Part shown: positions 1 to 64,000 of the stretch, piece by piece
How the letters are laid out: every line of letters starts with the position of its first letter
Numbering within the stretch: the stretch's first letter is position 1
Sequence record: OZ195934.1
Direction: 5' to 3' (one strand)
Length of the DNA: 64,000 bases
Made by a program: the position numbers and the translations under genes
Notes under the pieces: model-generated
What the model was told of the DNA's origin: nothing
What the model saw: only the letters and a program-made list of their open reading frames with translations
Database searches by the model: none

Positions 1-1800
<1,800 letters not shown>

Positions 1801-1801
1801 T

Positions 1802-1809
1802 TATAAATA
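1802..1809 (+). promoter_or_regulatory. T4-type late promoter TATAAATA (gp18)
   Basis: Exact T4 late consensus in the intergenic gap upstream of gp18. Confidence 0.85.
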
Positions 1810-1846
1810 TCGTATGAACACATAACTTAAATGGTAAGGAAAAACA

Positions 1847-3862
1847 ATGACTCTTTTATCACCGGGTATCGAAAATAAAGAGATTAACCTTGCAAGTGCT
1901 ATTGGTCGTGCGGCTACGGGTCGTGCAGCAATGGTGGGGAAATTTGAGTGGGGTCCAGCTTATAAGATCACTCAAGTAACTTCAGAATCGGACTTGGTTA
2001 CTATTTTCGGTCGTCCAAACGACTATACCGCAGCATCATTCATGACTGCAAACAACTTTCTAAAGTATGGTAATGACTTGCGCTTAGTTCGTATCTGTGA
2101 CGAAGCAACGGCACAGAACGCAACGGCTCTTTACCATGCAATCGACTACACAATCAGCACGTCAAACGGCTGTGTTGTAGGCGATGAGATTACAATCAAC
2201 TACTCTGGTGTAGGTGAGCTTACAGCTAAAGGTAAAGTTCTAGAAGTAGACGCTGCGAACAACAACGCTGCATCGAAAATCTGGCTACCTAGTGCTGAAA
2301 TCATCGCTGCTGCGAAAGCAGATGGCAACTACCCAAGTGTAGCAACGTTGACAATCACGCCAACGCAGGGTGATATCACAATCACAGAAGTAAGCATTCT
2401 GACTAATGGCTCAGTATACTTCCCGAACATCGACACTGCAACCGATGCACTGACAGCAATCGAAACAGAGGGTGGCGATCTTGAGTACGCAGACCTGATC
2501 GAGAAGCAAGGTTTCAGTCGTTTCGCTGCACGTTACGTTGGTGACTTCGGTGACGCGATTTCAGTTGAAGTGATCAACTACGCTGATTACACGACTGCAT
2601 TTGCATTCGCTGCTGATCATACGCTAGGTGACGTAGAACTACCAATCTACCCAGATGGTGGCACTCGCGATATCAACTTGACAAGCTACTTCGCATTTGG
2701 TCCCGCTAATAGCAACCAATACGCAGTTGTTGTGCGCGTATCTGGCGTTGTTGAAGAAGCGTTCATCGTTTCGACAAGTCGCTCAGACAAAGATGTAAAC
2801 GGTCAATCAATTTTCATCGACGAGTTCTTTGAAAATGGCGGTTCTCAGTACATCACTGCAATTGCAGAGGGCTGGAACAGTGAGTCGGCAGCATACAACT
2901 TCGGTGGTGGCTACGACGCAAACGCAGGCGCAGATGACTGGATGTTCGGTCTAGATATGCTTGCAGACTCAGAAGTGCTTTACACGAACTTGGTAATCGC
3001 GGGTAACGCGGCTGCTGAAGAAGTGTCAATCGCATCAACAGTACAAAAATACGCTATCGACTCAGTTGGTAACGTACGTCAAGACTGTGTTGTTTTCGTT
3101 TCACCACCTGCTGCACACGTTATCAACAAGCGTGCAGATGTTGCAGTAGCAAACATTCAAGGTTGGAGAACGGGTACTAACCCAACAAACGGTCAAGCAG
3201 TGAGCGACAATCTGAACGTAAGCACAACTTACGCAGTGATTGATGGCAACTATAAGTATCAGTATGACAAGTATTCAGATCGCAACAGATGGGTGCCTCT
3301 CGCGGGTGACATCGCGGGTCTGTGTGCTTACACTGATCAAGTGTCTCAACCTTGGATGTCGCCAGCGGGCTTCAATCGTGGTCAAATTAAGGGCGTAAAC
3401 CGTCTAGCACTTGATCTACGTCGTGCGCACCGTGATACGCTGTATCAACTGGGTATCAACCCTGTAGTGGGCTTTGCAGGTCAAGGCTTTGTGCTATACG
3501 GTGATAAGACTGCTACACAGCAATCGAGCGCATTCGACCGCATCAACGTGCGTCGCTTGTTCAACTTGTTGAAAAAAGCAATCTCAGACTCGGCTAAGTA
3601 CCGTCTGTTCGAATTGAATGACGAGTTTACTCGTACATCGTTCAAGTCAGAAATCGACGCATACTTGACGAACATTCAAGATCTTGGTGGCATCTACGAC
3701 TTCCGCGTAGTTTGTGATGAGACGAACAACCCAGGTTCAATTGTAGACCGCAACGAGTTTGTGGCGAGCATTTACGTGAAACCTGCGCGTTCAATCAACT
3801 TCATCACGCTTAACTTCGTTGCAACGTCTACGGACGCTGATTTCGACGAGATTATCGGCTAA
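1847..3862 (+). CDS. gp18: Tail sheath protein (gp18)
   Basis: N-term MTLLSPGIENKEINL and GKFEWGP; C-term WMSPAGFNRG, FDRINVRRLF, IYVKPARSINFITLNFVAT. Confidence 0.98.
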   Translation: MTLLSPGIENKEINLASAIGRAATGRAAMVGKFEWGPAYKITQVTSESDLVTIFGRPNDYTAASFMTANNFLKYGNDLRLVRICDEATAQNATALYHAIDYTISTSNGCVVGDEITINYSGVGELTAKGKVLEVDAANNNAASKIWLPSAEIIAAAKADGNYPSVATLTITPTQGDITITEVSILTNGSVYFPNIDTATDALTAIETEGGDLEYADLIEKQGFSRFAARYVGDFGDAISVEVINYADYTTAFAFAADHTLGDVELPIYPDGGTRDINLTSYFAFGPANSNQYAVVVRVSGVVEEAFIVSTSRSDKDVNGQSIFIDEFFENGGSQYITAIAEGWNSESAAYNFGGGYDANAGADDWMFGLDMLADSEVLYTNLVIAGNAAAEEVSIASTVQKYAIDSVGNVRQDCVVFVSPPAAHVINKRADVAVANIQGWRTGTNPTNGQAVSDNLNVSTTYAVIDGNYKYQYDKYSDRNRWVPLAGDIAGLCAYTDQVSQPWMSPAGFNRGQIKGVNRLALDLRRAHRDTLYQLGINPVVGFAGQGFVLYGDKTATQQSSAFDRINVRRLFNLLKKAISDSAKYRLFELNDEFTRTSFKSEIDAYLTNIQDLGGIYDFRVVCDETNNPGSIVDRNEFVASIYVKPARSINFITLNFVATSTDADFDEIIG

Positions 3863-3872
3863 GAGCAATCAC

Positions 3873-3900
3873 GAGGGGCGTTTTTTAGCCCCTCTAAATA
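3873..3900 (+). promoter_or_regulatory. Hairpin GAGGGGC/GCCCCTC overlapping late-promoter variant TCTAAATA (gp19)
   Basis: 7-bp stem at 3873-3894; TCTAAATA at 3893-3900 upstream of the gp19 RBS. Confidence 0.6.
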
Positions 3901-3916
3901 ATAAGGTATAGAGAAA

Positions 3917-4417
3917 ATGGCACTTAATGTAGACAGCATTAAAAGAGCTTTCGGTAACGGTGATTTCGCTCGTCCAAACTTGTTCGAAGTTGAGATTCCG
4001 TATCTGGGACAGAACTTTAAATTCCAATGTCGCGCTTCAGCAATGCCACCGGGTAGTGTTGAGAAGCTAGAAGTTTCTTATCAAAATCGCAAGTACAACA
4101 TTGCAGGTGATCGAACGTTCGATGACTGGAATGTGACAGTGTACAACGATGAGACGCACGACATTCGCAAAGCTATTTTAGCATGGCAATCGCGTGCAGT
4201 TGGCTTAGGCAAAGATGTGACTGGTGAAACGCCAGACCAATACAAGCGTACTGGTACGATTACTCAACTTGATCGTAACGGCGAACCAACAACATCAGCT
4301 ACAGTATACGGGATTTTCCCGACTATGGTTGGCGAAGTTGCTCTTGATTGGGATTCAAACAATGAAATCCAAACGTTTGAAGTAACATTCAGCTTAGACT
4401 ACTTCACAGTAGAATAA
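3917..4417 (+). CDS. gp19: Tail tube protein (gp19)
   Basis: GDFARPNLFEVEIP, AGDRTFDDWNVTVYND, LDWDSNNEIQTFEVTF. Confidence 0.97.
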   Translation: MALNVDSIKRAFGNGDFARPNLFEVEIPYLGQNFKFQCRASAMPPGSVEKLEVSYQNRKYNIAGDRTFDDWNVTVYNDETHDIRKAILAWQSRAVGLGKDVTGETPDQYKRTGTITQLDRNGEPTTSATVYGIFPTMVGEVALDWDSNNEIQTFEVTFSLDYFTVE

Positions 4418-4422
4418 TGATG

Positions 4423-4443
4423 AGGGGCGTACGCCCCTTTTAT
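4423..4443 (+). terminator. Intrinsic terminator after gp19
   Basis: Palindrome AGGGGCGTACGCCCCT followed by a T-run. Confidence 0.75.
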
Positions 4444-4455
4444 TGAGGTAAAATA

Positions 4456-6003
4456 ATGTTAGAATTTATGAAATTCTGGACGAAAGAAGAAGAACAAGAA
4501 GTATCTGACATTCAGAAGAATCCAGTTCGTTCGTTTTCAGCGCCAGATAACGTAGATGGTGCTAAAGATATTCATACTAACTTACTAGCGCCTCAGATGG
4601 GTAACCAGTTCATTCCGAGTGATATGAACCAAGAGGGCACAGTTCCGATTAAAGAACTGATCTCAGGCTACCGAGCATTAGCAGAATATCATGAAGTCGA
4701 TGATGCGATTCAAGAAATCGTCGATGAAGCTATCGTTTACGAAAACGATAAAGAAGTTGTGTGGTTGAACCTAGACAACACAGATTTTTCAGAAAATATC
4801 AAGACTCGAATCAACGAAGAATTTGACACTGTAGTTTCGTTGCTACATATGCGTAAGCACGGTTATAAGTGGTTCCGTAAATGGTATGTCGATTCACGCA
4901 TTTACTTTCACAAGATTCTTGATAAAGAAGACAATATCATTGAGCTGCGCCCATTAGACCCTATGAAAATGGAGCTAGTGCGTGAGGTTCAAAAGGAAAC
5001 AGTCGATGGCGTTGAAATCGTTAAAGGCACACTAGAATACTACGTGTACCGTCAAGCAGATTACAAGATGCCGAGTTGGATGGACACAAGTTCACGCTCA
5101 CAGACTGCATTCAGAATTCCAAAAGAAGCGATTGTTTTCGCTCATAGTGGTCTTATTCGTGGTTGTTCTGAGACTCAGACAATCATCGGGTATCTAGATC
5201 GCGCTATAAAGCCCGCTAATCAACTTAAAATGCTAGAAGATGCACTTGTTATCTATCGTCTAGCACGTGCCCCTGAGCGTCGCGTATTCTACGTAGACGT
5301 AGGTAACTTGCCTACTCAGAAAGCACAGCAATATGTTAACGGCATCATGCAAAACGTCAAGAACCGTCTTGTATACGACACTAACACGGGTTCAGTGAAG
5401 AACACGACTAACGCTATGTCAATGCTTGAGGACTACTATCTACCGCGTAGAGAGGGTTCAAAAGGTACTGAAGTTAGTACGCTTCCCGGTGGTCAGTCAT
5501 TAGGCGATATTGAAGACGTAATGTACTTCAACCGTAAATTGTACAAAGCAATGCGAATTCCGACTTCACGCGCAGCGTCTGAAGATCAATCGGGTGGTAT
5601 TAACTTTGGTGGTGGTGCAGAAATTTCGCGTGATGAGCTTAAATTCACCAAATTCGTTAAGCGTTTGCAGACTCGTTTCGAAACTGTAATCACTGATCCG
5701 CTTAAACATCAGTTGATCGTTAATAACGTCATCACTGAAGAAGAGTGGGACGCGAATCATGAAAAAATTTATGTTGTATTCAACCAAGATTCGTACTTCG
5801 AAGAATCGAAAGAATTGGAGATTCTAAATAGTCGTATGAACGCAATGCGTGACGTGTCGGAATATGCCGGCAAATATTACAGTCATAAATACATTCAGAA
5901 AAACATTTTACGATTGTCTGACGACCAAATTGAAGCGATGCAAGCAGAGATTGACGAAGAAGACACTAATCCACGATTCCAAGCAGACGACCACGGCTTT
6001 TAG
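4456..6003 (+). CDS. gp20: Portal protein (gp20)
   Basis: KWYVDSRIYFHK, AIKPANQLKMLEDALVIYRLARAPERRVFYVDVGNLP, EDYYLPRREG, ISRDELKF. Confidence 0.98.
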   Translation: MLEFMKFWTKEEEQEVSDIQKNPVRSFSAPDNVDGAKDIHTNLLAPQMGNQFIPSDMNQEGTVPIKELISGYRALAEYHEVDDAIQEIVDEAIVYENDKEVVWLNLDNTDFSENIKTRINEEFDTVVSLLHMRKHGYKWFRKWYVDSRIYFHKILDKEDNIIELRPLDPMKMELVREVQKETVDGVEIVKGTLEYYVYRQADYKMPSWMDTSSRSQTAFRIPKEAIVFAHSGLIRGCSETQTIIGYLDRAIKPANQLKMLEDALVIYRLARAPERRVFYVDVGNLPTQKAQQYVNGIMQNVKNRLVYDTNTGSVKNTTNAMSMLEDYYLPRREGSKGTEVSTLPGGQSLGDIEDVMYFNRKLYKAMRIPTSRAASEDQSGGINFGGGAEISRDELKFTKFVKRLQTRFETVITDPLKHQLIVNNVITEEEWDANHEKIYVVFNQDSYFEESKELEILNSRMNAMRDVSEYAGKYYSHKYIQKNILRLSDDQIEAMQAEIDEEDTNPRFQADDHGF

Positions 6004-6017
6004 AGAGGTAACATAAC

Positions 6018-6185
6018 ATGAGCTTAGAAAATATGATCGCAGCATCGCGTGACGGCAAACTTGCAGATTTTGAACAACACTTCAAGCAAGAGATCGGTCA
6101 GCGTGTAGCAGCACGAATTGATGATATGAAGCAAGAACTAGGTCGCTCAATCCAAGTAGATGGGGAAGTTCCCAAGGAGAGCTAA
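6018..6185 (+). CDS. gp67: Prohead core protein (gp67-like), 55 aa, absent from the ORF track
   Basis: Read by hand: MSLENMIAASRDGKLADFEQHFKQEIGQRVAARIDDMKQELGRSIQVDGEVPKES; RBS GAGG; position between gp20 and gp68. Confidence 0.85.
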   Translation: MSLENMIAASRDGKLADFEQHFKQEIGQRVAARIDDMKQELGRSIQVDGEVPKES

Positions 6186-6677
6186 ATGAAGTTCATTACA
6201 GAAGATGCGCAAGCGCAGATTGTTGATGACTTAGCTGAAGCAGTAATAGACGGCGTGATTGAACGTTCGTCTGTGCCCGCGACAATCAAAGCATTCAGTG
6301 AAGCTAACGAAATTGCTATTCAAGACATTGACGAAATGGTCGAAGAAGTTGACGCAGTTATTGGCGTAGTTGAAGCTATTGAACGCGGTCTCACCGTTGA
6401 AGACGCGTGTGTTGAGCTGAAATTATCAGAAAAAATGGTTAAAAAGGTATCAGTTGCAGACCGCAAAGCGGGTGGTAGCTTGATTTCTAAAAAGAAAGAC
6501 CGAAAAACTCGTGCGCGAAAAGCTTCGCAAACTACGGGTCTAAGTAAGTCTAAGAGACAAAAGACAGCACGCAAAGCAGCGAAAACGCGCAAGCGCCAGA
6601 AAGGCACTAGCACAGATCGCAAAGCTAAAAAGACTCGTGCTAAGTCTATGAAGAAACGCAAACAAATGGGGCTTTGA
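6186..6677 (+). CDS. gp68: Prohead core protein (gp68-like)
   Basis: Acidic N-half and very basic C-half ending KSMKKRKQMGL; synteny 20-67-68-21. Confidence 0.85.
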   Translation: MKFITEDAQAQIVDDLAEAVIDGVIERSSVPATIKAFSEANEIAIQDIDEMVEEVDAVIGVVEAIERGLTVEDACVELKLSEKMVKKVSVADRKAGGSLISKKKDRKTRARKASQTTGLSKSKRQKTARKAAKTRKRQKGTSTDRKAKKTRAKSMKKRKQMGL

Positions 6678-6679
6678 TT

Positions 6680-7315
6680 ATGGAATTATTAATCGAAACT
6701 TGGGGTGTATCTAGCGGTCTCGCTGAATCCCTTGGTGAAAAGCCTCTTGTTGAAGCGAAGCTACCTGCGACGAAAGGTGGCGACTTGTACATCGAGGGCA
6801 TTTTCATGCAATCGAATGTCGTAAACCGTAACGGACGTCGATACCCGAAAAAAGTTATGGAAAATGCTGTATCTAAATACATGCAAGAACAAGTCAACAC
6901 GAATCAAGCGTTGGGCGAATTGAATCACCCTAGCCGTTCGAATGTCGATCCTGCTGAAGCTGCAATTAGAATTACTGAGTTGTGGTGGGATGGTGACAAC
7001 GTAATGGGTAAAGCTATCGTACTAAATACACCGAAGGGACAAATTGTTCGTGGTCTAATCGAAGGCGGTTGGGTACCGGGCGTGAGTTCAAGAGGTCTTG
7101 GTTCAGTTAAGCAAGTTGACGGCATTAACGAAGTGACAGACTTTCGTCTGACAGTTGGAGTTGATGTAGTATGGGGCCCTAGTGCACCAAGTGCTTACGT
7201 TAAACCAGTAACTGAGTCAAATGAAGCTGCTAAAGATGTAAAAACAGAAGAAATTACCGAAAGTAATGACGCTGAATTTGCGAAACTAGCGGAAACGTTA
7301 AAAACTCTCTTATAA
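6680..7315 (+). CDS. gp21: Prohead protease (gp21)
   Basis: LYIEGIFMQSNVVNRNGRRYP, ALGELNHP, PGVSSRGLGS, VDVVWGPSAP; ATG at 6680 preferred over the TTG at 6674. Confidence 0.97.
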   Translation: MELLIETWGVSSGLAESLGEKPLVEAKLPATKGGDLYIEGIFMQSNVVNRNGRRYPKKVMENAVSKYMQEQVNTNQALGELNHPSRSNVDPAEAAIRITELWWDGDNVMGKAIVLNTPKGQIVRGLIEGGWVPGVSSRGLGSVKQVDGINEVTDFRLTVGVDVVWGPSAPSAYVKPVTESNEAAKDVKTEEITESNDAEFAKLAETLKTLL

Positions 7316-7318
7316 ATA
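7311..7318 (+). promoter_or_regulatory. Late promoter TATAAATA (gp22)
   Basis: Exact consensus overlapping the gp21 stop codon. Confidence 0.8.
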
Positions 7319-7347
7319 TTAAAAACATATTTAAGGAATTGAAGAAG

Positions 7348-8190
7348 ATGCAAATCAAAGAGCAACTACTTGAAGCGGTATCGCACGACGATACTAAAAT
7401 CACTACTGCTTTGGACGGCATTTTTGAATCAGTTGAACTTTCCGAAGATGTTCGTAATAAGTTCAGCACTGTTTTCGAAAGTGTTATCAAGACAAAAGCC
7501 GTTGAGCTTGCAGAAGCGCACATCGCTGAAGCTGCTACAAAAGCGGAAGCAGTTATCACAGCACACAAAGAAGAGCTAAACGAAGCCGCTGAAAAATACG
7601 GTGAACATTTAGCTGAATCAATGCAAAACAAACTTGATTCATACCTAGACCACGTTGTTGAAGCTTGGATGAGCGAAAACAAACTAGCGGTTGAAAATGG
7701 TCTGAAAGTATCAATGTTTGACGGTTTGATGGAAGGCATGAAAAATGTTTTCGTTGAAAACAACGTACACTGCCCAGACGAAAAGATTGATATGATCGAA
7801 TCTCTTGAAGAGAACATCACTGATCTTGAATCTCGTCTTGATGTAGTGGTAGTTGAGAACCGTAAGCACAAAGAATACGCTAACTACGTAGAGAAAAACA
7901 TCATCATTGAACGCGTGACAAAAGGCATGGCTGAATCTCAGAAAGAACAAGTTTCTGACCTGGCTGAGTCAATTCGCTTCGATGAGAACTTTGAAGACAA
8001 TCTAAATAGTGTTATCAAGTTCGCTTCTGGTATCAAACTTGCTGAAAAAGAAGATGACGAAGAAGACGACAAAAAACCAGCTCCGAAGAAAGACGAAGAT
8101 GGTGACGACGACGCTGAGAAGAAAGACGACAAAGATATCAATGAATCTGTAACGCCATCAATGGCTGCATATTTGAAAGCTGTCTCGTAA
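7348..8190 (+). CDS. gp22: Prohead core scaffold protein (gp22)
   Basis: Helical acidic protein, FSTVFESVIK, LDSYLDHVVEAWMSENKLAV, ends MAAYLKAVS; lies between gp21 and gp23; ATG start chosen. Confidence 0.95.
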   Translation: MQIKEQLLEAVSHDDTKITTALDGIFESVELSEDVRNKFSTVFESVIKTKAVELAEAHIAEAATKAEAVITAHKEELNEAAEKYGEHLAESMQNKLDSYLDHVVEAWMSENKLAVENGLKVSMFDGLMEGMKNVFVENNVHCPDEKIDMIESLEENITDLESRLDVVVVENRKHKEYANYVEKNIIIERVTKGMAESQKEQVSDLAESIRFDENFEDNLNSVIKFASGIKLAEKEDDEEDDKKPAPKKDEDGDDDAEKKDDKDINESVTPSMAAYLKAVS

Positions 8191-8226
8191 TATTCGATAA
8201 GCAAATAAAAACGTAAAATTACGTTA

Positions 8227-8234
8227 TATAAATA
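8227..8234 (+). promoter_or_regulatory. Late promoter TATAAATA (gp23)
   Basis: Exact consensus upstream of the major capsid gene. Confidence 0.85.
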
Positions 8235-8273
8235 CTTTTGTAAATTTTAGAACATATTAAAGGAATCATTCAA

Positions 8274-9815
8274 ATGAACCTAACTGAAAAATGGAAAGAC
8301 TTGCTTGAGGCAGACGGCGCGGAAATGCCAGAGATTGCAACTGCAACTAAGCAAAAAATCATGTCGAAAATCTTTGAAAACCAAGATCGTGACATCAACC
8401 AAGATCCAATGTATCGTGATCCACAACTTGTAGAAGCTTTCAACGCTGGTCTTAACGAAGCAGTAGTAGATGGCGACCACGGTTCTGTAGCGAACATCGC
8501 AAGCGGTCAAACAACTGGTGCTGTAACAAACATCGGTCCTACTGTAATGGGTATGGTTCGTCGTGCAATCCCTCAACTTATCGCTTTCGATATTGCGGGT
8601 GTTCAACCGATGACTGGTCCAACTAGCCAAGTGTTCACACTTCGTTCAGTTTACGGTAAAGATCCTCTTACTGGTAAAGAAGCATTCCACCCTGTTCATC
8701 AGGCTGACAGCTCTTTCTCTGGTCAAGGTGCTGCATCAACAATCGCTGATCTTCCAACAGACGCGACAGTAGTTTCTACTCCGTACAAAGCGACTGTTAC
8801 AACAGATGGCGGTACTGACGACCTACGTCACTTCCTAGCTCTAACTACAGACGCTGTAGTAGCAAGCTCAGGTGTGATGACTGCTGCTGAATACCAAGCA
8901 CTTGTAATCGGTGGTAAACTGGTTGAAGTTGACGCTGGTATGGCAACAAGCCAAGCAGAACTACAAGAGAACTTCAACGGTTCAAGCGGTAACGAATGGA
9001 ACGAAATGTCATTCCGTATCGACAAGCAAGTTGTTGAAGCGAAATCTCGTCAATTGAAAGCTCAATACTCTATCGAGCTTGCTCAAGATTTACGTGCTGT
9101 ACACGGTCTTGATGCTGACGCTGAACTAAGCGGCATTCTTGCTAACGAAGTTATGGTTGAGCTTAACCGCGAAATCGTTAACCTAGTTAACTCTCAAGCG
9201 CAAATCGGTAAGTCTGGTTGGACTAAAGGTGCAGGCGCTGCGGGTGTATTCGATTTCAGCGATGCAACAGACGTTAAAGGCGCTCGTTGGGCTGGTGAAG
9301 CTTACAAAGCTCTATTGATCCAAATCGAAAAAGAAGCAAACGAAATCGGTCGTCAAACTGGTCGTGGTAACGGTAACTTCATCATTGCATCACGCAACGT
9401 AGTTTCTGCACTTTCAATGACTGATACTCTAGTTGGCCCTGCTGCGCAAGGTCTACAAGATGGCTCTATGAATACTGAAACAAATCAAACTGTTTTCGCT
9501 GGTATTCTAGGCGGTCGCTTCAAAGTGTACATTGACCAGTACGCAGTGAATGACTACTTCACAGTAGGCTTCAAAGGCGGTACTGAAATGGACGCGGGTG
9601 TGTTCTACTCACCGTACGTACCTCTGACTCCACTACGTGGTTCAGACAGCAAAAACTTCCAACCTGTAATTGGTTTCAAAACTCGTTACGGCGTTCAAGT
9701 TAACCCGTTTGCTGATCCAGATGCGACAGTAGACAAAATTGGTTCAGGTGCTCCAGTAGCTGCATCAATGGGTAAAAACTCTTACTTCCGTCGCGTATTC
9801 GTGAGCGGTCTGTAA
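8274..9815 (+). CDS. gp23: Major capsid protein (gp23), KVP40-like
   Basis: MVRRAIPQLIAFDIAGVQPMTGPT, EAKSRQLKAQYSIELAQDLRAVHGLDADAELS, FQPVIGFKTRYG. Confidence 0.99.
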   Translation: MNLTEKWKDLLEADGAEMPEIATATKQKIMSKIFENQDRDINQDPMYRDPQLVEAFNAGLNEAVVDGDHGSVANIASGQTTGAVTNIGPTVMGMVRRAIPQLIAFDIAGVQPMTGPTSQVFTLRSVYGKDPLTGKEAFHPVHQADSSFSGQGAASTIADLPTDATVVSTPYKATVTTDGGTDDLRHFLALTTDAVVASSGVMTAAEYQALVIGGKLVEVDAGMATSQAELQENFNGSSGNEWNEMSFRIDKQVVEAKSRQLKAQYSIELAQDLRAVHGLDADAELSGILANEVMVELNREIVNLVNSQAQIGKSGWTKGAGAAGVFDFSDATDVKGARWAGEAYKALLIQIEKEANEIGRQTGRGNGNFIIASRNVVSALSMTDTLVGPAAQGLQDGSMNTETNQTVFAGILGGRFKVYIDQYAVNDYFTVGFKGGTEMDAGVFYSPYVPLTPLRGSDSKNFQPVIGFKTRYGVQVNPFADPDATVDKIGSGAPVAASMGKNSYFRRVFVSGL

Positions 9816-9827
9816 GACTAAAGCTTT

Positions 9828-9855
9828 AAAAGGGACTCTTCGGAGTCCCTTTTTG
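9828..9855. terminator. Bidirectional intrinsic terminator between gp23 and cca
   Basis: AAAAGGGACTC-TTCG-GAGTCCCTTTTT. Confidence 0.9.
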
Positions 9856-9858
9856 CGT

Positions 9859-10968
9859 TTATGCGCAATGCAAAATGTTTTCAGCAATCAACATGCGTTT
9901 CTCTAGTTGAGCAGCACCGTACTGCGGTCCCGGTTCAACGTCAACACGCACAATCATCGTTTTCGCGATGATCTCTCTCAGTGTGCTTTGTTTCGTCACG
10001 TCGTTCATTTGTGATAGCGCGACTTCAAACTCACGACCATTCTTATAAGCACCCAATTGCTGCAACGCAATGACTACAGACGAGTCGTAAACGTGTAATA
10101 CGTTCAACTGCATTAAGATTTCAGAAGTCTTCTGAAAACGCTTTGTAGCCCCGAATTTAGACGTGTAACGATTTCGATGATCGAACGCAGCCCATTTGCC
10201 GATGAGTTGAGTCTCTTCGCCTTGAAACTTCATGTGATTGTAATGCTTCAATGACATTAACTCAGCCGCACGTGGTTGCGAACAGAACCCGATTTGACCT
10301 AAGAACGAAAAGTACATGTGAGCATTCTTCTCAGATAGTGCTTTCATCGTCTCTAACCACACGCGTTCTTTCGGTAGAGCATCAAGCATACCATCAGCAA
10401 CCATCTTCTCGCACAGCTCACGCGTCTCTTTGGCAACAACGAAGCCCAGACTATGATAACGAGCATAGAAACGCGCTACACGCAGCACACGAAGCGGATC
10501 TTCTGCAAATGCATCAGTCGTATGACGAAGCACGCGATCTTGTAGATCACGCATACCGTTATACGGGTCAATCACAGATTCAATCGAGCCGAACATGAAA
10601 AATGATTGCTCATCGTCTCGACGAACAGCCATTGCATTGATAGTCAAGTCGCGTCGAGAAAGGTCGTCTTCAAGTGTAACGCCATCAGTCGTGAACGTGA
10701 AATCAGTCGTCTTGTCACCAATGCTGCGTTCGACACGAGCAAGTGCGACTTCATTGCCGTTTTCATCAAGCCATACGGGGAAGTCTGCACCGATGGGTTC
10801 GCCATACAGTTCACGCATTTCTGCATCAGATGTGTTGATCATTAAATAATCTATATCCTTAGGAAATATCGCGTAACCGTCTCGCATGTTCAAGATTGTG
10901 TCGCGTACAGCTCCACCCACGACAAATTGTTTTGATTCTGTAGCCGCAGCTAGTGAATTATTTTGCAT
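9859..10968 (-). CDS. cca: tRNA nucleotidyltransferase (class II CCA-adding enzyme, no HD domain)
   Basis: VVGGAVRD, DIDY, EDDLSRRDLTINAMA, DPYNGMRDL, EDPLRVLRVARF. Confidence 0.95.
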   Translation of the reverse strand: MQNNSLAAATESKQFVVGGAVRDTILNMRDGYAIFPKDIDYLMINTSDAEMRELYGEPIGADFPVWLDENGNEVALARVERSIGDKTTDFTFTTDGVTLEDDLSRRDLTINAMAVRRDDEQSFFMFGSIESVIDPYNGMRDLQDRVLRHTTDAFAEDPLRVLRVARFYARYHSLGFVVAKETRELCEKMVADGMLDALPKERVWLETMKALSEKNAHMYFSFLGQIGFCSQPRAAELMSLKHYNHMKFQGEETQLIGKWAAFDHRNRYTSKFGATKRFQKTSEILMQLNVLHVYDSSVVIALQQLGAYKNGREFEVALSQMNDVTKQSTLREIIAKTMIVRVDVEPGPQYGAAQLEKRMLIAENILHCA

Positions 10969-10999
10969 TTGTTAACACTCCAATAACATGATTTCGATC

Positions 11000-11028
11000 A
11001 TTATAAATAAATGTATTAAGCATGTCAA
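11000..11028 (-). promoter_or_regulatory. Consensus sigma70 promoter TTGACA-17-TATAAT for cca
   Basis: Minus strand -35 at 11023-11028, -10 at 11000-11005. Confidence 0.85.
11002..11009 (+). promoter_or_regulatory. Late promoter TATAAATA for the 11051-14399 cluster
   Basis: Exact consensus overlapping the cca -10 on the opposite strand. Confidence 0.75.
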
Positions 11029-11050
11029 CTGAATTCACAGGACTCATTAA

Positions 11051-11359
11051 ATGATTGAATTAAAACCTGGTAGAAGTCTGTCATCGCAAGGTATTTCGCT
11101 GACAGATACCGAATCTACTACAGTTCTGTTCAAGACAAGCAACTATGGGCTTGACAGTTCTTATTGTGCAATTGTAAACGACGCAGCAACGTCGATTGAG
11201 ATTGCATTTGGCGGCGTTGAAGAAGATGATCCAGAGCCAGTATATCCCGATGATTACTTCACGGTGCACACAAACGGCAACTACGAAATCCCAACGAGCG
11301 CATTTGCGCGTAAAATCAAAGTTTGGTTGAGAGGGGATCGCGTTGTCATAATCTATTAA
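11051..11359 (+). CDS. Hypothetical late (probably virion) protein
   Basis: 102-aa beta-rich ORF directly after a late promoter. Confidence 0.6.
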   Translation: MIELKPGRSLSSQGISLTDTESTTVLFKTSNYGLDSSYCAIVNDAATSIEIAFGGVEEDDPEPVYPDDYFTVHTNGNYEIPTSAFARKIKVWLRGDRVVIIY

Positions 11360-11368
11360 GGAGATGCA

Positions 11369-11641
11369 ATGCCGATTTCTCAAGGGAGCATTAATCTAGG
11401 CGAATTAGTTACTCGCTCGGAAATGATGTCTGAACTTGCTAATACGAAGTTCAGAAGTTTAGAATTTGAAGTCGATGGTGTTACTGAACTAACAGTCGAA
11501 CACCATCGGGGCTATATACCTGAATATCAATTACGAAATGAGGATGGGAGGCTTGTTGAAGTTCCCGTCGAACATATAGATAAAAACACACTTACAATTT
11601 GTAGCGTATTGCCAGTTACTGGCACGCTATACATTTACTAG
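11369..11641 (+). CDS. Small virion protein with an H-x-x-G / beta-strand fibre-tip-like domain
   Basis: RBS AAGGAG; TVEHHRGYIPEYQLRNEDGRLV..VEHIDKNTLTI resembles the C-terminal domain of the next ORF. Confidence 0.6.
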   Translation: MPISQGSINLGELVTRSEMMSELANTKFRSLEFEVDGVTELTVEHHRGYIPEYQLRNEDGRLVEVPVEHIDKNTLTICSVLPVTGTLYIY

Positions 11642-11653
11642 GAGAAACTCAGA

Positions 11654-13519
11654 ATGAGTAATTCAGACAAAACAGATCTAGTGTATCGCCATTTAGACTT
11701 CGGTGATGCATCAAAGATTTTAAATCTACCAGACGCAGACACCGCAGGTGCTCCGTTACCGAAATCGCAAATCGAATCTCTATTAGCTGCAAAGCAAGCT
11801 AATGTAGTCGGCGGCAACGGTGTTGAAATTGATGGCAACTCTATTGTCGTTGATCTAGGCACAGTTACATCAAGCGTAGCTATTAACGGTGCATCAGATG
11901 CATATTCTCGCAATTCAACAGGCTCTGCTTCTGAATTTAACGTGAGTGGCTATATTGATCGTGGTATCGGTGAAGTATTGACTTCTGGTAGCAGCTCGCC
12001 ATACAACTTCCGTATCACGAATGCAAGCGGTAACAACTATCACTTTTACACTCGCGATAATGGCGATGGTACGTTCAATGCACTTGTGTTCGGGCTACAC
12101 GTAGCGAAATATCACTTGTACAGAGTAACAGGTGACCCAGGCACATTCAACACAGTAACTCTTGAATTTGTAGCATCAGTCCCATTCGTGTTACCTGGGT
12201 ATGTTACAGTTGACGGTGAACGTTATATCAACACAGATTACGATGATGGCATTGTTCTTGTTGGCGGTACAGATTCATACATGAAATTCGCGGCAGGCGC
12301 ACTAAACGCTGACGTTGTAACTGATATGGCAAGTGCAGCTACTGGTAAATTAGTAGATGCGGGTGTCGTTAAAACATACATCGACGATGCGAAGGCAACC
12401 GCGATTGTTGCTGCAAATAACACGTTCTCAAACTCACTGGCAGGTTTGACTGGTTCACCTAGCAATGTTCAATCAGCGATTGAATCAGCAGCTAGTGAAA
12501 TCAACAGTCTTGATAGTTCTGTGTCGGGTCTGCAAGATCAAGACATAATCCACACTGCTGGTATCAGTGATGTTGCAAGTGCTGTTGGTATCGCTGTTGG
12601 TTCTAGCAATATGGGTTCATTCACAAACACAATGCTAATCGACAACAGTGATATCAAAACTGTACTTGAAGCGATTGCTACTGAAATTGATGATGTTAAC
12701 GATGAGCTACACAGCAAACTTGGTGTAATCGAATCCGATGTGGGCATGGGTGCGATGGTATCGCCTATCTACTCTGACGATGTTAATGCAAAAACATTGA
12801 TCGAAGAAGCGGGTGCAGCAATCGAATCACTACAAGTTGGTGCAGGTGCGTTCTGGGCTGCGGTTGATTATCACCACCATGCAGATTCACATTCACTACC
12901 GGCTGGATTCGGTGATGGTTCAACTGACGTTGGTACACTTGTTATCGACCCAACTGGTTCGAATCTAACTGTTGCTGAACTTGAAACGGGCGACCGCATT
13001 CTTGTGATCTCAGACGGTACTGATACTGAAACTGGTATCTACGTCGTAAACTCTGATAACTCGACGCAACGTTCAACTGACGCTCAAGCTTCTGCTGATT
13101 TCACTACAAACAAAACAGTGAACATCATCAATGGTGGCTCTCACGCAGGTGCAACGTATGCATATGTTGGCGCAAGTGATCCTACAATTGGCACTGACGC
13201 TCTACCGTTTGAGTTCAAACAAGGCACAAACGTTGGTGATACTACAATCACTGAGAGTAAACTTGCTCTTGTTTTAGCTACGAAGTTGAATGGCAAGACA
13301 GATAAAGAGACTGCAACTTTCAATATAAATACTTCAGATGGTCAGGGTGGCTTCACTGAAACAATCGCTCACACACTAGGTGACGATGTTATTGTACAAA
13401 TTGAAACTGCTGTAACCGGCGAAGTTCGCTCTAACCTTGAGATCGTTAAAACGAATAACCAAGTTGTAGTAAATTCAAATATTTCAGTCCTTGGTTTGAA
13501 AATTGTAATTATTGGTTAA
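11654..13519 (+). CDS. Fibre-like virion structural protein (621 aa)
   Basis: Ala/Ser/Gly/Thr-rich; heptad-like middle; GDRILVI..TGIYVV..QRSTDA..GG.HAGATYAY..PTIGT motif common in phage fibre proteins; RBS GGAG. Confidence 0.7.
   Translation: MSNSDKTDLVYRHLDFGDASKILNLPDADTAGAPLPKSQIESLLAAKQANVVGGNGVEIDGNSIVVDLGTVTSSVAINGASDAYSRNSTGSASEFNVSGYIDRGIGEVLTSGSSSPYNFRITNASGNNYHFYTRDNGDGTFNALVFGLHVAKYHLYRVTGDPGTFNTVTLEFVASVPFVLPGYVTVDGERYINTDYDDGIVLVGGTDSYMKFAAGALNADVVTDMASAATGKLVDAGVVKTYIDDAKATAIVAANNTFSNSLAGLTGSPSNVQSAIESAASEINSLDSSVSGLQDQDIIHTAGISDVASAVGIAVGSSNMGSFTNTMLIDNSDIKTVLEAIATEIDDVNDELHSKLGVIESDVGMGAMVSPIYSDDVNAKTLIEEAGAAIESLQVGAGAFWAAVDYHHHADSHSLPAGFGDGSTDVGTLVIDPTGSNLTVAELETGDRILVISDGTDTETGIYVVNSDNSTQRSTDAQASADFTTNKTVNIINGGSHAGATYAYVGASDPTIGTDALPFEFKQGTNVGDTTITESKLALVLATKLNGKTDKETATFNINTSDGQGGFTETIAHTLGDDVIVQIETAVTGEVRSNLEIVKTNNQVVVNSNISVLGLKIVIIG
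13324..13331 (+). promoter_or_regulatory. Internal late promoter TATAAATA, probably for inh
   Basis: Exact consensus about 200 bp upstream of inh. Confidence 0.5.
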
Positions 13520-13527
13520 CAAGGGGG

Positions 13528-14055
13528 TTGGACGTGAGTCAACTTACTAAACATGCAGATACATTGACGAAAGGCGAACTGGATGCATTCGCAAAAGAAT
13601 ACTACGGTCTAGATCTAGACCGTCGTAAATCAAAAGGCGCGATGACGAAAGCACTTGTCGAGCACGATCAGACAAATGCGCCTGTTAAACCGTTACCTTG
13701 GGAAGAGCTTTTAGTTGAAACGCCAGCCGAAGAAACTGAAGTAACAGAAGAAGTGGCAGGAGCGAAAGCTCCTGCCACTCCGGTTGAAGCTGAACAAGAA
13801 ACAAAAGTTGTTGAGGCGAAAGTCGATGCATCATTTGTACCCGCACGCTTGCCATTCAAGCGCGACGGTGTACCGTTCATGACTGCTTCAGCATCGGTAG
13901 TTGATTTTGTCGCTGAATTGAAATCAGGCAAGGTTAGCTTAGAGCAATGTCCACGCAGCGATGAGAAAGCAGTTAAATCTATTCTGTTTTACATCGAACG
14001 TGATGGTAAGGTGCTTGTACGCGAAACGCGTAACAGTCGCTTTATCGAACTATAA
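13528..14055 (+). CDS. inh: Inhibitor of prohead protease (Inh)
   Basis: N-term ELDAFAKEYYGLDLDRRKSK and C-term FYIERDGKVLVRETRNSRFIEL match the T4 Inh termini. Confidence 0.85.
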   Translation: MDVSQLTKHADTLTKGELDAFAKEYYGLDLDRRKSKGAMTKALVEHDQTNAPVKPLPWEELLVETPAEETEVTEEVAGAKAPATPVEAEQETKVVEAKVDASFVPARLPFKRDGVPFMTASASVVDFVAELKSGKVSLEQCPRSDEKAVKSILFYIERDGKVLVRETRNSRFIEL

Positions 14056-14066
14056 GGGGTTTTAAC

Positions 14067-14399
14067 ATGACAGCACCAATTGGTGGTATCTATGGTATCT
14101 TGGATATCGACGTAACAGTATCTGACGCGGTCGTTGCACTAGCAGATGCTGCAAAGTCAATCTATGATGATGTAGACGCGTCGAATTTTCACAATGCCGG
14201 CGAGAAGTACGTAATAATCGAACAAACACACGCAGAGCTTGATTCACAGTTGGCGGACGGTCTTGTAGACTTGTCTGGGTTGACTCAAGAATCAATCGAC
14301 GTAATCGCGAACGCGGTTGATGGCGAAACTACGCTATGTCGTGAGACTGCAAACAGCCGATTCTTCCGAATCAACTGGACAGTTACAGTAACACCATAA
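14067..14399 (+). CDS. Short Inh-like paralogue / hypothetical protein
   Basis: C-term DGETTLCRETANSRFFRI repeats the Inh C-terminal motif. Confidence 0.6.
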   Translation: MTAPIGGIYGILDIDVTVSDAVVALADAAKSIYDDVDASNFHNAGEKYVIIEQTHAELDSQLADGLVDLSGLTQESIDVIANAVDGETTLCRETANSRFFRINWTVTVTP

Positions 14400-14401
14400 A
14401 C

Positions 14402-14429
14402 AAAAAGCCCGCACTTAGCGGGCTTTTTT
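14402..14429. terminator. Bidirectional intrinsic terminator
   Basis: AAAAAGCCCGC-ACTTA-GCGGGCTTTTTT between convergent genes. Confidence 0.9.
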
Positions 14430-14445
14430 GTGTCTGTAAGCGATT

Positions 14446-15615
14446 CTAAGCAACGAATGCTACACGCTGTACCAATGTTTGTTTTTCACCCTTAAACTCT
14501 TCGTGAGTCTTTACAGTAGCTTTTACAGTGGCTTTCTCGCCCTCTGCTACGTACTCGTCTGCTTTGTTCTCAAGACGCTTAGAGCCAAACCATACAACTA
14601 AGTTGTTTTGCTCGTCGCGGAAGCGGTGAATGTACGTGTCGCCGTAGTAGCCGTCAAGTACGATTACTTTCTCAAGTGTTAGCGTGAATGTTTCGCGCTT
14701 CTTAACAGTACCGATGTACTCAGATTCGCCAAGCTCTTCAACTTTCTTCGCTTTAGCTTTCATGATTTCTTCTTTCTCTACGCCTTTGCTGTATGCAACA
14801 ACTGACGCAGCTAAGAAACCCGCTTGCTTGTACTCGATGTAATCAGGCTTACATGAAGCGATAACGTTGCTCATGAAGTCGTTAGTTGCTTCTTGCTCAC
14901 CAACCCATTTGCGAATTGTTTCTGCACGCTCAGTCATCTTGTCGAAGTCAACTTTAGCTAGAAGCTCATCGCGGTCATTGCGTGCTTCTTTAGTGTTTGC
15001 GTTAAGAAGACGCATTGCTTCAAACTTAGTCTCACCACCTGCGATGTAACGACCGTCGCGCTCAACAACCATGCATACCCAAGTAAGAAGCTCGATTGTA
15101 GTGTAGCAAGGCTTCGCAGAACCACCGCCAACGAATTCGTCACCGAAAGATTCAACTGCTTCGAAGAAAGAAGCTAGAGAGTTAACCGATTTAGTCGGGA
15201 TGAAGTATTTCAAGCAAGAACCGCCAACACGCATTTCTTCGCCGTGTTCGTTTTTGATAACGTATGTAACGTTACGCTGACGATTTGTGTTGCAGTGATC
15301 ACATGTTGTATCACCAAGAAGATGACGATGATTAGTCTCACCATGAGAGCGAACAAGACCCGTTTCGTGGTCAAGTTGAGTCACGAAGTCCCATCCATCA
15401 AACTGTGGGTATTCGCCCGTGATAGTCACGTCGTTGTAGTACACTTTGTACCAACCGTTTACACCTAGCACGTTTTCGTACGTCTCTTTGCCAACTTCAA
15501 GAGTAAGCGCATCAACGCCAATTTTCTTAGCAATCTTGTTAGCAGCTTCAACGCGTGCTGCAAGTTCAGTGATGTGACGAGCGCGAATTCTGTAAGTTGA
15601 GTTGATAGCAGTCAT
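14446..15615 (-). CDS. Conserved phage protein with a Cys motif (CDHC...GGSC) and a C-terminal OB-fold-like domain
   Basis: 389-aa ORF with early promoter and AGAGAGAACATTATG leader; EYIGTVKKRETFTLTL..YGDTYIHRFRD..LVVWF..VKATVKTH. Confidence 0.7.
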   Translation of the reverse strand: MTAINSTYRIRARHITELAARVEAANKIAKKIGVDALTLEVGKETYENVLGVNGWYKVYYNDVTITGEYPQFDGWDFVTQLDHETGLVRSHGETNHRHLLGDTTCDHCNTNRQRNVTYVIKNEHGEEMRVGGSCLKYFIPTKSVNSLASFFEAVESFGDEFVGGGSAKPCYTTIELLTWVCMVVERDGRYIAGGETKFEAMRLLNANTKEARNDRDELLAKVDFDKMTERAETIRKWVGEQEATNDFMSNVIASCKPDYIEYKQAGFLAASVVAYSKGVEKEEIMKAKAKKVEELGESEYIGTVKKRETFTLTLEKVIVLDGYYGDTYIHRFRDEQNNLVVWFGSKRLENKADEYVAEGEKATVKATVKTHEEFKGEKQTLVQRVAFVA

Positions 15616-15659
15616 AATGTTCTCTCTCTGTAAATGGACGATTTGTTTCGTTGATAGAG

Positions 15660-15688
15660 ATATTACTGCTTTTTGGTGAAAGCGTCAA
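15660..15688 (-). promoter_or_regulatory. Early sigma70-type promoter TTGACG-17-TAATAT
   Basis: Same architecture as the promoters at 18364, 38527, 45791, 62951. Confidence 0.75.
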
Positions 15689-15698
15689 CCGCAAACCT

Positions 15699-15723
15699 AA
15701 AAAAAGCGCAAATTAATGCGCTT
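15699..15723 (-). terminator. Intrinsic terminator after the 325-aa ORF
   Basis: AAGCGCA/TGCGCTT stem with a minus-strand T-run. Confidence 0.7.
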
Positions 15724-15726
15724 AGT

Positions 15727-16704
15727 TTATTTTTCTAGTTCGTAGTAGACTGTACCATCGCTCGACATAGAAGTAACTGAGAGATTGTAACCCTCTTGTG
15801 CTCCAAGCTTGCGCATGATTCTAGTGTATAGTGATTTACGCTTCTCGTTACCATCGCCAGTAGCTGTAACAACTTTACGGCAGTTGTATTGATGAGCAAA
15901 CGTAATCGCTTCTTGTGCAACTGTAGCGAATACAGTAAATGCGTTTTCAGAATCAGTGATATCGTAAGTCCATTTGCCGTTCACAGACGCGTGGAAGTGA
16001 ATCTCGACTGTATCAACTGTTATGTTATCTTCCCAATCAAAGTCGATATCATCAGAATCATCGTGTTGAATACCATGAGGCACTAGAACGACCTGATACA
16101 TTTGATTGCCGACTTCGAACAATCCGAATATTGGCTTGCCCTCTTTCGTTGGCGTATTGCCTTTCGGGTACACTACTTTCGCTGCTCGGTCAAGTGACTC
16201 AGTGAGATTGACAGATGAAAGCCAGTCTTGCCAGTTCTTACGACTACCGATTTTTGTAAATGGGATGTCGTCGTGATCGAGCCACTGAATCGAACGGTCG
16301 TATGATTGCGACACGTTAAATCCGTTGTAGTCGTCACCGACCCATAGCCATTTGTGATGCCAGATTTGATTGACTTGTCGAGCTTTCGCGACTTTGCGTT
16401 CTGCAACGTCAACGACAATCATCTTACCAGCCGCAGGTTCTTGTACATGGTCGAACTCAGTTGATTCGTAGAAAGCAATCGTAGACTTCTTGTAATCGAT
16501 TCTAACGACGTTCGGGCAGAAAGTCGGGTTCTCAATCGAAAGAAGTGTGCGTGCTTCTGCTACGCGCTCTTTGAACTCTTCAGGTACGTAATTGATGTGT
16601 AAGTATAATGCACCGCCGATATCTTTACCCACGCCCCATTTGCTTCGTTTAACTGCTGAACCTTTTCGCGTCTTCAGCGTTGCGCGTTCAAAGATTAGAT
16701 TCAT
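15727..16704 (-). CDS. Two-domain late protein: N-terminal domain like the phosphorothioation-associated methyltransferase repeat, C-terminal domain shared with 60274..61134
   Basis: GKDIGGALYLH..FYESTEFDHVQEP..IWHHKWLWVGDDY..KIGSRKNWQDWL; C-domain FEVGNQMY..KWTY..VFATV..KRKSLYTR..GY. Confidence 0.7.
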   Translation of the reverse strand: MNLIFERATLKTRKGSAVKRSKWGVGKDIGGALYLHINYVPEEFKERVAEARTLLSIENPTFCPNVVRIDYKKSTIAFYESTEFDHVQEPAAGKMIVVDVAERKVAKARQVNQIWHHKWLWVGDDYNGFNVSQSYDRSIQWLDHDDIPFTKIGSRKNWQDWLSSVNLTESLDRAAKVVYPKGNTPTKEGKPIFGLFEVGNQMYQVVLVPHGIQHDDSDDIDFDWEDNITVDTVEIHFHASVNGKWTYDITDSENAFTVFATVAQEAITFAHQYNCRKVVTATGDGNEKRKSLYTRIMRKLGAQEGYNLSVTSMSSDGTVYYELEK

Positions 16705-17300
16705 TATCGTCTCGATTGGTCGTTTATAATGTGACGCATCAAGTTAACTGCGTAATCCGTTTGACCGGTCATAGCAGCCGATGCAGCTTTATCGACGTAG
16801 AACGTACTGTCTTCGATCATGTTCAGATGCTTATAGATCTCTCTGAAGTCGTGACGGTCGTATTCTTTATCAGACCAACGCAAAGCACCTGCTTTTTTGT
16901 CGTCGTCGTGAACACGCTTGTACTCATCGATAACACGAATCATTTCCGAAGCTTGCTTCTTCATCATCATGTTGTCCATCTTCAGACGTTTCGCAGCCTT
17001 TGCCACTTCGTCTTGAGGACGGTCGTGCTGTATAGCGTCCATTAGAATGTTCATGCTATGCAGAGTATCAATACCTGCCTTTTCCATAGCTTGTTGTTGT
17101 CGCTGAAGCGTAGAATTGTGCTTACCTAACTCACCCGATGCTGTAGCACTCGCGATAAGACCAGAAAATACACTCCACCAACCGCCTTTCTTCTGTATAC
17201 GCTTCTTAACTTCACCTTTCGAACCGCTAGTAAAGTCTTTGAATTGCGCCCACTTACCAGAAAGTGTTGCTTTTTCACGTTCAGTCAAAAATTCAATCAT
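16704..17300 (-). CDS. Hypothetical helical late protein, possible internal head protein
   Basis: 198-aa ORF, RBS AAGGGG, upstream TCTAAATA; N-term MIEFLTE. Confidence 0.7.
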   Translation of the reverse strand: MIEFLTEREKATLSGKWAQFKDFTSGSKGEVKKRIQKKGGWWSVFSGLIASATASGELGKHNSTLQRQQQAMEKAGIDTLHSMNILMDAIQHDRPQDEVAKAAKRLKMDNMMMKKQASEMIRVIDEYKRVHDDDKKAGALRWSDKEYDRHDFREIYKHLNMIEDSTFYVDKAASAAMTGQTDYAVNLMRHIINDQSRR

Positions 17301-17326
17301 GATTTTAACCCCTTATTTGTTTCTTA

Positions 17327-17334
17327 TATTTAGA
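17327..17334 (-). promoter_or_regulatory. Late-promoter variant TCTAAATA
   Basis: One mismatch to TATAAATA, 26 nt upstream of the ATG. Confidence 0.6.
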
Positions 17335-17342
17335 CACAAACG

Positions 17343-17368
17343 AAAAAAGGTAGCCGAAGCTACCTTTT
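17343..17368. terminator. Intrinsic terminator
   Basis: AAAAAAGGTAGC-CGAA-GCTACCTTTT. Confidence 0.85.
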
Positions 17369-17381
17369 GGGATATCTGATA

Positions 17382-18011
17382 TTAACCGTAGATTTTTTTG
17401 ATTACGTTGTCGAAGAACTCATGACGTTCATTAACTTTCGCAATGACGTAACGTGCATTCGAACGCAGTGCGTTTTCAACCGCCCATTTAGGTGACGATA
17501 CACTAAAGCCCGATTTTGTGAAGATTTCAAGCAATTCTTCACGTCGAGAAGTCTTAGCAAGACTCATGATGTATCGAACTTGTTTCTTAACTGGTAGTGC
17601 TTTGAACTCGTCGATAGCACACACGCCCATAGCTTGAACAGACTGACCTAGACCGTCGTTTAGAACTTCGGTTAGAATCTTCTCAAGACCAAGAAGCGGC
17701 GAGCGTGTTAACGTGTAGCTGTCAACTTCGATAATTCGCTTCGCTTTCACGTTAGCAGTCAGTGTATATGTACGACGACCGCTTGCAGTGTCTTGTGAAA
17801 TACAAGCAAATTGCTCATTTCGCGCTAAAACACCATGCACTTTACGACGTAGAGTTTCGTCAAACTTACCGTCATTCAGTGAATACACGATATCGTAGAT
17901 AGTCAGCTCACGAAGCTCAAGCAGCTCTTCGAGTGCGTTCTGGAATACGTTGCGACGCTTACATACGCCAGTTTCAGCTAGATCTTTACGCACTTCGATT
18001 ACATTTTTCAT
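17382..18011 (-). CDS. Hypothetical protein, possible N-terminal winged helix
   Basis: 209-aa ORF; LTIYDIV..LRRKVHGVLARNEQF..GRRTYTL. Confidence 0.6.
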   Translation of the reverse strand: MKNVIEVRKDLAETGVCKRRNVFQNALEELLELRELTIYDIVYSLNDGKFDETLRRKVHGVLARNEQFACISQDTASGRRTYTLTANVKAKRIIEVDSYTLTRSPLLGLEKILTEVLNDGLGQSVQAMGVCAIDEFKALPVKKQVRYIMSLAKTSRREELLEIFTKSGFSVSSPKWAVENALRSNARYVIAKVNERHEFFDNVIKKIYG

Positions 18012-18034
18012 AATATATTTCTCTCTAAAATCAG

Positions 18035-18331
18035 TTATTGTACTTGTTTGTCACCTAGTCGCACTTCGACTGGTGATTGAATTTCTTCAAATTCTGTGCC
18101 TGTGTAAGCAACATATGCTTCGTGGAAGCTATCTTCACCTGACTCAACGACAATATCAGTTTCATTATTGAACGTGTACATCACATGATCGTACAGTTCT
18201 GTACCTAAATTGTACATCGGTTCAGTTGTGAAAGGAACACCACATGGAGTCGTCAACAACACTAGTTCTGTGTTGACAGCGACGCGGTCGATATCAGGGA
18301 ACTGATTGAATTGCTGTTCGAGTATGTTCAT
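18035..18331 (-). CDS. Hypothetical early protein
   Basis: 98-aa ORF after an early promoter and GAGAGAAACACTATG leader. Confidence 0.7.
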   Translation of the reverse strand: MNILEQQFNQFPDIDRVAVNTELVLLTTPCGVPFTTEPMYNLGTELYDHVMYTFNNETDIVVESGEDSFHEAYVAYTGTEFEEIQSPVEVRLGDKQVQ

Positions 18332-18363
18332 AGTGTTTCTCTCATTTGTTGTCTACGAGACGA

Positions 18364-18392
18364 ATAATACGGCTATTTTTCATAGCCGTCAA
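18364..18392 (-). promoter_or_regulatory. Early promoter TTGACG-17-TATTAT with an inverted repeat in the spacer
   Basis: ACGGCTAT/ATAGCCGT inverted repeat at 18369-18389. Confidence 0.75.
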
Positions 18393-18395
18393 CCG

Positions 18396-18881
18396 TTATT
18401 TGCGCCATTTTGCAAGTTTTTCATCATATTCGCTGTGTTTCCACAAATCAAACACGATTGTCCCGCTCTGAAACCACCACACAAGTGAGATTGTATCGTT
18501 AAGTTTCGGATCTTTCGGGTTCTTACCCACGTACAGTTCAGTGCTAGGGTGCGAGTGGTAAATCGCTTTCTTCACTTGAAACTTGTAACCACTCTCTGGC
18601 TTACCGATTTCTTTTGGCGGGTGTATGTTGCCTTTGTACGCGACTTCATACACTGTGTTCTTAAACACGATACGACTAGAGTCGATATTAAATAGCAAGT
18701 TTTGGTACTGCACTGCATTCGGGTGCAAACGCCATTTGTGTTTCGGTGTTGCGTTCAGTAGCTGATCAATCTCTGGCTCTTGTATCATCTTGCCTAGATT
18801 GTGATTGCCCCACTCTTCGTCAAGCGAGATAGCAAGGTCTACCGTGAACACTTCATTTTCGTATTCGCTAAATTTAAACAT
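18396..18881 (-). CDS. Hypothetical protein, possible RelE/HigB-like fold
   Basis: 161-aa ORF; N-term MFKFSEYENE; C-term SLVWW..IVFDLWKHSEYD. Confidence 0.6.
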   Translation of the reverse strand: MFKFSEYENEVFTVDLAISLDEEWGNHNLGKMIQEPEIDQLLNATPKHKWRLHPNAVQYQNLLFNIDSSRIVFKNTVYEVAYKGNIHPPKEIGKPESGYKFQVKKAIYHSHPSTELYVGKNPKDPKLNDTISLVWWFQSGTIVFDLWKHSEYDEKLAKWRK

Positions 18882-18883
18882 GA

Positions 18884-19399
18884 CTACCCCAGAACTACGA
18901 ATGAATTGGATAGATTGTCACGAACAAGCAGTTCGCCGCGCAGTGCAACCCAATATGCGATTGTCTGCAACTCGTGAGTATCGCGATTGCCGATTAAGTA
19001 CGCGTGAATGTCATCGTGCTTAACAACTTGGAACAATTCACCCTCATGGCGATACGAGGGCGTCCATTTCGGCTTGAATTCATCTTTGATGACGATTTCC
19101 ACGTCGATTGACTCTACGGGATTGCTGATAACCACCTTTAAATCAACGTCAGTCGCTTCTAGAGTTGTTTCAACGATTGGCGCGTCTGATTCATCGACTA
19201 AATCACATGTCGTCTCTGAGCTGATTACAGACGTGTCTAGATAATCATCAGGAAAGCTAGTGATCTTATCGACGTTAGCCATGATCAATCGAATCGCTGC
19301 TGATTTGGTTAGCGTCTTGTCGTATTCGATGTCAGTATGTTCAAGCTGAAACTCGATGACTTCGCGCTTCGTCTTGCCTTTCAAGTATTCTTCGTTCAT
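18884..19399 (-). CDS. Inh-like paralogue
   Basis: N-term YLKGKTKREVIEF..IEYDKTLTK; C-term FKPKW..LQTIAYWVALRGELLVRDNLSNSFVVL parallels T4 Inh. Confidence 0.65.
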   Translation of the reverse strand: MNEEYLKGKTKREVIEFQLEHTDIEYDKTLTKSAAIRLIMANVDKITSFPDDYLDTSVISSETTCDLVDESDAPIVETTLEATDVDLKVVISNPVESIDVEIVIKDEFKPKWTPSYRHEGELFQVVKHDDIHAYLIGNRDTHELQTIAYWVALRGELLVRDNLSNSFVVLG

Positions 19400-19638
19400 T
19401 TTGTTGCCTCATCATATTCAACTGTAATCCAGTTGTTTGTATTACAGTCAAAGAATGTAATTTGTGTAGTGTCAGTATAATTCTTTCGCATTTCTGCTTT
19501 GTTGCTATCAAGACGTGGTAAATACGAAGGGTCTAATGTTGCGTTGTATTCGATACCATGCAGTGTGAATTTATGCAATCCTTTTGCAAGTGCTTCGATT
19601 TTCTTGTCTCGCTTCGAGCGTAATTTCATTGATTTCAA
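19396..19638 (-). CDS. Small hypothetical protein (WYL_2/Sm-like fold possible)
   Basis: NATLDPSYLP...ITFFDCNTNNWITV. Confidence 0.55.
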   Translation of the reverse strand: MKSMKLRSKRDKKIEALAKGLHKFTLHGIEYNATLDPSYLPRLDSNKAEMRKNYTDTTQITFFDCNTNNWITVEYDEATK

Positions 19639-19643
19639 ACCTC

Positions 19644-19670
19644 TATAAATACAGTTATAACATATTTAGA
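19644..19670. promoter_or_regulatory. Face-to-face late promoters: TATAAATA (+, uvsW) and TCTAAATA (-)
   Basis: + at 19644-19651; - at 19663-19670. Confidence 0.65.
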
Positions 19671-19694
19671 CGAAACTCGCATAGAGAGAAAATC

Positions 19695-21218
19695 ATGAGC
19701 GACATTAAAATTGAGTATTTCGACGAAAGTTATGTGCGAATCGTTGCCGAGCCGAGCATAATGCATGAAATGATAGATTACTTTTCATTTCTAACCGACG
19801 GATACAAATTCAACCCTAAATTCAAAATGGGTATTTGGGATGGTAAAATTCGACTAATGACTTATCAAGGTCATTTGCCATACGGCTTAGTCGGACAAGC
19901 GCGTGCATTCGCATCTAACATGATGTACAGCATCGAATCAGATGAACGCCTTGAGCCAAAACAGAAGATTACACGTGAAGACTTCGACGCGTGGATTGCT
20001 TCACTAGACATTTACGCAGGTGACACGAAAATTGAACCATACTGGTATCAGTTAGACTCAGTTTTTCATGGCATCAACAATCAGCACGCGTTGCTTAATC
20101 TTCCAACATCAGCGGGTAAATCATTGATTCAGTCTTTGATCACTCGATGGTTCTTAGAGAACATGGAAGAAGATCAGAAAGTTCTAGTTATCGTTCCGAC
20201 GACTGCACTAGTTCAGCAAATGCGCGATGACTTCTTAGACTATCGATTGTTCTCTCACGAAGACATCTATCAGATTCGTGGTGGCGTTGATAGAGACGCG
20301 ATTGGTAACGCAAGCATTGTTGTTTCAACGTGGCAATCGGCAGTTAAACAGCCCAAAGAATGGTTCGATCAATTCGGAATGCTGCTAGTCGATGAGTGTC
20401 ACTTAGCAACTGGTAAATCGCTTGACGGCATAATCAAGAAGATGACTTACTGTACGTTCAAGCTAGGTCTTACTGGCTCGTTACGTGACGGTAAAGCAAA
20501 CGTATTGCAATACGTTGGTTCATTCGGTGACATTTTCAGACCAGTTTCTACAGCACAGCTAATGGAAGAGGGTCAAGTAACAGACTTGAAAATCAACTGT
20601 CTAATGCTTGAGTACCCACAGCCGCTGCGCGATGAAATGAAAGGTTGTTCGTATCAAGAAGAAATGAAATTCATTCTTGAGAACAAACACCGAAATCGAT
20701 ACTTGATTAAGCTTGCTTATAATCTGAGTGCGAAGAAAGGCGAAAACACGCTGCTATTGTTCAAGAACATCAAGCATGGTAAGTTGCTGTACGAAGCGTT
20801 GAAAACTATCTACGACCCAGAGAAAGTGTTTTACGTATCTGGTGAGACGAAGACAGATGACCGTACACACGTCAAGAAGATTGCTGAAGACATCGATGGT
20901 GCTATCATCGTCGCGTCGTATGGCGTATTCTCGACTGGTATCTCAATCAAGAAACTGCACAACGTTATCTTTGCACATCCAACGAAGTCAAAGATCATCA
21001 ACTTACAGTCGATTGGTCGTATTCTACGCAAACACGGTTCAAAAGTGACTGCGAAGCTGTTCGATATCATCGACAATTTGGGTATCAAGCCGAAGCGCAA
21101 GAACGCGAAAAAGCCATATACGCATGTGAATTATACTCTCAAGCATGGTATGGCGAGAATCGAGCTGTACAATCAAGAAGAATTCAAGTACGCGATTCGC
21201 AAAGTTGACTTAGAATAG
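19695..21218 (+). CDS. uvsW: UvsW RNA-DNA/DNA helicase (SF2)
   Basis: LNLPTSAGKS, VDECH, GLTGS, ASYGVFSTGISIK, QSIGRILR; true start MSDIKIE at 19695. Confidence 0.97.
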   Translation: MSDIKIEYFDESYVRIVAEPSIMHEMIDYFSFLTDGYKFNPKFKMGIWDGKIRLMTYQGHLPYGLVGQARAFASNMMYSIESDERLEPKQKITREDFDAWIASLDIYAGDTKIEPYWYQLDSVFHGINNQHALLNLPTSAGKSLIQSLITRWFLENMEEDQKVLVIVPTTALVQQMRDDFLDYRLFSHEDIYQIRGGVDRDAIGNASIVVSTWQSAVKQPKEWFDQFGMLLVDECHLATGKSLDGIIKKMTYCTFKLGLTGSLRDGKANVLQYVGSFGDIFRPVSTAQLMEEGQVTDLKINCLMLEYPQPLRDEMKGCSYQEEMKFILENKHRNRYLIKLAYNLSAKKGENTLLLFKNIKHGKLLYEALKTIYDPEKVFYVSGETKTDDRTHVKKIAEDIDGAIIVASYGVFSTGISIKKLHNVIFAHPTKSKIINLQSIGRILRKHGSKVTAKLFDIIDNLGIKPKRKNAKKPYTHVNYTLKHGMARIELYNQEEFKYAIRKVDLE

Positions 21219-21223
21219 ACCTC

Positions 21224-21251
21224 AAAAAGGGAGCATTTAGCTCCCTTTTTT
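21224..21251. terminator. Bidirectional intrinsic terminator
   Basis: AAAAAGGGAGC-ATTTA-GCTCCCTTTTTT. Confidence 0.9.
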
Positions 21252-21252
21252 A

Positions 21253-21360
21253 TTAGTCGAATAAACCACCGAGAATCGCGAATAAAATTTCGAAAAAAAT
21301 CTCAAATGGGTACCACAGCCATCCGAAGAAGCCGCGGTCTTTCTTATTGCGATTGCTCAT
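21253..21360 (-). CDS. 35-aa predicted membrane peptide (not in the ORF track)
   Basis: Read by hand: MSNRNKKDRGFFGWLWYPFEIFFEILFAILGGLFD. Confidence 0.55.
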   Translation of the reverse strand: MSNRNKKDRGFFGWLWYPFEIFFEILFAILGGLFD

Positions 21361-21365
21361 ATCAT

Positions 21366-21536
21366 TTACCCGTTAAGTAATTGCGTTTCTTGCAATTGCT
21401 GTTCACCGTTAGACTCAGTAACCGCCATTTCAGATAAATGCGTTTGACATTGACCTGTATGAACTACACCCTGAGGTGTATTGATTGTTACGTCACCATC
21501 ATTAATCGGTTGTTTGCACACTACACACTGTGTCAT
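21366..21536 (-). CDS. uvsY.-2: T4 UvsY.-2-like small protein (not in the ORF track)
   Basis: Read by hand: MTQCVVCKQPINDGDVTINTPQGVVHTGQCQTHLSEMAVTESNGEQQLQETQLLNG; CVVCK..P..G.VH.G.C..ETQLL signature. Confidence 0.85.
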   Translation of the reverse strand: MTQCVVCKQPINDGDVTINTPQGVVHTGQCQTHLSEMAVTESNGEQQLQETQLLNG

Positions 21537-21702
21537 TGACAAGTTCCTGTTTAATCATTGGTTGAAAGAAGTGAGACGGGTTGCTATACGCACTACCCGC
21601 TAATTCCCACTGGTCGTTAAGCAATGCAGACACTTTTTCATCGAGTGATTCGAGATTGTGATGCATTACTGTTTTGTATTTGTATTTAATGTCGAGATTC
21701 AT
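21502..21702 (-). CDS. DUF1737-like small protein
   Basis: YK..LDEKVSALLNDQWELAG...FFQPMIK pattern. Confidence 0.55.
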   Translation of the reverse strand: MNLDIKYKYKTVMHHNLESLDEKVSALLNDQWELAGSAYSNPSHFFQPMIKQELVNDTVCSVQTTD

Positions 21703-22116
21703 CTACATACCTATTGCGTTTTTAAACATAGCAGAAGCACGACCCATATCAACCACTTTACCAGTAGCTTGCAGAGCTGTACGAAGTTGACCCATGAAGC
21801 GCATGTGATTTGCACCGTTATCGATAACAAATTCAGTCACGAAAGCTTCTAGTTCGTGTTCGCCCATGCGTTCAGGTAGCAGCAACTCAAGTGTTTTGTT
21901 TTCAATCACAAGAATGTCAGCATGGTCGCCTTTGGCGTGCTCAAGTGCCAGTTTGTTGTTATCAAGCGCAGCCGAAATCACCTTGATACATGCTTCGTCA
22001 GAATGATCTTGTTTACGGTCAAGTTCTGCGATAATCACAGCCAGGACAGATGCTACTGGTGCGATGCGTTTCTTACGTGCTTTAAGGCGACGTTCTTTAA
22101 TTTTGTCAATAATCAT
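21703..22116 (-). CDS. YqeY/GatB C-terminal-like protein
   Basis: ENKTLELLLPERMGEHELEAFV..MGQL..VDMGRAS helical pattern. Confidence 0.75.
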   Translation of the reverse strand: MIIDKIKERRLKARKKRIAPVASVLAVIIAELDRKQDHSDEACIKVISAALDNNKLALEHAKGDHADILVIENKTLELLLPERMGEHELEAFVTEFVIDNGANHMRFMGQLRTALQATGKVVDMGRASAMFKNAIGM

Positions 22117-22526
22117 ACTATTCCACTCTCAATTTTTCTATTATCAATTACATGTTTAATCGTGAAGCCCATTTGACTAATGCCTTTCAGTGCTTCTTCG
22201 ATATACGATAACACATCTTTCATGTGTTGAAAAGTAGCAGTTGCAAGTTGTAGTAACTCATCACCCGCCAATGCGTATTTCATTTCACTTTTCTCAACGA
22301 TAAAGTCACAAACTTCATCATCATGTTTGCCGCTGTAATATAACCAACGGTCTTTGCGACACTTTTCCATTTTAAGTTCTGCTTTAAGCAGCATTTGACG
22401 TGCGTCTGCGCGATACCCTAACCATTTAGAGTGCAGTACGGGAATTCGTATTGCTGCTGATTCAAGCATGGTCGTGTCGATTTTCACGTCTTCGTGATAC
22501 TCGGCTTTCAATTGTTTTAAGTTCAT
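22113..22526 (-). CDS. uvsY: UvsY recombination mediator
   Basis: DVKIDTTMLESAAIRIPVLHSKWL, LYYSGK, MGFTIKHVIDNRKIESG. Confidence 0.93.
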   Translation of the reverse strand: MNLKQLKAEYHEDVKIDTTMLESAAIRIPVLHSKWLGYRADARQMLLKAELKMEKCRKDRWLYYSGKHDDEVCDFIVEKSEMKYALAGDELLQLATATFQHMKDVLSYIEEALKGISQMGFTIKHVIDNRKIESGIV

Positions 22527-22544
22527 ATGTCCCTCGCTTCGATC

Positions 22545-22575
22545 ATTATATATACACGCCGGGTTTTGTTAAACA
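22545..22575 (-). promoter_or_regulatory. TGTTTAAC...TATAAT promoter for uvsY
   Basis: -10 at 22545-22550, TGTTTAAC at 22568-22575 on the minus strand. Confidence 0.65.
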
Positions 22576-22625
22576 CTAATCGTTCTAATATCTCTAATAC
22601 CACTAAATCTACTAATTCTACTAAG
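22574..22625. repeat. Six degenerate 9-bp tandem repeats with an invariant CTAA core
   Basis: CTAA at 22576, 22585, 22594, 22603, 22612, 22621. Confidence 0.85.
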
Positions 22626-22656
22626 ATGAGACGGTTTTTTTCCGCTTCGCGCATAC

Positions 22657-22678
22657 AAAAAAAGCCCCGAAGGGCTTT
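22657..22678 (-). terminator. Intrinsic terminator after gp35
   Basis: AAAGCCC-TTCG-GGGCTTTTTTT on the minus strand. Confidence 0.85.
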
Positions 22679-22680
22679 AA

Positions 22681-25353
22681 TCATTTAAGTGCTACGTCAA
22701 CTGCTCGTACATTGTTTTCAAAGAAGCTTGCCACTTTGACTTCAGATGCGATTGGCATACACCATTGCGTTGTACTAGGACTCACTGACCCTTCATCGCG
22801 ACAACGAAGCATCAATATTGACGAGTCATTTTTCCACTGGAAGAACTTTCTCATCGACGAGTTGTAAACACCGACGCCTTTAGAAACCAATTTATCTGGT
22901 ACATCTTCTGGGTTGACAACGCCAAAGTAGTTTCTGAATTTATCAGCAAATTCTTCGACTTGTTGTTGTGTCCAATTATGCGGTAGTATGAATGAATCAT
23001 ACAAAACCCAATCATCGTTGATATCATCCCACTCGCCGTTATCTAACGCGATGTAAGTTGATGTCTCAGTTCCTGTGTAGTCAATAAGCGTATCTTGTAT
23101 CCCGCTTGTGTTTCTCACACGTGCGCTGAAGTAGATATGACCGGCATCTTTACCAGATGCTTGAGCCCACATTGACACGTAATACGGTCTAGTCGGATCG
23201 ATTGTAACGTAATCAAACTCAATTAAGTCTTGAGTTCCGCTTGACACTGTGATCATCTTCGATCTGTCAGATAACGTATGACCGCCCCATTGAACATCGC
23301 CTGCTTCTTTGATTGGCATTTCATATTCGTCATACAGATTTGAGTCTGAACGATAAGCTGAAATCCAACTATCCTGATCCATCGGATCACCTGCAATAGG
23401 CGAATGTGCGAATCGAGAAGCAGCTAGACCATTCAGTGACGATTGAACTGGTGCATCAAAATTAGGTGTTTCGAATCCCGACTTATACACTTGAATGTAA
23501 TCAACGTGGTCGTCAGATTCGATATCAGTCCATATTCCGATTGTGTGCGCGCCTGCTGGAACTTGAACATAAAATTCATGCGTTTCATACATACCACCAC
23601 CGAGTAATGGGCCGTTTTGTCGTCCGACTTCAGTATTCGTTGAGTTGTAAAATCGCAGATTGAACGTTGCTGCCGCGTCGTCATTGTCTTGTTTAGCACG
23701 GAATTTGTATATCAGATATTGCCCCTCAACAACGCCATGATCGCCTAACACAAATCGAGTGTCCGTAATCTTGTTCGTTGTCTCGATGATAGGGCTACCG
23801 AATCCATTCACACCAATTGTCAATCGCGATTCAAAGTTCACATCGATTTCAGCATCGCCATCACTCGGGTGGTCGAAAATGCATCGGTCTGAAATGAAAC
23901 CAAGTTGAGCACTACCAAAACCCGTGTAGCTGTAGCTATACTTGTCAAAGTAACTCGCACCGCGCCATTCTACCGGATTAAAGCGACTCAGAGCAGCGTC
24001 AACGTCTGCATTTGAATAACATGACCCATTAGACACTAAAGCGAAATACTCGTCTGTGAGCGCGTTCATAGCGTTTATGAAGTTGCCGCGTTCAGCCGTG
24101 TTGTTCAAGCGATACGAGTTGTTGATTGCAGGTTCGCCTTCTGCGGTAAACGTAAACAAGTGCATTTTGCCTGTTTCTTTCGCTTCTGGCGCGAGTAAGT
24201 GCGATTCATTGATCACGCCTTCTGCAATTTCAGAACTGCCGTCAGCGACACCACGAGCATATAAACGAACTGTGTTCGATGCACCCTCATTTAAGTGACG
24301 CGTTTCAAGACAGTTTTCAGCGATGCGAATGCCGACTGGTGCGTATACCCACAGCTCAGTGATGTTAACGTCAACACCGGGACCGGGTTGTCCACTGCCG
24401 TTTGCTCGTTGAGCGCCAATAACAAACCACCAACTGGTTGAACCGACTGATCCATCACCGATTGATTGTGTGCCTGTGTTGTATTCAAGACCGCCCCATG
24501 TGCTGTATGTTGAATCTTCTCGAATTGCTTCGTAATCACGCACGCCACCAGACGTAGCATCATAATCACCTGGGTAGTTCTTGATGATCGGTCTGTCAGT
24601 GATAATCGGGTTTGCGATGTATTGCTTGCCCGTCGGAGTTGGCGATGCACTTCCGTACGTCATGTACCAAAACATGTTTGCTGTGTTCAGCGTACTAGGC
24701 GTAGTGAAACGATAGTATCGACGAACCCATCGCTTACCATCGACTACAATATCGTTGCCTGACGATTCGAAAATTTCCCCTGCTGCTGCTGGTGATGCTA
24801 TGGGAGTTCCTGACCCGTCATACCAACGAGCATGAAAAAGAGGGCAGTCGAGATCGTGATCGCTTTCATTCTCATACGCAACCCAACAAGACATTGTATA
24901 CGTCGTATTCGTTCGCAAACGAGTTTGAGGCGTGTCAAATCTATATTGATCTGTAGCGCCTGTAGTGCTACGTTGTAGAATATAATTCGAAGAACCGGGA
25001 TTCGCCATTTCGACGATATCCCATGTTCCGACTATGTTGCCAACGTTCTCTGGTCGAGAGCCGTTAGCAAAGTTAGTGCCGCGCAGAAATTGACCAACGT
25101 CATGCGCAGCAAAGTTATTAGATTGACGCCAGATGTTCGTGACGTTTCTCTCAGGGTAGTGTAATTTGAACTGAAAACGTCCATCTTCACGACGAAAGTC
25201 ATCAAGCCCATTTAGCGCACTGAATTTAGCTTCAATGTCGGGATCAGTCCCGACACTACGCGATTCAGCGTCTGAAGTAAACCAGACGCCTCCAGTTGAA
25301 TCATGGCGAAAAATCAGAAGATAATCGCCATCACGTTTAAGTCTTTCGTACAT
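22681..25353 (-). CDS. gp35: Long tail fibre hinge protein (gp35-like) with extra fibrinogen-like and carbohydrate-binding-like domains
   Basis: Follows gp34; core NEGASNTVRLYARG..FINAMNAL..EIDVNFESRLTIGVNGF resembles T4 gp35; 890 aa against roughly 370 aa in T4. Confidence 0.75.
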   Translation of the reverse strand: MYERLKRDGDYLLIFRHDSTGGVWFTSDAESRSVGTDPDIEAKFSALNGLDDFRREDGRFQFKLHYPERNVTNIWRQSNNFAAHDVGQFLRGTNFANGSRPENVGNIVGTWDIVEMANPGSSNYILQRSTTGATDQYRFDTPQTRLRTNTTYTMSCWVAYENESDHDLDCPLFHARWYDGSGTPIASPAAAGEIFESSGNDIVVDGKRWVRRYYRFTTPSTLNTANMFWYMTYGSASPTPTGKQYIANPIITDRPIIKNYPGDYDATSGGVRDYEAIREDSTYSTWGGLEYNTGTQSIGDGSVGSTSWWFVIGAQRANGSGQPGPGVDVNITELWVYAPVGIRIAENCLETRHLNEGASNTVRLYARGVADGSSEIAEGVINESHLLAPEAKETGKMHLFTFTAEGEPAINNSYRLNNTAERGNFINAMNALTDEYFALVSNGSCYSNADVDAALSRFNPVEWRGASYFDKYSYSYTGFGSAQLGFISDRCIFDHPSDGDAEIDVNFESRLTIGVNGFGSPIIETTNKITDTRFVLGDHGVVEGQYLIYKFRAKQDNDDAAATFNLRFYNSTNTEVGRQNGPLLGGGMYETHEFYVQVPAGAHTIGIWTDIESDDHVDYIQVYKSGFETPNFDAPVQSSLNGLAASRFAHSPIAGDPMDQDSWISAYRSDSNLYDEYEMPIKEAGDVQWGGHTLSDRSKMITVSSGTQDLIEFDYVTIDPTRPYYVSMWAQASGKDAGHIYFSARVRNTSGIQDTLIDYTGTETSTYIALDNGEWDDINDDWVLYDSFILPHNWTQQQVEEFADKFRNYFGVVNPEDVPDKLVSKGVGVYNSSMRKFFQWKNDSSILMLRCRDEGSVSPSTTQWCMPIASEVKVASFFENNVRAVDVALK

Positions 25354-25361
25354 AAGTCACC

Positions 25362-28300
25362 TTAAATTGCGTGACCGAAAGTAAATTCCATCACGCCTTG
25401 ATTAGTCGTTGACATTCTTACAGAGCCAACTTGAATGTAGTCTCTGTATTTAACACTCTCACCAGTACCGCCATCAGGCGTGAACAAGTCGATGCGTTCA
25501 GATAGAGTTTTACCTGCACCCGCTGACAACGCAGTATGTTCCGCTGAAGTTGAGCTTGGGTCCGCAGTACGAACGTCGCTTGTTACTTGAACGATACCTT
25601 TGTTTGTGCGACTTGCTTTATTCAAGCGGTCGTTGCTCACAGTGCCAGATGTGATGTTCTCACCTGAGTGTGCGTGACTGTTGTTGTTCACTTGTACGCT
25701 TGCAGTAACATTGCTGCTACCGTCGAAGCTAACTGAACCCGTCAAATCACCGCTGAATGTAACAGTACGAGCAGTTTCCCACTTCGCAGCCGTCGCAGCC
25801 ATGTTGTCAATACCCAAGTATTTCGTACGTAGTGTACCAGTACCCGGTGAACGACCATTTGCAGAACTTTCATTCTCATAAATTGATGAGCCGAAAGAAC
25901 CCGCCCCGTCAACTTCAAGACCACCGTACACGTTAGTGTAGCCGTTTCGTGCTACTTTAAGCTGCCAGTTGTTTTCAACATCAGTAAAACCGATATCACC
26001 CGACTGATAGTAAATCTCACGTGTGCTGTTGTTGTCCGTTGTATCTTTGAACTCGATACGCGGGTTAGCACCCTGAATCTTGATTTCATTGTCGGTGAAC
26101 GTGTATGTCCCTGCAATGAAATCGTCAACATCAGAACGTGCATACTGCGTGCTGTTCAAGCCGTCTAGCAATTCTGAATCATCAGCTTTTGCGTTCAATG
26201 GCAAGTAGTTTTGCAATGCGTAGTGCAAGCCGTATGGGCTTACTGCATATTGATGACGATTATATGCTGTGTACGCTTGTGATGAACCGTTAGTGCTATC
26301 ACCGACGAACGTTTCACTTGCAGTCGCGCTTCGAGTTGTACCGTAGCGTGATTCACTTGAGCGTGAGTTTGCCGCAGTGCGTGTCCAGTAAGTCAAGTCA
26401 CTTGGTGTTAACACGATTTCATTTGACGCTGAACCGCTAGCCACTTCAGTTGAAGTTGCAAGGCGAACGATACCAGCCAAAGATTCAGTCGCACGACGCG
26501 AGTTCAGTTTCTTCGGTGTTAGCATTACAGTATCAAGTGGGCTCGACTGGCTATCAGCTTCAGCTTGCGTTGCAACTTGCAGCGTACCGCGTTGTGTTTC
26601 AGTCGCAGATGCGATTGAGAACGTTACATCGTCCCAAATTGTACCCGTATGCGATAAGCCGTCTGTTCCTGCTGTAACGAAGTGATCACGGTCAAGCCAT
26701 GTCTTCAGTTTAAGAGGGACGATCATTCGTGTACTATCAGTACCAGTATCAACTTCAGTCTGAGTTGCGATTTCAGCAACACCGCGACGCGATTCTGTAG
26801 CAGTACGGTCGTTTAGTGTGCTTGGCGTAATGAATACGCGATCCCATGCTTCGCCTGAACCCGATGTCGCTCTAGCTTCAGCTAGTGTAGCAACGCGAGA
26901 AATACCACGAATTGTTGAACTTGCTGTCCACGCTGCGAATTTCTTAGGCGTGATGATAGCGTCATCAACTTGAGAATCGTTAATACGAAGCTCAGTGCTC
27001 TTAGCAACCCATAGTGTACCCGGTTGATTTTCAGTCGCACGATACTCATCAAGCATTTTCGCTGTTACGAAACGAAGATGATCAGTTTTATCGTAAACTG
27101 TGTTGTCAGTGCCATTTAGTGTACGGTCTGAACGCATGTTTGCAGTCGATTCGACTGTACCATCAGCATTGATGTTATCAGACGCTTTTACAAGTTTACC
27201 AACACCCGTTAGATCTTCTTCAGCTTGAGCAGCGTGAAATTTACGTGGCGTGATTACTTGCGTGTCGTTTGTAGTGCTGCGAGTTTCATTCTGCGTAGCA
27301 ATCTCAACAACACCGCGACGATTTTCAAGAGCTGTACGCGCATTGAATGAGCGAGGCGTAATGAAAATATCATGACGGAACGCTGAATCAGCATAACGAC
27401 TTGTTTCGTTGCCGTTCGTGATAACACGCGACATTTCAAGTGCTTCATCAGTTGTCAATAGAGCTACACGAGCGATACCGACTTGATCTTCTGCTGCACG
27501 ACGTGCGTCTAGCGTTTCAACTGTGATCACGTGATCTTTCAGTGGGTTTTGATTCGCCCATGAACTACCAGTATCTTCAGCGTGCGCGTAGTCGATGCCA
27601 TGTGCAAGTGCTTCAGTCGGTGATGCTAGTTTAGCAAGACCCGGACGCTTACGGTGATTCTCATCAACGATATCGATACGAGACGAGATATCAGCAAAAT
27701 CCCACACTTTGCGAGTTGCATCGTAGAACAATATGAATGAGTAACCGCGATCTTCGTCATTGATAGTAAAGCTATCGTTGAACGTATCTACAGTCGCTGC
27801 GAATTCACTGTACTTAACCATTCTGTATTCGTCAAGCGAACGAACGATTTTGTATTCGTTTGCACCATGACCGACATCATCATCACCGAACTGAGGGTGA
27901 ACTTGAACAGTTACTTCTTTACCCGGTGTTTTAACGTTTGACAACTCAATCCAGTCACCATCAACTGGCGATTGCGGAAGCGTTATTGTCATCGCTGCAA
28001 CTGCACTATTAATGTTGATGTCGTAACGACGATTCACGATCAATTGCTCAGTGCTTGATGCGCCTAGATGCTGCCACGGTTGAGCTTCGTGGGAGATCAC
28101 GATTACCCATGTGTTGTTATCACCGCCAACGTACATCAGTTCAGCATGACCGATATTGTCTAGCGTGATTGTTTCAGCTCCTACACCGCTAATTGGGTGA
28201 ATGATTTGCTGATCATCAAGCGTCGGGTGAATGCCGATTTGAATTCGAGTTTGTGTGATGTTCGTTGAAACGTCGCGCAGACGCACTACATCGCCCGGTA

Positions 28301-29033
28301 CTGCGTGCAGTGGCAATGAGATAGCGATTGTTTTATCAGCCGCTTGAATCGCGATTGTTTCTTCACACGTAGCAACATAACCACCATTTGCAAGGTGACC
28401 TGATTGCTGTGTCGGGTGAGCTGCGTCAATGTAAGTGTAGTACGGGTCGTGGTCGATTTGATACGTCCATGCGATACCGTTATACACGAAATAAACTGTG
28501 CTAGACGGGCGATTCATCAACATTGTTTCGTCAGATGTTAGCGCGCCACCGATGCCGTATGATTGAATTGTCAATCCGCCAGCCGCGGCTACTGTAGTTG
28601 GGTACGCTGAAAGTACGCCTTTGCCGTCTTTGATTGTTACTGTATCGCCTGTTAGAGGCGTTTCAGGTAGTGTGATTGTAATCGACGAACTTGCCGTCAA
28701 GAACAAGAAGTCACCTACGTTAGCACCGATAGACGAATCTACTTCTTCCCACTCTGGGTCATTACGCATTTTTTTCCATTTAAGTGCATTAAACGGTTCT
28801 GCGGTAGTGATCGGGATAATGTTTTTGTATAGACGTTGATTAAACTCAACGATGAAATCTTCGTTATAGCGTTCACGTGTTGGGTCATATTCTTGAACTG
28901 TGTTTTCGTCGATGAAATAACCTAAGTTAAGACCATCTAAGATTTCACCGATACGCGGGTGTGCTACGTTTACAACGTTGCTACCACTCGCATCAAGACC
29001 TGACGCACGAAATGCTTTGCGGAATTCTGACAT
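25362..29033 (-). CDS. gp34: Long tail fibre proximal subunit (gp34)
   Basis: MSEFRKAFRASGLDASGSNVVNVA, FNALKWKKMRNDP, repeated ATE.RRG.AEIATQ.E motifs; start corrected to 29033 (RBS AAGGAG). Confidence 0.95.
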   Translation of the reverse strand: MSEFRKAFRASGLDASGSNVVNVAHPRIGEILDGLNLGYFIDENTVQEYDPTRERYNEDFIVEFNQRLYKNIIPITTAEPFNALKWKKMRNDPEWEEVDSSIGANVGDFLFLTASSSITITLPETPLTGDTVTIKDGKGVLSAYPTTVAAAGGLTIQSYGIGGALTSDETMLMNRPSSTVYFVYNGIAWTYQIDHDPYYTYIDAAHPTQQSGHLANGGYVATCEETIAIQAADKTIAISLPLHAVPGDVVRLRDVSTNITQTRIQIGIHPTLDDQQIIHPISGVGAETITLDNIGHAELMYVGGDNNTWVIVISHEAQPWQHLGASSTEQLIVNRRYDININSAVAAMTITLPQSPVDGDWIELSNVKTPGKEVTVQVHPQFGDDDVGHGANEYKIVRSLDEYRMVKYSEFAATVDTFNDSFTINDEDRGYSFILFYDATRKVWDFADISSRIDIVDENHRKRPGLAKLASPTEALAHGIDYAHAEDTGSSWANQNPLKDHVITVETLDARRAAEDQVGIARVALLTTDEALEMSRVITNGNETSRYADSAFRHDIFITPRSFNARTALENRRGVVEIATQNETRSTTNDTQVITPRKFHAAQAEEDLTGVGKLVKASDNINADGTVESTANMRSDRTLNGTDNTVYDKTDHLRFVTAKMLDEYRATENQPGTLWVAKSTELRINDSQVDDAIITPKKFAAWTASSTIRGISRVATLAEARATSGSGEAWDRVFITPSTLNDRTATESRRGVAEIATQTEVDTGTDSTRMIVPLKLKTWLDRDHFVTAGTDGLSHTGTIWDDVTFSIASATETQRGTLQVATQAEADSQSSPLDTVMLTPKKLNSRRATESLAGIVRLATSTEVASGSASNEIVLTPSDLTYWTRTAANSRSSESRYGTTRSATASETFVGDSTNGSSQAYTAYNRHQYAVSPYGLHYALQNYLPLNAKADDSELLDGLNSTQYARSDVDDFIAGTYTFTDNEIKIQGANPRIEFKDTTDNNSTREIYYQSGDIGFTDVENNWQLKVARNGYTNVYGGLEVDGAGSFGSSIYENESSANGRSPGTGTLRTKYLGIDNMAATAAKWETARTVTFSGDLTGSVSFDGSSNVTASVQVNNNSHAHSGENITSGTVSNDRLNKASRTNKGIVQVTSDVRTADPSSTSAEHTALSAGAGKTLSERIDLFTPDGGTGESVKYRDYIQVGSVRMSTTNQGVMEFTFGHAI

Positions 29034-29073
29034 TTCATTGCTCCTTTGTTTAGATATGCAATTCTTTATAGTA

Positions 29074-29081
29074 TATTTAGA
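29074..29081 (-). promoter_or_regulatory. Late-promoter variant TCTAAATA (gp34)
   Basis: About 40 nt upstream of the gp34 ATG. Confidence 0.6.
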
Positions 29082-29111
29082 CTCACGATATACACATAGG
29101 AATAGACACAC

Positions 29112-30044
29112 ATGAGTTTAGAAGGGTTTTTTAAACGAAAGACTAAAACATTTGACGGTGAGCCTGAGGGCGTCAACTTAGTTGACTTCAGTCAAATTGT
29201 CTTGAGTTCAATCATGGCTACATATAAGCCGACTGATTTACTGACGACTGACTTAATTCGTCACATCGTTCTTAACACGCTGCGCAGCAACGTACTAAAG
29301 AACAAAATCAAATATCCGCGCATTATTCTTTGTATAGATAATGGTCATGGCGGCTACTGGCGCAAGAAGAAGGCTTGGTATTACAAGTTCAAACGTAGTT
29401 CGCAGCGTGACGAGTCGGGTTGGGATTTCGATATGATCTTTAATTCGATGGCTCTCATCAAAGAAGAGATTCGTCAGAACATGCCTTACTATGTTCTTGA
29501 CATCGAGGGCGTTGAAGCCGATGACCATATCGGTGTTTTGACGAAATACTACGTGAACAAAAACGTTCCAGTATTGATTACGTCTTCAGATGGTGACTTT
29601 ACGCAATTGCACACGAGCAAGCTTGTTCGTCAGTGGTCACCGATTCAGAAGAAGTGGGTAAAACCGAAGCATGGTTCGCCAGAAATGGACATCATGTACA
29701 AGTGCATCAAGGGCGATAAGAAAGATGGCATCGCGCCTATGAAAGTGCCGAACGATCACTATACACACGGTGATGGTCGTCGCGCTCCACCGATTCGTGC
29801 AGAAGAGCTTCGAACGTTGATGACTTCTACTAAAGAAGAGCTGAAAACGTTACTTACCGATGAGCAATGGGTACGTTATGAAGAGAACAGAGAAATGCTT
29901 GATTTCGAGTTTATCCCGCAAGATATACATGATAGCATCATTTCTCAATTCGAAGAACAACGCCCTGCGCCGCGCAGTAAGTTGATGATGTATTTTGCAT
30001 CGAAAAAACTAGATAAACTCTTGGAAAATATGAGCGAATTCTAG
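29112..30044 (+). CDS. rnh: RNase H / 5'-3' exonuclease (T4 Rnh)
   Basis: LVDFSQI, YWRKK..YYK, EADDHIG, SSDGDFTQL, KGDKKDGIA. Confidence 0.96.
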   Translation: MSLEGFFKRKTKTFDGEPEGVNLVDFSQIVLSSIMATYKPTDLLTTDLIRHIVLNTLRSNVLKNKIKYPRIILCIDNGHGGYWRKKKAWYYKFKRSSQRDESGWDFDMIFNSMALIKEEIRQNMPYYVLDIEGVEADDHIGVLTKYYVNKNVPVLITSSDGDFTQLHTSKLVRQWSPIQKKWVKPKHGSPEMDIMYKCIKGDKKDGIAPMKVPNDHYTHGDGRRAPPIRAEELRTLMTSTKEELKTLLTDEQWVRYEENREMLDFEFIPQDIHDSIISQFEEQRPAPRSKLMMYFASKKLDKLLENMSEF

Positions 30045-30054
30045 TTCAAAAACT

Positions 30055-30096
30055 TGTTTAACACGCTTCATGCTGCTGTATAATTAGCAGCATGAA
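30055..30096 (+). promoter_or_regulatory. TGTTTAAC-N16-TATAAT promoter for dsbA, with the -10 inside an 11-bp inverted repeat
   Basis: TTCATGCTGCT (30067-77) / AGCAGCATGAA (30086-96) flank TATAAT (30079-84). Confidence 0.7.
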
Positions 30097-30130
30097 CACA
30101 AACACTGACTAAAACATAATTGAGGCATCA

Positions 30131-30403
30131 ATGGAAAACATCGAATACGAAACAATCTCTACTCCGCAAGACAAGCAAGAAGTTATCAACATGATCAAAG
30201 AAGCTGCTGCGTCGCTTTTACGCGCAGACTCTGAAGCTGATCTTCGTAAAGATATTGCAGCACGTGCGAAAGAAGAGTTCCAAATTCCTGCTGCTGAGTT
30301 TAACAAACTGACGCGTTGGTATCATAAACAAAACCGTGCTGAAGAGCAAGCGAAGCACGAGAAAGTTGACACACTATACGAGAAGCTATTTGACGATGAA
30401 TAA
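30131..30403 (+). CDS. dsbA: dsDNA-binding protein DsbA
   Basis: IKEAA..LRAD..KDIAARAKEEF..FNKL..YHKQ; synteny rnh-dsbA-33-59-32. Confidence 0.9.
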   Translation: MENIEYETISTPQDKQEVINMIKEAAASLLRADSEADLRKDIAARAKEEFQIPAAEFNKLTRWYHKQNRAEEQAKHEKVDTLYEKLFDDE

Positions 30404-30689
30404 AGATGACTATGTTCTCAAAGAAGAGCTTGGAAATCTAGTTCCGCCTATCAAAGGCAGCTTGAGACAGCAAATATCTCTTGAAATCGAAGAGATCTAC
30501 AATAGCTGTCCTGCTACAACTTACCTAGAAGCGTGCTTGTTTTTCATTGAGCGATACGATTACGACATTAGTCGATTCCCGTATCTGATCAATCAGACGC
30601 TGAAAGACAAAATTGAGACTGAGGCGATAAATGAAAAGACTATTAGAAGTCGATTTGGTTCTGCCTCGGACTTGGGTAAATGGGTTTAG
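30396..30689 (+). CDS. gp33: Late-transcription co-activator gp33
   Basis: ISLEIEEI..TYLEA..F.E...LKDKIETEAINE; start corrected to ATG 30396. Confidence 0.85.
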   Translation: MNKDDYVLKEELGNLVPPIKGSLRQQISLEIEEIYNSCPATTYLEACLFFIERYDYDISRFPYLINQTLKDKIETEAINEKTIRSRFGSASDLGKWV

Positions 30690-31281
30690 CATATTTCGAG
30701 TCTATTGCGCGGTAAAAGCGCATATGGGTGGGAAGTACGATATTTCCAAGTACAAACTCGGTATGAAAACACCGCAGTCTGCGTTTGAAAAGCGTTCAGA
30801 CAAGGTGTTTTTCGAGCGACTAGCCAAGCGGCTAACACTGAATGATTGCTATCAGTTACTGGTGAGTAACTTGGCAGCTAATCCAAACGCGATTTCATAT
30901 GAGATTGCGGGTGCTGACGCGCATGAATTCTGGTTGAAACATACCGGATTTATGGAAATTTACAGTCAGCATTACAAAAATGAGCTACTTACGATTTTTA
31001 CTCTTATAAATAAAGAGCAAAAGAAATTCAAAGACTTGTTTAGAGGTGAGGGGCATCCAGTTATAATGCAACTCGTGTTACGAAATACAATCTCAATCGA
31101 GACGTTCGTAATTCTGAATAGACTTTTGAATTTTGTCCCTGTAATCGACAAAGATTACGGTGACGACATTTTTTGGCACGAGTTTAAGACGAGAGCTTTA
31201 GCATACGATAAGTTGCTGAAAATCGACGAAAAACTTGCAAAAGAAATGTTTATTCAAGTAAAAAATCAAAGTAAAATATAA
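30631..31281 (+). CDS. gp59: Helicase loader gp59
   Basis: AHMGGKYDISKY, FEKRSDKVFFERLAK, ISIETFVIL, AYDKLLKID. Confidence 0.92.
   Translation: MKRLLEVDLVLPRTWVNGFSIFRVYCAVKAHMGGKYDISKYKLGMKTPQSAFEKRSDKVFFERLAKRLTLNDCYQLLVSNLAANPNAISYEIAGADAHEFWLKHTGFMEIYSQHYKNELLTIFTLINKEQKKFKDLFRGEGHPVIMQLVLRNTISIETFVILNRLLNFVPVIDKDYGDDIFWHEFKTRALAYDKLLKIDEKLAKEMFIQVKNQSKI
31005..31012 (+). promoter_or_regulatory. Internal late promoter TATAAATA, possibly for gp32
   Basis: Exact consensus inside gp59. Confidence 0.45.
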
Positions 31282-31334
31282 AACACACTATACGATACTA
31301 TATCAAACAATAAAATACAATAAGGTAATACAAC

Positions 31335-32243
31335 ATGACTATGTTTAAGCGCAAATCACCAGCAAAACTTCAAGAAAAACTTGAGCAAATGAGCACCAAA
31401 AAGTCTTACGACAACGCTGACGAGTGGAAACTTTCTACTGATAAGCTTGGTAACGGCTCTGCTGTGATTCGCTTCCTTCCTGCTAAAGGCGAAGACGACC
31501 TACCATTCGTAAAAATCTTCACTCACGGTTTCAAAGAAAACGGCAACTGGTTCATCGAAGCTTGTCCAAGCACTATCGATCTTCCATGTCCATGCTGTGC
31601 AGCTAACGGCGAGCTTTGGAAAACTGAGAACGAAGACAATCAAAACATTGCACGTAAGCGCAAGCGTACTCTTTCTTACTGGGCAAACGTATACATCATC
31701 AAAGATGAAGCGAACCCAGAAAACGAAGGCAAGACATTCAAATACCGCTTCGGTAAGAAAATTCTTGACAAGATCACTCAAGCAGCTCAAGCAGACGACG
31801 ACCTAGGTGTACCTGGTATGGACGTAACTTGTGTGTTTGACGGTGCTAACTTCTCTCTAAAAGCGAAGAAAGTATCTGGTTTCCCTAACTACGACGACTC
31901 TAAATTTGGTCCAAGCACTGAGCTTTGCGGCGGTGACGAAACTAAACTTGGCGAAATCTGGGAAGCGATGCACGATCTAAACGCTATCATCGCTCCATCA
32001 GCGTTCAAATCTGAAGCTGATTTGCAAAAACGCTTCTTACAAGTGACTGGTGCTCAGACTCCAAAAGCGTCTGCTGCTCAAAATCTTGAAGCGCAAATCA
32101 ACACTTCAGCGCCTGCTCAAGCTAACGCTCAAAAGCCGGCAACTCAATCTGCTCCAGCGAAAGTTGAAGTTGACGAGCCGCTGAAAGACTCAAGCGACGA
32201 CGAACTAGACGCATTACTTGCGGATCTAGAACTAGACGGCTAG
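31335..32243 (+). CDS. gp32: Single-stranded DNA-binding protein gp32
   Basis: MFKRKS, EWKL..DKLGNGSAVIRFLP, Zn ligands H..C..CPCC, NYDDSKF, acidic tail. Confidence 0.97.
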   Translation: MTMFKRKSPAKLQEKLEQMSTKKSYDNADEWKLSTDKLGNGSAVIRFLPAKGEDDLPFVKIFTHGFKENGNWFIEACPSTIDLPCPCCAANGELWKTENEDNQNIARKRKRTLSYWANVYIIKDEANPENEGKTFKYRFGKKILDKITQAAQADDDLGVPGMDVTCVFDGANFSLKAKKVSGFPNYDDSKFGPSTELCGGDETKLGEIWEAMHDLNAIIAPSAFKSEADLQKRFLQVTGAQTPKASAAQNLEAQINTSAPAQANAQKPATQSAPAKVEVDEPLKDSSDDELDALLADLELDG

Positions 32244-32253
32244 AACGAATGAG

Positions 32254-32272
32254 AGGGGCTTTCGAGCCCCTT
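32254..32272 (+). terminator. Hairpin after gp32
   Basis: AGGGGCT-TTCG-AGCCCCT with a short U-tract. Confidence 0.6.
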
Positions 32273-32290
32273 GGTTCTCTAGGAGAGTCT

Positions 32291-32830
32291 ATGAAAGTTC
32301 AAATCGTTTTTGCTCACGCTATGAGTAAATCGCAACACGCTCCATTCGGCAACAAAAACTCACTCCCATGGAAACACAACAAAGAAGATCTATCTTTCTT
32401 CAAACGAATCACCGCTAATAGCGTTCTTGTAATGGGTTCTAACACGTTTGAATCTTTACCCGGTAAACTGGTCGGACGTCCTCATATAGTGCGCTCACGC
32501 TCTAATACAGCTACGGCACGCAATGGCGACCGCGCAGACTTTTATACTTCAATGCATTTTACAGATCTTATCGAAGATTTGACGAATGAATACGGTGAAG
32601 ACTACGACACAATAAGCGTAATTGGTGGACCAGAGGTTATATTTTCAGCACTGCGATATGCAGACTGCATATATAAAACTACGATAGCTGAAAAAATCGA
32701 AGCGTACGACGTTACGATTGATTTGACTAAAGTATTTTGCTCTTTTCCACAATCGGAAAAACTAGAAATAACAGAGTGCGAAAACGGCTCGGTTATTTTC
32801 ATTGAGAAGTTAACAAAAGGTGATATATGA
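32291..32830 (+). CDS. frd: Dihydrofolate reductase
   Basis: FGNKNSLPWKHNKEDLSFFK, LVMGSNTFESLP, VIGG; start corrected to 32291. Confidence 0.92.
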   Translation: MKVQIVFAHAMSKSQHAPFGNKNSLPWKHNKEDLSFFKRITANSVLVMGSNTFESLPGKLVGRPHIVRSRSNTATARNGDRADFYTSMHFTDLIEDLTNEYGEDYDTISVIGGPEVIFSALRYADCIYKTTIAEKIEAYDVTIDLTKVFCSFPQSEKLEITECENGSVIFIEKLTKGDI

Positions 32831-33564
32831 TTTTTAAAAGTAATGTTGGTTGGTTTGCAGGCGCGGGTTCTGTTCGTCACGATTTTTACATCAACGGGCC
32901 AATCGAAGAGCCAAATGATTACGAAGAAATGCTTCAGATTCTGCATACAGCTTCTGAAACAGACGCAATCTATTTGCACTTGAACACACCCGGTGGTAAC
33001 TTCGCGGCAGCATGTCAAATCTGTGATGCGATTATGCAATCAAAGGCAGGTGCAGTAATTGCATGTGCTGAAGGGGATGTTTGCAGTGCAGGCACAATGA
33101 TTTTCCTAGCTTGTAATGGCTGGCACGTGAGTCCGTTTAGTACGTTCATGTTCCATACTTCAAGCGGCGGTCAAATCGGTAAAATGCCTGACACGTTGAA
33201 GCAAGCGAAAGCGCACGAAGAACACTTGAATCGCGTAGCAGGTTTGCTATACGACCCGTTCTTCAGCGAAGACGAAATCGATCAAATCATCAACTACAAC
33301 CAAGACGTTTGGTTGACGCCTGAAGAAGTAACTGAGCGTCTAACTGAAATGTCGAAGCGTTTCGAAGCTGAACTAAAAGAAGCTGAAGAACAAATTGCAG
33401 GTGATTTGGAATCTCAACTTGAAGAACAGATCGCAGAACGAGTAGAAGCGGGCGTGAAAGCTGCGCTAGAAGCTCTGAAGCCAGTCGAAGTTCAAGAAGC
33501 TGTTGAAGCTATTGAGCCAGAAGAAGTTCCGTACGAACCTCGTGAAGTGGCAGAAGACGAGTAA
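32827..33564 (+). CDS. ClpP-like serine protease with an acidic coiled-coil tail
   Basis: LHLNTPGG, VCSAGTMIFLA (catalytic Ser), FMFHTSSGG (catalytic His), DVWLTPEE. Confidence 0.88.
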   Translation: MIFKSNVGWFAGAGSVRHDFYINGPIEEPNDYEEMLQILHTASETDAIYLHLNTPGGNFAAACQICDAIMQSKAGAVIACAEGDVCSAGTMIFLACNGWHVSPFSTFMFHTSSGGQIGKMPDTLKQAKAHEEHLNRVAGLLYDPFFSEDEIDQIINYNQDVWLTPEEVTERLTEMSKRFEAELKEAEEQIAGDLESQLEEQIAERVEAGVKAALEALKPVEVQEAVEAIEPEEVPYEPREVAEDE

Positions 33565-33577
33565 TCAAATTGAGAAT

Positions 33578-33609
33578 AAGGGGTGGCTTTTGTCGCTCCT
33601 TTTGTTTTT
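33578..33609 (+). terminator. Intrinsic terminator
   Basis: AAGGGGTGGC-TTTT-GTCGCTCCTT plus T-run. Confidence 0.65.
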
Positions 33610-33623
33610 AGAAAAGGTAAAAT

Positions 33624-34724
33624 ATGTCAGATTTAATGAAATCGATGAAGAAATCAAGCACTTCTGGTTACGCTCACGTACTGTCTGAGAGTAACTTCAT
33701 GTTTGAAAAAGATCACACTCGAACGTACGTTCCTGCGATTAACATCGCGTTTAGTGGTGAAGTAGATGGTGGCTTAACGTCGGGACTTACAGTTCTAGCG
33801 GGTCCGTCAAAGCACTTCAAGTCGAATCTAGGTCTAGTTGGCGTTGCTGCATACTTGAAGAAGTACCCTGAAGCTGTTTGTGTGTTCATCGATACTGAAT
33901 TCGGTATCACACCCGCTTACTTGAAATCACAAGGCGTTGATCCTGATCGTGTGCTGCACATTCAATGTGAGTCAGTTGAACGAATGAAGTTCGAAATGGC
34001 GAATCAGCTTAAAGATCTTGCTGAACGTAAACGTGCGATGAAAAAAGGCGATGAGCCAGACCGTGTTGTGTTCTTCATTGACTCGGTTGGTAACGTAGCA
34101 TCAGCGAAAGAAATCGAAGACGCGCAGAACGAATCTAGCAAAGCAGATATGACGCGTGCAAAACAACTTAAATCACTGTTCCGTATTGTAACACCGTACT
34201 TCACGATGCTTGACATTCCGTGTATTGCGATTAACCATACGTATCAGACTCAAGAAATGTATGCAAAAACTGTCATGAGTGGCGGTACGGGTATCATGTA
34301 CTCTGCTGATACAGTAATCATCTTGGGTAAACAGCAAGAAAAAGACGGCAAAGAAATTGTCGGCTATCACTTCATCATGAATATCGAGAAGTCTCGATTC
34401 GTTAAAGAGAAGATGAAAATTCCGTTGACAGTAACGTACGAAGATGGTATCGACCCGTTCAGTGGTCTACTAGATATCGCGTTGCAGACTGGACACGTTG
34501 TCAAACCGTCAAACGGTTGGTATCAGCGTTCATTTGTCGATTTGGAAACAGGCGAGCAAACGGTAGAAGAAAAGAAATATCGTGCTAAAGAGACGCAAGC
34601 AGCGTCATTCTGGAAGCCTATCATCAATGACGAGTCATTCAAAGATGGCGTTAAGCGTCTTTACTGTCTTGGTCAAATGAACGAAGACGATATCATGGAA
34701 GAAGTGGAAAGCTTGTTCGAATAA
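33624..34724 (+). CDS. uvsX: UvsX RecA-like recombinase
   Basis: LAGPSKHFKS, FIDTEFG, FFIDSVGN, DMTRAKQLKSLFR, MSGGTG, EKSRF. Confidence 0.97.
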   Translation: MSDLMKSMKKSSTSGYAHVLSESNFMFEKDHTRTYVPAINIAFSGEVDGGLTSGLTVLAGPSKHFKSNLGLVGVAAYLKKYPEAVCVFIDTEFGITPAYLKSQGVDPDRVLHIQCESVERMKFEMANQLKDLAERKRAMKKGDEPDRVVFFIDSVGNVASAKEIEDAQNESSKADMTRAKQLKSLFRIVTPYFTMLDIPCIAINHTYQTQEMYAKTVMSGGTGIMYSADTVIILGKQQEKDGKEIVGYHFIMNIEKSRFVKEKMKIPLTVTYEDGIDPFSGLLDIALQTGHVVKPSNGWYQRSFVDLETGEQTVEEKKYRAKETQAASFWKPIINDESFKDGVKRLYCLGQMNEDDIMEEVESLFE

Positions 34725-34729
34725 TCAAG

Positions 34730-34753
34730 AAGCCGCTTTTAGCGGCTTTTTTT
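34730..34753 (+). terminator. Intrinsic terminator
   Basis: AAGCCGCT-TTT-AGCGGCTTTTTTT. Confidence 0.85.
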
Positions 34754-34766
34754 ATAGGTAAAATAT

Positions 34767-35066
34767 ATGACTCCGAATGAAGTAAGCGAAATTCTGACTG
34801 GAATTAACGAACACGTTAAATTTAGTATCTTAATTGATGATGTTGAAGTTTATGTGACAGGGATTATCGTTGATAATAGCGGTAGACTTAAAGTTGAGTT
34901 TGTTACTCAACACCCCGAGCGTGAAGACGAAGTTCGTCCACACGTAGAGGCATGTATTATGAAACTTATTAGTGAAGAACAGAAAAAAAGTGAGGCGACG
35001 CAATGCAAATCGAACAGTCGATTTTCTCGAATCTTATCGAAAATCAAGAATATTATGCAACGGTAA
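34767..35066 (+). CDS. gp40: Head vertex assembly chaperone gp40
   Basis: HVKFSILIDDVEVYV..LKVEF..VRPHVEACI; synteny uvsX-40-41. Confidence 0.75.
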   Translation: MTPNEVSEILTGINEHVKFSILIDDVEVYVTGIIVDNSGRLKVEFVTQHPEREDEVRPHVEACIMKLISEEQKKSEATQCKSNSRFSRILSKIKNIMQR

Positions 35067-36406
35067 TACCGCATCTTAAAAAAGAGTATTTTCCGTCAGT
35101 AGCATATCAGCATGTATTCTCGATGATTAAGAATCACGGTGACGAGTATAAGCGACGTGCAACGCTCGAAGTATTAAAGGTTGGTCTAGAATCACTAAAC
35201 GGTATCAGTGAATACGATTACGCTGAGATTCAGCAAATTATCTCGAATCTTGAACCACATCCGACGCACGACTTGCGTTGGTTAGTGGACGAAACAGAAA
35301 AATACTGCATTGAGCAAAGCACGTTCAATGCACTAAGTGAAGCACTTGCAATTCAAGAAAACGCAGCAAAACCATTTGATCAGCAAAACAAGAAAATGAA
35401 AACAATCGGGGCGATTCCCGATATGATGCGCGAAGCATTATCAGTCTGTTTTGATACATCAGTGGGTCATGATTACTTTGCTGATTGGGAACCGCGCTAC
35501 AAATCATACATTGAGAAAGCAGCAAAGCTCCCGTTCAAGCTAAACATCTTGAACAAAATTACACAAGGTGGCATCGAGCGAAGCACGTTGAATCTTCTTC
35601 TAGCGGGTTCTAACGTCGGTAAATCGCTTGCACTATGTCACTTAGCAACTGAATACTTACTACAAGGCTACAACGTTCTGTACATCAGTATGGAAATGAG
35701 TGAAGCGGCAGTGTCTAAACGTATCGATGCGAACTTGATGGACGTCAGTATGGACGACTTCGACACGATTACCGAAAAGACATACGGCAATAAGATTCAG
35801 AATCTTGAGAAGAAAACTCAAGGCAAGTTATTCATTAAACAGTTCCCGACTGCGGGTGCGAACGTTACTCACTTCAATACATTGATGAATGAGCTTCGTA
35901 CGAAGAAAGACGTTGTTCCCGACATTGTTATTATCGATTATCTTGGTATCTGTGCGTCGTCACGTGTAGCAAGCTCAGAAAACACATACGTTCATGTTAA
36001 AGCAATCGCTGAAGAGATTCGTGGTTTTGCTGTTGAACACAACGTCGGTGTATGGTCTGCTGCTCAGACAACGCGTTCAGCATGGGATGCGTCTGATATG
36101 GGAATGGGAGACATTGCAGAATCTGCGGGTCTAGCTCACACGGCTGACTTGATTCTCGGTGTCATGGAAACTGAAGAAACGGTTGCACTCGGACAGCAAC
36201 GTGTCAAACAAATCAAGTCACGTTATGCAGATCGAAATCAAGATCAAACGTTCATGATTGCAGTTAACAAGGGCAAACAAAGATGGGGTGATGTAGATGG
36301 AACAGCAAATTACGCTGCGCCTGCGTCGATACAAGCGAAATCGGCGTCTCCTTTTAATCAGAAAAAAGAGCAAACGTCTGAGAAGACAGAGGCGGTAAAT
36401 TGGTAG
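35003..36406 (+). CDS. gp41: Replicative helicase gp41
   Basis: LAGSNVGKS, YISMEM, IIDYLGIC, VWSAAQTTR, KQIKSRY. Confidence 0.97.
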   Translation: MQIEQSIFSNLIENQEYYATVIPHLKKEYFPSVAYQHVFSMIKNHGDEYKRRATLEVLKVGLESLNGISEYDYAEIQQIISNLEPHPTHDLRWLVDETEKYCIEQSTFNALSEALAIQENAAKPFDQQNKKMKTIGAIPDMMREALSVCFDTSVGHDYFADWEPRYKSYIEKAAKLPFKLNILNKITQGGIERSTLNLLLAGSNVGKSLALCHLATEYLLQGYNVLYISMEMSEAAVSKRIDANLMDVSMDDFDTITEKTYGNKIQNLEKKTQGKLFIKQFPTAGANVTHFNTLMNELRTKKDVVPDIVIIDYLGICASSRVASSENTYVHVKAIAEEIRGFAVEHNVGVWSAAQTTRSAWDASDMGMGDIAESAGLAHTADLILGVMETEETVALGQQRVKQIKSRYADRNQDQTFMIAVNKGKQRWGDVDGTANYAAPASIQAKSASPFNQKKEQTSEKTEAVNW

Positions 36407-36648
36407 AGATCATTGGGTCGAAGTATTGCATGGCTTGTTATCAAGTTCGCAAGACACTAGACAGGCGAAACATAGAGTACGCATTTCACGATGCGTACGA
36501 CGAATCTGAACGCTATAAAGTCTTGCAGAAGATTGGCGAAGATGATGGGTATATTCACCACCCTGTTGGGTTTATCAACGGGGAGTGTATTGGTAGTGGC
36601 GGTGCTAGTATTCTTAATAGCATCGACAAGTTTTTAGAAGAGGAATAG
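36400..36648 (+). CDS. nrdH: Glutaredoxin (NrdH/NrdC-like)
   Basis: CMAC active site, P..FINGE.IG; GTG start; directly upstream of nrdD. Confidence 0.8.
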   Translation: MVEIIGSKYCMACYQVRKTLDRRNIEYAFHDAYDESERYKVLQKIGEDDGYIHHPVGFINGECIGSGGASILNSIDKFLEEE

Positions 36649-38481
36649 ATGAAAGACGAAATTTTAGATATTGTTAGTGGTTCTGGTAACAACAAAGAAA
36701 ACGCAAACAAAGATTCAAAAGTGATCCCAACAATGCGTGACTTGGTAGCAGGTACAGTATCGAAGCAATATGCACTTGAAGACATATTGCCGAAAGAGAT
36801 TGCCGACGCTCATATCAGCGGTGACATTCACTTTCACGATTTAGATTACAGTCCGCTGTTCCCGCAATTCAACTGCATGATCATCGATATCAAAGGCATG
36901 TTTGAACATGGTTTTAAAATGGGTAACGCTGAAATCACAGAGCCGAATAGCATTTCGACTGCTGCGACTATCGTAACTCAGATTATTCAACAAGTGTCTA
37001 GTCACATCTATGGCGGTAACACGATTAACCGCATTGATGAAGTGCTTGCACCGTATGTTCGCAAATCGTACTACAAATGGCTTGAAATCGGTCGCGAAGA
37101 ACATCCCGACTCTGATTCGAAAGCTGCTATCTTCGCCCGCAAGCGCGTAGAGAAAGAAACGTACGACGCGTTCCAGACGTTTGAGTATCAAGTTAACACT
37201 ATGCAGACATCGAATGGTCAAACGCCATTCACGACTATCAACTTCGGTCTTGGTACATCATGGGAAGAGAAGCTAATTCAAAAAAGCATTCTTCAGAATC
37301 GTATCGATGGTCTAGGTAAGACGCGCAAGACTGCGATTTTCCCTAAGCTTGTGTTCACGCTGCGCGATGGTGTCAATCTGAAACAAGGTGACCCGTGTTA
37401 CGGCATCAAGAAGCTTGCTCTTGAATGTGCGAGTAAACGCATGTATCCCGACGTTCTGAACTACGACCGATTAGTCGAAACGACTGGTGGCTTTAAAGCA
37501 CCAATGGGTTGTCGCTCGTTCTTAGGCGAATACGAAGAAAACGGTGAAGTGATTCACGATGGTCGAAACAATCTTGGCGTTGTGTCAGTGAACGTTCCGC
37601 GTATCGCGATTGAAGCAAGTGGCGACTTGGAAAGATTCTTTGAAATCTTACATGACCGCTGCACGATTGCGTTTGATGCTCTAATGCTGCGTATAAAGCG
37701 TTTTGACGACGTTAAAGCGTCAGTTGCACCGATTCTATACACAGAAGGCGCGATGGGCGTACGATTGAATCCAGACGACAATGTAAGCGAAGTGTTCAAG
37801 AACGGTCGAGCAAGTATCTCACTTGGTTACATCGGGTTGCACGAAGCTGTTACGCTATTGTCTCATGACAAAGAATCGCATACGTTCAATTCGCATCACA
37901 AACAGTTCTTAGCTGAGAAGATCGTCGAGACGTTGCGCAAGTACACTGATATGTGGAAAGAAGCAACTGGTTACGGTTTCAGCTTGTACAGCACACCGAG
38001 CGAATCATTGTGTGATCGTTTCTGTCGTCTTGATCAAGAGAAATACGGTGTTATTCAAGGCATCAATGACAAAGACTACTACACGAACTCGTTCCACTTA
38101 GATGTGTTCAAGAAAGTAAATCCGTTTGAGAAGATTGACTTCGAATCGCGATACCCTCAACACGCAAGTGGCGGTTTCATCGTTTACGCTGAGTTCCCGA
38201 ACATGCGTGACAACTTGAAAGGTCTTGAGCGCGTATGGGATTACTCGTACACTCGCGTGCCGTACTTCGGTACTAACACGCCGATTGATCAGTGTACGTG
38301 TGGTTGGTCTGGTGAAGCACATGCAGATTCGGATGGGTTCAGTTGTCCTACGTGTGGCGAACGCGACCCTGAGAAACTTCACGTGACTCGTCGAGTCTGT
38401 GGCTATCTCGGTAACCCGGGTGCTCGTGGTTGGAATCACGGCAAGACAGTTGAAATGAAAAATCGAGTTAAACACCAATAA
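36649..38481 (+). CDS. nrdD: Anaerobic ribonucleotide reductase NrdD
   Basis: GDIHFHDLDY, MGCRSFL, NNLGVVSVN, YSTPSESLC, RRVCGYLG glycyl radical loop. Confidence 0.98.
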   Translation: MKDEILDIVSGSGNNKENANKDSKVIPTMRDLVAGTVSKQYALEDILPKEIADAHISGDIHFHDLDYSPLFPQFNCMIIDIKGMFEHGFKMGNAEITEPNSISTAATIVTQIIQQVSSHIYGGNTINRIDEVLAPYVRKSYYKWLEIGREEHPDSDSKAAIFARKRVEKETYDAFQTFEYQVNTMQTSNGQTPFTTINFGLGTSWEEKLIQKSILQNRIDGLGKTRKTAIFPKLVFTLRDGVNLKQGDPCYGIKKLALECASKRMYPDVLNYDRLVETTGGFKAPMGCRSFLGEYEENGEVIHDGRNNLGVVSVNVPRIAIEASGDLERFFEILHDRCTIAFDALMLRIKRFDDVKASVAPILYTEGAMGVRLNPDDNVSEVFKNGRASISLGYIGLHEAVTLLSHDKESHTFNSHHKQFLAEKIVETLRKYTDMWKEATGYGFSLYSTPSESLCDRFCRLDQEKYGVIQGINDKDYYTNSFHLDVFKKVNPFEKIDFESRYPQHASGGFIVYAEFPNMRDNLKGLERVWDYSYTRVPYFGTNTPIDQCTCGWSGEAHADSDGFSCPTCGERDPEKLHVTRRVCGYLGNPGARGWNHGKTVEMKNRVKHQ

Positions 38482-38482
38482 G

Positions 38483-38506
38483 AAAAGCGCCTTCGGGCGC
38501 TTTTTT
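38483..38506 (+). terminator. Intrinsic terminator
   Basis: AAAAGCGCC-TTCG-GGCGCTTTTTT. Confidence 0.9.
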
Positions 38507-38526
38507 CGTTTTTATTGAAAAAGTGG

Positions 38527-38600
38527 TTGCACTGAAAATCAAATGAGCCTAATATTACTTCATCGCAACGACGCGACCACTTACAAAGAGAGATTACATT
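38527..38600 (+). promoter_or_regulatory. Early promoter TTGCAC-17-TAATAT plus conserved leader
   Basis: Leader contains ATCGCAACGACGCGACCA (38562-79), identical to 49165-82, and ends GAGAGATTACATTATG. Confidence 0.75.
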
Positions 38601-39008
38601 ATGCTATACATTAACTTGACTACTTGCTCTGTACTAACTTCTGAAGAAGCTCACAACGACCGTATGCAAGGTCACGATGTTCAATCTCGTTGGGATTGGT
38701 CAACACTTGCGCAAGTAACTGACGTTTGTAACATGCTTGATCAAGAGAAGTACATGGTTGTTGAAACAAACGCACTGCCGAAGTACGATATCATTGAGAA
38801 GCCGCGAGTTGGTGACGATGTTAGCTACTCATTCAACGGTGATTCTCGCCCTGACGGTCAAATCAAAAGCATTTCAAAAACAATGAAGATCATCACTACT
38901 ACGACTGGTAACAAATACTATCGTCGCGGTCAGTCTGCAACGTGGAAACGTAGCGGTACTTGGACTCTAGTTGGCGGTCATCACAACAAAACAAACATGG
39001 AGTTTTAA
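38601..39008 (+). CDS. Hypothetical early protein
   Basis: 135-aa ORF after an early promoter; PRVGDDVSYSFNGD SH3-like segment. Confidence 0.75.
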   Translation: MLYINLTTCSVLTSEEAHNDRMQGHDVQSRWDWSTLAQVTDVCNMLDQEKYMVVETNALPKYDIIEKPRVGDDVSYSFNGDSRPDGQIKSISKTMKIITTTTGNKYYRRGQSATWKRSGTWTLVGGHHNKTNMEF

Positions 39009-39009
39009 T

Positions 39010-39282
39010 ATGGTTCGTGTATTTCTTCCTGTGGCGGTAGTGTTACTATCGTCGCTGTTCTATCTCGCTCTTGATGGCGAAGCTAAAAAACATTCTGAAG
39101 CGTTTGAATTTGACGCGATGCAAATCGAACACCCAACGAAAGCATATGTGTACGATAAAGTATGCATGGACGGAATCGAATATTACAGAATGGGGCGCGG
39201 CGCTGCACCTGTTGTAGACAAAGAAACACTAACATTTAAACGATGCTCGGAGACTAATGATGTACTTTCCCAAACGAATTAA
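39010..39282 (+). CDS. Small membrane-anchored hypothetical protein
   Basis: N-terminal hydrophobic helix from the ATG at 39010; VCMDGIEYY motif. Confidence 0.65.
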   Translation: MVRVFLPVAVVLLSSLFYLALDGEAKKHSEAFEFDAMQIEHPTKAYVYDKVCMDGIEYYRMGRGAAPVVDKETLTFKRCSETNDVLSQTN

Positions 39283-39844
39283 AACACCAACTACGAAGAA
39301 CGTTCCGCTTAAAGTCGGCACTAAGCTGTCAGTGGATTGGAAGTATGTGAACTCGCTAGTGCAAAACGATGTTAATCTTGAACTCATCTATGAGTCTGAC
39401 ACGCAATACATCTTCTTAGATCTAGATAGCAACCTCGGCGCGACATTCTCGATGTCAAGAATCACCGGTGATGTTCATCGTACATCAGACCGACGTGCGA
39501 TATTCAACACATTTCAAACTGACACGGGCGAACCTATTGTAGTTGAGCGCGGTCAGCTTTGCGTGGCTGTTGATTGTGTATCTGAAGAGAAAATGCAATA
39601 CACGCCAATCAAGCGCGGTGATACGCTGAGAACGCATCACTATGGCTCGCTTGAGCGTTCGACTGCTGTCGTGTTATTCGTAACGCCTGAGTTCATCACT
39701 GTAGAAAGCAATAATGCACCGTTTACGTTCAGTCGAAGCGAAATCATTCGACGCGAATATTCGTACATCGCATCTAATCGCGGCTGTAAGATCGATACTG
39801 AAATCTTCTGTGGTATCCCTGAAAAGGATTCGATTGCACAATGA
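39257..39844 (+). CDS. Hypothetical protein with SH3-like repeats
   Basis: LKVGTKL.. and IKRGDTL.. segments with similar downstream strands. Confidence 0.6.
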   Translation: MMYFPKRIKTPTTKNVPLKVGTKLSVDWKYVNSLVQNDVNLELIYESDTQYIFLDLDSNLGATFSMSRITGDVHRTSDRRAIFNTFQTDTGEPIVVERGQLCVAVDCVSEEKMQYTPIKRGDTLRTHHYGSLERSTAVVLFVTPEFITVESNNAPFTFSRSEIIRREYSYIASNRGCKIDTEIFCGIPEKDSIAQ

Positions 39845-40308
39845 AGTATCAAGCCATAAACGAGTTTGACTTTGCAAACGGCGAGGGTGTTCGATTGAGC
39901 ATCTTCGTTTCTGGTTGTATTCATCGCTGCGCGGGCTGCTACAACGAATCAACGTGGGATGTGAACGATGGTATCGAATTCACTGACGAAACGTTTAGAA
40001 GCGTTCTGAGCGCGTTAGAGCATCACGACGGTCTGAGTCTATCGGGCGGTGATCCGCTTCATGAAGACAATCGCAAGGTGATACTTGATATCTGTCGAGC
40101 TGCAAAAGAGCTGTATCCCGACAAAGACATTTGGCTATGGAGCGGCTACAAATATAATTCTGTTTATCATCTTGAAATTATGAATTATATTGATGTCTTC
40201 ATAGACGGGAAATATAAACGTCATCAGCCGACTACGAAAGCGTGGCGCGGGTCTGATAATCAAATCATGTACGTTCGCGTAGATGATAAACTAATCAATA
40301 AGGGATAA
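39841..40308 (+). CDS. nrdG: Anaerobic RNR activase NrdG
   Basis: NGEGVRLSIFVSGCIHRCAGCYN radical-SAM motif, LSGGDPL, WRGSDNQ. Confidence 0.97.
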   Translation: MKYQAINEFDFANGEGVRLSIFVSGCIHRCAGCYNESTWDVNDGIEFTDETFRSVLSALEHHDGLSLSGGDPLHEDNRKVILDICRAAKELYPDKDIWLWSGYKYNSVYHLEIMNYIDVFIDGKYKRHQPTTKAWRGSDNQIMYVRVDDKLINKG

Positions 40309-40309
40309 T

Positions 40310-40834
40310 ATGAGTTGCGTTTGGATTACAAGTGACCTGCATATTGGTCACAAAAACATCGGGAAGTTTCGCGACGGTATCGAAGATACTCAAGCAAACA
40401 CCGATTGGATTGTTGACTTCTGGCTGAAGAACGTGCGCAAGCGCGATACAGTAATCATGCTAGGTGATACTGCGTTCACAGAAGAAGCAATCGGCATTTT
40501 AGCGGGCTTACCGGGTCGCAAAGTGCAATACGGTGGGAATCACGATGATTTACCAGTCGCAAGCTACATGCGTGCGTTTGACGTGATTCGTGGCTGTGAG
40601 AAGTTCAAGAAACTTGGTTGGCTAAGTCATTTCCCGCTTCACCCCGACGAGCTGCGCGGTCATTTCAGCATTCACGGTCACGTGCATTATGCAACGATTG
40701 ATGATTATCGTTACGTCAACGTGTGCTGCGACAACTTACAGCGCAATATTGGTCAGCCGATGATTCGCTTGACTGATCTTCGTCAATTGCTCGACAAACG
40801 TCGTGAATCAAAAGAGGTCTCTTACGACTTCTAA
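40310..40834 (+). CDS. Calcineurin-like metallophosphoesterase
   Basis: SDLHIGH, LGD, GNHD, SHFP, IHGHVH. Confidence 0.9.
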   Translation: MSCVWITSDLHIGHKNIGKFRDGIEDTQANTDWIVDFWLKNVRKRDTVIMLGDTAFTEEAIGILAGLPGRKVQYGGNHDDLPVASYMRAFDVIRGCEKFKKLGWLSHFPLHPDELRGHFSIHGHVHYATIDDYRYVNVCCDNLQRNIGQPMIRLTDLRQLLDKRRESKEVSYDF

Positions 40835-40857
40835 TCCGTAGTCTATCTGCATGAACA

Positions 40858-40865
40858 TCTAAATA
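40858..40865 (+). promoter_or_regulatory. Late-promoter variant TCTAAATA
   Basis: About 32 nt upstream of ORF 40898. Confidence 0.55.
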
Positions 40866-40897
40866 CAGGCATGTATTAAAAATGGTGTTCATGCACT

Positions 40898-41743
40898 ATG
40901 ATAGATGTTTTATTGAGATATAACGTCAAGATACTCAATAGTCGAAAGCTTGTTATCTACACAGATGAGAATCGCTTGAAGCTAATTGTGGACTTGGCTA
41001 AAGAACTCGATGGCGAATACGTTAAGTGTGACCCGGGCAGTTCAATTGGTTGTATACAGATGGATAAATGCAGAATATACGTCAAACCAATATCTAATCC
41101 TGGCATCGAGAATGAACGCAATTTCTATACTATTGTAAAGCAACACATTGATTCTGGCTGCAAGCGAATTAAGATTGGTCGACGCGTGATCACGAATGTA
41201 CTGTCAATTGAAATGACGGGGCATGACACGAAGAACAACAAAAAAGCCGATATGGTGATTCATACCAGTAGCGGTGAAGTTCCGATCTCTATCAAAAAAT
41301 CAAATGCTGAACGTTGGGCAAGCACTGACGTTATTCATGGCGTTGAAGCACGCAAGCTACTAGATCAAATGGTTCACGATGACACAGTAAAACTTTCTGA
41401 TTATTCGGACTGTGGCAAAGTCAAGCGATTAAGTCAACCGATTGCTCGTCGTCTCAAAGAGACTGAGATCAATCAAGTAGTATTCGGCTCTGATATCTTG
41501 AACAATGGCGTGGTTATCGTCAATAGCTTTACATTAGATGATTTTGTTTTCAATAACGATACACTACATATTAGCGGTGAAGTTCTTTATTCGTCTGCTG
41601 ACGTTAAAGACACGATTTACCACCCGTATATGATGATTAGAAATGACGCTTGTCGCCGTAGTAAGGCATTGCCTTATGGTGTACGAGTCGAAGTTGTATT
41701 CGAGTCACGAATTACGAAAAACACGATTGTTTACGAGGAGTAA
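40898..41743 (+). CDS. Putative PD-(D/E)xK nuclease
   Basis: IENE..F ... KKADMVI ... PISIKK pattern. Confidence 0.55.
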   Translation: MIDVLLRYNVKILNSRKLVIYTDENRLKLIVDLAKELDGEYVKCDPGSSIGCIQMDKCRIYVKPISNPGIENERNFYTIVKQHIDSGCKRIKIGRRVITNVLSIEMTGHDTKNNKKADMVIHTSSGEVPISIKKSNAERWASTDVIHGVEARKLLDQMVHDDTVKLSDYSDCGKVKRLSQPIARRLKETEINQVVFGSDILNNGVVIVNSFTLDDFVFNNDTLHISGEVLYSSADVKDTIYHPYMMIRNDACRRSKALPYGVRVEVVFESRITKNTIVYEE

Positions 41744-41746
41744 CCA

Positions 41747-42568
41747 TTGAACATTAAAGATAGAATAGAAGAGCTAATCGGCTCGGTTCACAACTGCACT
41801 ACCAAAGATGGTGTATGTGAAATCGAAAAGCTGTACGCTCAGAAGAAAAAAGAACTAGGTGCGAACATTACTCCTATGATGGACATCCGCGTGCGCGATG
41901 CAATTCGTGGTAAGTGCGATATGTTCGACGCTGAAGCTGCTGAACGCGAAGAAGCAAAGCAAGTGAAAGAAACTGAAGCTGCGGCTGCTGCAATTGCGGG
42001 TAAATTCGACGAGGGTTTGCATCACACGACCGAGAAAGAGTTTTTCTTGCACGAGACTGTGATTGATGAATCAGCGATTGATGCAATGTGTATCATGGAC
42101 GTTGACGGCAGTATCCCAACGAACGGTCACAAAGAGCTGAGTAAATCGCTTGCTGAAGCGTGTGAGCACGTTAATGCTCAAGGTCGAATCTTTGTACCAG
42201 AAGAAGCAAACAAGCTGTTGAGCATCAACGAGCGCGTTGAAATCATCGAATCGTTCTCTGACGTTGACGTTGTTCCGAAAGGCGTGATGTTTGCTGAAGT
42301 TGAGCAGTTGATCGAGCGCGACATTACTCGCGTGTTTGCATTCGTTGAATCTGACAAAGTAGCTGAATATCGTCGTCTAGGTAAACACTTCTTGCGTTCT
42401 GGCGGTCATCGTTTCGAGATCGTTGAAATCAAGAACAAAGTGCCATCGAACATCGTTGAGAATTTGATTCGCGATGACAGTCTAGAAGAGTTTTTCGAGC
42501 AGATGCCGATGCCAATGAACGAAGCTGAGAAGATCTTTGATCGTCAGCTTGAACGCCTATTGGGGTAA
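41747..42568 (+). CDS. Hypothetical protein; N-term resembles T4 a-gt.4, C-term resembles a degenerate cytidylyltransferase-like domain
   Basis: IEELIGSVHNCTTKDG..EKLY..KE..DIRVRDA; FVESDKVAEY..FEIVEI..IRDDSLEEF. Confidence 0.5.
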   Translation: MNIKDRIEELIGSVHNCTTKDGVCEIEKLYAQKKKELGANITPMMDIRVRDAIRGKCDMFDAEAAEREEAKQVKETEAAAAAIAGKFDEGLHHTTEKEFFLHETVIDESAIDAMCIMDVDGSIPTNGHKELSKSLAEACEHVNAQGRIFVPEEANKLLSINERVEIIESFSDVDVVPKGVMFAEVEQLIERDITRVFAFVESDKVAEYRRLGKHFLRSGGHRFEIVEIKNKVPSNIVENLIRDDSLEEFFEQMPMPMNEAEKIFDRQLERLLG

Positions 42569-42571
42569 TCT

Positions 42572-43057
42572 ATGGCAAATACTGCTAAACGAGGCGCAGA
42601 CGGCTTTTATGCACTGCGTCTGTCTACTCTGTTGCACATGCCGTTTCAGAAATGGGATGCATATAAGCGCGGTATCATCGATAAAGATGGTAAAAAGCTG
42701 CGCGACGCTGAATCTAGCGAGAAAGGTTCGTGGACGTTGTTTCACGTGACCGTAGCTAACATCAAGAAAATGGTGAACATGCTACCAGGCGGTCGCACTG
42801 CATTAGATTACGGTGCGTCGTATCTGTTGATGATTGAGATCAAAGATCACTACAATTTAAGTGACGAGTTCATTAATGAACTGCGTTCGCTTGAAGAATC
42901 AATGGTCGCGGGTGATGCAGGTGACGGGAGTGGCTCGGCAGAGTCGATTGCGACTGGTGAAACTACTGGTGCAATCACGAACGCAGGTGCGGGAGCAACT
43001 GCAAAGCCGAAGAAGAAAAAGAAGAAAAAGCTGAAGAAATTCAGACATTTCGACTAA
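42572..43057 (+). CDS. 61.1: T4 gp61.1-like conserved protein
   Basis: PFQKWDAYKRGIIDKDGK..EKGSWTLFH, LEESMVAGD, poly-Lys tail; upstream of primase. Confidence 0.8.
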   Translation: MANTAKRGADGFYALRLSTLLHMPFQKWDAYKRGIIDKDGKKLRDAESSEKGSWTLFHVTVANIKKMVNMLPGGRTALDYGASYLLMIEIKDHYNLSDEFINELRSLEESMVAGDAGDGSGSAESIATGETTGAITNAGAGATAKPKKKKKKKLKKFRHFD

Positions 43058-43060
43058 AAT

Positions 43061-43082
43061 AGGGGCGTTTTCGCCCCTTTTT
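43061..43082 (+). terminator. Intrinsic terminator
   Basis: AGGGGCG-TTTT-CGCCCCTTTTT. Confidence 0.85.
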
Positions 43083-43084
43083 AA

Positions 43085-43115
43085 TGTTTAACGTTCGTGA
43101 AACTCGTGTGATAAT
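43085..43115 (+). promoter_or_regulatory. TGTTTAAC...GATAAT promoter for primase
   Basis: Same box as the dsbA, uvsY and 58377 promoters. Confidence 0.6.
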
Positions 43116-43134
43116 GTTCACAAGAGGATATATT

Positions 43135-44202
43135 ATGCAAATACTGATTGATATACAATACGCAAAAATGCTACAGCACCGATTGTTATTACCAAAAGTA
43201 CATAGTAATCGTCCCTTCAAAATAAATGCTCGTTGTCCCGTCTGCGGTGACTCGAAAAAGAACAAATACAAGACTCGTTTTTGGATCAATGAAGTGAAGA
43301 CAAAAGCAGGTGAAGTTCATCTTCGCTGTAGTTGTTGGAACTGTGATTTGAATGTGTCGTTGTTTCAGTTTCTGAAAGATCACGAGCCGTCATTATTCTC
43401 ACAATATCGTGTTGATTTATTCAAGGAGAGGAATTCCCGTGAAAGAAAGGAAAGACCGCCTGAACCTGTTAAAGAGAATGCAGCAAATGCAGCGCCTGTT
43501 GTCGTTGAGAAAGAGCAAGAAGAGCAGCTTTTCCACAACATCACCGCGCTAAAAGAAGGTCATGTGTTGCACAAGTATCTTGACTCGCGCAAAATCCCAC
43601 ATGACAAATGGCATTTACTCGGCTTTACTCGTGGTTGGTCACAGATGGCGAAGACATTACGCCCCGATTTATATGAGGGCGAGATTCGTCAAGATCACCC
43701 GCGTCTCGTGATTCCGATATACAACAAAGATGGGTTGGTAGCAGTGCAAGGTCGTGCTTTGACTAACAAGCACGCGCAGCGTTACATGACCATCAAAATC
43801 GACGACGATTTCAACAAAATCTACGGTACTGAGCGAATCAATGAAGACGACGACGTTATTTTCGTTGAGGGCCCAATTGATAGTTTATTTCTATACAATT
43901 GTTGTGCTATCGTAGGGGGACAAGTAAGTCCGCAGAACGCACCATACGCGGGACATCGCATATGGGCACTTGATAATGAACCGCGACATCCCGATGTAGT
44001 GAAGCGTATGCAGTCACTTATCAAAGCAGGTGAGCGCGTAGTTATCTGGGATAAACTCCCGCCTGTAATTGCAGGCAAGAAAGATATTAACGACTTCGTG
44101 AAAGCGGGCGTTAATGCTGAGTTCATTCAGCAATACATTTATGACAACGCAGTAAGCGGCTTGATCGCTACTAATAGATTAAACAGATGGAAGAAAATTT
44201 AA
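43135..44202 (+). CDS. gp61: DNA primase gp61
   Basis: Zn finger RCPVCGDS..CSCWNC, LVIPIY, QGRAL, VEGPIDS, KDINDF; start corrected to 43135. Confidence 0.96.
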   Translation: MQILIDIQYAKMLQHRLLLPKVHSNRPFKINARCPVCGDSKKNKYKTRFWINEVKTKAGEVHLRCSCWNCDLNVSLFQFLKDHEPSLFSQYRVDLFKERNSRERKERPPEPVKENAANAAPVVVEKEQEEQLFHNITALKEGHVLHKYLDSRKIPHDKWHLLGFTRGWSQMAKTLRPDLYEGEIRQDHPRLVIPIYNKDGLVAVQGRALTNKHAQRYMTIKIDDDFNKIYGTERINEDDDVIFVEGPIDSLFLYNCCAIVGGQVSPQNAPYAGHRIWALDNEPRHPDVVKRMQSLIKAGERVVIWDKLPPVIAGKKDINDFVKAGVNAEFIQQYIYDNAVSGLIATNRLNRWKKI

Positions 44203-44699
44203 TGAAGATTGTATACCTACCGCACTACAAAGCAAACGAAGAACTTGGTCTTGAGGCAATCGAGCCGCTTAAAGTAACAGACCCAGACAATGCAGGTGTC
44301 GATATGCGTGCAGCAATCACAGACCGTATTGAGCTTGCTCCGGGTGAAGACGCAGTTATCCCGACTGGCGTTAAGATTCACATTGGTTCACATCATCTTC
44401 ATTCGTCATTCACAGATGCGGGTGTTTATGGTATGGCAGCACCGCGTTCAGGAATGGGCTTCAAATACTACGTTCGACTAGCAAACACGCTTGGCATCAT
44501 CGACGCGAACTATCAAGGCGAGATTATGATCAAGATGCGTAACGAGGGTGACCATACAGTTACAATCGAGCGCGGTGACCGTTTCTGTCAGCTCATCTTC
44601 CAACTGTACGTAAAAGGCGTTGAGTTTGAAGCTGTTGACGAGTTCGACGAAGAAACTGAACGTGGTGATGGTGGTTTTGGTAAAAGTGGGGTGAAATAA
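44202..44699 (+). CDS. dut: Trimeric dUTPase
   Basis: AGVDM, IPTG, PRSG, GIIDANYQGEI, RFCQL, RGDGGFGKSG. Confidence 0.96.
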   Translation: MKIVYLPHYKANEELGLEAIEPLKVTDPDNAGVDMRAAITDRIELAPGEDAVIPTGVKIHIGSHHLHSSFTDAGVYGMAAPRSGMGFKYYVRLANTLGIIDANYQGEIMIKMRNEGDHTVTIERGDRFCQLIFQLYVKGVEFEAVDEFDEETERGDGGFGKSGVK

Positions 44700-44941
44700 T
44701 GGACGAAGCAGAAATTCTAGAAAGCTTTGAAGTGTACGATCTGATTGAGCTAATCACTGACCCAGATCTCGAAGAAGCATTGCGACTTGATATCGCTCGT
44801 GAGGGTGAGCACAAGACAAAAATGGTCAACAATCGAAAATGGACTCTTGGTCAGATCTCTGATCAAGATAAGAAAATCGAGCGTAAACTTGCAGTGTTAC
44901 ATAAAATCTTAGACGTGAAAAAGGTGGTCGACGGTGAGTAA
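44699..44941 (+). CDS. Hypothetical protein
   Basis: 80-aa ORF coupled to its neighbours. Confidence 0.6.
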   Translation: MDEAEILESFEVYDLIELITDPDLEEALRLDIAREGEHKTKMVNNRKWTLGQISDQDKKIERKLAVLHKILDVKKVVDGE

Positions 44942-45626
44942 TGACAAACCAGTATACGACGTGCTGATAGATTATGAGGGATTCGACACGACTCCCGAAG
45001 CAGCGGTCATCGAATTGGGTGCAGTTGTGTTTGAACACGACTTCACTAAAGTGCCAGACTACAATGAACTTGTGAAGAACTCGTTCCGTTGTAAGTTTGA
45101 AATCAAATCTCAGAAAGGCAAGCGCAGCATCAACAAAGCTACGGTTCAGTGGTGGTCTGAGCAGACGAAAGAAGCTAAAGAGATTCTAATCCCTAGCATT
45201 CACGACGTTAGCGTAGAAGAGGGTCACAAGCTGTTCATCGAGTGGATTGAAAGTGAAACGAAGTACGATGGTCGTTCTCATTTCTACTGTCGTGGTAATA
45301 ACTACGATATTCCGCTAATGGCTGACTGTTTCCGTTATTCAGGTCTGCGACACGCAATTATCGACCGTTTCTGGAAGTTCCGTGACGTTCGTACGCGTAT
45401 CGAAGCACTAATGCTGCAACGTGATATGTGTAAAGTGCCGATTAAGCGCGATGCAATGCCTGGGTTCATTCACCACAATGGCGTACACGATTGCGCGAAA
45501 GACGTGATGATGCTAATCATGGCAGCACGTTATGCACTTGACCTTGAAGAACTTCCAGAGAAAATGGAATGTCACGAAGTGTCAGTTAATTTCACCGACG
45601 AAGAAAAAGAGGAACTTGGTCTATGA
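44934..45626 (+). CDS. dexA: DexA-like 3'-5' exonuclease (DEDDh)
   Basis: LIDYEGF, WWSEQ, RGNNYDIP, FWKFRDVRT, HNGVHDCAKD. Confidence 0.9.
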   Translation: MSNDKPVYDVLIDYEGFDTTPEAAVIELGAVVFEHDFTKVPDYNELVKNSFRCKFEIKSQKGKRSINKATVQWWSEQTKEAKEILIPSIHDVSVEEGHKLFIEWIESETKYDGRSHFYCRGNNYDIPLMADCFRYSGLRHAIIDRFWKFRDVRTRIEALMLQRDMCKVPIKRDAMPGFIHHNGVHDCAKDVMMLIMAARYALDLEELPEKMECHEVSVNFTDEEKEELGL

Positions 45627-45784
45627 TCATCGCTGTACATTTGCTTTCACAAGCAAAGCCAGTAACACACGAGCACGTTAAGAACGCGTATACGAAAGAC
45701 GGCTTGTATTGTGTGATGCTGAAAAGCGGTACGATTTATAAGTACCCGCTAGTGAATATTTTCCGAATCACAGAAAATATGTAA
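45623..45784 (+). CDS. 53-aa hypothetical protein (not in the ORF track)
   Basis: Read by hand: MIIAVHLLSQAKPVTHEHVKNAYTKDGLYCVMLKSGTIYKYPLVNIFRITENM; ATGA overlap with dexA. Confidence 0.7.
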   Translation: MIIAVHLLSQAKPVTHEHVKNAYTKDGLYCVMLKSGTIYKYPLVNIFRITENM

Positions 45785-45790
45785 AAACGG

Positions 45791-45854
45791 TTGCGTTGTT
45801 TGTTTCACTCGATTATATTAGTGTCTCAAACAACGCAACTACAAAGAGAACATT
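45791..45854 (+). promoter_or_regulatory. Early promoter TTGCGT-17-TATATT plus AAAGAGAACATTATG leader
   Basis: Matches the early class. Confidence 0.7.
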
Positions 45855-46379
45855 ATGAAGCACACATTTACATTTCAGCATATTTGGTTCAATGTCACGA
45901 TTAAAGATCGCAAAGTAACTGCTTTTGAAGAGCACGACCACTATGCGGGCGGTATGTTACTAATTCCGAAAGATGTAGTTCCTGAGCATTGGGTGTACGC
46001 TAATATTGCGAATCGCATTGCAGAGCCGAATGCGCTCATATCAGTGCAACGCTTTTTAACGCTGCACACTGACAACGGTTGGCGCCCGAAAACTGAGTAT
46101 CGTCCATTAGTGAATGAATATGAGGGTCAAGCGTACTCTTTATTCATTGCAGGTACTACAGTCATTGTGCGTGCTCGTGCTGTGATGTGTGAGCCGTCAG
46201 TTAATGAATTTTTTGAAGATGATTTGTGTGATCTGAATCGCGAAGGCACTGCGTTACAGTTAATTTTGATGCACAATCAAGGTATCATTGATGTCGAAGT
46301 TCTATCTGAAGAGAAGACTTTCAACGATATCATGAATGAAGTTTTACCATATGTGCCAGAGGAACCGCACGATGTCTAG
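45855..46379 (+). CDS. Hypothetical early protein
   Basis: 174-aa ORF after an early promoter. Confidence 0.7.
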   Translation: MKHTFTFQHIWFNVTIKDRKVTAFEEHDHYAGGMLLIPKDVVPEHWVYANIANRIAEPNALISVQRFLTLHTDNGWRPKTEYRPLVNEYEGQAYSLFIAGTTVIVRARAVMCEPSVNEFFEDDLCDLNREGTALQLILMHNQGIIDVEVLSEEKTFNDIMNEVLPYVPEEPHDV

Positions 46380-46608
46380 AATTAGACTTGGCGACTTCAT
46401 CACATTAGTTGAGAAAATCGACGATGACGAATTTTTCGGTCAGTTTATCGAGATCTTCGTCTGTGAATGGGGTGGTTATTTTATGCGCCTTGTTGATGAT
46501 TGCGGCAATGATGTCACGATTCACAGCGGTAATGTGAAGACAATCAACGGGGTTTATGTGAGCAATTTATCATACGACAAGTATGGTCTGAAAATAGAGG
46601 TATTATAG
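46372..46608 (+). CDS. Hypothetical protein
   Basis: Start corrected to ATG 46372 (MSRIRLGD), RBS AGGA. Confidence 0.6.
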   Translation: MSRIRLGDFITLVEKIDDDEFFGQFIEIFVCEWGGYFMRLVDDCGNDVTIHSGNVKTINGVYVSNLSYDKYGLKIEVL

Positions 46609-47054
46609 TGAAAGGTTACGTATTCGTAAATCGCTACTGCAAGGGAATTCAAGCGGGAATTCAAGGTGCTCATGCACTGCTACGACTGTCCGGTTCAGAA
46701 AATCGAGAAGAATTCGATAAGTGGTTGCAAAAGTATGAAACTATCTGTATTCTGTCTGCTGCTAGTTCTACTCACTTAGCTGAAATCTCAGTTGAGCTTG
46801 AAGATATGGACAATGCAGTCGAAGACATTGCAGTTTTCAAAGAAGAAGGGCTGAACGACGCGATCACTGCTGTTGCTTTCATCGGTACTGAACTGTTAAT
46901 TCAAGTTCAAGCTGAAATGAAAGAATGGCGCGACCTGCGCAAAATCGGTGAGGGTCCCAATCGTCGCATATTCGATTCTGACATGCACTACAAATATGGT
47001 CAGACTTACCAACTTGCAAAATTTTTAGAAGGATTCAGATCTCATGACGGCTAA
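46608..47054 (+). CDS. Peptidyl-tRNA hydrolase type 2 (PTH2)-like protein
   Basis: YVFVN..IQAGIQGAHA..W..ETICIL..F.EEGLNDAITAVAF parallels the PTH2 Q-x-x-H-A and T-x-x-A motifs. Confidence 0.6.
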   Translation: MKGYVFVNRYCKGIQAGIQGAHALLRLSGSENREEFDKWLQKYETICILSAASSTHLAEISVELEDMDNAVEDIAVFKEEGLNDAITAVAFIGTELLIQVQAEMKEWRDLRKIGEGPNRRIFDSDMHYKYGQTYQLAKFLEGFRSHDG

Positions 47055-47271
47055 TCTAACACTAACTACTGCTACACGTTTCAACGATATTATGTCACGT
47101 AATGACGTTGATGTTAAATGCACAGTAATCGGTTCTGAGTACATCACATCGGTGTATAAAGATGGCGCGATTCTTGCCGAGCGCATTATTGAAATGAAAT
47201 CGGCTGAACACTTCGAAGTCACGCTCCCTGAGCCTGTACGCGAAGCACGTAAAACAAGCAAACTACCGTAA
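47044..47271 (+). CDS. Hypothetical protein
   Basis: 75-aa ORF, RBS AAGGA. Confidence 0.55.
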   Translation: MTANLTLTTATRFNDIMSRNDVDVKCTVIGSEYITSVYKDGAILAERIIEMKSAEHFEVTLPEPVREARKTSKLP

Positions 47272-47281
47272 GGGGTGTGAC

Positions 47282-47479
47282 ATGAAACGCAATAAAGGGT
47301 TTACTCTCATTGAAATTATCGTTCTCGTTATCATCATCGGCATTGCATCAAGCATCGGTCTAGGATTGATATCTGGTGATCAAGCGACGTTGTACCCGAA
47401 TCAAGCCGATACGATCATCGAGATCAATGGTCAAACCATGCAATGCACCCCTATTATTAATCTCGACGACGATTTCTAG
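47282..47479 (+). CDS. Small prepilin-like protein (type III signal / N-methylation motif)
   Basis: MKRNKG^FTLIEIIVLVIIIGIASSIGL: basic leader, G|F cleavage site, E+5, hydrophobic helix. Confidence 0.85.
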   Translation: MKRNKGFTLIEIIVLVIIIGIASSIGLGLISGDQATLYPNQADTIIEINGQTMQCTPIINLDDDF

Positions 47480-47487
47480 GGAAATTA

Positions 47488-48387
47488 ATGGAAAATTACT
47501 TAAAATTGTGTCAAGACATTCTTGACAATGGTGACGAACTAGAGAATCGCACGGGCACGAAAACGCTCAGTGTGATTTCTCGTGAGCTTCGATGGGACTT
47601 GAGTAAAGGTTTCCCTTTACTGACAACTAAGAAAATGGCAACTAAAGCTATTATCGGTGAGTTGTTGTGGTTCTTGAAAGGCTCAGGTTCAATTACTGAA
47701 CTACGCAAATACACGAATCTGACCGACGAACAGTTCTGTATCTGGCAGCAAAATCTAGATGAGCTGAACGAACGTGCGAAGAAAGCAGGTATTGTGCGTA
47801 ACGAAGACGATCTTGGCTACGTTTACGGTAAAGTTTGGCGCAAACGCTTGTCTGTGAATGCAGATAAAGAAGTCGTTGAGTTCGACCAGATTCATCAACT
47901 GCTGTGTGATATCGCAGACGTTAAAGCTGATCCAACGAAGTCTGCACAGCGTCGTATGCTAGTAGAAGCATGGGACCCGCACTTCCATACTGAAGAGAAT
48001 TCGCTTGATGTTGCACTACCACCGTGTCATTACGGCTTTCAAGTGTTCGTACGCAACGGCAGAATCTCTCTAAAGTGGAATCAGCGTTCAGTTGATACAT
48101 TCTTGGGCTTGCCGTTCAACATCGCGTCATACGCGCTTTTAGTGCATATTCTAGCGCAGTTGACTGGTCTTAAAGTCGGTGAGTTGATTTTCAGTGGCGG
48201 TGATGTGCATCTTTACGAAGATCACGTGCTGCAAGTTCTGAAACAGCTACGACGTGAGCCGCGCACGCTACCGCAAATTCAGTTACCTGAGTTTGACACA
48301 CTTAGTCAGTTGTTGACAAAGACCGCGAAAGACTTTGTTATCTACGACTACAACCCATACCCAGCATTGAAAGGTAAGATGTCATGA
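47488..48387 (+). CDS. td: Thymidylate synthase (ThyA type)
   Basis: RTGT, FPLLTTKK, LGYVYG, LPPCH, QRSVDTFLGLPFNIASY, DVHLY; no intron. Confidence 0.98.
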   Translation: MENYLKLCQDILDNGDELENRTGTKTLSVISRELRWDLSKGFPLLTTKKMATKAIIGELLWFLKGSGSITELRKYTNLTDEQFCIWQQNLDELNERAKKAGIVRNEDDLGYVYGKVWRKRLSVNADKEVVEFDQIHQLLCDIADVKADPTKSAQRRMLVEAWDPHFHTEENSLDVALPPCHYGFQVFVRNGRISLKWNQRSVDTFLGLPFNIASYALLVHILAQLTGLKVGELIFSGGDVHLYEDHVLQVLKQLRREPRTLPQIQLPEFDTLSQLLTKTAKDFVIYDYNPYPALKGKMS

Positions 48388-48674
48388 GTTTAGCAGTATA
48401 TGCAGAAGTAGACACGAACGACGGTGACTACGTTGGTGATTTGAAAGCTCTCACGTCAGAAGAAGTTGAGAGACTTGAAGAACTCGTTCATCGTTCAGGT
48501 GATAGTCTAGCAAGTTGGACAGAGGGCGAATGTCAAGAACGCTCGAATCATCTAGTATACCCGTGTTTCAACGACGAAGAGCTTGCATTCATTAGTGAAT
48601 GTCTTCCGAATCCAGAATACGGCTTTCATACAGTCGAAACAATCAAAATCGTCAACATTCTAAACACGCTATAA
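48384..48674 (+). CDS. Acidic hypothetical protein
   Basis: 96-aa ORF, ATGA overlap with td. Confidence 0.65.
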   Translation: MSLAVYAEVDTNDGDYVGDLKALTSEEVERLEELVHRSGDSLASWTEGECQERSNHLVYPCFNDEELAFISECLPNPEYGFHTVETIKIVNILNTL

Positions 48675-48696
48675 GCGTAAACATGAGAAACACATT

Positions 48697-48900
48697 ATGA
48701 AAAGCACAGTTAATTACTTCGATCTTAAAGTCGGCACTGAAGTTCTAGTCATCAATCGCGTTGACGAGTATGACGGTGAGAAACTACCACTTGCATATAG
48801 CGAGTGCGTAGCGAAAGACGACTATCGCATTCAGAACGGTGAGCCGCTAACAAACGGTAAGATTCACTACATGTACGACTTTGAACTGAGTGGTGAATAG
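48697..48900 (+). CDS. Hypothetical protein
   Basis: GAGAAACACATTATG leader. Confidence 0.6.
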   Translation: MKSTVNYFDLKVGTEVLVINRVDEYDGEKLPLAYSECVAKDDYRIQNGEPLTNGKIHYMYDFELSGE

Positions 48901-49104
48901 ATGACCGGTAAGTTCTTCGATGCACTTGTCGTTGGTATCTTGCTAATTGTCGCGCTTACTGCACTCAGTGGGTTGCTCGGTATTGGTCTAATCGCGTTTG
49001 GTATCTTTCTAGTGTCAATTGGCTGGATGTATACGGGTGCCTTTCTGTCAATCGTGGGAGTTTTCTTACTTCTATTGATGGTGCTATTACGGCAAGATCT
49101 GTAA
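48901..49104 (+). CDS. Small membrane protein
   Basis: 67 aa, almost entirely hydrophobic (about 2 TM helices). Confidence 0.65.
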   Translation: MTGKFFDALVVGILLIVALTALSGLLGIGLIAFGIFLVSIGWMYTGAFLSIVGVFLLLLMVLLRQDL

Positions 49105-49120
49105 AAACGAAAATAATTGA

Positions 49121-49201
49121 AAAAAGGGTTGCTTCGGCAGCCCTTTTCGCGTTATATTAGCTCTATCGCAACGACGCGACCAAAAACAAAGAGAGAACAT
49201 T
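49121..49201 (+). promoter_or_regulatory. Terminator hairpin containing an early -35, then TATATT and the conserved leader
   Basis: GGGTTGC-TTCG-GCAGCCC-TTTT; TTGCTT-18-TATATT; ATCGCAACGACGCGACCA; GAGAGAACATTATG. Confidence 0.7.
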
Positions 49202-49528
49202 ATGACTGACCTAACTAAATTCGACATCACATTCGCAACTCTTAAAGTAGTTTACTCTGACGTTGACCACCAGAAAGTAGCAATGCGCCTTGAAGATGGT
49301 ACTATCTTAATGCACGACACGCTGTTCACTGACCTAAAAGGTACTTACTGCGTTACTAGCACTCTTCCAAGCACTAAGCGCGAAATGAAGTGTCAGTGGG
49401 CGGGTCACGAATCAGCTAAACTAATCGACGCTATCAACGCTCAAGGTACTGTAAATCTACACTACTGGAATCAAGCTGACGAAGCAGATTACGAGCTTTT
49501 CCAACTAATCCCAGCATTCGAGGGTTAA
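49202..49528 (+). CDS. Hypothetical early protein
   Basis: 108-aa ORF after the early cassette. Confidence 0.75.
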   Translation: MTDLTKFDITFATLKVVYSDVDHQKVAMRLEDGTILMHDTLFTDLKGTYCVTSTLPSTKREMKCQWAGHESAKLIDAINAQGTVNLHYWNQADEADYELFQLIPAFEG

Positions 49529-49530
49529 TC

Positions 49531-49923
49531 ATGAGCGTAATCTTCTGGGAAATGAAAATCGAGAAACTGGCGCACATGGTGCGTCAAGTTCGAAATCTTG
49601 GCGAGTTCGCTTCGATGTCAAACGGTACGATGTCTCTCAGCACGTCTCTAACGCGTTCTACGCTCAATCGCGAAGTTAAGCATGAATGTGCTGACTACAA
49701 CGACAAAGACGCTGACACTGACTTACAGCTCGATCAGCTAGTGTATTTGGGTCTGCGTGAGCGTGCTTACGAATACAAATGTACTTTGATGCGTCGCAAC
49801 AACGAAATTTCACTTGACGATAAGCGTAAACTATGCGATTTTATTCGTTCAGCGCTTGACATCAAAGCGCACACCGACGAAGAATGGTCTGACGTACTAC
49901 AACAATTCAATATCGAGGAATAA
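49531..49923 (+). CDS. Hypothetical protein
   Basis: 130-aa ORF in an operon. Confidence 0.65.
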   Translation: MSVIFWEMKIEKLAHMVRQVRNLGEFASMSNGTMSLSTSLTRSTLNREVKHECADYNDKDADTDLQLDQLVYLGLRERAYEYKCTLMRRNNEISLDDKRKLCDFIRSALDIKAHTDEEWSDVLQQFNIEE

Positions 49924-49926
49924 ATT

Positions 49927-50643
49927 ATGTCTAGCTTCAACACCAAAAAAGCAGAATGTGAAAAACGCGGTATCGCTTTCAACTTCACGAAAGATCAGTG
50001 GAACGAGCTGCAAGCTATGAAGAGTGGCGGCAAATGTGCTTACACTGGTCAGGGTTTTCAAACGAAAGGTAAACTTCTAGCGACTGTTGAACGCATCGAC
50101 GAGAACAAGCCGTACGAGCCAACGAACTGTGTTCTAGTAACTTCACATGCAAATGGTGTGAAATGTCGTTACATTGAGCAGAAGCAATCACAAGCGTCAA
50201 TCACACCAGAAGACAAACACACGCTTAAAACGATTAAGAACGCTCTTTCTGATGAAAAAAGCATGGAGAAGAAGCTGCAAACTTATTTGAATGCGTACTC
50301 TGGCGATGTTACTGCGACTGACAGCGGTCTGTGTGACTTAGACGTTACTGAGCTTTACGTAGAATATGCACGCAAAGCAATGCGTACGGGTAAAGGGTTT
50401 GACATCACCATCAACGATTTCAAGCGCACATTGTCGCGCAAACGTTGTGAAGTGAGCAAGATCTTGCTACCGAACATGAAACAACGTGTGATTCGTGTAA
50501 TCGACGAAGACAAACCAGTGTCGAAAGACAATATTCAAGTAACATCACAGCAAGTAAGCGACATCATCGATTCAATCTTGGCATTGAACATGACTACTGC
50601 GCAGAAGAAAGCAATGATCGCAAACATGGGAGAAGCGAAATGA
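49927..50643 (+). CDS. HNH-like (beta-beta-alpha) endonuclease-family protein with an internal duplication
   Basis: RGIAFNFT..KCAYTG..TVERIDENKPY..NCVLV..AN..K, then GFDITI..RCEVS..RVIDEDKPV..NIQV. Confidence 0.65.
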   Translation: MSSFNTKKAECEKRGIAFNFTKDQWNELQAMKSGGKCAYTGQGFQTKGKLLATVERIDENKPYEPTNCVLVTSHANGVKCRYIEQKQSQASITPEDKHTLKTIKNALSDEKSMEKKLQTYLNAYSGDVTATDSGLCDLDVTELYVEYARKAMRTGKGFDITINDFKRTLSRKRCEVSKILLPNMKQRVIRVIDEDKPVSKDNIQVTSQQVSDIIDSILALNMTTAQKKAMIANMGEAK

Positions 50644-50897
50644 GCACATTGTTAAACATGGGAAAAGGCGTTTACACTGTGGTAAACGTCAGTGGCATCC
50701 CGCTCGTCATCGACCACGAAATCGAGTATGTGACTGTTGATAAGAATGGTGAAGTGCATGGTTGGTCAGAAGCGCGTCCGTATTACGACGAAGACGAACA
50801 AACTTGGTCGACGTTCGAGCTGTATGGCGACAAATGGCATTTAGCTACAATCACTGACCCACAAGACTGTGGTGAACTAATCGAGGTGTACCCGTGA
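50640..50897 (+). CDS. Hypothetical protein
   Basis: YVTVDKNGEVHGWS..P..W motif; coupled ORF. Confidence 0.65.
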   Translation: MSTLLNMGKGVYTVVNVSGIPLVIDHEIEYVTVDKNGEVHGWSEARPYYDEDEQTWSTFELYGDKWHLATITDPQDCGELIEVYP

Positions 50898-51250
50898 CCC
50901 CAACTAAGCAAGAAATTTTAGAACTGATTCAGCGTGAATATACGAGTCGTGACGAATACGACCCGAAATTCACAATGGGTTTCTTTGTAATTCCCATGAT
51001 TCGAATCAAAGCCGATATGAAGAATTGCATAGCAGCGATGACAGCACAAGTGCTCGAAACGGTGCAAGAAATGACTGGCATGACACCCGAAGAGACTGCA
51101 TACTGGTTTTATAACCACGCAGAAACGAAGCAATTCGCGGGTGAAACTCATGACACAGTTGATGGTGATATGGTTGCATATTACTTTGGCGTGCATGTTC
51201 CTTATAACTTGCACAAAGACTACGACCCGAAATTCGAGACGATTCACTAA
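50894..51250 (+). CDS. Hypothetical protein (paralogue of the next ORF)
   Basis: GTG start; REY..F.IP..TG..E..WF..F.GE. Confidence 0.65.
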   Translation: MTPTKQEILELIQREYTSRDEYDPKFTMGFFVIPMIRIKADMKNCIAAMTAQVLETVQEMTGMTPEETAYWFYNHAETKQFAGETHDTVDGDMVAYYFGVHVPYNLHKDYDPKFETIH

Positions 51251-51603
51251 TGAATATGCAATTACACATGCAGCGTCTAGCGCGTGAATATCGCAATAGC
51301 GACAATAACATCCCTGGTATGCATCTTGATATCTTCGCGATTCCAGACGATGATGGCGGTATCGACCACACTTACGTTCAGCGTGTCATTGATCTTGTTG
51401 TTGATGAGATCATGAAGCACACTGGTTGGAATCGAACTGAAGCACGTGAATGGTTTCGCGATTCAGATATCGACACATGGTTCGGTGAATCGTTTGAATT
51501 CGATTATGAGTTGCAGCACACGTTTTATGTGCGCTACGATTTGCCATCTAAACTTAAAGAATACCAACAAGGTATGAAAACAACAATGGAAGTAAAATAT
51601 TGA
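51250..51603 (+). CDS. Hypothetical protein (paralogue of the previous ORF)
   Basis: REY..F.IP..TG..EA..WF..FGE. Confidence 0.65.
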   Translation: MNMQLHMQRLAREYRNSDNNIPGMHLDIFAIPDDDGGIDHTYVQRVIDLVVDEIMKHTGWNRTEAREWFRDSDIDTWFGESFEFDYELQHTFYVRYDLPSKLKEYQQGMKTTMEVKY

Positions 51604-52373
51604 GAATTTTTATCTTTAGCGGTGCGGGGCTTGATGCTGAATCTGGTATTAGCACGTTCCGAGACGCAAACGGGTTGTGGGAAAATCACGACATCATGGA
51701 AGTTTGCAACATTCGCACATTCGCGAACAACTACGATACGACGCATCGTTTCTACAATCAGCGACGCGTAGATCTAGCGAACGTTGAGCCGAATTCTGCT
51801 CACTTCAAGATCGCAGAGCTATGCAAGAAATTCGACGTAGACAACTACACTGCGAACGTATCTGACTTGCTTGAGCGTGCGGGCTGTGAAGACGTGAAGC
51901 ACATTCATGGATTCTTACCCGAAATCGTGCTTGATTACGGCAGTCCAGAGCCAGAGATCGTGAATATCGGTTATACTGAGCATAAACTACGCAAAGGTCG
52001 CAAAGACAAGCCGAACGTTGTTTTCTTTGGCGAAGGCGCACCAATGTATACTCAGTTCTGGGGCGACATTGACACGCTATTGCCAACTGACATCGTGATC
52101 ATTGTCGGTAGTACGCTTGAGATCAACCCGATTCATTGGGATATTCCATCGACTGGTGCGAAATTCATCTTGATCAACCCAACTGGTATAGATACTGAAA
52201 AGCACACTTCACTAAACGAAGCGATTCGTATGTGTGACGTGTTCATTCAGAAACCTGCCACAGAGGCGTTCGATGAAATTGACCAACATATTAATGAGCA
52301 TATTGATCTTCATTACCCAGATGGTTTACCTGATCGTTTTATCCGTGATCGTAGTGGGTACTTCGACTACTAG
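51600..52373 (+). CDS. Sir2/CobB-family NAD-dependent deacylase-like protein
   Basis: FSGAGLDAESGISTFRD, FYNQRR, PNSAH, HIHG, KPNVVFFGE, IVGST, INP; TTG start. Confidence 0.9.
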   Translation: MRIFIFSGAGLDAESGISTFRDANGLWENHDIMEVCNIRTFANNYDTTHRFYNQRRVDLANVEPNSAHFKIAELCKKFDVDNYTANVSDLLERAGCEDVKHIHGFLPEIVLDYGSPEPEIVNIGYTEHKLRKGRKDKPNVVFFGEGAPMYTQFWGDIDTLLPTDIVIIVGSTLEINPIHWDIPSTGAKFILINPTGIDTEKHTSLNEAIRMCDVFIQKPATEAFDEIDQHINEHIDLHYPDGLPDRFIRDRSGYFDY

Positions 52374-52496
52374 TGCTTTCTTACTGATAAGTGCATTTTT
52401 ACTGTTTCTAGATAAGATGTATATTATGTCGCTACTGTGTTGTATAGTAGCGGCATTGTTATTGATAATCTATGTGAAAATTAGTGAGGTAAATTA

Positions 52497-54329
52497 ATGG
52501 ATTTGACTAAATTCGGCGCATCGGAAGAACCTGAAGCAAAAGACAACTTTCAGATTGTAACTGATAAAGAACACGTACTCATGCGACCGGGCATGTATGT
52601 GGGTTCAGTTGATAAAGAAGCGCACAGTCGATTCGTGTCTGGTGAATATCGCTCGATTGAATACGTACCTGGGTTGGTGAAAATCATCAACGAAGTAATC
52701 GATAACTGTATCGATGAAGCGATTCGTACCGAGTTCAAGTTCGCGAATCTCGTTGAAGTTAAAATCGATGGCAATCGCGTAATCGTTGCTGATAACGGTC
52801 GCGGTATTCCGCAACATGAAGTCACAGACCCGCATGGCAAAAAGCTGCTTCAACCAGAAGCTGCATGGACACGCACAAAAGCAGGTAGTAACTTCTCAGA
52901 TGATCGTACGACTGTGGGTATGAATGGCGTTGGTGCTGCACTGACAAACTTCTTCAGTCATTCGTTCAAAGGCGTTACATGTGACGGTAAGAACACAGTA
53001 CACGTGACTTGCTCAAACAACGCTGACCGAATCTTTGTTCGCAAAGTGAAAGGCGGCAAGCAAGGTACTTCTGTTGAGTTCATCCCCGACTTCAATCGAT
53101 TCGGTGTGTTTGGCATTTCACCAGAAGATGTGTCAATCATCAAAGACCGTATTGAATCGCTGTCAGTCGCGTATCCAGAGATCACGTTCAAGTTCAACGG
53201 CAAGAAACTGAGTCCGACACTGAAACAATATGCAAAGCAGTTCAATACTGAAGTTGCGTTCGAGTTTGAAGATGTCGCGTGCTTCATTGCGAAGTCACCG
53301 GCTGAAGAGTTCAAGCAGAACAGTTTCGTGAATGGTGTTCAGACAGTAAATGGCGGTACACACGTTGATTACTTTATGAACAAGCTTGCAGACGAAATCA
53401 TTCCGATGGTTAAGCGCAAGCACAAAGTCGCTGTTCCGAAGCCGCAACTGAAGAACGGCTTGACGTGTGGCTTGTTCATTCGTGGGTTTGTTGACCCGAA
53501 GTTCGATAGTCAGACTAAAGAGCGTCTAACGTCAGCACAGAGCGCAGTGTCACCGTACTTGAAAGATCTTGACTACGATAAGATTGCCAAGAAAGTGTTA
53601 GCTGATGACGATATCGTATTGCCGATTATCGAAGCACTGATCGCGAAGCAGAACGCAGCGGAAGCGCGTGAATTAGCAAAGCAGCAAAAGAAAGCAGCTA
53701 ATGCGAAAGTAGCTGATCACATCAAAGCATCCCAACCCGGTGGAACGTTGTTCTTGACGGAAGGTAAGTCAGCGATTGGTTATCTACTGAAAGTACGCGA
53801 TAGCAAGCTTCATGGTGGTATGCCGTTACGCGGTAAGGTACTGAGCACGTGGGGCAAGAAGCCCGCCGCAATCATGGCTAACAAAGAGCTACGCGATATC
53901 ATGAATGTGTTGAACATCCGTCTAGGCGATGATAACATACGTGATATGTACTACAAAGATATCGGTATTCTAGTTGATGCTGATGTCGATGGTAAAGGCA
54001 GTATCTTCCCGTTGCTACTTGCATTCTTCTATCAATGGCCCGAGCTGTATAAGCAGCGTCGAATCAAATTCGTTCGTACGCCAGTGGTAATTGCTGCAAA
54101 AGGCAAAGAAGTTAAGTGGTTCTACACGATTGACGACTATCGTCGTGCTAAATTGACGAAAACATGGAAGATTCGATACATCAAAGGGCTTGGTTCACTC
54201 ACTGAGAAAGAATACAAGCGCGTAATCAATGAACCAGTGTATGACGAAATCGTAATCGATGACCCTAGTTGCTTCGAATTGCTGTTCGGTGATGACACTG
54301 ATAAACGTAAGGAATGGATGACTGGATGA
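52497..54329 (+). CDS. gp39: Type II topoisomerase large subunit (fused gp39+60)
   Basis: EHVLMRPGMYVGS, EVIDNCIDE, DNGRGIP, GMNGVGA, TEGKSA, PLRGK, DADVDG, YIKGLGSL. Confidence 0.97.
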   Translation: MDLTKFGASEEPEAKDNFQIVTDKEHVLMRPGMYVGSVDKEAHSRFVSGEYRSIEYVPGLVKIINEVIDNCIDEAIRTEFKFANLVEVKIDGNRVIVADNGRGIPQHEVTDPHGKKLLQPEAAWTRTKAGSNFSDDRTTVGMNGVGAALTNFFSHSFKGVTCDGKNTVHVTCSNNADRIFVRKVKGGKQGTSVEFIPDFNRFGVFGISPEDVSIIKDRIESLSVAYPEITFKFNGKKLSPTLKQYAKQFNTEVAFEFEDVACFIAKSPAEEFKQNSFVNGVQTVNGGTHVDYFMNKLADEIIPMVKRKHKVAVPKPQLKNGLTCGLFIRGFVDPKFDSQTKERLTSAQSAVSPYLKDLDYDKIAKKVLADDDIVLPIIEALIAKQNAAEARELAKQQKKAANAKVADHIKASQPGGTLFLTEGKSAIGYLLKVRDSKLHGGMPLRGKVLSTWGKKPAAIMANKELRDIMNVLNIRLGDDNIRDMYYKDIGILVDADVDGKGSIFPLLLAFFYQWPELYKQRRIKFVRTPVVIAAKGKEVKWFYTIDDYRRAKLTKTWKIRYIKGLGSLTEKEYKRVINEPVYDEIVIDDPSCFELLFGDDTDKRKEWMTG

Positions 54330-54556
54330 TTTCAGCAAAAGAAGCAAAAGCTAGATTGAAAACTGAACCTCAAGCTGTTACGGCAGCTTTAGAGGAGCTT
54401 GATTTAGCTGTTCAAATCGCGTCAGCAACGAAGACACGCGTTGACTATCGTACTGACAAACTAACTGAATCAGAGCGCGGGATTCTTCGTAACAAGCTTA
54501 TCAGCTTAGGTTACGATGCGTTCATCGCGGGTGAAAAGCTAGAGGTAATGTGGTAA
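54326..54556 (+). CDS. Hypothetical protein (small paralogue family member 1)
   Basis: MISAKEA..LISLGY..KLEVMW; start at the ATGA overlap with topoisomerase. Confidence 0.65.
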   Translation: MISAKEAKARLKTEPQAVTAALEELDLAVQIASATKTRVDYRTDKLTESERGILRNKLISLGYDAFIAGEKLEVMW

Positions 54557-54765
54557 TGAGAGAAGTCTTAGATAGCTATACCAAGGTGTGTGCTGATTAT
54601 CGCACCGACCTGAACGAAATTTCTGTATCACAATCCGATTACTATATCGTGCAACTGTATGCGATTCTAGTTACACTCGGGTTCGCAGTCGAGACAATCA
54701 TTTTCTGGTTGTTCGTTGCAATCGTGTATGCACCAATCGCGCTAATTGGCGGGTGGGTTAAATAA
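54550..54765 (+). CDS. Small membrane protein
   Basis: Hydrophobic C-half. Confidence 0.55.
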   Translation: MVMREVLDSYTKVCADYRTDLNEISVSQSDYYIVQLYAILVTLGFAVETIIFWLFVAIVYAPIALIGGWVK

Positions 54766-54774
54766 GAGACGGAG

Positions 54775-55053
54775 GTGGCAATTATGCTCAAGTCTTTTAT
54801 AGAACACGATAGATTCACAGAAATGACGTACCAAGAGTTGCGTGATCTCACGATCAATGAGATTCACGCGCTCGTTCGCAAGCTGAAGAAACAGCTTCCG
54901 AAGAAGTACAAAGATATTATCGACGAAATCGAAGTCGATATGTATGAAGATCTTATCGCGGAAATCGCTTATAACGGTGGTTTGCGAGGTAAGAAATTCA
55001 CAAACATGGCAATTCCTAAGAAAATCTTAGATAGGTATGCCGATTATTACTAA
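54775..55053 (+). CDS. Hypothetical protein
   Basis: 92-aa ORF, RBS GGAGG. Confidence 0.6.
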   Translation: MAIMLKSFIEHDRFTEMTYQELRDLTINEIHALVRKLKKQLPKKYKDIIDEIEVDMYEDLIAEIAYNGGLRGKKFTNMAIPKKILDRYADYY

Positions 55054-55067
55054 GTGAGAACTAGATT

Positions 55068-55472
55068 ATGTATGATGCTGCATCAATGAGAGCACGTTTT
55101 CAACCAAAAGAAGACAAGACGATAACCGAAGCACGTGAACTGTTGCAAAGCCACTTGTACGATACGATGCAATTGGTCGAATCAGTAAGTCATGACTCGC
55201 TTGAACTCAAATACGCGCTCCCTGCGTTTCTGTACGAGGCGTATTCGGAAGAGTTGCGCAATCTTGGTTACAACGTGTATGTGATCAAAGATACGATTGT
55301 GACCAACCCGCACCCAATTGATTTTCGAGCACCTGCGTTCCCTCGTCCGGGTTTCATCGACGTGCGATGCGTAGACGAAAAAGAAGCGATGACTCACGTT
55401 AACACGATCATGAAGCTACATGGTATCAAACAGACAATTGCTTTAGAAATCAACTGGAGACGCAAATCATGA
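55068..55472 (+). CDS. Hypothetical protein (paralogue family member 2, with insertion)
   Basis: MYDAASMRAR..LRNLGY..LEINW. Confidence 0.65.
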   Translation: MYDAASMRARFQPKEDKTITEARELLQSHLYDTMQLVESVSHDSLELKYALPAFLYEAYSEELRNLGYNVYVIKDTIVTNPHPIDFRAPAFPRPGFIDVRCVDEKEAMTHVNTIMKLHGIKQTIALEINWRRKS

Positions 55473-55729
55473 TTGATGCAGCAAAAGCACGCGCAGACGC
55501 AATTCGCGCACTAGAGAAACAGATTGATGCTGAAGATCTTGATTGGATCGACGATGAAATTCGAGCAGCATCGAAAGCAGGGCGCTTTTTCATAAACGTT
55601 CATCTAGCTGATCAGCTACCAAACACTTCAGGCAATCGTCATTTGCGAAATCTGCTTGAGTATTTGAAGCTGAAAGGTTACAACGCGTATTACGTCGGTA
55701 CTAACTTGGAGATTAAATGGCAGATTTAA
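55469..55729 (+). CDS. Hypothetical protein (paralogue family member 3)
   Basis: MIDAAKARA..LKLKGY..LEIKW. Confidence 0.65.
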   Translation: MIDAAKARADAIRALEKQIDAEDLDWIDDEIRAASKAGRFFINVHLADQLPNTSGNRHLRNLLEYLKLKGYNAYYVGTNLEIKWQI

Positions 55730-56445
55730 AGGTTTACTATTGTAGCGACGTTCACAATGACTATCACACTGAGAACGCGCTAGAACGCATCACGGGCGAC
55801 AAAACGGCTGTGCTGGTAGTAGCGGGCGACATTAACAGCAAAGGGCGCACAGTGCGCGATTTAGAAGCTGTAGCCGACCGTTGGCGTGCAGTCATCGCAG
55901 TACCTGGCAATCACGACTGGTGGGGTTTAGCTCTTCATGAGCGACATAAATTCGATTCAGAGGTTGACAATGTACACGTATTGCTTGAAAATACAGTTCA
56001 GATAGACGACGTTACATTCTGTGGCACTACACTATGGCACGCTATTCCAGATTGGTTTGCGGGTCAGAAGTGGAAAGACACTATGAACGACCGCAAGAAG
56101 ATTCGTGGACGCTTGTATAAGCGCCTTTACGGTGAAGAAATTCACTCAACGCATCTTGATTGTGTCAAGTTCATAACAGATTGTACGAAAATATCAGGTA
56201 AGAAAGTGCTGATCACGCATCACGCGATGTCGCCTCAGTCAATTTCAACCGAGTATGCGGGTTCGTCTACTAATATTTTTTACTATACGCCATTAGAGCA
56301 CTTGTTGAAGCATTTCAACTATCACGTTCACGGTCATGTGCATCAAGAAAAAGATTACATGGTTGGTTTGTGTAACGTTGTATGCAACCCTCGCGCCTAT
56401 GGTACTGAAAATGATGAATACGGAATAAGGATTCTGGACATATGA
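55717..56445 (+). CDS. Calcineurin-like metallophosphoesterase
   Basis: SDVH, AGDI, PGNHD, GTTLW, ITHH, HGHVH, CNPRAY. Confidence 0.92.
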   Translation: MADLKVYYCSDVHNDYHTENALERITGDKTAVLVVAGDINSKGRTVRDLEAVADRWRAVIAVPGNHDWWGLALHERHKFDSEVDNVHVLLENTVQIDDVTFCGTTLWHAIPDWFAGQKWKDTMNDRKKIRGRLYKRLYGEEIHSTHLDCVKFITDCTKISGKKVLITHHAMSPQSISTEYAGSSTNIFYYTPLEHLLKHFNYHVHGHVHQEKDYMVGLCNVVCNPRAYGTENDEYGIRILDI

Positions 56446-56651
56446 TGATTTTACTTTACATTCTATTGGGCTTTCTACTAACTGCACTCGTTGGTGACAC
56501 TGTGCGCAGTCGTTACGTACTACAAGCAGAAACGATGGGCAAGACGCCACTACCGATGAATTTCTTCATCATCACGTGTGTTTTGATTCTGCCAATCTGT
56601 CTATTGCTGCTTGGCATCAAGAAAGTGCTACAATTCTTCAAATTTATGTAG
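56442..56651 (+). CDS. Small membrane protein
   Basis: Two hydrophobic segments. Confidence 0.6.
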   Translation: MMILLYILLGFLLTALVGDTVRSRYVLQAETMGKTPLPMNFFIITCVLILPICLLLLGIKKVLQFFKFM

Positions 56652-56693
56652 TTTAAATACGTGCGTCTAATAATAAAACTTAAAAGGTAAAAT

Positions 56694-56939
56694 ATGACGC
56701 ACGATTTTAATATGCTCCTTGAGCAGTACAACCTAGCAAACTTTGAATGCGATGGTGACTTCGAGGACTATTACTGGTCAGTAGCCGAATGGATCGGTCA
56801 AACGATTTTCAGTCACGGTACGCTTCGAAAAACTGACTTTCTTGAACTATTGTGTGATTTGCTTGAAATCACTGAAGATGAAATCAACGTCGATGAAGTC
56901 GATGATTTCTTGAACGAAGTATATGAACTAAACGAATAG
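56694..56939 (+). CDS. Very acidic small protein
   Basis: 22 Asp/Glu against 2 Lys/Arg in 81 aa; RBS AAGG. Confidence 0.7.
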   Translation: MTHDFNMLLEQYNLANFECDGDFEDYYWSVAEWIGQTIFSHGTLRKTDFLELLCDLLEITEDEINVDEVDDFLNEVYELNE

Positions 56940-57006
56940 GTGACATATGAAAAAGTATCATCGTAAGGAGCTATTTCACTGAGTAATTTAACTTGGAGAA
57001 ATAGCA

Positions 57007-57519
57007 ATGACAGAAACAAAACTGTACAAAGGCGTTAAGAAGAAAGATTTGCCAGTATTCACTCAAGCAACGAATGGGTACAAGCACATCTACAAGCTTG
57101 ACGATGCACGATGGGTTCCAGAATGGGCGCGAACTTATGTTCAATATCGACAATGGTACGACTGGTGCAATATCGGGGTTGGCTTTTACATTTCAAAAGA
57201 AGCAAACTCACGCCTTAATCTAATGCGCAACTCTGAATATCTAGCGCGTTACAAAGGTGCATACGTGTACCGTTACACTCCGCTACCAAACGGTGGTGGT
57301 TGGAAAAACTCGATTCATTCAGTGCGTGCAAAAGGCGCAATGACTGAACACAAGCATGACGAAATGTGCAAAGCTGAACTTGAGGCTGAATACGGTCGCA
57401 TTGTTCGACACAAACGCGCATACGTTACCAAAATGAATGCAACTGACTGGGATCATCCCTACGGTTACAATTCACAACGTGGCTGGAAGCGTTCTAAAAA
57501 ACGCAAACAGTGGATGTAA
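57007..57519 (+). CDS. Basic hypothetical protein
   Basis: C-term WD..QRGWKRSKKRKQW motif; RBS GGAG. Confidence 0.7.
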   Translation: MTETKLYKGVKKKDLPVFTQATNGYKHIYKLDDARWVPEWARTYVQYRQWYDWCNIGVGFYISKEANSRLNLMRNSEYLARYKGAYVYRYTPLPNGGGWKNSIHSVRAKGAMTEHKHDEMCKAELEAEYGRIVRHKRAYVTKMNATDWDHPYGYNSQRGWKRSKKRKQWM

Positions 57520-57520
57520 T

Positions 57521-57556
57521 AAAAGGGTTGCATTGTGCAGCCCTTTTTAGTATCAT
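57521..57556 (+). promoter_or_regulatory. Terminator hairpin containing an early -35 (TTGCAT-17-TATCAT)
   Basis: GGGTTGCA-TTG-TGCAGCCC-TTTTT. Confidence 0.65.
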
Positions 57557-57580
57557 GAGCATTCAATTCAAGGAGTGCTT

Positions 57581-57793
57581 ATGTCTATTTTATTAACTGC
57601 GCTTGGCGCAACTCTGGGTGTTATCGTGATTGTGTTATCTGCATACCCGTTATGTCGAACACTCGACAACATTTTTGAAGATCGTTTTAGTAGTGATGCA
57701 GCGGCAATGACATGCTTTGTGCTTGCACTTTCTATTTTCATCTTCGCCTTTATGCTAGTCGTTTTGGCTGGTGCAGAATACTTTCCATTGTGA
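57581..57793 (+). CDS. Small membrane protein
   Basis: Two TM segments; RBS AAGGAG. Confidence 0.65.
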   Translation: MSILLTALGATLGVIVIVLSAYPLCRTLDNIFEDRFSSDAAAMTCFVLALSIFIFAFMLVVLAGAEYFPL

Positions 57794-57801
57794 GGAATAC
57801 T

Positions 57802-58383
57802 ATGAAAAAGACAATTATTTTTGATGTAGATGGCGTACTAATCGATTGGGCAAGCCAACTACCGTTATTCTGCAAGCGATGCGGTATCGACCCCGTGCTT
57901 GCACTGAAACACTTCACAGCTAAAGAGCACGTTGACGTTCGCGACCTATTCGGTATCGAGCAGAAATACATCGCGTTCGAGCTGCTAGACAAATACAATC
58001 TAGAGCACGGTAAGTACATGACTGCTTTCCCAGATGCTGTAGACCACATTCACAAGCTTGCGAAAGAGTACAACTTGATTGCACTGACGAAGTTCGGTGA
58101 TACAACTGAGCACTGGTTAACTCGCAAGTTCAATCTTGAGACGTTCTTCCCTGGGTTGTTCAGTGAGCTGATCACAATTCGCGGTGACGAATCGAAGATT
58201 GGCTACGTTGCTGCTATTCAAGCAGAACACGATGTGGTAGCATTCGTCGATGATCAACTTGAGAACATCGAAGCAATCAAACGAGCAAATGGTGTGCTGA
58301 CCGTCCACATGAATCGATACGATGAACGTGCAGACGTTAAACACATGAGCGATATGATGTCTTTCATTGAAAACAATGTTTAA
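57802..58383 (+). CDS. HAD-superfamily hydrolase (5'-nucleotidase-like)
   Basis: IIFDVDGVLIDW, ALT, K, FVDDQLEN; start corrected to 57802. Confidence 0.85.
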   Translation: MKKTIIFDVDGVLIDWASQLPLFCKRCGIDPVLALKHFTAKEHVDVRDLFGIEQKYIAFELLDKYNLEHGKYMTAFPDAVDHIHKLAKEYNLIALTKFGDTTEHWLTRKFNLETFFPGLFSELITIRGDESKIGYVAAIQAEHDVVAFVDDQLENIEAIKRANGVLTVHMNRYDERADVKHMSDMMSFIENNV

Positions 58384-58430
58384 CACATAGCGATTCGATT
58401 ATATAATAAGCTCCTAACGGGGCTTTTTTT
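58377..58430 (+). promoter_or_regulatory. TGTTTAAC...TATAAT promoter abutting a terminator hairpin
   Basis: TATAAT at 58402-07; AAGCTCC-TAAC-GGGGCTT-TTTTT at 58408-30. Confidence 0.6.
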
Positions 58431-58441
58431 ATGGGTGATAA

Positions 58442-58741
58442 ATGATAAAACGAGCATATATTATTCACGCTGACAGCGCGATTGCTAAACGAGCAGTTGT
58501 GTTAGATCGACGTGAGTCAAAGGGTAAGCCGAGATTCTCCAAGAAAGGGGAATGGGAAGCTGAAATGCTTACTGACTGGCAAGAATGGAACAAAGAAGCA
58601 TGTGACTACATTGTTCACATCTATGGCGATTTAATCGCAGGTAAACCATTCAACGTCACGATTGTAAACGGCAACGTATATTTCGAGGAAAATGATGTTT
58701 GCTATACTAATGAAAAGCAACCACGAGGTGGCGATTATTGA
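58442..58741 (+). CDS. Hypothetical protein
   Basis: 99-aa ORF. Confidence 0.6.
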   Translation: MIKRAYIIHADSAIAKRAVVLDRRESKGKPRFSKKGEWEAEMLTDWQEWNKEACDYIVHIYGDLIAGKPFNVTIVNGNVYFEENDVCYTNEKQPRGGDY

Positions 58742-58916
58742 TCTCGGAGACGTTACAATGCCCGCATTGTACGTCAAAGAAGAAGACGCCAACAAGGTTT
58801 TGTACAAGAACGACTTGAACACGCACTGCTATGTAGCACCTGTTCGAGCTGATTTTTTTATTTTGGGAAATACTAATGATTCTGCAAATTCTACACCAAC
58901 TAGCGGCAACGACTAA
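58692..58916 (+). CDS. Hypothetical protein (start uncertain)
   Basis: Fills the gap before ligase. Confidence 0.4.
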   Translation: MMFAILMKSNHEVAIIDLGDVTMPALYVKEEDANKVLYKNDLNTHCYVAPVRADFFILGNTNDSANSTPTSGND

Positions 58917-60210
58917 ACGAACTGAGAAAGAGAAAATCCTCAAAGGCGAAGTAGACAACGAGTTGCTTAAACGCGTATTCGAACTCGCGTACTCACCGAA
59001 TGTTCTGTTCAACATGAAGAAAGTGCCTGAAGTGATGCGTCAAGGCGTTGAGCCAGAAGAATTCGAGCCACTCGCAATCGCGTTAGAACGCGTGTATCAA
59101 GCACTAGCAGTCGAACAGCTTCGCGGTAAAGCAGCACACACGTTCGTTGAACACGTGCTTTACGAACTGAATGAAGACGATGCAGACGTACTACGTCGCG
59201 TTATCTTGAAAGATCTACGCACTGGCTGTACGGGTGGTACTGCGAATAAGGTATGGAAGAAGCTGATTCCAGAGCAACCGCAAATGCTTGCATCGCCATA
59301 CAAAGAAAAGCTAGTCGATGCCATTCTGAAGAACATGGCGTATGCAGAGCTTAAAGCAGATGGCGCACGTTGTTTCGCTCACGTCGATGCAGATAACAAC
59401 GTAACGTTTACGTCACGCAACGGCAAACAGTACACGGGCTTGCTGAAGATTGAGCGTGCGATTCAAAGCATGGAATCACAGCGTTTTGTAATCGATGGTG
59501 AACTTGTATACGCACCGAACGGTCTAGACGCAGTTGAAGATCGCTCAACGGGTAACGGCATTGTCAACAAAGCAAGCAAAGGCACAATTTCACTTGCAGA
59601 ACAAGCAGACATCGTTTTCCAAGTATGGGACATCATCCCTGAAGACGTGTATTTCGGTGTTTCAGATGAATTGAACATGCCGTATCGTTTACGTAAGCAA
59701 GTTCTTGCAGATCGTGCGATGGGTGTCGAGGGCATTGAGCCGATTCCGTGGGATACTGTTCACACGAAAGAAGAAGCAAGCGCGATCTACAATCGCTATG
59801 TAGCGATGGATCTTGAAGGCATCATTCTGAAAAACCCTGAAGCACTGTGGGAAAACAAGCGAAGCAAATCGCTAGTCAAGTACAAAGAAGTGCATGATGG
59901 TGATTTAGAAGTCATCGAAGTGATTGAAGGCGACAAGAAGAACAAAGGCAAGATGGGTGCATTATTGCTACGTTCAGCATGTGGTCGTTTGATTACGAAA
60001 GTTGGTAGTGGCTTTAGTGACAAGCAGCGCGAAGATATCTGGGAGCGTCGTGACGAAGTTATCGGTATGATTGTTGAGATCAACTATAACGCGATTACGA
60101 AAGCACGCAACAAAGAGACATGGTCGTGTTTCTTGCCAATCTTTGTGCAGTTCCGCGACGATAAAGACGTGGCAAACACGCTAGAAGAAATGAGCGGCTT
60201 CAAAGGCTAA
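58876..60210 (+). CDS. gp30: ATP-dependent DNA ligase (gp30)
   Basis: ELKADGARC adenylation motif, IDGEL, VWD, EGIILK, VKYKE, FLPIFVQFRDDK. Confidence 0.97.
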   Translation: MILQILHQLAATTKRTEKEKILKGEVDNELLKRVFELAYSPNVLFNMKKVPEVMRQGVEPEEFEPLAIALERVYQALAVEQLRGKAAHTFVEHVLYELNEDDADVLRRVILKDLRTGCTGGTANKVWKKLIPEQPQMLASPYKEKLVDAILKNMAYAELKADGARCFAHVDADNNVTFTSRNGKQYTGLLKIERAIQSMESQRFVIDGELVYAPNGLDAVEDRSTGNGIVNKASKGTISLAEQADIVFQVWDIIPEDVYFGVSDELNMPYRLRKQVLADRAMGVEGIEPIPWDTVHTKEEASAIYNRYVAMDLEGIILKNPEALWENKRSKSLVKYKEVHDGDLEVIEVIEGDKKNKGKMGALLLRSACGRLITKVGSGFSDKQREDIWERRDEVIGMIVEINYNAITKARNKETWSCFLPIFVQFRDDKDVANTLEEMSGFKG

Positions 60211-60212
60211 AC

Positions 60213-60251
60213 AAAAGGGTTGACTTCGGTCAGCCCTTTTTCATATAAATA
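60213..60251 (+). promoter_or_regulatory. Terminator hairpin followed by late promoter TATAAATA
   Basis: GGGTTGAC-TTCG-GTCAGCCC-TTTTTT; TATAAATA at 60244-51. Confidence 0.75.
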
Positions 60252-60273
60252 CTTTCATTTAGAGAGAACGAAC

Positions 60274-61134
60274 ATGATTATTTTCGAGGCATTTTCGCGC
60301 CCTGTGCCTTATAAATGGGTCAGACCGAGCGAAATTGAATTCACAGTAAACGGTACGAAGTATCGAGCAACGTACAATATCACGTACAGAGACGGCAGCT
60401 CACAAATGTACATCGACTTCCAATGGAATGACGGTGGGCAATGGTCGTACAAGCTGAAGAAGGGCGGAGACCCGAAAGACGCAATGGCTGTATTTGCGAC
60501 TGTACTCGCAGCGGGTGAAGAGAAAGCAAATCAAGAGAAGCCGGATTTCATTACGTTTAGCGCGTTCTCAGATGAAGATGATGCAGACGCACACAAACGA
60601 TTCAGACTGTACAAACGCATGGCTGATCGCTACGCTAAACAACTTGGCTACACGATGCATGTTGACGGTCGCAATTTCATCTTGAAGAACAACAACCCAT
60701 CGACCGTGAGACGTATACCGAATGACGGCATCATGATTGATGACGAACTGACGTACGTTGAAATGCCACGCACGAACGAATTCACATGGGCTACAATGTT
60801 CGAGTGTACTCGTCCGGGTGATTTTGAAATGGTGCGTTTTAAGAATGGCTTTGCTACAATCAAGCGTCAGACTGAAGATAAAGTCGAGATCATGGTTAAA
60901 GCAGGTGGTCAAACGTATGACAATTTAGATTCACCAGAAGTGTGGGACAAGTTGAACGGTGAGTTGTTTGTTACAGCGTCATGGCGCCCAGATGAACCAC
61001 AACCGATGTCAGAGAAAGCATCATTGCTTGAGAATGGTTGGATGATTTTGACTGAGACATCCACCGTGTACAAAGTAGAAAGTGTTGCAGACTTCGAAGC
61101 GATTTGGGGTTACAAATTAGAGTCTATTAGATAG
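60274..61134 (+). CDS. Late protein, probable internal head protein; N-domain shared with 15727..16704
   Basis: Start corrected to 60274 (MIIFEAF); FTVNGTKY..QWSY..VFATV..KRFRLYKRM..LGY. Confidence 0.7.
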   Translation: MIIFEAFSRPVPYKWVRPSEIEFTVNGTKYRATYNITYRDGSSQMYIDFQWNDGGQWSYKLKKGGDPKDAMAVFATVLAAGEEKANQEKPDFITFSAFSDEDDADAHKRFRLYKRMADRYAKQLGYTMHVDGRNFILKNNNPSTVRRIPNDGIMIDDELTYVEMPRTNEFTWATMFECTRPGDFEMVRFKNGFATIKRQTEDKVEIMVKAGGQTYDNLDSPEVWDKLNGELFVTASWRPDEPQPMSEKASLLENGWMILTETSTVYKVESVADFEAIWGYKLESIR

Positions 61135-61135
61135 T

Positions 61136-61165
61136 AAAAAGGGAGCCAATCGGCTCCCTTTTTTT
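61136..61165. terminator. Bidirectional intrinsic terminator
   Basis: AAAAAGGGAGCC-AATC-GGCTCCCTTTTTTT. Confidence 0.9.
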
Positions 61166-62858
61166 ATTGTGCTGCAATTGATTTGCTGAATTTCTCACGC
61201 GTCGTCGCAGGTAGTTCAGGGTTATCTGTACCAAGAAGTAGAATCGCGATGTCTTCAAGTTCAGCCATGCGTTCTTGCTTCATGTGAACACCAATAACGC
61301 TTTCATTGTAAGCGCCTTTGTCGCGCACTGAAAGACGAATGACAGCATGTGAGCCTACGTGATCCATAGTCACAACGTCAGCGTCAAACACAGTATTACG
61401 ATTGATCATGAACTCATTTTCACCTTGTTGACCGTTTCTGCCAGGGATGTAAACTGGAAGACCGTCACTTTCGATGATGAATACAACTTTCATATTCATA
61501 GTACCGAATCCAAGCGTATCAAGCATTTCTTGTTTGCTTGAGTCACGTGATGTCATCACATCAAGCACATTAGCTTCAGCGAATTCAACGGCAATCATCG
61601 GGTCAGTCGATGCGCTCATGTAAGCAGTCGATGCAAACAAGCCAGTCTTCAGAATGCTTCTAACGACGTTAGACGTACATTCCATGCCACGATATAGCAG
61701 AGGAGTAGGTTGAATGTTATGACCCATAACGCCAGCCTCTTCGAATGCAGAGTCGATGTCGTCGATAATTTTAGCTGTTTTCTCTGTGCCTTTACCCGTC
61801 AATAGATGCTGATTCACGTTCCAGTATTGTGCGCCAGTATAACGAGCAATAGAGCCTTGAACTTCAGGCGGAACGCCAGACCATGTTGGGTCTTGTTGAA
61901 GCTGAACTGCTAGTGTGTTGTACTGAGATTCGAATTCACGTGACTTCACAGAAAGCATGTTTCTGACAATCTCGCTAACAGTTCCCTGATCTTGATGCTT
62001 AGTGTTGCGCATAGCAGGTGCCATACGACTAGCAATAGTTTGCAAGTCAATTGGGATATCTAATGTACCAAGCGCGATACGAGCAACGTCAGCCACTTCA
62101 GGCACACTATGATTCGCAGCGCCTTGCAAGCGTTCACGATATACACCGCGAGTTGCAGGGGTTAGAGCAGGCATCACCATTGGCGTGTTCGGAACACGTT
62201 TCGCTGGTTTGTCTTCGATCCATTCAGCTTTCACTTCGTCGTGAAACTCTTCAAATCCCGGTACCATATCAGCCGTAACGATAATCGAGCGTGCAGTCGC
62301 GATGTCTGGTTCTTTAGACATTTGAGCAGCTAGAATATTGATAGTCTTTTCTTCAGACTCAAGTAGCTTATCGGTATTGTATCCCGGTTTGTTGATAACG
62401 AAGAAGCTGAAATCTTCAGCCATTTCATGATCGCCAACGTTTAGAATCTTAGTTGTTTCACAGCCGTAGCGTAGTTTCTTGAATAGCGTTTTGATACGCA
62501 TATCGAACATCTTGCCACTGCCTTTCTTTTGTACGCGCATTGATACAGCGTTTGCACGAACTTTCAGCATGAATTCTTGAACAAGTTTAACCAACGTTTC
62601 TTGGAACTTTTGTTGATCACCCATATCACGAATAGTTAATCCGCCTTTTTTACCGCGCATTGCAGTAACAGTACAGAACCAAGCGCGTTTAGTACGGTCG
62701 CCTAGCCCCGATTTTGTTTTACTTGTAAACGTGACAACGACATCTTTGGTCTCACCAGCCATATCGATGACAAAGTAACGATTGACTTTGGTCGAGCGAG
62801 CCGGGTAGTAGTTATAAGTTGAAGTTGCTGTCTCATTTAATTCTTGAAATCCAATCAT
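61164..62858 (-). CDS. alt: Alt-like NAD:protein ADP-ribosyltransferase (capsid-delivered)
   Basis: IARYT..Y..VN..L, LYRG, AYMSAS, GENEF (R-S-E ART motif); N-term MIGFQELNE; late promoter. Confidence 0.85.
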   Translation of the reverse strand: MIGFQELNETATSTYNYYPARSTKVNRYFVIDMAGETKDVVVTFTSKTKSGLGDRTKRAWFCTVTAMRGKKGGLTIRDMGDQQKFQETLVKLVQEFMLKVRANAVSMRVQKKGSGKMFDMRIKTLFKKLRYGCETTKILNVGDHEMAEDFSFFVINKPGYNTDKLLESEEKTINILAAQMSKEPDIATARSIIVTADMVPGFEEFHDEVKAEWIEDKPAKRVPNTPMVMPALTPATRGVYRERLQGAANHSVPEVADVARIALGTLDIPIDLQTIASRMAPAMRNTKHQDQGTVSEIVRNMLSVKSREFESQYNTLAVQLQQDPTWSGVPPEVQGSIARYTGAQYWNVNQHLLTGKGTEKTAKIIDDIDSAFEEAGVMGHNIQPTPLLYRGMECTSNVVRSILKTGLFASTAYMSASTDPMIAVEFAEANVLDVMTSRDSSKQEMLDTLGFGTMNMKVVFIIESDGLPVYIPGRNGQQGENEFMINRNTVFDADVVTMDHVGSHAVIRLSVRDKGAYNESVIGVHMKQERMAELEDIAILLLGTDNPELPATTREKFSKSIAAQ

Positions 62859-62890
62859 TTTTTAGACTCGCCTTATTGAAAATATACCTG

Positions 62891-62898
62891 TATTTATG
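62891..62898 (-). promoter_or_regulatory. Late-promoter variant CATAAATA (alt)
   Basis: 32 nt upstream of the ATG. Confidence 0.55.
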
Positions 62899-62950
62899 AG
62901 AGTGCATTAACACCCATCTAGAACTATTTAAACTTTTTTTACGAAAGTGG

Positions 62951-63022
62951 TTGCATCGAATTCAAAATACGCCTAATATCTCTACATCGAAACGAAACAC
63001 ACTAATCACAAGAGAGAAAATT
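62951..63022 (+). promoter_or_regulatory. Early promoter TTGCAT-17-TAATAT plus GAGAGAAAATTATG leader
   Basis: Matches the early class. Confidence 0.75.
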
Positions 63023-63541
63023 ATGACTAAACTTAACGCTCAGACTGCTACTAACGCTCAAATCGCTGAATTCTACGGTATGACTCTTGATCCGTCGGGT
63101 ATGCCTTACGCACTTGACGCGAAATCACGTCGTCATTACATCACTGATTTGCGTTCAAAGTTTCGTAAAGAAGCAGCTAAGAAGACTTCACGCAAAGTAG
63201 CTACTGCGACTCGTAAAATTGAATTACCAAGCGCAGAAGAGCATTTAGCGATGCTGAACACTGATTTCACTGAACATCAATGGTTCATTCGCGAATCTCA
63301 GCCGGGTCTTGATATCTCAGAACTTGGTTTACGCTTCTACTTCATCGGCGGTGCTAACATTCATCAACTGAACATTCGCACAAAACACTTCTCAAACAAA
63401 GAGTTAGAGAATTTCTATGCGAACAAGAAGATTCTGAAAGGTCACAAGGGTACTGGTTCAGTCACAATTGGCTCTCTTTCATACGAAGAAGTTGTTCAAA
63501 TCGCACAAGATATGATTGAAAAGTCAGAAAGTGTGATTTAA
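63023..63541 (+). CDS. Hypothetical early protein, basic linker plus an alpha/beta C-domain
   Basis: Start corrected to 63023 (MTKLNAQ). Confidence 0.75.
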   Translation: MTKLNAQTATNAQIAEFYGMTLDPSGMPYALDAKSRRHYITDLRSKFRKEAAKKTSRKVATATRKIELPSAEEHLAMLNTDFTEHQWFIRESQPGLDISELGLRFYFIGGANIHQLNIRTKHFSNKELENFYANKKILKGHKGTGSVTIGSLSYEEVVQIAQDMIEKSESVI

Positions 63542-63559
63542 GTCACGAAAAAGTAGTGT

Positions 63560-63640
63560 TCGGGTATTGACAGTAACATCGAAATACCCGATAATAAACA
63601 CATCAAGACGACATAGACAACTACTTAAAGAGAGAACATT
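63560..63640 (+). promoter_or_regulatory. Early promoter TTGACA-17-GATAAT within an inverted repeat, plus leader
   Basis: TCGGGTATT/AATACCCGA inverted repeat; AAAGAGAGAACATTATG. Confidence 0.7.
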
Positions 63641-64000
63641 ATGACTATCACTAAAATTCAAATCGAAACTATCGCACAAGACTTAATGAGCGGCAACAAC
63701 GCAATGGGACGCGACCTTATTTCTGAAGGTTGGACATTCGGTTGGTCAACTCGTAAAGCTGCACTTGGTGATTGTTCTTACCGTGACCGTCATCTTCGTC
63801 TTTCTTCAGTGTTTCTAAATGCACGTACGCTAGATGAGCAAATCAACACAATCACACACGAAATGGCTCACGCTATCGCATGGACTGATTTCAACGAGCG
63901 TGGTCACGGTGCAACTTGGAAACGTGTTCATCGTCAACTAGGTGGTACTGCGGAACGTTGTTCTTCAGTTTCTAACCCTGACGCTCTTCCTGATGCAAAA
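63641..64000 (+). CDS. SprT-like zinc metalloprotease (truncated by the window end; not in the ORF track)
   Basis: Read by hand: MTITKIQ..AALGDCSY..LRLS..TITHEMAHAI..GHGATWK (HExxH plus GHG..WK). Confidence 0.88.
   Translation, partial: MTITKIQIETIAQDLMSGNNAMGRDLISEGWTFGWSTRKAALGDCSYRDRHLRLSSVFLNARTLDEQINTITHEMAHAIAWTDFNERGHGATWKRVHRQLGGTAERCSSVSNPDALPDAK

Follow-up and report, generated by a model that had tools for sequence, protein, structure and literature searches.

A predicted two-module protein of KVP40-like vibriophages carries a solo TIGR04096-type accessory domain downstream of a late-promoter-like octamer

We analyzed a 64,000-nucleotide stretch of sequence record OZ195934.1 (hereafter, the window), in which a two-gene unit on the minus strand encodes a 325-residue protein, here termed the target, and an upstream partner. 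The open reading frame (ORF) of the target and all sequence strings quoted for it in a first-pass annotation were found in the window. The features relevant to the analysis are the following.

15727..16704, minus strand: ORF of the target, 325 aa (VP6E351A_0018, QZI87455.1, homologue of KVP40.0371, phrog_16075)
16704..17300, minus strand: upstream partner gene, 198 aa (phrog_16422, no function assigned)
17327..17334, minus strand: late-promoter-like octamer of T4 type, TCTAAATA, 26 bases 5′ of the partner ATG (17300)
17345..17368, minus strand: intrinsic-terminator-like hairpin (10-pair stem, then a T run) that closes the upstream unit (gene 17382..18011)
15704..15723, minus strand: terminator-like hairpin that closes the two-gene operon
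16687..16704, minus strand: N-terminal hexapeptide MNLIFE (I-x-E), candidate prohead-protease leader
16210..16680, minus strand: N-domain, aa 9 to 165, a solo accessory domain (TIGR04096-type flank; polyvalent methyltransferase partner)
16198..16206, minus strand: interdomain junction L167-T168-E169, candidate cleavage site before S170
15730..16197, minus strand: C-domain, aa 170 to 325, GNAT-like fold, distant DUF6934 relative
6680..7315, plus strand: gene annotated, in the identical stretch of 6E35-1b, as a gp21-type head maturation protease; presumed to carry out the processing
60274..61134, plus strand: paralogue of the C-domain in a 286-aa ORF, VP6E351A_0094, which adjoins an Alt-like gene and has TATAAATA at 60244-60251

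The target gene lies between gene 23 and uvsW, amid paralogues of inh-like prohead-protease inhibitors. Its neighbors in the window are head, inh-like, uvsW and hypothetical genes, and dnd- or ssp-type sulfur-modification genes are absent from among them. The stop codon of the partner gene overlaps the start codon of the target gene (TAATG), the pair is enclosed by terminators on both sides, and the hairpin at 17345..17368 is kept as a hairpin across the aligned upstream regions. The octamer TCTAAATA stands at the same position in six of the seven phages compared, with CATAAATA in its place in phage D479; it also occurs 5′ of the tail-tube gene (3893) and of the gp34 tail-fibre gene (29081, minus strand), and the sheath, gp22 and gp23 genes have TATAAATA upstream. 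An octamer variant with C at −12 is known in phage Aeh1 (PMC2988020). It is therefore plausible, as had been proposed, that a T4-type late promoter drives the target and its partner as a two-gene operon. The partner gene lies 5′ of the N-domain gene in every case examined; no homology was seen between its product and that of the gene preceding a solo homologue of metagenomic origin.

Full-length relatives of the target, with 52 to 77% identity, were found in seven phages, and the gene belongs to the core of every one of the 51 KVP40-like phages found, irrespective of host. Against its relative in phage D481, the target shows 98% identity for the N half and 73% for the C half, and a word-indexed protein search returned eight close relatives for the N half and three for the C half. 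Phages 1.081.O and D479 encode the N-domain on its own. Judged from these sequence comparisons, the target is a two-module protein of KVP40-like (Schizotequatrovirus-type) vibriophages, and its C-domain is fast-evolving and exchangeable.

The first-pass annotation had likened the N-terminal domain to the repeated domain of DNA phosphorothioation-associated putative methyltransferases. The NCBIfam model TIGR04096 (dnd_rel_methyl) indeed aligns aa 24 to 164 of the target with profile positions 322 to 465 of 478, with an E value of 2.2e-3 when the entire protein is searched and of 4e-4 when the N-domain is searched by itself. The corresponding scores of 16.8 and 19.3 bits lie far below the curated 150-bit cut-off, but the homology is backed by two further searches. 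In tblastn, the N-domain matched cyanobacterial plasmid genes bearing the PGAP name [quoted passage not shown] (E 7e-5, 28% identity over aa 25 to 167). In addition, a family profile of 38 members, run against TIGR04096-type proteins, matched Pseudanabaena WP_281010160 at aa 14 to 164 (55 bits) and aa 522 to 667 (22 bits), and Synechocystis pSYSM WP_011153563 at aa 17 to 169 (44 bits) and aa 545 to 614. Because the profile matches each cyanobacterial protein twice, the domain is confirmed as a repeated one, and by these alignments the homology of the N-domain to the TIGR04096 flanking domain is real. The absence of a methyltransferase from the target was borne out as well. Pfam and NCBIfam give no methyltransferase family in it; Pfam, PHROGs and NCBIfam searches with the target and its neighbors returned only PHROGs of unknown function and the weak TIGR04096 match; and a six-frame search of the window with a profile of the family's partner methyltransferases found no methyltransferase-like ORF. 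Thus, TIGR04096 proteins carry the accessory domain on both sides of a methyltransferase core, whereas the target has this domain but neither the core nor phosphorothioation genes nearby, and is phage-encoded, with a GNAT-like partner module and a late-type promoter.

The first-pass annotation went further and proposed that the solo domain may be an injected, noncatalytic decoy or inhibitor of Dnd- or Ssp-type phosphorothioate-dependent or other modification-dependent defense. Such a decoy might, for example, occupy the site or the partner recognized by the domain of the TIGR04096 enzyme. The homology to both TIGR04096 flanking domains speaks for this idea, as do the sulfur-modification-type neighborhoods of the two cyanobacterial members: the Pseudanabaena gene adjoins DUF4007 and PAPS-reductase genes, and the Synechocystis pSYSM gene lies near cysteine desulfurase and AAA ATPase genes. 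Moreover, Dnd_ABCDEFGH is present in 25_P_9, a susceptible host strain (Table S9 of PMC12028318), and the authors of that study tagged the gene "Defense?". The tag and the detection of the protein in virions stand in their supplementary table and are undiscussed there, so the earlier statement that no such system had been described was nearly right. The same study reported no defense or anti-defense HMM match for the gene, however, and no account of TIGR04096 function was found in the searchable literature. The presence of the gene in every KVP40-like phage found, whatever the host, also argues against a decoy of this kind.

The breadth of the family bears on the same question. At E <= 1e-3 the N-domain family falls into 838 clusters when grouped at 50% identity; at 90% identity its small proteins number more than 1,000. 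Thus, the link to TIGR04096 stands, but the phosphorothioation setting is limited to one small branch of a far wider family, and the contexts among the top 150 family representatives are phages or polyvalent proteins. Large phages encode the N-domain as stand-alone proteins of some 160 aa; in large phage contigs other than those of the vibriophages, the neighbors of these solo homologues are auxiliary (NAD salvage, preQ, KTSC, HNH) rather than structural. The domain is also a recurrent module of polyvalent proteins of 2.6 to 4.9 thousand aa that carry LPD38, LPD3, DarA_C, SNF2 and ART-PolyVal domains, a class that includes relatives of the P1 DarA/DarB head proteins (PMC5512222). One giant polyvalent gene with the N-domain sits in a phage-like contig, and in one such protein, P0031 (4,289 aa), LPD38, LPD3, DarA_C, SNF2 and Methyltransf_23 stand beside the N-domain. 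A class-I methyltransferase is paired with the N-domain in 27 of the 28 giant polyvalent proteins, at a median distance of 45 aa and in either order, and such pairing, seen in 55 of 157 family proteins, is the dominant architecture. The partner is Methyltransf_23-like and differs from the adenine methylase of DarB type, found with LPD36, that PMC5512222 describes. The target differs from the polyvalent proteins in having two modules only. None of the Pfam LPD models matches the N-domain, and Pfam as a whole has no model for it.

The residues conserved across the family also make an inert mimic difficult to reconcile with the data. About 20 residues are near-invariant, eight of them polar: K27, H36, D85, E89, H116, H117, K118 and S138 are found in 92 to 100% of 156 domains. 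The target retains these eight and, in all, the 21 positions conserved in at least 92% of the 156 domains, which is unexpected for an inert mimic and goes against the label "noncatalytic". These near-invariant polar residues make it look likelier that the N-domain has an active or ligand-binding site than that it is an inert decoy. The anti-Dnd/Ssp role thus finds no support, most family members being solo phage genes or polyvalent methyltransferase pairs, and we consider it very unlikely.

The N-domain was modeled with confidence by AF2 (pLDDT 95, pTM 0.89) and is predicted to be an α/β domain, present in the target as an intact solo copy. Foldseek gave no fold match in the PDB (best E 0.08, TM 0.26), a PDB sequence-profile search found nothing below E 0.48, and a structure search of BFVD returned a single true homologue. 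As the fold matches nothing solved, any biochemical activity ascribed to it is a guess. A PLD-like HKD reading of the His-His-Lys-...-Asp-Asp residues was rejected on the grounds of misfitting spacing, a short helix in the model and the lack of any PLD structure among those returned.

The proteins fused to the N-domain raise a different possibility. Fusion partners include ART-PolyVal, DUF5662 and NlpC/P60 and, among modules of interest for RNA, complete CCA-adding tRNA nucleotidyltransferases (P0071, P0140), Tpt1/KptA-like proteins (P0056, P0028), the RNA-binding domain NFACT-R (P0020, P0059), the YafQ RNase (P0017) and GNAT domains (P0083, P0153). KTSC-domain genes adjoin solo homologues in two unrelated contigs, and the phage's own CCA-adding enzyme gene (9859-10968) is 5 kb from the target gene and directly adjoins it in D479. 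The target might accordingly be a late cytoplasmic enzyme or adaptor acting on RNA ends or tRNA, beside the CCA-adding enzyme, the RNA ligases and the 26 tRNAs, and its signal in virions, in preparations that contain contaminants (see below), would then be carry-over. Each RNA-linked fusion is confined to one or two clusters, however, against the 55 of 157 proteins with methyltransferase pairing, and the late promoter and the conservation of the junction and leader described below suit a packaged protein better. In addition, the virion counts of the partner and of the C-domain paralogue exceed those of typical contaminants. We regard an RNA-directed role of this kind as unlikely.

The C-domain is less well defined. 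Its AF2 model (pLDDT 83) was built from six sequences, and GNAT acetyltransferases make up most of the top Foldseek matches, which also include RNase E chains; the top 16 have probabilities of 0.97 to 1.0, but E values of 2e-3 to 3e-2 and TM scores of only 0.28 to 0.46. No Acetyltransf_* model of the GNAT Pfam set matches at E <= 1, and a PDB profile search gave only E 0.5 to 0.8 to SpeG-type enzymes. DUF6934 matches all six C-modules below threshold (best E 2.5e-4), with 17.7 to 19.7 bits for the target against a gathering threshold of 27 bits, and the domain is also matched by phrog_6387 and phrog_27801. By Foldseek the C-module may thus resemble the GNAT fold. Neither a GNAT sequence profile nor an acyl-CoA-binding signature was found in it, and we describe the module as GNAT-like and DUF6934-like, the GNAT assignment being weak. 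Among the 157 family proteins it is confined to the vibriophage clade. The paralogue at 60274-61134 was found with a C-domain HMM (E 1.9e-11); in BLASTP the two share 30% identity over 84 aa (E 3e-6).

Both proposed (L/I)-x-E sites, the MNLIFE start and VNLTE-S between the domains, were found in the target, and the seven phages show no variation at I4, E6, L167 or E169. The leader, aa 1 to 10, has a mean pLDDT of 70 as against at least 93 for each 10-residue block of aa 11 to 170, and aa 171 to 172, the tail of the N-domain model, have a mean of 63. A third (L/I)-x-E of the target, at 197, lies within a predicted β-strand. Solo homologues beyond the vibriophage clade mostly begin without an N-terminal extension of this kind. 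The gp68-like, gp21, gp22 and gp23 proteins of the window bear the same type of leader, and the N-terminus of the partner, MIEF(L/I)TE, is invariant in seven phages, with a variable residue following it.

Comparative evidence comes from the unfused forms. In D479, where the halves are separate genes, a C-module paralogue starts with MEFRTFLTE, followed by AFDKPAR; this leader junction equals VNLTE then SLDRAAK in the target. The paralogue VP6E351A_0094 of the window starts with MIIFE, followed by AFSRP. The glutamate of the junction does not vary: it is kept in every fused protein and reappears at position 5 or 9 where the C-module gene is unfused. This recurrence of the junction as the 5- to 9-residue leader of a lone C-module supports processing by the prohead protease. 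Thus, the proposal of gp21-type sites gains comparative, and hence indirect, support from D479 and the paralogue leaders. In the two solo N-domain proteins an L-x-E is kept 2 to 3 residues from the C-terminus, where cleavage would achieve little. By our own ORF calls, 10 of 87 ORFs in the window have an (L/I)-x-E within the first seven residues, which compares with about 6% of proteins expected by chance. Seven of these 10, as against 23 of 88 other ORFs, were detected in virions (Fisher p = 0.008), an association that is not significant once the four canonical head proteins are left out (p = 0.21).

The virion data come from published mass spectrometry of phage 6E351A, the phage analyzed here (PMC12028318 Table S4), and are given as protein-level spectral counts from PEG-precipitated particles. 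In two replicates, the counts were 9 and 14 for the target, VP6E351A_0018, 21 and 34 for the partner, 16 and 61 for the C-domain paralogue VP6E351A_0094, 17 and 28 for the gp21-type protease, and 122 and 233 for the Alt-like protein (PMC12028318). SSB, dUTPase, helicase, thymidylate synthase, NAMPT and spanins were found in the same preparation at comparable counts (PMC12028318). Since SSB, dUTPase, helicase and NAMPT, all probable contaminants, appear at counts similar to those of the target, its detection falls short of proof of packaging. The earlier claim of a packaged protein thus stands as to low-count detection in particles, with counts similar to those of probable contaminants, and packaging into virions is plausible. 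A KVP40 virion proteome was not found in literature searches.

Detection in particles, together with the late promoter, a leader resembling those of prohead core proteins and a gene position between gene 23 and uvsW among the inh-like paralogues, would also suit a protein that serves head assembly or is a minor part of the structure (core, scaffold-like or decoration), and that does nothing once the next host cell is reached. Several features are at odds with this: the N-domain is mobile, occurring in hundreds of non-T4 contexts and fused to enzymes; its enzyme-like invariant residues are retained in the target; the C-module is exchangeable and at times absent; and the counts of the target are low relative to those of structural proteins. 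A purely structural role is most improbable.

The T4 internal proteins and Alt are head-internal, are processed by the prohead protease and are injected into the host. With them the target has in common a late-type promoter, a short (L/I)-x-E leader and presence in particles. The setting is T4-like: the particles that contain the target are also rich in an Alt-like protein, and the window codes for a gp21-type protease. It differs from them in that its leader has just six residues and in that its own cleavage and injection are presumed, and no search returned sequence similarity of the target to the T4 internal proteins or Alt.

The usual methyltransferase and polyvalent setting of the N-domain, together with its presence in particles, makes a co-injected effector plausible. 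The target would be incorporated into the prohead, where the gp21-type protease would trim it after E6 and probably split it after E169, and the pieces would enter the next cell along with the DNA. There, they may act early in infection on nucleic acid or on a host function based on nucleic-acid modification, as has been proposed for solo domains of polyvalent proteins (Iyer et al. 2017, PMC5512222); that study predicts that the solo forms encoded near virion genes work at an early stage of invasion. We infer internal packaging, cleavage and injection, and any anti-defense role, from the combination of these features. A packaged, processed and co-injected two-module effector is the best explanation as a whole, and we put it forward as a tentative one that is quite possibly correct. 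In a more specific version, the N-domain would be a new fold that either acts as an enzyme or reads modified nucleic acid, and would be the obligate partner of a class-I methyltransferase in giant phage polyvalent proteins and in enzymes of phosphorothioation islands. KVP40-like phages would have detached it, joined it to the GNAT-like module with a prohead-protease site between them, and packaged the polyprotein; two separate effectors would be freed inside the capsid, and their injection would disarm a host system that relies on nucleic-acid modification or tRNA targeting. This version is speculative and distinctly unlikely.

The N-domain is abundant, highly conserved and confidently modeled, yet has neither a Pfam model nor a solved relative. 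It stands beside a methyltransferase in nearly every giant polyvalent protein recovered, and its sole public label, "phosphorothioation-associated", derives from one neighborhood. The vibriophage protein offers a tractable way into this family: it is small and belongs to the core of a phage family in culture, proteomics already exist for the phage itself, and fused and unfused forms offer a natural comparison. If processing and delivery prove true, the T4-like phages would gain a packaged effector of polyprotein type, and the protein would give a handle on the role of the methyltransferase pair in conflicts among mobile elements.

The 978-base target region is shared at 100% identity with Vibrio phage 6E35.1a/6E35-1b and with a dozen sister isolates of oyster and seawater origin, which are KVP40-like Straboviridae of 253 kb; the product is 60% identical to its homologue KVP40.0371. 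The gene is flanked by gene 23 on one side and uvsW on the other, with two inh-like and several hypothetical genes around it, and its ATG overlaps the stop of a partner gene that lies upstream in every phage examined. Table S8 of PMC12028318 lists it, without discussion there, as core, with a dN/dS of 0.13 and the category "Defense?". Window coordinates drift from the 6E35-1b record beyond ~37 kb, and the 6E35-1b annotation gives the anaerobic ribonucleotide reductase large subunit (~36650-38460, +) in three consecutive pieces.

15727..16704 (-), target ORF, 325 aa (QZI87455.1, VP6E351A_0018)
16704-17300 (-), partner gene, 198 aa; phrog_16422 is its only family assignment
13528-14055 (+) and 18884-19399 (-), inh-like (prohead protease inhibitor) paralogues flanking the hypothetical-gene block that contains the target
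3893, 29081 (-), 19670 (-) and 17334 (-), TCTAAATA sites in the window
60274..61134 (+), VP6E351A_0094, 286 aa, paralogue of the target's C-terminal module (E 1.9e-11)
61164-62858 (-), Alt-like gene, adjoining VP6E351A_0094

Terminator-like hairpins lie on both sides of the partner-target pair, and upstream of it is TCTAAATA, conserved in six of seven phages. TCTAAATA and TATAAATA each occur eight times in the window, versus ~2 expected, and precede the genes for tail tube, gp34, sheath, gp22, and gp23. TCTAAATA appears to be a late-promoter variant beside TATAAATA; the late promoters known from Aeh1 include a variant with C at -12 (PMC2988020). Given this conserved element and the terminator-bracketed pair, the late expression proposed in the first-pass annotation is plausible. 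The partner protein has a single weakly hydrophobic stretch (residues 41-59, mean Kyte-Doolittle hydropathy 0.74).

The N-terminal domain (N-domain, aa ~9-165) had been likened to a repeated, non-catalytic domain of TIGR04096, [quoted passage not shown]. Residues 24-164 align with positions 322-465 of 478 in the NCBIfam profile, with an E value of 2.2e-3 (4e-4 for the N half alone) and a score of 17-19 bits, below the cut-off of 150. This weak match, a tblastn search against plasmids, which found genes given the same name by PGAP (E 7e-5), and a 38-member family profile together establish the homology. The family profile matched each of two TIGR04096-named proteins twice (55 and 22 bits; 44 and 15 bits), once N-terminally and once past the methyltransferase, and thus the domain is indeed repeated. 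The TIGR04096-type gene of Pseudanabaena adjoins DUF4007 and PAPS-reductase genes, and that of Synechocystis pSYSM has a cysteine desulfurase nearby. In agreement with the annotation, family profile searches found no methyltransferase in the target, and no ORF in the window resembled the methyltransferase paired with the domain elsewhere. The observation stands, and is a better one than its reader knew; TIGR04096 has next to no mention in the searchable literature.

Searching 1.84 billion representatives with a HMMER profile built from six vibriophage N-domains retrieved 838 clusters at E <= 1e-3, of which 539 reached E <= 1e-10. Among the best 150 of the 838, 46 are solo proteins of <200 aa, 44 span 200-400, 26 span 400-1000, 6 span 1000-2500, and 28 exceed 2500 aa. 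The representative P0031 (4289 aa), from a phage-like contig, combines the N-domain with LPD3, DarA_C, SNF2 helicase, Methyltransf_23, and LPD38, and is therefore a phage-type large polyvalent protein. In 55 of 157 proteins, and in 27 of the 28 giants, the N-domain occurs together with a Methyltransf_23-like region, at a median distance of 45 residues and in both orders. The module formed by these two is not mentioned in the polyvalent-protein paper (PMC5512222), where the methylase module is of DarB type with LPD36, unlike the N-domain's partner. Further partners are ART-PolyVal, DUF5662, YafQ RNase, and NlpC/P60, with fusions to NFACT-R, GNAT, complete CCA-adding enzymes, and Tpt1/KptA-like proteins in two clusters each. 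Pfam models gave no convincing match in any of 38 family members, and all of the >1000 small homologues are annotated "hypothetical".

Twenty-one residues are 92-100% conserved over 156 domains (G26, K27, Y34, H36, Y39, F78, F84, D85, E89, P90, H116, H117, K118, W119, V122, Y126, G128, F129, S138, W141, and G153), and the target retains all of them, so that an inert module, as the label "non-catalytic" implied, is unlikely. The N-domain is an intact module, and probably a ligand-binding or catalytic one. AlphaFold2 modeled it confidently (pLDDT 95, pTM 0.89; lower at residues 1-10, mean 70, and 171-172, mean 63), but Foldseek found no fold match in the PDB (best E 0.08, TM 0.26) and a single homologue in BFVD.

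Residues 170-325 make up a module of their own (C-module), which evolves faster: identity to KVP40 is 45% in the C half and 75% in the N half, and the C half is 24% identical to that of nt-1. Phages 1.081.O and D479 have solo genes that lack the C-module. The phage D481 gene (OZ195932.1 16029-17006) is mosaic, 98% identical to the target in the N half and 73% in the C half, indicating a recombination break at the domain boundary. The C-module model (pLDDT 83) showed weak but consistent likeness to GNAT acetyltransferases (Foldseek probability 0.97-1.0 for the top 16 matches, TM only 0.28-0.46), and six of six relatives matched DUF6934, all below threshold. VP6E351A_0094, a late ORF with TATAAATA 22 bases upstream (block 60244-61134, +), is paralogous to the C-module over its first ~130 residues. 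Phage D479 encodes an unfused C-module paralogue as a separate gene (259 aa; L024:1177-1956 = OZ195776.1 225926-226705), which neighbors RNA ligase and tail-fibre chaperone genes.

The target has three (L/I)-x-E sites: E6 at the floppy N-terminus, E169 at the interdomain junction, and one inside a predicted strand. Within seven residues of the start, such sites occur in 10 of 87 window ORFs versus 5.5 expected, among them gp68-like, gp21, gp22, and gp23 proteins. Seven of these 10 were detected in virions, versus 23 of 88 others (p = 0.008), an association that is not significant without the four canonical head proteins (p = 0.21). The partner's leader, MIEF(L/I)TE, is invariant and the following residue variable. 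The most telling comparison is with unfused C-modules: the fused proteins read VNLTE then SLDRAAK or AFDKPSK, the D479 protein opens with nine residues, MEFRTFLTE, ending in the same L-T-E junction before AFDKPAR, and VP6E351A_0094 begins MIIFE then AFSRP. A mature module beginning just past the Glu would be expected to leave such a pattern, and the inferred polyprotein processing is plausible.

Mass spectrometry of 6E351A particles (PMC12028318) gave 9 and 14 counts for the target, 21 and 34, more than the target's, for the partner, 16 and 61 for VP6E351A_0094, 122 and 233 for the Alt-like protein, and 17 and 28 for the gp21-type protease. The same list includes SSB (4 and 2), dUTPase (7 and 10), helicase (7 and 19), and NAMPT (16 and 23); thus the target's presence in particles is established, but its specific packaging is not. 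Neither inh-like paralogue was found in these data. A 621-aa hypothetical protein (11654-13519, +), a possible head decoration protein, is among the most abundant in the particles at 414 and 637 counts, ranking next after the major head protein.

Solo N-domain homologues of other phages lie among auxiliary genes, and only the vibriophage clade has the N-terminal extension and a Glu following the terminal Leu, so packaging may be particular to this clade. Two unrelated large-phage contigs from metagenomes carry a KTSC-domain gene just upstream of the solo gene (L019:5925-7528, L021:6610-7489), with NAD-salvage or preQ (QueC, QueD, QueE, QueF, FolE) clusters close by. The domain's fusion partners are either group-transfer enzymes or modules directed at RNA. 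The CCA-adding enzyme, Tpt1, NFACT-R, and YafQ partners, with the KTSC neighbors, point to RNA or tRNA ends as the putative target, whereas the methyltransferase, its dominant partner, and the phosphorothioation neighborhoods point to DNA. Both types of target exist, because Dnd is present in one susceptible host, and RloC or PARIS in others (PMC12028318). The suggested role as an anti-phosphorothioate decoy found no support, and the earlier interpretation as a whole is partly supported. The protein would belong to an already known kind, the packaged phage effector built of polyvalent-protein modules; the N-domain, its methyltransferase pairing, and its protease-site fusion are so far undescribed.

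Follow-up and report, generated by a model that had tools for sequence, protein, structure and literature searches.

A conserved six-copy TTAG cassette in KVP40-like Vibrio phages and its possible role as an origin-like module

The repeat array upstream of uvsY in the KVP40-like Vibrio phage D483 is not a feature of uvsY alone. Sequence comparison indicates that it forms the repeat portion of one copy, A, of a six-copy, cis-acting cassette specific to the genus. The first-pass annotation had described the array at uvsY, but it is not special to this gene, being one of six copies per genome. That the array is a real, conserved and non-coding cis-element was supported. The idea that the array is a site read by a factor, at an origin or at a regulatory point, is still the leading one. 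The cassette represents a strongly selected and apparently undescribed family of cis-elements. We found no published description of it in a search that lay outside the original KVP40 genome paper, and the KVP40 GenBank records show no feature at the cassettes.

The array upstream of uvsY and its surroundings

We analysed a window of 64,000 nucleotides, bases 1-64000 of D483. The six CTAA boxes at 22576, 22585, 22594, 22603, 22612 and 22621 were exact and their 9-bp period was confirmed. Every gene in the neighbourhood of the array is on the minus strand, and on this strand the boxes read as TTAG starting at 22624, 22615, 22606, 22597, 22588 and 22579. The pattern TTAG-N5-TTAG-N5-TTAG gave four overlapping matches in the 64-kb window, all of them at the uvsY array, and none in each of 100 dinucleotide-preserving shuffles. 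Tandem Repeats Finder picked up the array with periods of 9 and 18. Its GC content is 26%, with one C in its 54 nt on the minus strand. The hexamer TAGAAT, read across unit 1 and the T of unit 2, resembles a -10 element. The features of the region are listed in Table 1, together with the six sites of the cassette.

Table 1. Features around the uvsY array in the window, and the six cassette sites
Feature	Position	Strand	Basis or remark
gp35-like long-tail-fibre hinge gene, upstream neighbour	22681..25353	-	ORF list; D483 and KVP40 public annotation
Rho-independent terminator of gene 35	22654..22678 (stem 22678-22661)	-	terminator scan, single-strand fold
GCGAAGC motif	22644..22650	-	alignment of the upstream parts of 27 copies
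Inverted repeat (hairpin), weakened: GAAGCGG, A7, CCGTCTC	22628..22648	-	
CATC spacer, inverted repeat to array	22625-22628	-	
Array, six contiguous 9-bp units TTAG+N5 (consensus TTAG-D-R-D-W-W)	22571..22624	-	
uvsY promoter, sigma-70/T4-early type, TTAACA-16-TATAAT	22545..22572	-	11/12 match
uvsY, recombination mediator gene	22113..22526	-	Pfam UvsY, E 6e-49
Annotated 53-aa 'hypothetical protein' VPHD483_0031	22523..22684	-	automatic CDS, public record
Site A	gene 35 / uvsY junction		
Site B	SprT-like gene / nrdH junction		
Site C	start of the operon leading to rIIA		
Site D	gene of unrecognised function / lipoprotein gene		both annotated without known role
Site E	gene 3 / gene 1 junction		
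Site F	gene 12 / wac junction		

The location of the array between the gp35 terminator and the uvsY promoter was confirmed. The earlier statement that it abuts the promoter is also correct, since the last unit overlaps the -35 hexamer of uvsY by 2 nt. What had been called the TGTTTAAC box of uvsY is this -35 element of the sigma-70/T4-early type and not a MotA box. The layout of the promoter is conserved in KVP40, F86, 1.081.O and phi-ST2, and in D483 it is followed by the uvsY Shine-Dalgarno sequence GAGGG at 22531-22535 and the ATG at 22526. On the other side of the array, the gene 35 terminator has a 7-bp stem, a 4-nt loop and a T-run. The GCGAAGC motif next to it is a remnant of an optional AGCG-N2-3-AGCG module, fused here to the 5' arm of the inverted repeat. 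The gene after uvsY (21703-22116, minus strand) encodes a YqeY/GatB-like protein (PF09424, E 5e-9) and overlaps the uvsY stop codon by 4 nt.

The public record places an automatic CDS, VPHD483_0031, across the array. Among the ten genomes compared, its frame has a start codon in D483, K566 and D482 only, and KVP40, F86, 1.081.O, phi-ST2, VS1, QD01 and PVA8 have no start codon in this frame. The predicted protein gave no protein family match. We rejected the coding reading of the array on account of this lack of conservation, with seven of ten genomes having no start in frame. VPHD483_0031 is most likely not a gene and probably an artefact of gene calling. The array can still be called non-coding despite the automatic CDS, because the frame has a start only in the D483 clade. 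The records of this clade annotate a protein of 50-53 aa made of the terminator and the cassette, with ATGA overlaps at both ends; in D483 the stop codon of the gp35-like gene overlaps the ATG of the spurious small ORF. A known RNA family was also considered and rejected, as the single Rfam match fell on the terminator and was at chance level (20 bits, with a gathering score of 50 bits, E 0.37).

Six syntenic copies, their composition and their evolution

The copies of the cassette share an anatomy. The terminator of the upstream gene often comes first, followed by the optional AGCG-N2-3-AGCG module, the inverted repeat, a (T/A)CATC spacer and five to seven TT(A/C)G-N5 units. The canonical inverted repeat is a 9-bp stem around GGCGGAA-AAA-TTCCG. 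The number of units varies between five and seven by 9-bp steps only, and phased TTAG was present in 157 of the 160 units.

A profile built from 27 copies found exactly six copies each in D483, KVP40, K566 and D482 (E 1e-11 to 1e-22), and the next best match had E > 0.5. A pattern scan gave six places in D483 and six in KVP40, and zero to one with the reversed control. Similar scans found 5-8 arrays per genome in about six to eight further genomes of the genus, K566 being a special case. The first-pass annotation had proposed to check conservation in related Vibrio phages. We did so, and found the six sites syntenic in the five genomes in which the flanks were examined. F86 has no cassette at site D, while phage 1.081.O carries two complete tandem cassettes about 155 bp apart at site E, upstream of gene 1. 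The gene upstream of cassette B (D483 63641-64459, plus strand) encodes a protein of the SprT-like metalloprotease family (PF10263, E 9e-18).

All cassettes are co-oriented with their flanking genes, and a terminator precedes the cassette at most sites. Upstream terminators are missing at site D and, in KVP40 and phi-ST2, also at site C. The site D cassette occupies the entire gap from the stop codon to the next ATG, and unit 5 provides the ribosome-binding site (Shine-Dalgarno) of the lipoprotein gene. On the circular map the gaps between cassettes are 26-63 kb. This spacing is more even than chance, with a minimum-gap P of 0.006-0.009 for six random points on a circle, in a test that counts as one observation because D483 and KVP40 are syntenic. 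The cassettes did not coincide with strand switches or with turning points of the GC skew.

At the five variable positions of the 160 units we counted 184 G and 17 C on the gene strand. This asymmetry points to a strand-specific constraint, and a constraint on one strand is hard to explain by double-strand recognition alone. The composition also keeps both single strands of the array unstructured. All six arrays are among the 30 least stable 54-bp loci in D483 and in KVP40, at least 3.3 SD below the genome mean in duplex stability; about 24 other loci per genome melt as easily.

In the inverted repeat, 85% of cells were paired, compared with 35-52% when the partners were slid. Two pairs showed G-C to C-G double changes, in four sequences each. 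Such swaps are what a stem should tolerate and would not be expected for a dyad read by a dimer. The compensated variant of the stem probably arose once or twice and then spread, perhaps via gene conversion. One metagenomic copy of the cassette has an uncompensated stem, and the hairpin in the window is itself weak when folded as a single strand. G-T (G-U) positions are present in the stem. We also tried to assign the hairpin to a strand by its fold energy, which failed as the sense and antisense hairpins are equally stable.

Next to this common plan, the arrays change quickly. Between D483 and KVP40 they are 80-94% identical, with 150-bp flanks at 59-90%, and in four of the six cases the array is more similar than either of its own flanks. 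The comparison of D483 with K566 gave the opposite picture, with arrays at 65-91% and flanks at 86-100%, mostly at or above 97%. In K566, TTCG replaces TTAG in some units of all six arrays, and five of the six share a K566-specific block of three units, TTAGTGATC-TTCGAGATA-TTCGAGATA, or a variant of it with one base changed. In D482 the K566-type block is confined to site D, and the arrays at B, C, E and F are of the D483 type. The TT-G phasing was invariant throughout. From these comparisons of arrays with flanks, the array copies evolve in concert and fast, by gene conversion and mosaic exchange under a long-term constraint.

A protein that reads the array could not be picked out by co-variation. 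About 40 ORFs (about 12% of the genes), including gp15 and gp16, differ between K566 and D483/D482, and with D482 mixing array types no candidate stood out. Since one genome tolerates two array types, tight co-variation of array and reader is argued against. The mosaic breakpoints were not enriched at the cassettes.

We found no cassette in phages outside the genus. The IMG/VR search returned KVP40 and one phi-ST2-like genome only, and six contigs (marine) with the cassette were found in JGI metagenomes; a UvsY-based metagenome scan gave no cassette. None was found in Vibrio among the bacterial genomes scanned, and the T4-like phages of Aeromonas and Shewanella lack an array at uvsY. The pattern scans of bacteria and metagenomes returned many unrelated 9-bp tandem arrays starting with TTAG, for example TTAGTCATC, TTAGTTATC and the Flavobacterium TTAGAYNNN, some arrays of this type being flanked by inverted copies.

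Possible functions of the cassette

By analogy with T4, we tentatively favour the view that the cassette is a T4-origin-like module, with a factor-dependent promoter or loading site beside an unwinding tract. The anatomy, copy number, synteny, orientation, spacing, composition and low duplex stability of the cassettes are observed, as is their conservation with concerted change; factor binding, promoter activity, melting and a link to replication are inferred. Each cassette would be self-contained and of the oriF/oriG kind. A putative factor would dock at the inverted repeat, upstream (at about -30) of a hexamer in unit 1 that resembles a -10 element. The other 45-55 bp, exceptionally easy to melt and without C on the gene strand, would form the zone of unwinding and loading, possibly via an R-loop from a G-rich, C-free transcript. 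The phased TTAG boxes might be read strand-specifically, much as happens with the 13-mer repeats in the unwinding elements of bacteria and plasmids. Replication would then start, or replisomes would be loaded, at the six cassettes around the 254-kb genome. A promoter inside the cassette, together with a tract prone to melting, would match the T4 origins, which consist of a promoter and an unwinding element of about 50 bp (PMC3016281). In favour of the origin-like reading we count the copy number and synteny, the co-orientation with the genes, the even spacing, the low duplex stability, the strand asymmetry, the stem kept through base-pair swaps, the selection on the arrays, the variable distance to the next -35 element, and the position of copy A at the junction of gene 35 and uvsY. 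Against it stand the imperfect -10-like hexamer of some copies and its missing -35 element, the other loci that melt as easily, the weak or uncompensated hairpins and the compensatory changes that may go back to one or two events, the location away from strand switches and skew turning points, the lack of a nearby initiator-like gene or DnaA box, and the two array types of D482.

Promoter-like features can be followed in the aligned copies. Unit 1 is the most conserved unit, and with the T that follows it gives TAGWAT in 24 of the 27 copies. The inverted repeat is centred 18 bp upstream of this hexamer, at about -30, where the T4 MotA box likewise sits. The A at -11 of the -10-like hexamer is missing from three of the 27 aligned copies and from the site A copy of K566/D482. 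We found no -35 element for this hexamer, and the TGCTT MotA box is absent from the cassette. Downstream of the array, the last unit overlaps the -35 element of a GTTTA-type promoter at sites A and B. The next -35 element is 17-31 bp beyond the array at sites C, E and F, and the gap at site D contains no other promoter. Because of this variable distance, the array is not tied to a single activator geometry.

These phages encode AsiA (Pfam E 1e-36 and 4e-50). A MotA_activ search of D483 and KVP40 found no MotA, in a search whose control was also silent. KVP40 has been reported to have no motA, and the AsiA partner and middle promoters of these phages were described as an open question (PMC2988021, PMC1524935). 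Immediately upstream of asiA, ending one base before it, is a gene for a genus-specific protein of 243 aa (phrog_15600; D483 193,185-193,916, plus strand). The identity of the protein across the genus is 77-89%, and its C-terminal tail is acidic. It had no sequence match in Pfam or PDB, its AlphaFold model had a pLDDT of 36, and the Atlas scores gave no information. By its position, the protein is a candidate for the AsiA partner in phages with no MotA. The ORF right after asiA (D483 194,219-194,512, plus strand) encodes a Tad2-like (Thoeris anti-defence 2) domain (PF11195, E 2e-25).

In a more specific version, which we consider unlikely as a whole, the cassette would be the site of a MotA-independent partner of AsiA. 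The putative activator would bind the repeat at -30, transcription would start in unit 2, the C-free TTAG tract would form a persistent R-loop, and the six cassettes would be six origins defined by their sequence. In that case these phages would be the first of the T4 type in which a single recognisable motif is common to all origins.

A purely transcriptional role is nearly as likely as the origin-like module. The cassette could be a phage-specific 'middle' promoter, with the repeat at -30 as the activator site and TAGWAT as the -10 element. Alternatively, it could be an upstream activator or UP-like array for the adjacent early-type promoters. In both cases it would come into use after AsiA has blocked the recognition of the -35 element. 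Such a role would fit the retention of AsiA with no MotA detected or reported, the strong conservation of unit 1, and the gap at site D with no other promoter. It would also fit the placement of the cassettes after terminators and before genes, in the orientation of the downstream gene. Among the genes downstream are uvsY, gene 1, nrdH and the rIIA-side operon, all of them prereplicative in T4. A mere six copies, compared with 58 middle promoters in T4, speak against a transcriptional role, as does the variable distance to the downstream -35 element. T4 middle promoters require an excellent -10 element, whereas some copies of the cassette have none. Moreover, the strict 9-bp phasing of TTAG over 54 bp, the even genomic spacing and the copy before the late gene wac would stay unexplained.

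We consider it improbable that the cassette acts at the level of RNA, where the hairpin and an unstructured UUAG tract in operon or read-through transcripts would serve as a protein-binding lattice or as a site of processing or stability. This would resemble the operator of T4 gene 32, in which a structured nucleation site is followed by repeated U/A motifs up to the ribosome-binding site. In every case the sense strand is the C-free one, which would leave the RNA unstructured, and the stem has its G-T (G-U) positions. The cassettes at site D, and at site C of KVP40 and phi-ST2, have no terminator before them, and at D unit 5 is the Shine-Dalgarno sequence. Against this, the cassette at sites A, B, E and F lies between a strong upstream terminator and a downstream promoter and is therefore expected to be poorly transcribed there. 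The equal stability of the sense and antisense hairpins and the lack of an Rfam match also weigh against an RNA element.

A site of DNA architecture or recombination is slightly less probable again. It would be bound by a repeat-binding protein, for example one like the ribbon-helix-helix centromere binders, or by the small terminase, and it would organise the DNA, initiate packaging, or provide breaks that seed recombination-dependent replication. The even spacing is in favour of this, and contiguous short repeats suit binders that form filaments. The fast concerted overwriting would fit frequent breaks or conversion inside the arrays. Among the roughly 40 genes that differ between K566 and D483/D482 is that for gp16, but this association is weak when about 12% of the genes differ and D482 mixes the array types. 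In addition, T4-type phages are not known to use pac sites for packaging, no partition genes were seen, and the mosaic breakpoints show no enrichment at the cassettes. Repeats with no function, held alike by nothing but gene conversion among the copies, would account for the evident concerted evolution and for a unit number that moves in 9-bp steps from 5 to 7, but it is very improbable given the six syntenic positions retained, arrays that are better conserved than many of their flanks (80-94% against 59-90%), an essentially invariant TTAG phasing, and the strict orientation and strand composition.

Because the origins of T4 lack a common motif, origin usage in T4-type phages has been hard to study by sequence. 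The cassette provides a concrete, clonable target for the questions of the origins and of the AsiA partner, in Vibrio phages that are widely isolated and well studied. Even with another role, it would be an undescribed and strongly selected cis-element that annotation pipelines have mis-called as a gene.

Comparison with known cassettes and origins

The PeSL/PmSL cassettes of T4-like phages, which were described for the KVP40/nt-1 pair (PMC4122927), resemble our cassette in combining an intergenic stem-loop with a promoter and in being repeated and prone to recombination (PMC4122927). They differ in that PeSLs consist of a terminator and an early promoter, are numerous, lie in hyperplastic regions at the borders of indels, and have no TTAG array (PMC4122927). 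Our cassette has its own non-terminator hairpin and a TTAG array, and it occurs in six fixed syntenic copies, several of them at junctions of core genes. We therefore rejected its identity with PeSL.

With the middle promoters of T4, which have a MotA box, the cassette shares an element near -30 of a TAnnnT hexamer and the presence of AsiA. It differs by having a dyad in place of the 9-bp TGCTT box, an imperfect -10 element, and six copies as opposed to about 58. At uvsY itself, the promoter is not of the MotA type but sigma-70-like, with AsiA present and no recognisable MotA (PMC2988021).

With its short direct repeats, spaced evenly along an AT-rich and non-coding tract, the array is reminiscent of the 12-nt iterons of T4 oriE and of the origin repeats of plasmids and bacteria, such as double-strand iterons and the 13-mers of unwinding elements. 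The oriE iterons have no proven role either (PMC3016281). The period of the array is 9 bp and contiguous, in contrast to 12 nt in oriE and 17-22 bp in classical iterons, and the cassette is dispersed in six copies and not confined to one locus as in iteron origins. Scans of six neighbouring proteins without known role at sites B, C and D gave no initiator or DNA-binding family, and for the neighbours at sites A, E and F the public annotation shows no initiator. No DnaA-box-like 9-mer was found within 400 bp of any cassette. The likeness to classical double-strand iterons, as first proposed, thus did not hold, given the contiguous 9-bp period and the lack of a neighbouring initiator gene and of DnaA boxes.

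The closest comparison is with the R-loop origins oriF and oriG of T4, which lie at uvsY and in gene 34 (PMC3016281). Copy A is in the same neighbourhood, at the junction of gene 35 and uvsY, with gene 34 two genes away. Its layout is not that of the T4 origin at uvsY that had been invoked for it. The easily melted 54-bp array lies upstream and not downstream of the uvsY promoter; only relative to a hypothetical promoter within the cassette would it be downstream. Unlike the cassettes, the T4 origins have no motif in common and use MotA-dependent promoters. The cassette is one common unit with phased TTAG boxes and an inverted repeat, and with no MotA box. Both are compact modules with an easily melted tract of about 50 bp, co-oriented with transcription, and they are alike in density, with at least five origins in the 169 kb of T4 (PMC3016281) and six cassettes in 254 kb.

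Follow-up and report, generated by a model that had tools for sequence, protein, structure and literature searches.

Genes A, B, and alt in a KVP40-like Vibrio phage

The window analyzed here is a 64,000-nucleotide stretch of DNA from sequence record OZ195934.1, in which two genes, A and B, and possibly also an alt-like gene, had been predicted to share a single domain. The region under study is 100% identical to Vibrio phages D483, D525, K575, and 6E35.1a, which are KVP40-like T4-type myoviruses of ~253 kb whose host is Vibrio crassostreae. Gene A (VPHD483_0093, the KVP40.0058 homolog; 60274..61134, plus strand) encodes a protein of 286 aa that is annotated as a hypothetical protein and matches phrog_6387 at 9.3e-89. 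It sits between DNA ligase and an Alt-like ADP-ribosyltransferase, A and Alt being equivalent to the pair KVP40.0058 and KVP40.0059. As read from the sequence, a terminator-like GC-rich hairpin with a T-run (60217..60241, plus strand) ends the ligase gene just 5' of the promoter of A, and right after it comes an exact T4-type late promoter box, TATAAATA (60244..60251, plus strand), 22 nt before the ATG of A. Eight exact TATAAATA boxes are present in the window, all of them on the plus strand.

The Alt-like ADP-ribosyltransferase (61164..62858, minus strand) is a 564-aa protein that matches Pfam ADPrib_exo_Tox at 1.8e-5 and phrog_802 at 1.1e-57, its ART catalytic region (61356..62015, minus strand) being covered by phrog_802 over aa 282-501 and by PF03496 over aa 332-498. 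Upstream of it lies a near-consensus late box, CATAAATA, with one mismatch (62891..62898, minus strand). Gene B (VPHD483_0018; 15727..16704, minus strand) encodes 325 aa, matches phrog_16075 at 2.3e-120, and is part of a cluster of minus-strand genes that follows downstream of the head genes. The stop codon of the ORF upstream of it (16704..17300, minus strand; 198 aa starting MIEFLTE; phrog_16422) overlaps the start of B, and B is therefore probably co-transcribed with and translationally coupled to that ORF. Late promoters had been ascribed to all three genes, but an exact box was found for A only; alt has the box with one mismatch, and for B no late-promoter-like motif was found anywhere in 14-20.5 kb on its strand. 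The window also encodes a T4 gp21-type prohead protease (Peptidase_S77; 6680..7315, plus strand), identified by PF03420 at 3.6e-97 and by its annotation.

The resemblance that had been noted between the N-terminus of A and the C-terminal half of B proved real and far above chance. BLASTP aligns aa 47-130 of A with aa 235-310 of B (30% identity, E 1e-5), the B-family profile phrog_16075 matches aa 5-126 of A at 1.9e-11, the A-family profile phrog_6387 matches aa 166-312 of B at 4.9e-7, and phrog_27801, a 149-aa family that consists of the domain alone, matches both A and B. The BLASTP and reciprocal PHROG matches thus define the shared unit as aa 1-140 of A (60274..60693, plus strand) and aa 165-325 of B (15730..16212, minus strand; HMM and alignment of A- and B-type domains). 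Gene A has the domain at its N-terminus, followed by an uncharacterized C-terminal half, and in gene B an uncharacterized N-terminal region (aa 1-164) comes before the domain. Among Pfam and PHROG profiles, these two partner regions match only their own PHROG families, to which no function is assigned, and an ESM Atlas search with the N-terminal region of B returned uninformative scores (<=0.67). A pairwise identity of just 30% over 84 residues could be read as chance or compositional similarity with no real domain behind it. We give that explanation practically no weight and exclude it in view of the reciprocal matches from independent PHROG profiles, the size of the family (2,071 representative proteins at E<=1e-3 in an exhaustive profile search, 249 of them at E<=1e-10), the confidently predicted fold, and Foldseek structural matches to viral homologs with TM up to 0.8.

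Genome-wide searches used the D483 record OZ195934.1 (~254 kb), whose coordinates are those of the window. A first profile, made by aligning A- and B-type domains, found four copies, namely A (6.8e-71 with this profile), B, C, and D. The second, a 90-sequence domain profile, was searched in six frames and found six copies and nothing else in 254 kb: A (2.9e-39), C (1.1e-36), D (1.5e-33), B (3.9e-28), E (6.2e-7), and the Alt N-terminus (3.8e-3). Paralog C (95514-96380; 288 aa) is a full-length paralog of A. The likeness of D (about 135000-135712) and E (86505-88193; 562 aa) to A is limited to the domain, which is also all that Alt and A have in common. Of the six proteins, B has the domain at its C-terminus and the other five have it at the N-terminus. 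Genes C, D, and E belong to runs of genes on one strand, most of them without a name, and have dCMP deaminase, thymidine kinase, and polynucleotide kinase as neighbors; no late promoter was found upstream of C or D.

Predicted fold and wider family of the domain

The shared segment, which we call the Alt N-terminal domain, is a unit of ~140 aa that belongs to a large uncharacterized family of mostly phage proteins. An AF2 model of A 1-145 (pLDDT 83) has the order b-b-b-b-a-b-a-b-b, its first five residues falling below pLDDT 50. A GNAT-like fold had been expected, and a GNAT-like alpha/beta sandwich is indeed predicted, but the scores are middling. GNATs fill most of the top 50 solved-structure matches, including the acetyltransferase anti-CRISPR AcrVA5, at Z 6.5-7.7, and Z 7-8 is, by the structure tool's guidance, typical where a model has no true match; a higher value, Z 9.1, was obtained for the RNase E DNase-I-like subdomain. 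In Foldseek against the PDB, TM is below 0.5 and the top match is Naa50 (E 0.012). A PDB sequence search with the domain profile matched no solved structure, and Pfam GNAT models gave no match to A-D. The order of elements corresponds to the GNAT core from b2 to b7, but the N-terminal b1-a1-a2 arm of GNATs is missing and the model starts at the b2 equivalent. We take TGxGDA, which precedes helix 3, and SRxxLYxR...GY, which lies in helix 4 and includes an invariant Tyr, to resemble GNAT motifs A and B; the Gly-rich loop is missing in the B copy. To call the predicted fold GNAT-like is a fair description, as distinct from demonstrated membership of the superfamily.

Among the best 150 of the 2,071 family representatives, about one-third consist of nothing but the domain or of the domain plus a single extra region; the remainder, which reach 2,215 aa in length, have 2-5 copies in tandem. 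The long multi-copy members match Pfam DUF6934 (PF22028) at up to 163 bits, and in some of them the copies are interspersed with true GNAT or DUF192 domains. For DUF6934, the curated gathering score is 27 bits; D lies above this threshold at 32.5 bits, A (13.3), B (17.7), and C (17.1) lie below it with matches to the same profile region, and the multi-copy homologs score 22-163 bits, all above 27 except P0096 (22.1). The proposed link of A and B to DUF6934 rests on transitive homology and not on the Pfam threshold. Pfam gives no function for DUF6934, and in the literature searched it appears in one unrelated paper, as a passing mention.

The domain had been pictured as a modular unit joined to varied partners, and this stands: in addition to its N-terminal and C-terminal placements in the six phage proteins, structural and Pfam matches identify fusions elsewhere in the family to ART, zeta-toxin-like, deaminase, ParB/Srx, and GNAT domains. 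The further suggestion that effectors are grafted onto it agrees with the varied partner regions, but not with the many members that are the domain alone or arrays without an effector; these members raise the possibility that the domain may itself be cargo rather than a handle for it. The genomic contexts of four of the four members checked are phage-like, two of them being 210-266 kb marine contigs with lysis, replication, and nucleotide-metabolism genes. This architecture resembles that of polyvalent proteins and MuF-fused head cargo, multi-domain phage proteins that mix ART, GNAT, kinase-like, and other domains and for which packaging and injection have been proposed (Iyer et al. 2017, PMC5512222). 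Unlike polyvalent proteins, the arrays described here are mostly repeats of one domain split by protease motifs, and are thus more polyprotein-like. The domain was not met in those portions of the polyvalent and MuF papers, PMC5512222 included, that a term search covered.

It is conceivable that the domain is never packaged and instead acts in the cytoplasm, in host takeover or anti-defense, as a GNAT-derived enzyme, a binding domain, or a decoy domain. The conserved LxEAFDxPY would then belong to the fold or active site, and the copy in Alt would be a target-binding domain. The dominance of GNATs among the structural matches (Z 6.5-7.7), including AcrVA5, with Naa50 as top Foldseek PDB match, would agree with such a role, as would the presumed resemblance to GNAT motifs A and B, the bona fide GNAT domains inside some arrays, and the position of C, D, and E near nucleotide-metabolism genes, with C and D having no late promoter. 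We regard a cytoplasmic role as the main rival to packaging, but as the less likely of the two. There is no Pfam GNAT match, TM is below 0.5, and Z is in a non-diagnostic range; the b1-a1-a2 arm is missing and B has no Gly-rich loop; and up to five tandem copies per protein would be unusual for an enzyme. In addition, such a role leaves unexplained two observations described below, an invariant Glu in the N-terminal tail at what is a proven protease site in T4 Alt, and the detection of domain-bearing proteins in virions of phage Atu_ph07.

The N-terminus of Alt as a probable remote copy

The original prediction also saw a possible remote third copy at the N-terminus of Alt, and it is there that the 90-sequence profile has its sixth and last genome match (62517-62846, minus strand, E 0.0038), the copy being assigned to aa 4-134 (62457..62849, minus strand) from the HMM and hhalign. 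Simpler comparisons give no sign of it: neither A nor B matched Alt in BLASTP, an 11-sequence profile against Alt reached 0.26% in hhalign, and with the T4 Alt sequence as sole target the 90-sequence profile reached 0.16%, at an unrelated region. When the domain profile was compared with 17 diverse Alt N-termini pooled from the T4-type, Aeromonas-type, and KVP40-type groups, hhalign, the method originally suggested, gave 95.9% (E 5.6e-9, 125 columns). Taken singly, the groups gave 32% (T4-type), 65% (Aeromonas-type), and 27% (KVP40-type), in the same register throughout. The T4 group alone is thus a weak match (32%, E 5e-4, core of 68 columns), and the KVP40-type alignment alone, the type of the window's Alt, stays at about 20-27%, with E 1e-3 at 19.8%. 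As single or shallow comparisons fail, diverse alignments are needed for the Alt link to be seen.

Structural comparison leads to the same proteins. Searched with Foldseek against viral models, the AF2 model of the domain retrieved Alt of other phages (E 8e-5 to 2e-3, TM 0.58-0.64), including Aeromonas phage phiAS5 (E 8e-5), Escherichia phage HY03, and Acinetobacter phage Henu6, and the Alt N-terminus is the sole HMM match in the phiAS5 genome. In the T4 genome, neither the domain HMM nor the window's Alt protein found a match. The AF2 model of residues 1-175 of the window's Alt (pLDDT 50) was too poor for a fold search, and only its strand and helix order was used. Judged from profiles and predicted folds, the Alt N-terminus is likely homologous to the domain, and the case is strong for Alt proteins as a class and weak for the Alt of this phage taken alone.

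The similarity does not extend to the catalytic part of Alt. Among A, B, and Alt, Pfam finds an ART catalytic domain in the alt gene only, and A and B are thus not Alt paralogs in the catalytic sense; the Alt ART profile gave 0 matches among the 150 best family representatives. The proteins described here resemble T4 Alt in that its N-terminal region is the same domain by profile and fold, and in that the domain is placed directly behind a short propeptide ending [LI]-T-E, which gp21 cuts in T4. They differ from it in that A and B have no ART domain and in that the domain is C-terminal in B. According to the T4 annotation, alt.-1/alt.-2 goes back to an old duplication of the initial part of alt; this copy, which is now split, provides a precedent for duplication of the module. 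No published function for the N-terminal region of T4 Alt was found in the literature.

A protease-type motif and the proposed packaging of domain-bearing proteins

A Glu stands at the start of the domain in all 90 aligned copies (motif logo), and the position two before it is L in 45, I in 23, V in 13, and M in 5 (86/90). The residues that follow the Glu in these copies are [ASL]-[FL]-[DN]-x-P-[YA]. In A, the Glu is E5 (codon 60286-60288) in MIIFE/AFSRP, where the slash marks the point after the Glu, and the leader noted earlier ends exactly there; in B, it is the internal residue E169 (codon 16198-16200) in VNLTE/SLDRA. The family pattern of [LIVM]-x-E and then [ASL]-[FL]-[DN]-x-P was counted as present in A (IFE/AFSRP) and B (LTE/SLDRA). 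In Alt, L7-N8-E9 aligns with the family [LIVM]xE (E9 codon 62832-62834), and its LNE/TATST keeps only the LxE part. The Glu is invariant and yet lies in a tail that is flexible and of low confidence in the model, which suggests a role other than packing.

At the corresponding position T4 Alt is cut by gp21, which is reported to remove exactly six N-terminal residues at ITE-6 and, from the C-terminus, another 63 at LTE-619 (PMC5694885; GenBank X15811 note). T4 Alt starts MELITE/LFDED, and hhalign puts the Glu of its cut site on the Glu of the family. The window's MCP contains ...GLNE-62/AVVDGDHG, which, judged by eye without an alignment, stands about where the 65-residue propeptide of T4 gp23 ends. 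N-terminal xxxE leaders had been attributed to A, B, and Alt alike, and here the prediction holds in part. The Glu is family-invariant and aligned with the T4 Alt cleavage site, but a leader by itself carries little information, since [LIVM]xE occurs within the 12 N-terminal residues of 21 of the 67 window ORFs (31%), and in B the motif of the domain is internal. As the domain always stands behind a head-protease-type motif, it probably marks, by analogy with T4, the proteins that are packed into the capsid of this phage.

The literature yielded no virion proteome or cleavage data for KVP40-like phages, and virion evidence comes from the Agrobacterium jumbo phage Atu_ph07, in which an HMM search found five domain copies in three proteins. 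The computed masses of these proteins (AUZ94865, AUZ95241, and AUZ95242; 87.07, 31.68, and 33.72 kDa) identify them as gp53, gp482, and gp483 of the virion table, matching by mass being used because the gene numbering of the paper differs from the GenBank order. In ESI-MS/MS of virions, gp53, gp482, and gp483 were represented by 31, 9, and 16 unique peptides at 37-56% coverage, and they peak in gel slices 9, 12, and 12 (PMC6102473 Table S5). In the same table, unprocessed proteins found only in slice 9 are of 18-24 kDa, and those found only in slice 12 are of 13-16 kDa, with one exception of 27 kDa. Thus, three of the three domain proteins of Atu_ph07 are found in the virion, mostly at about single-domain size, a coarse size estimate. 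The slice sizes fit cutting at the LxE before each copy (LSE/LFDT, LTE/LFDT, and LNE/LFDT), and Atu_ph07 encodes a gp21 homolog (PMC6102473). Replication proteins were likewise present in the stock, which had been purified with PEG, so some of these detections may be carry-over.

The explanation that we lean towards, and which we rate as somewhat more probable than even, is that the domain is a head-internal module. The domain-bearing proteins (A, B, Alt, C, D, and E) would be built into the prohead core, with every copy, whether N-terminal or internal, directly preceded by [LIVM]-x-E, the putative recognition motif of the T4-type S77 prohead protease. The protease would cut after the conserved Glu, taking a propeptide of 5-12 residues off A and Alt and, in B, separating the N-terminal region from the domain. 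The products would then be retained in the head and, like T4 Alt, be injected together with the DNA. We infer cleavage from ITE-6 of T4 Alt, and virion residence from T4 Alt and from Atu_ph07 gp53, gp482, and gp483. Several observations weigh against packaging: B, C, and D are without late promoters; C, D, and E stand beside nucleotide-metabolism genes; the LxEAFDxPY motif could be kept for folding or function rather than for cleavage; the match of the window's Alt is weak alone (E 0.004; hhalign 20-27%; AF2 pLDDT 50); and the Atu_ph07 detections may include carry-over from the PEG preparation, with slice sizes that are coarse.

Alternatively, perhaps the domain is only a removable targeting handle, which docks its partners to the scaffold core, is cut off, and is afterwards lost or inert. 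The motif stands between domain and partner in B and in the Atu_ph07 proteins, where cleavage would part them, and the arrangement would parallel the capsid targeting sequence of T4, which is removed once targeting is done. We consider a mere handle improbable, as mature T4 Alt retains the domain and loses no more than 6 residues at the N-terminus and 63 at the C-terminus, many family members consist of the solitary domain or of arrays and thus lack a partner that could be delivered, and material of approximately single-domain size is abundant in Atu_ph07 virions, which points to retention rather than expulsion. The parallel itself is to the internal proteins of T4, IPI, IPII, and IPIII, whose 10-residue capsid targeting sequence is removed by gp21 after targeting. 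Like these proteins, the head-internal module proposed here would have an N-terminal propeptide ending (L/I)xE and a shared putative targeting element before different mature parts, and the internal proteins are themselves non-essential, fast-evolving cargo that is injected with the DNA. Unlike in the internal proteins, what is shared is a folded domain of 140 aa and not a 10-aa peptide, and a leader of no more than 5 aa occurs; in sequence the internal proteins are not similar to the domain, which is only a candidate targeting element here.

Capsid targeting and gp21 processing are already known as classical T4 biology. What is new is a folded domain that, in one phage, occurs in Alt and in at least five further proteins, its wide occurrence in tandem arrays, and a protease motif for each copy; no description of a folded domain common to Alt and other phage proteins was found in the papers searched. 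Injected head proteins are the first phage weapons inside the cell, and those of T4 include Alt and IPI, whose targets are host transcription and restriction. Predicting injected head proteins is difficult, as they evolve fast and, in T4, share only a 10-residue tag. It is tempting to speculate, with rather less confidence than we place in the head-internal reading itself, that the 140-aa domain with its [LIVM]xE leader is, and not a 10-aa peptide only, the conserved capsid-incorporation determinant of T4-like and jumbo myoviruses, and that the LxE arrays are polyproteins diced by the prohead protease into abundant single-domain internal head proteins.

If this were true, the domain would be a signature from which the injected proteome could be predicted by sequence for thousands of uncultured phages, and it would account for T4 Alt being packaged although its propeptide has just six residues. 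A domain with a built-in protease motif would allow candidate injected proteins to be listed in T4-like and jumbo phages, and would give DUF6934 a role, as it would the N-terminal third of Alt, for which there is as yet no explanation. A carrier module for loading foreign proteins into phage heads would be suggested by it as well.

Copies of the Alt N-terminal domain across the genome and in other phages

Three further proteins encoded in OZ195934.1 beyond the window carry the domain at their N terminus, namely C (288 aa; 95514-96380), D (about 237 aa; about 135000-135712) and E (562 aa; 86505-88193). Each of their genes lies within a run of same-strand, mostly unnamed genes, and pnk, dCMP deaminase and tk genes adjoin. 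For D, the annotation probably places the start codon 17 codons too far upstream, and the protein more likely begins MKFEQFMES.

The domain also occurs as an array: a 1,408-aa protein on a 210-kb, jumbo-phage-like Tara metagenome contig combines four copies with a GNAT domain. Genes for DnaJ and a ClpB-like AAA+ chaperone are found near that of the four-copy protein.

For the Agrobacterium phage Atu_ph07, the published gene numbers do not follow the CDS order in GenBank (gp482 is the 429th CDS and gp483 the 430th), and paper genes were therefore matched to GenBank proteins by molecular mass. The domain carrier gp53 thus corresponds to AUZ94865 (3485-5821 of the extracted locus), and it sits inside a run of virion proteins detected by mass spectrometry, from gp40 to gp69 (PMC6102473).

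T4 has a second Alt N-terminal domain, in decayed form, at alt.-1/alt.-2 (7066-7451 of the locus examined). This copy opens with MELITELFD, identical to the start of T4 Alt, and is now interrupted by stops. The module has therefore been duplicated in T4 too.

Neighbourhood of gene B and late promoter boxes

The cluster containing domain gene B is flanked on both sides by genes annotated as Inh-like prohead protease inhibitors (13642-14055, plus strand; 18884-19399, minus strand). Immediately downstream of B is a 389-aa ORF (14446-15615, minus strand; phrog_2319), whose C-terminal region of ~100 aa recurs in four further PHROG families, all functionally uncharacterised, and looks like another mobile module.

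Exact matches to the T4-type late promoter box TATAAATA number eight in the whole window (1.85 expected by chance), all on the plus strand, with none on the minus strand; yet Alt and the B cluster are minus-strand genes.

A domain-like motif in the major capsid protein

The propeptide stretch of the major capsid protein (8274-8573, plus strand) contains ...QLVE/AFNAGLNE/AVVDGDHG, in which LVEAFN lies shortly before the likely maturation site. LVEAFN has the same pattern as the LxE-AF-[DN] start of the domain family. This likeness may be a coincidence, or the two may share an element recognised by the protease or by the core.
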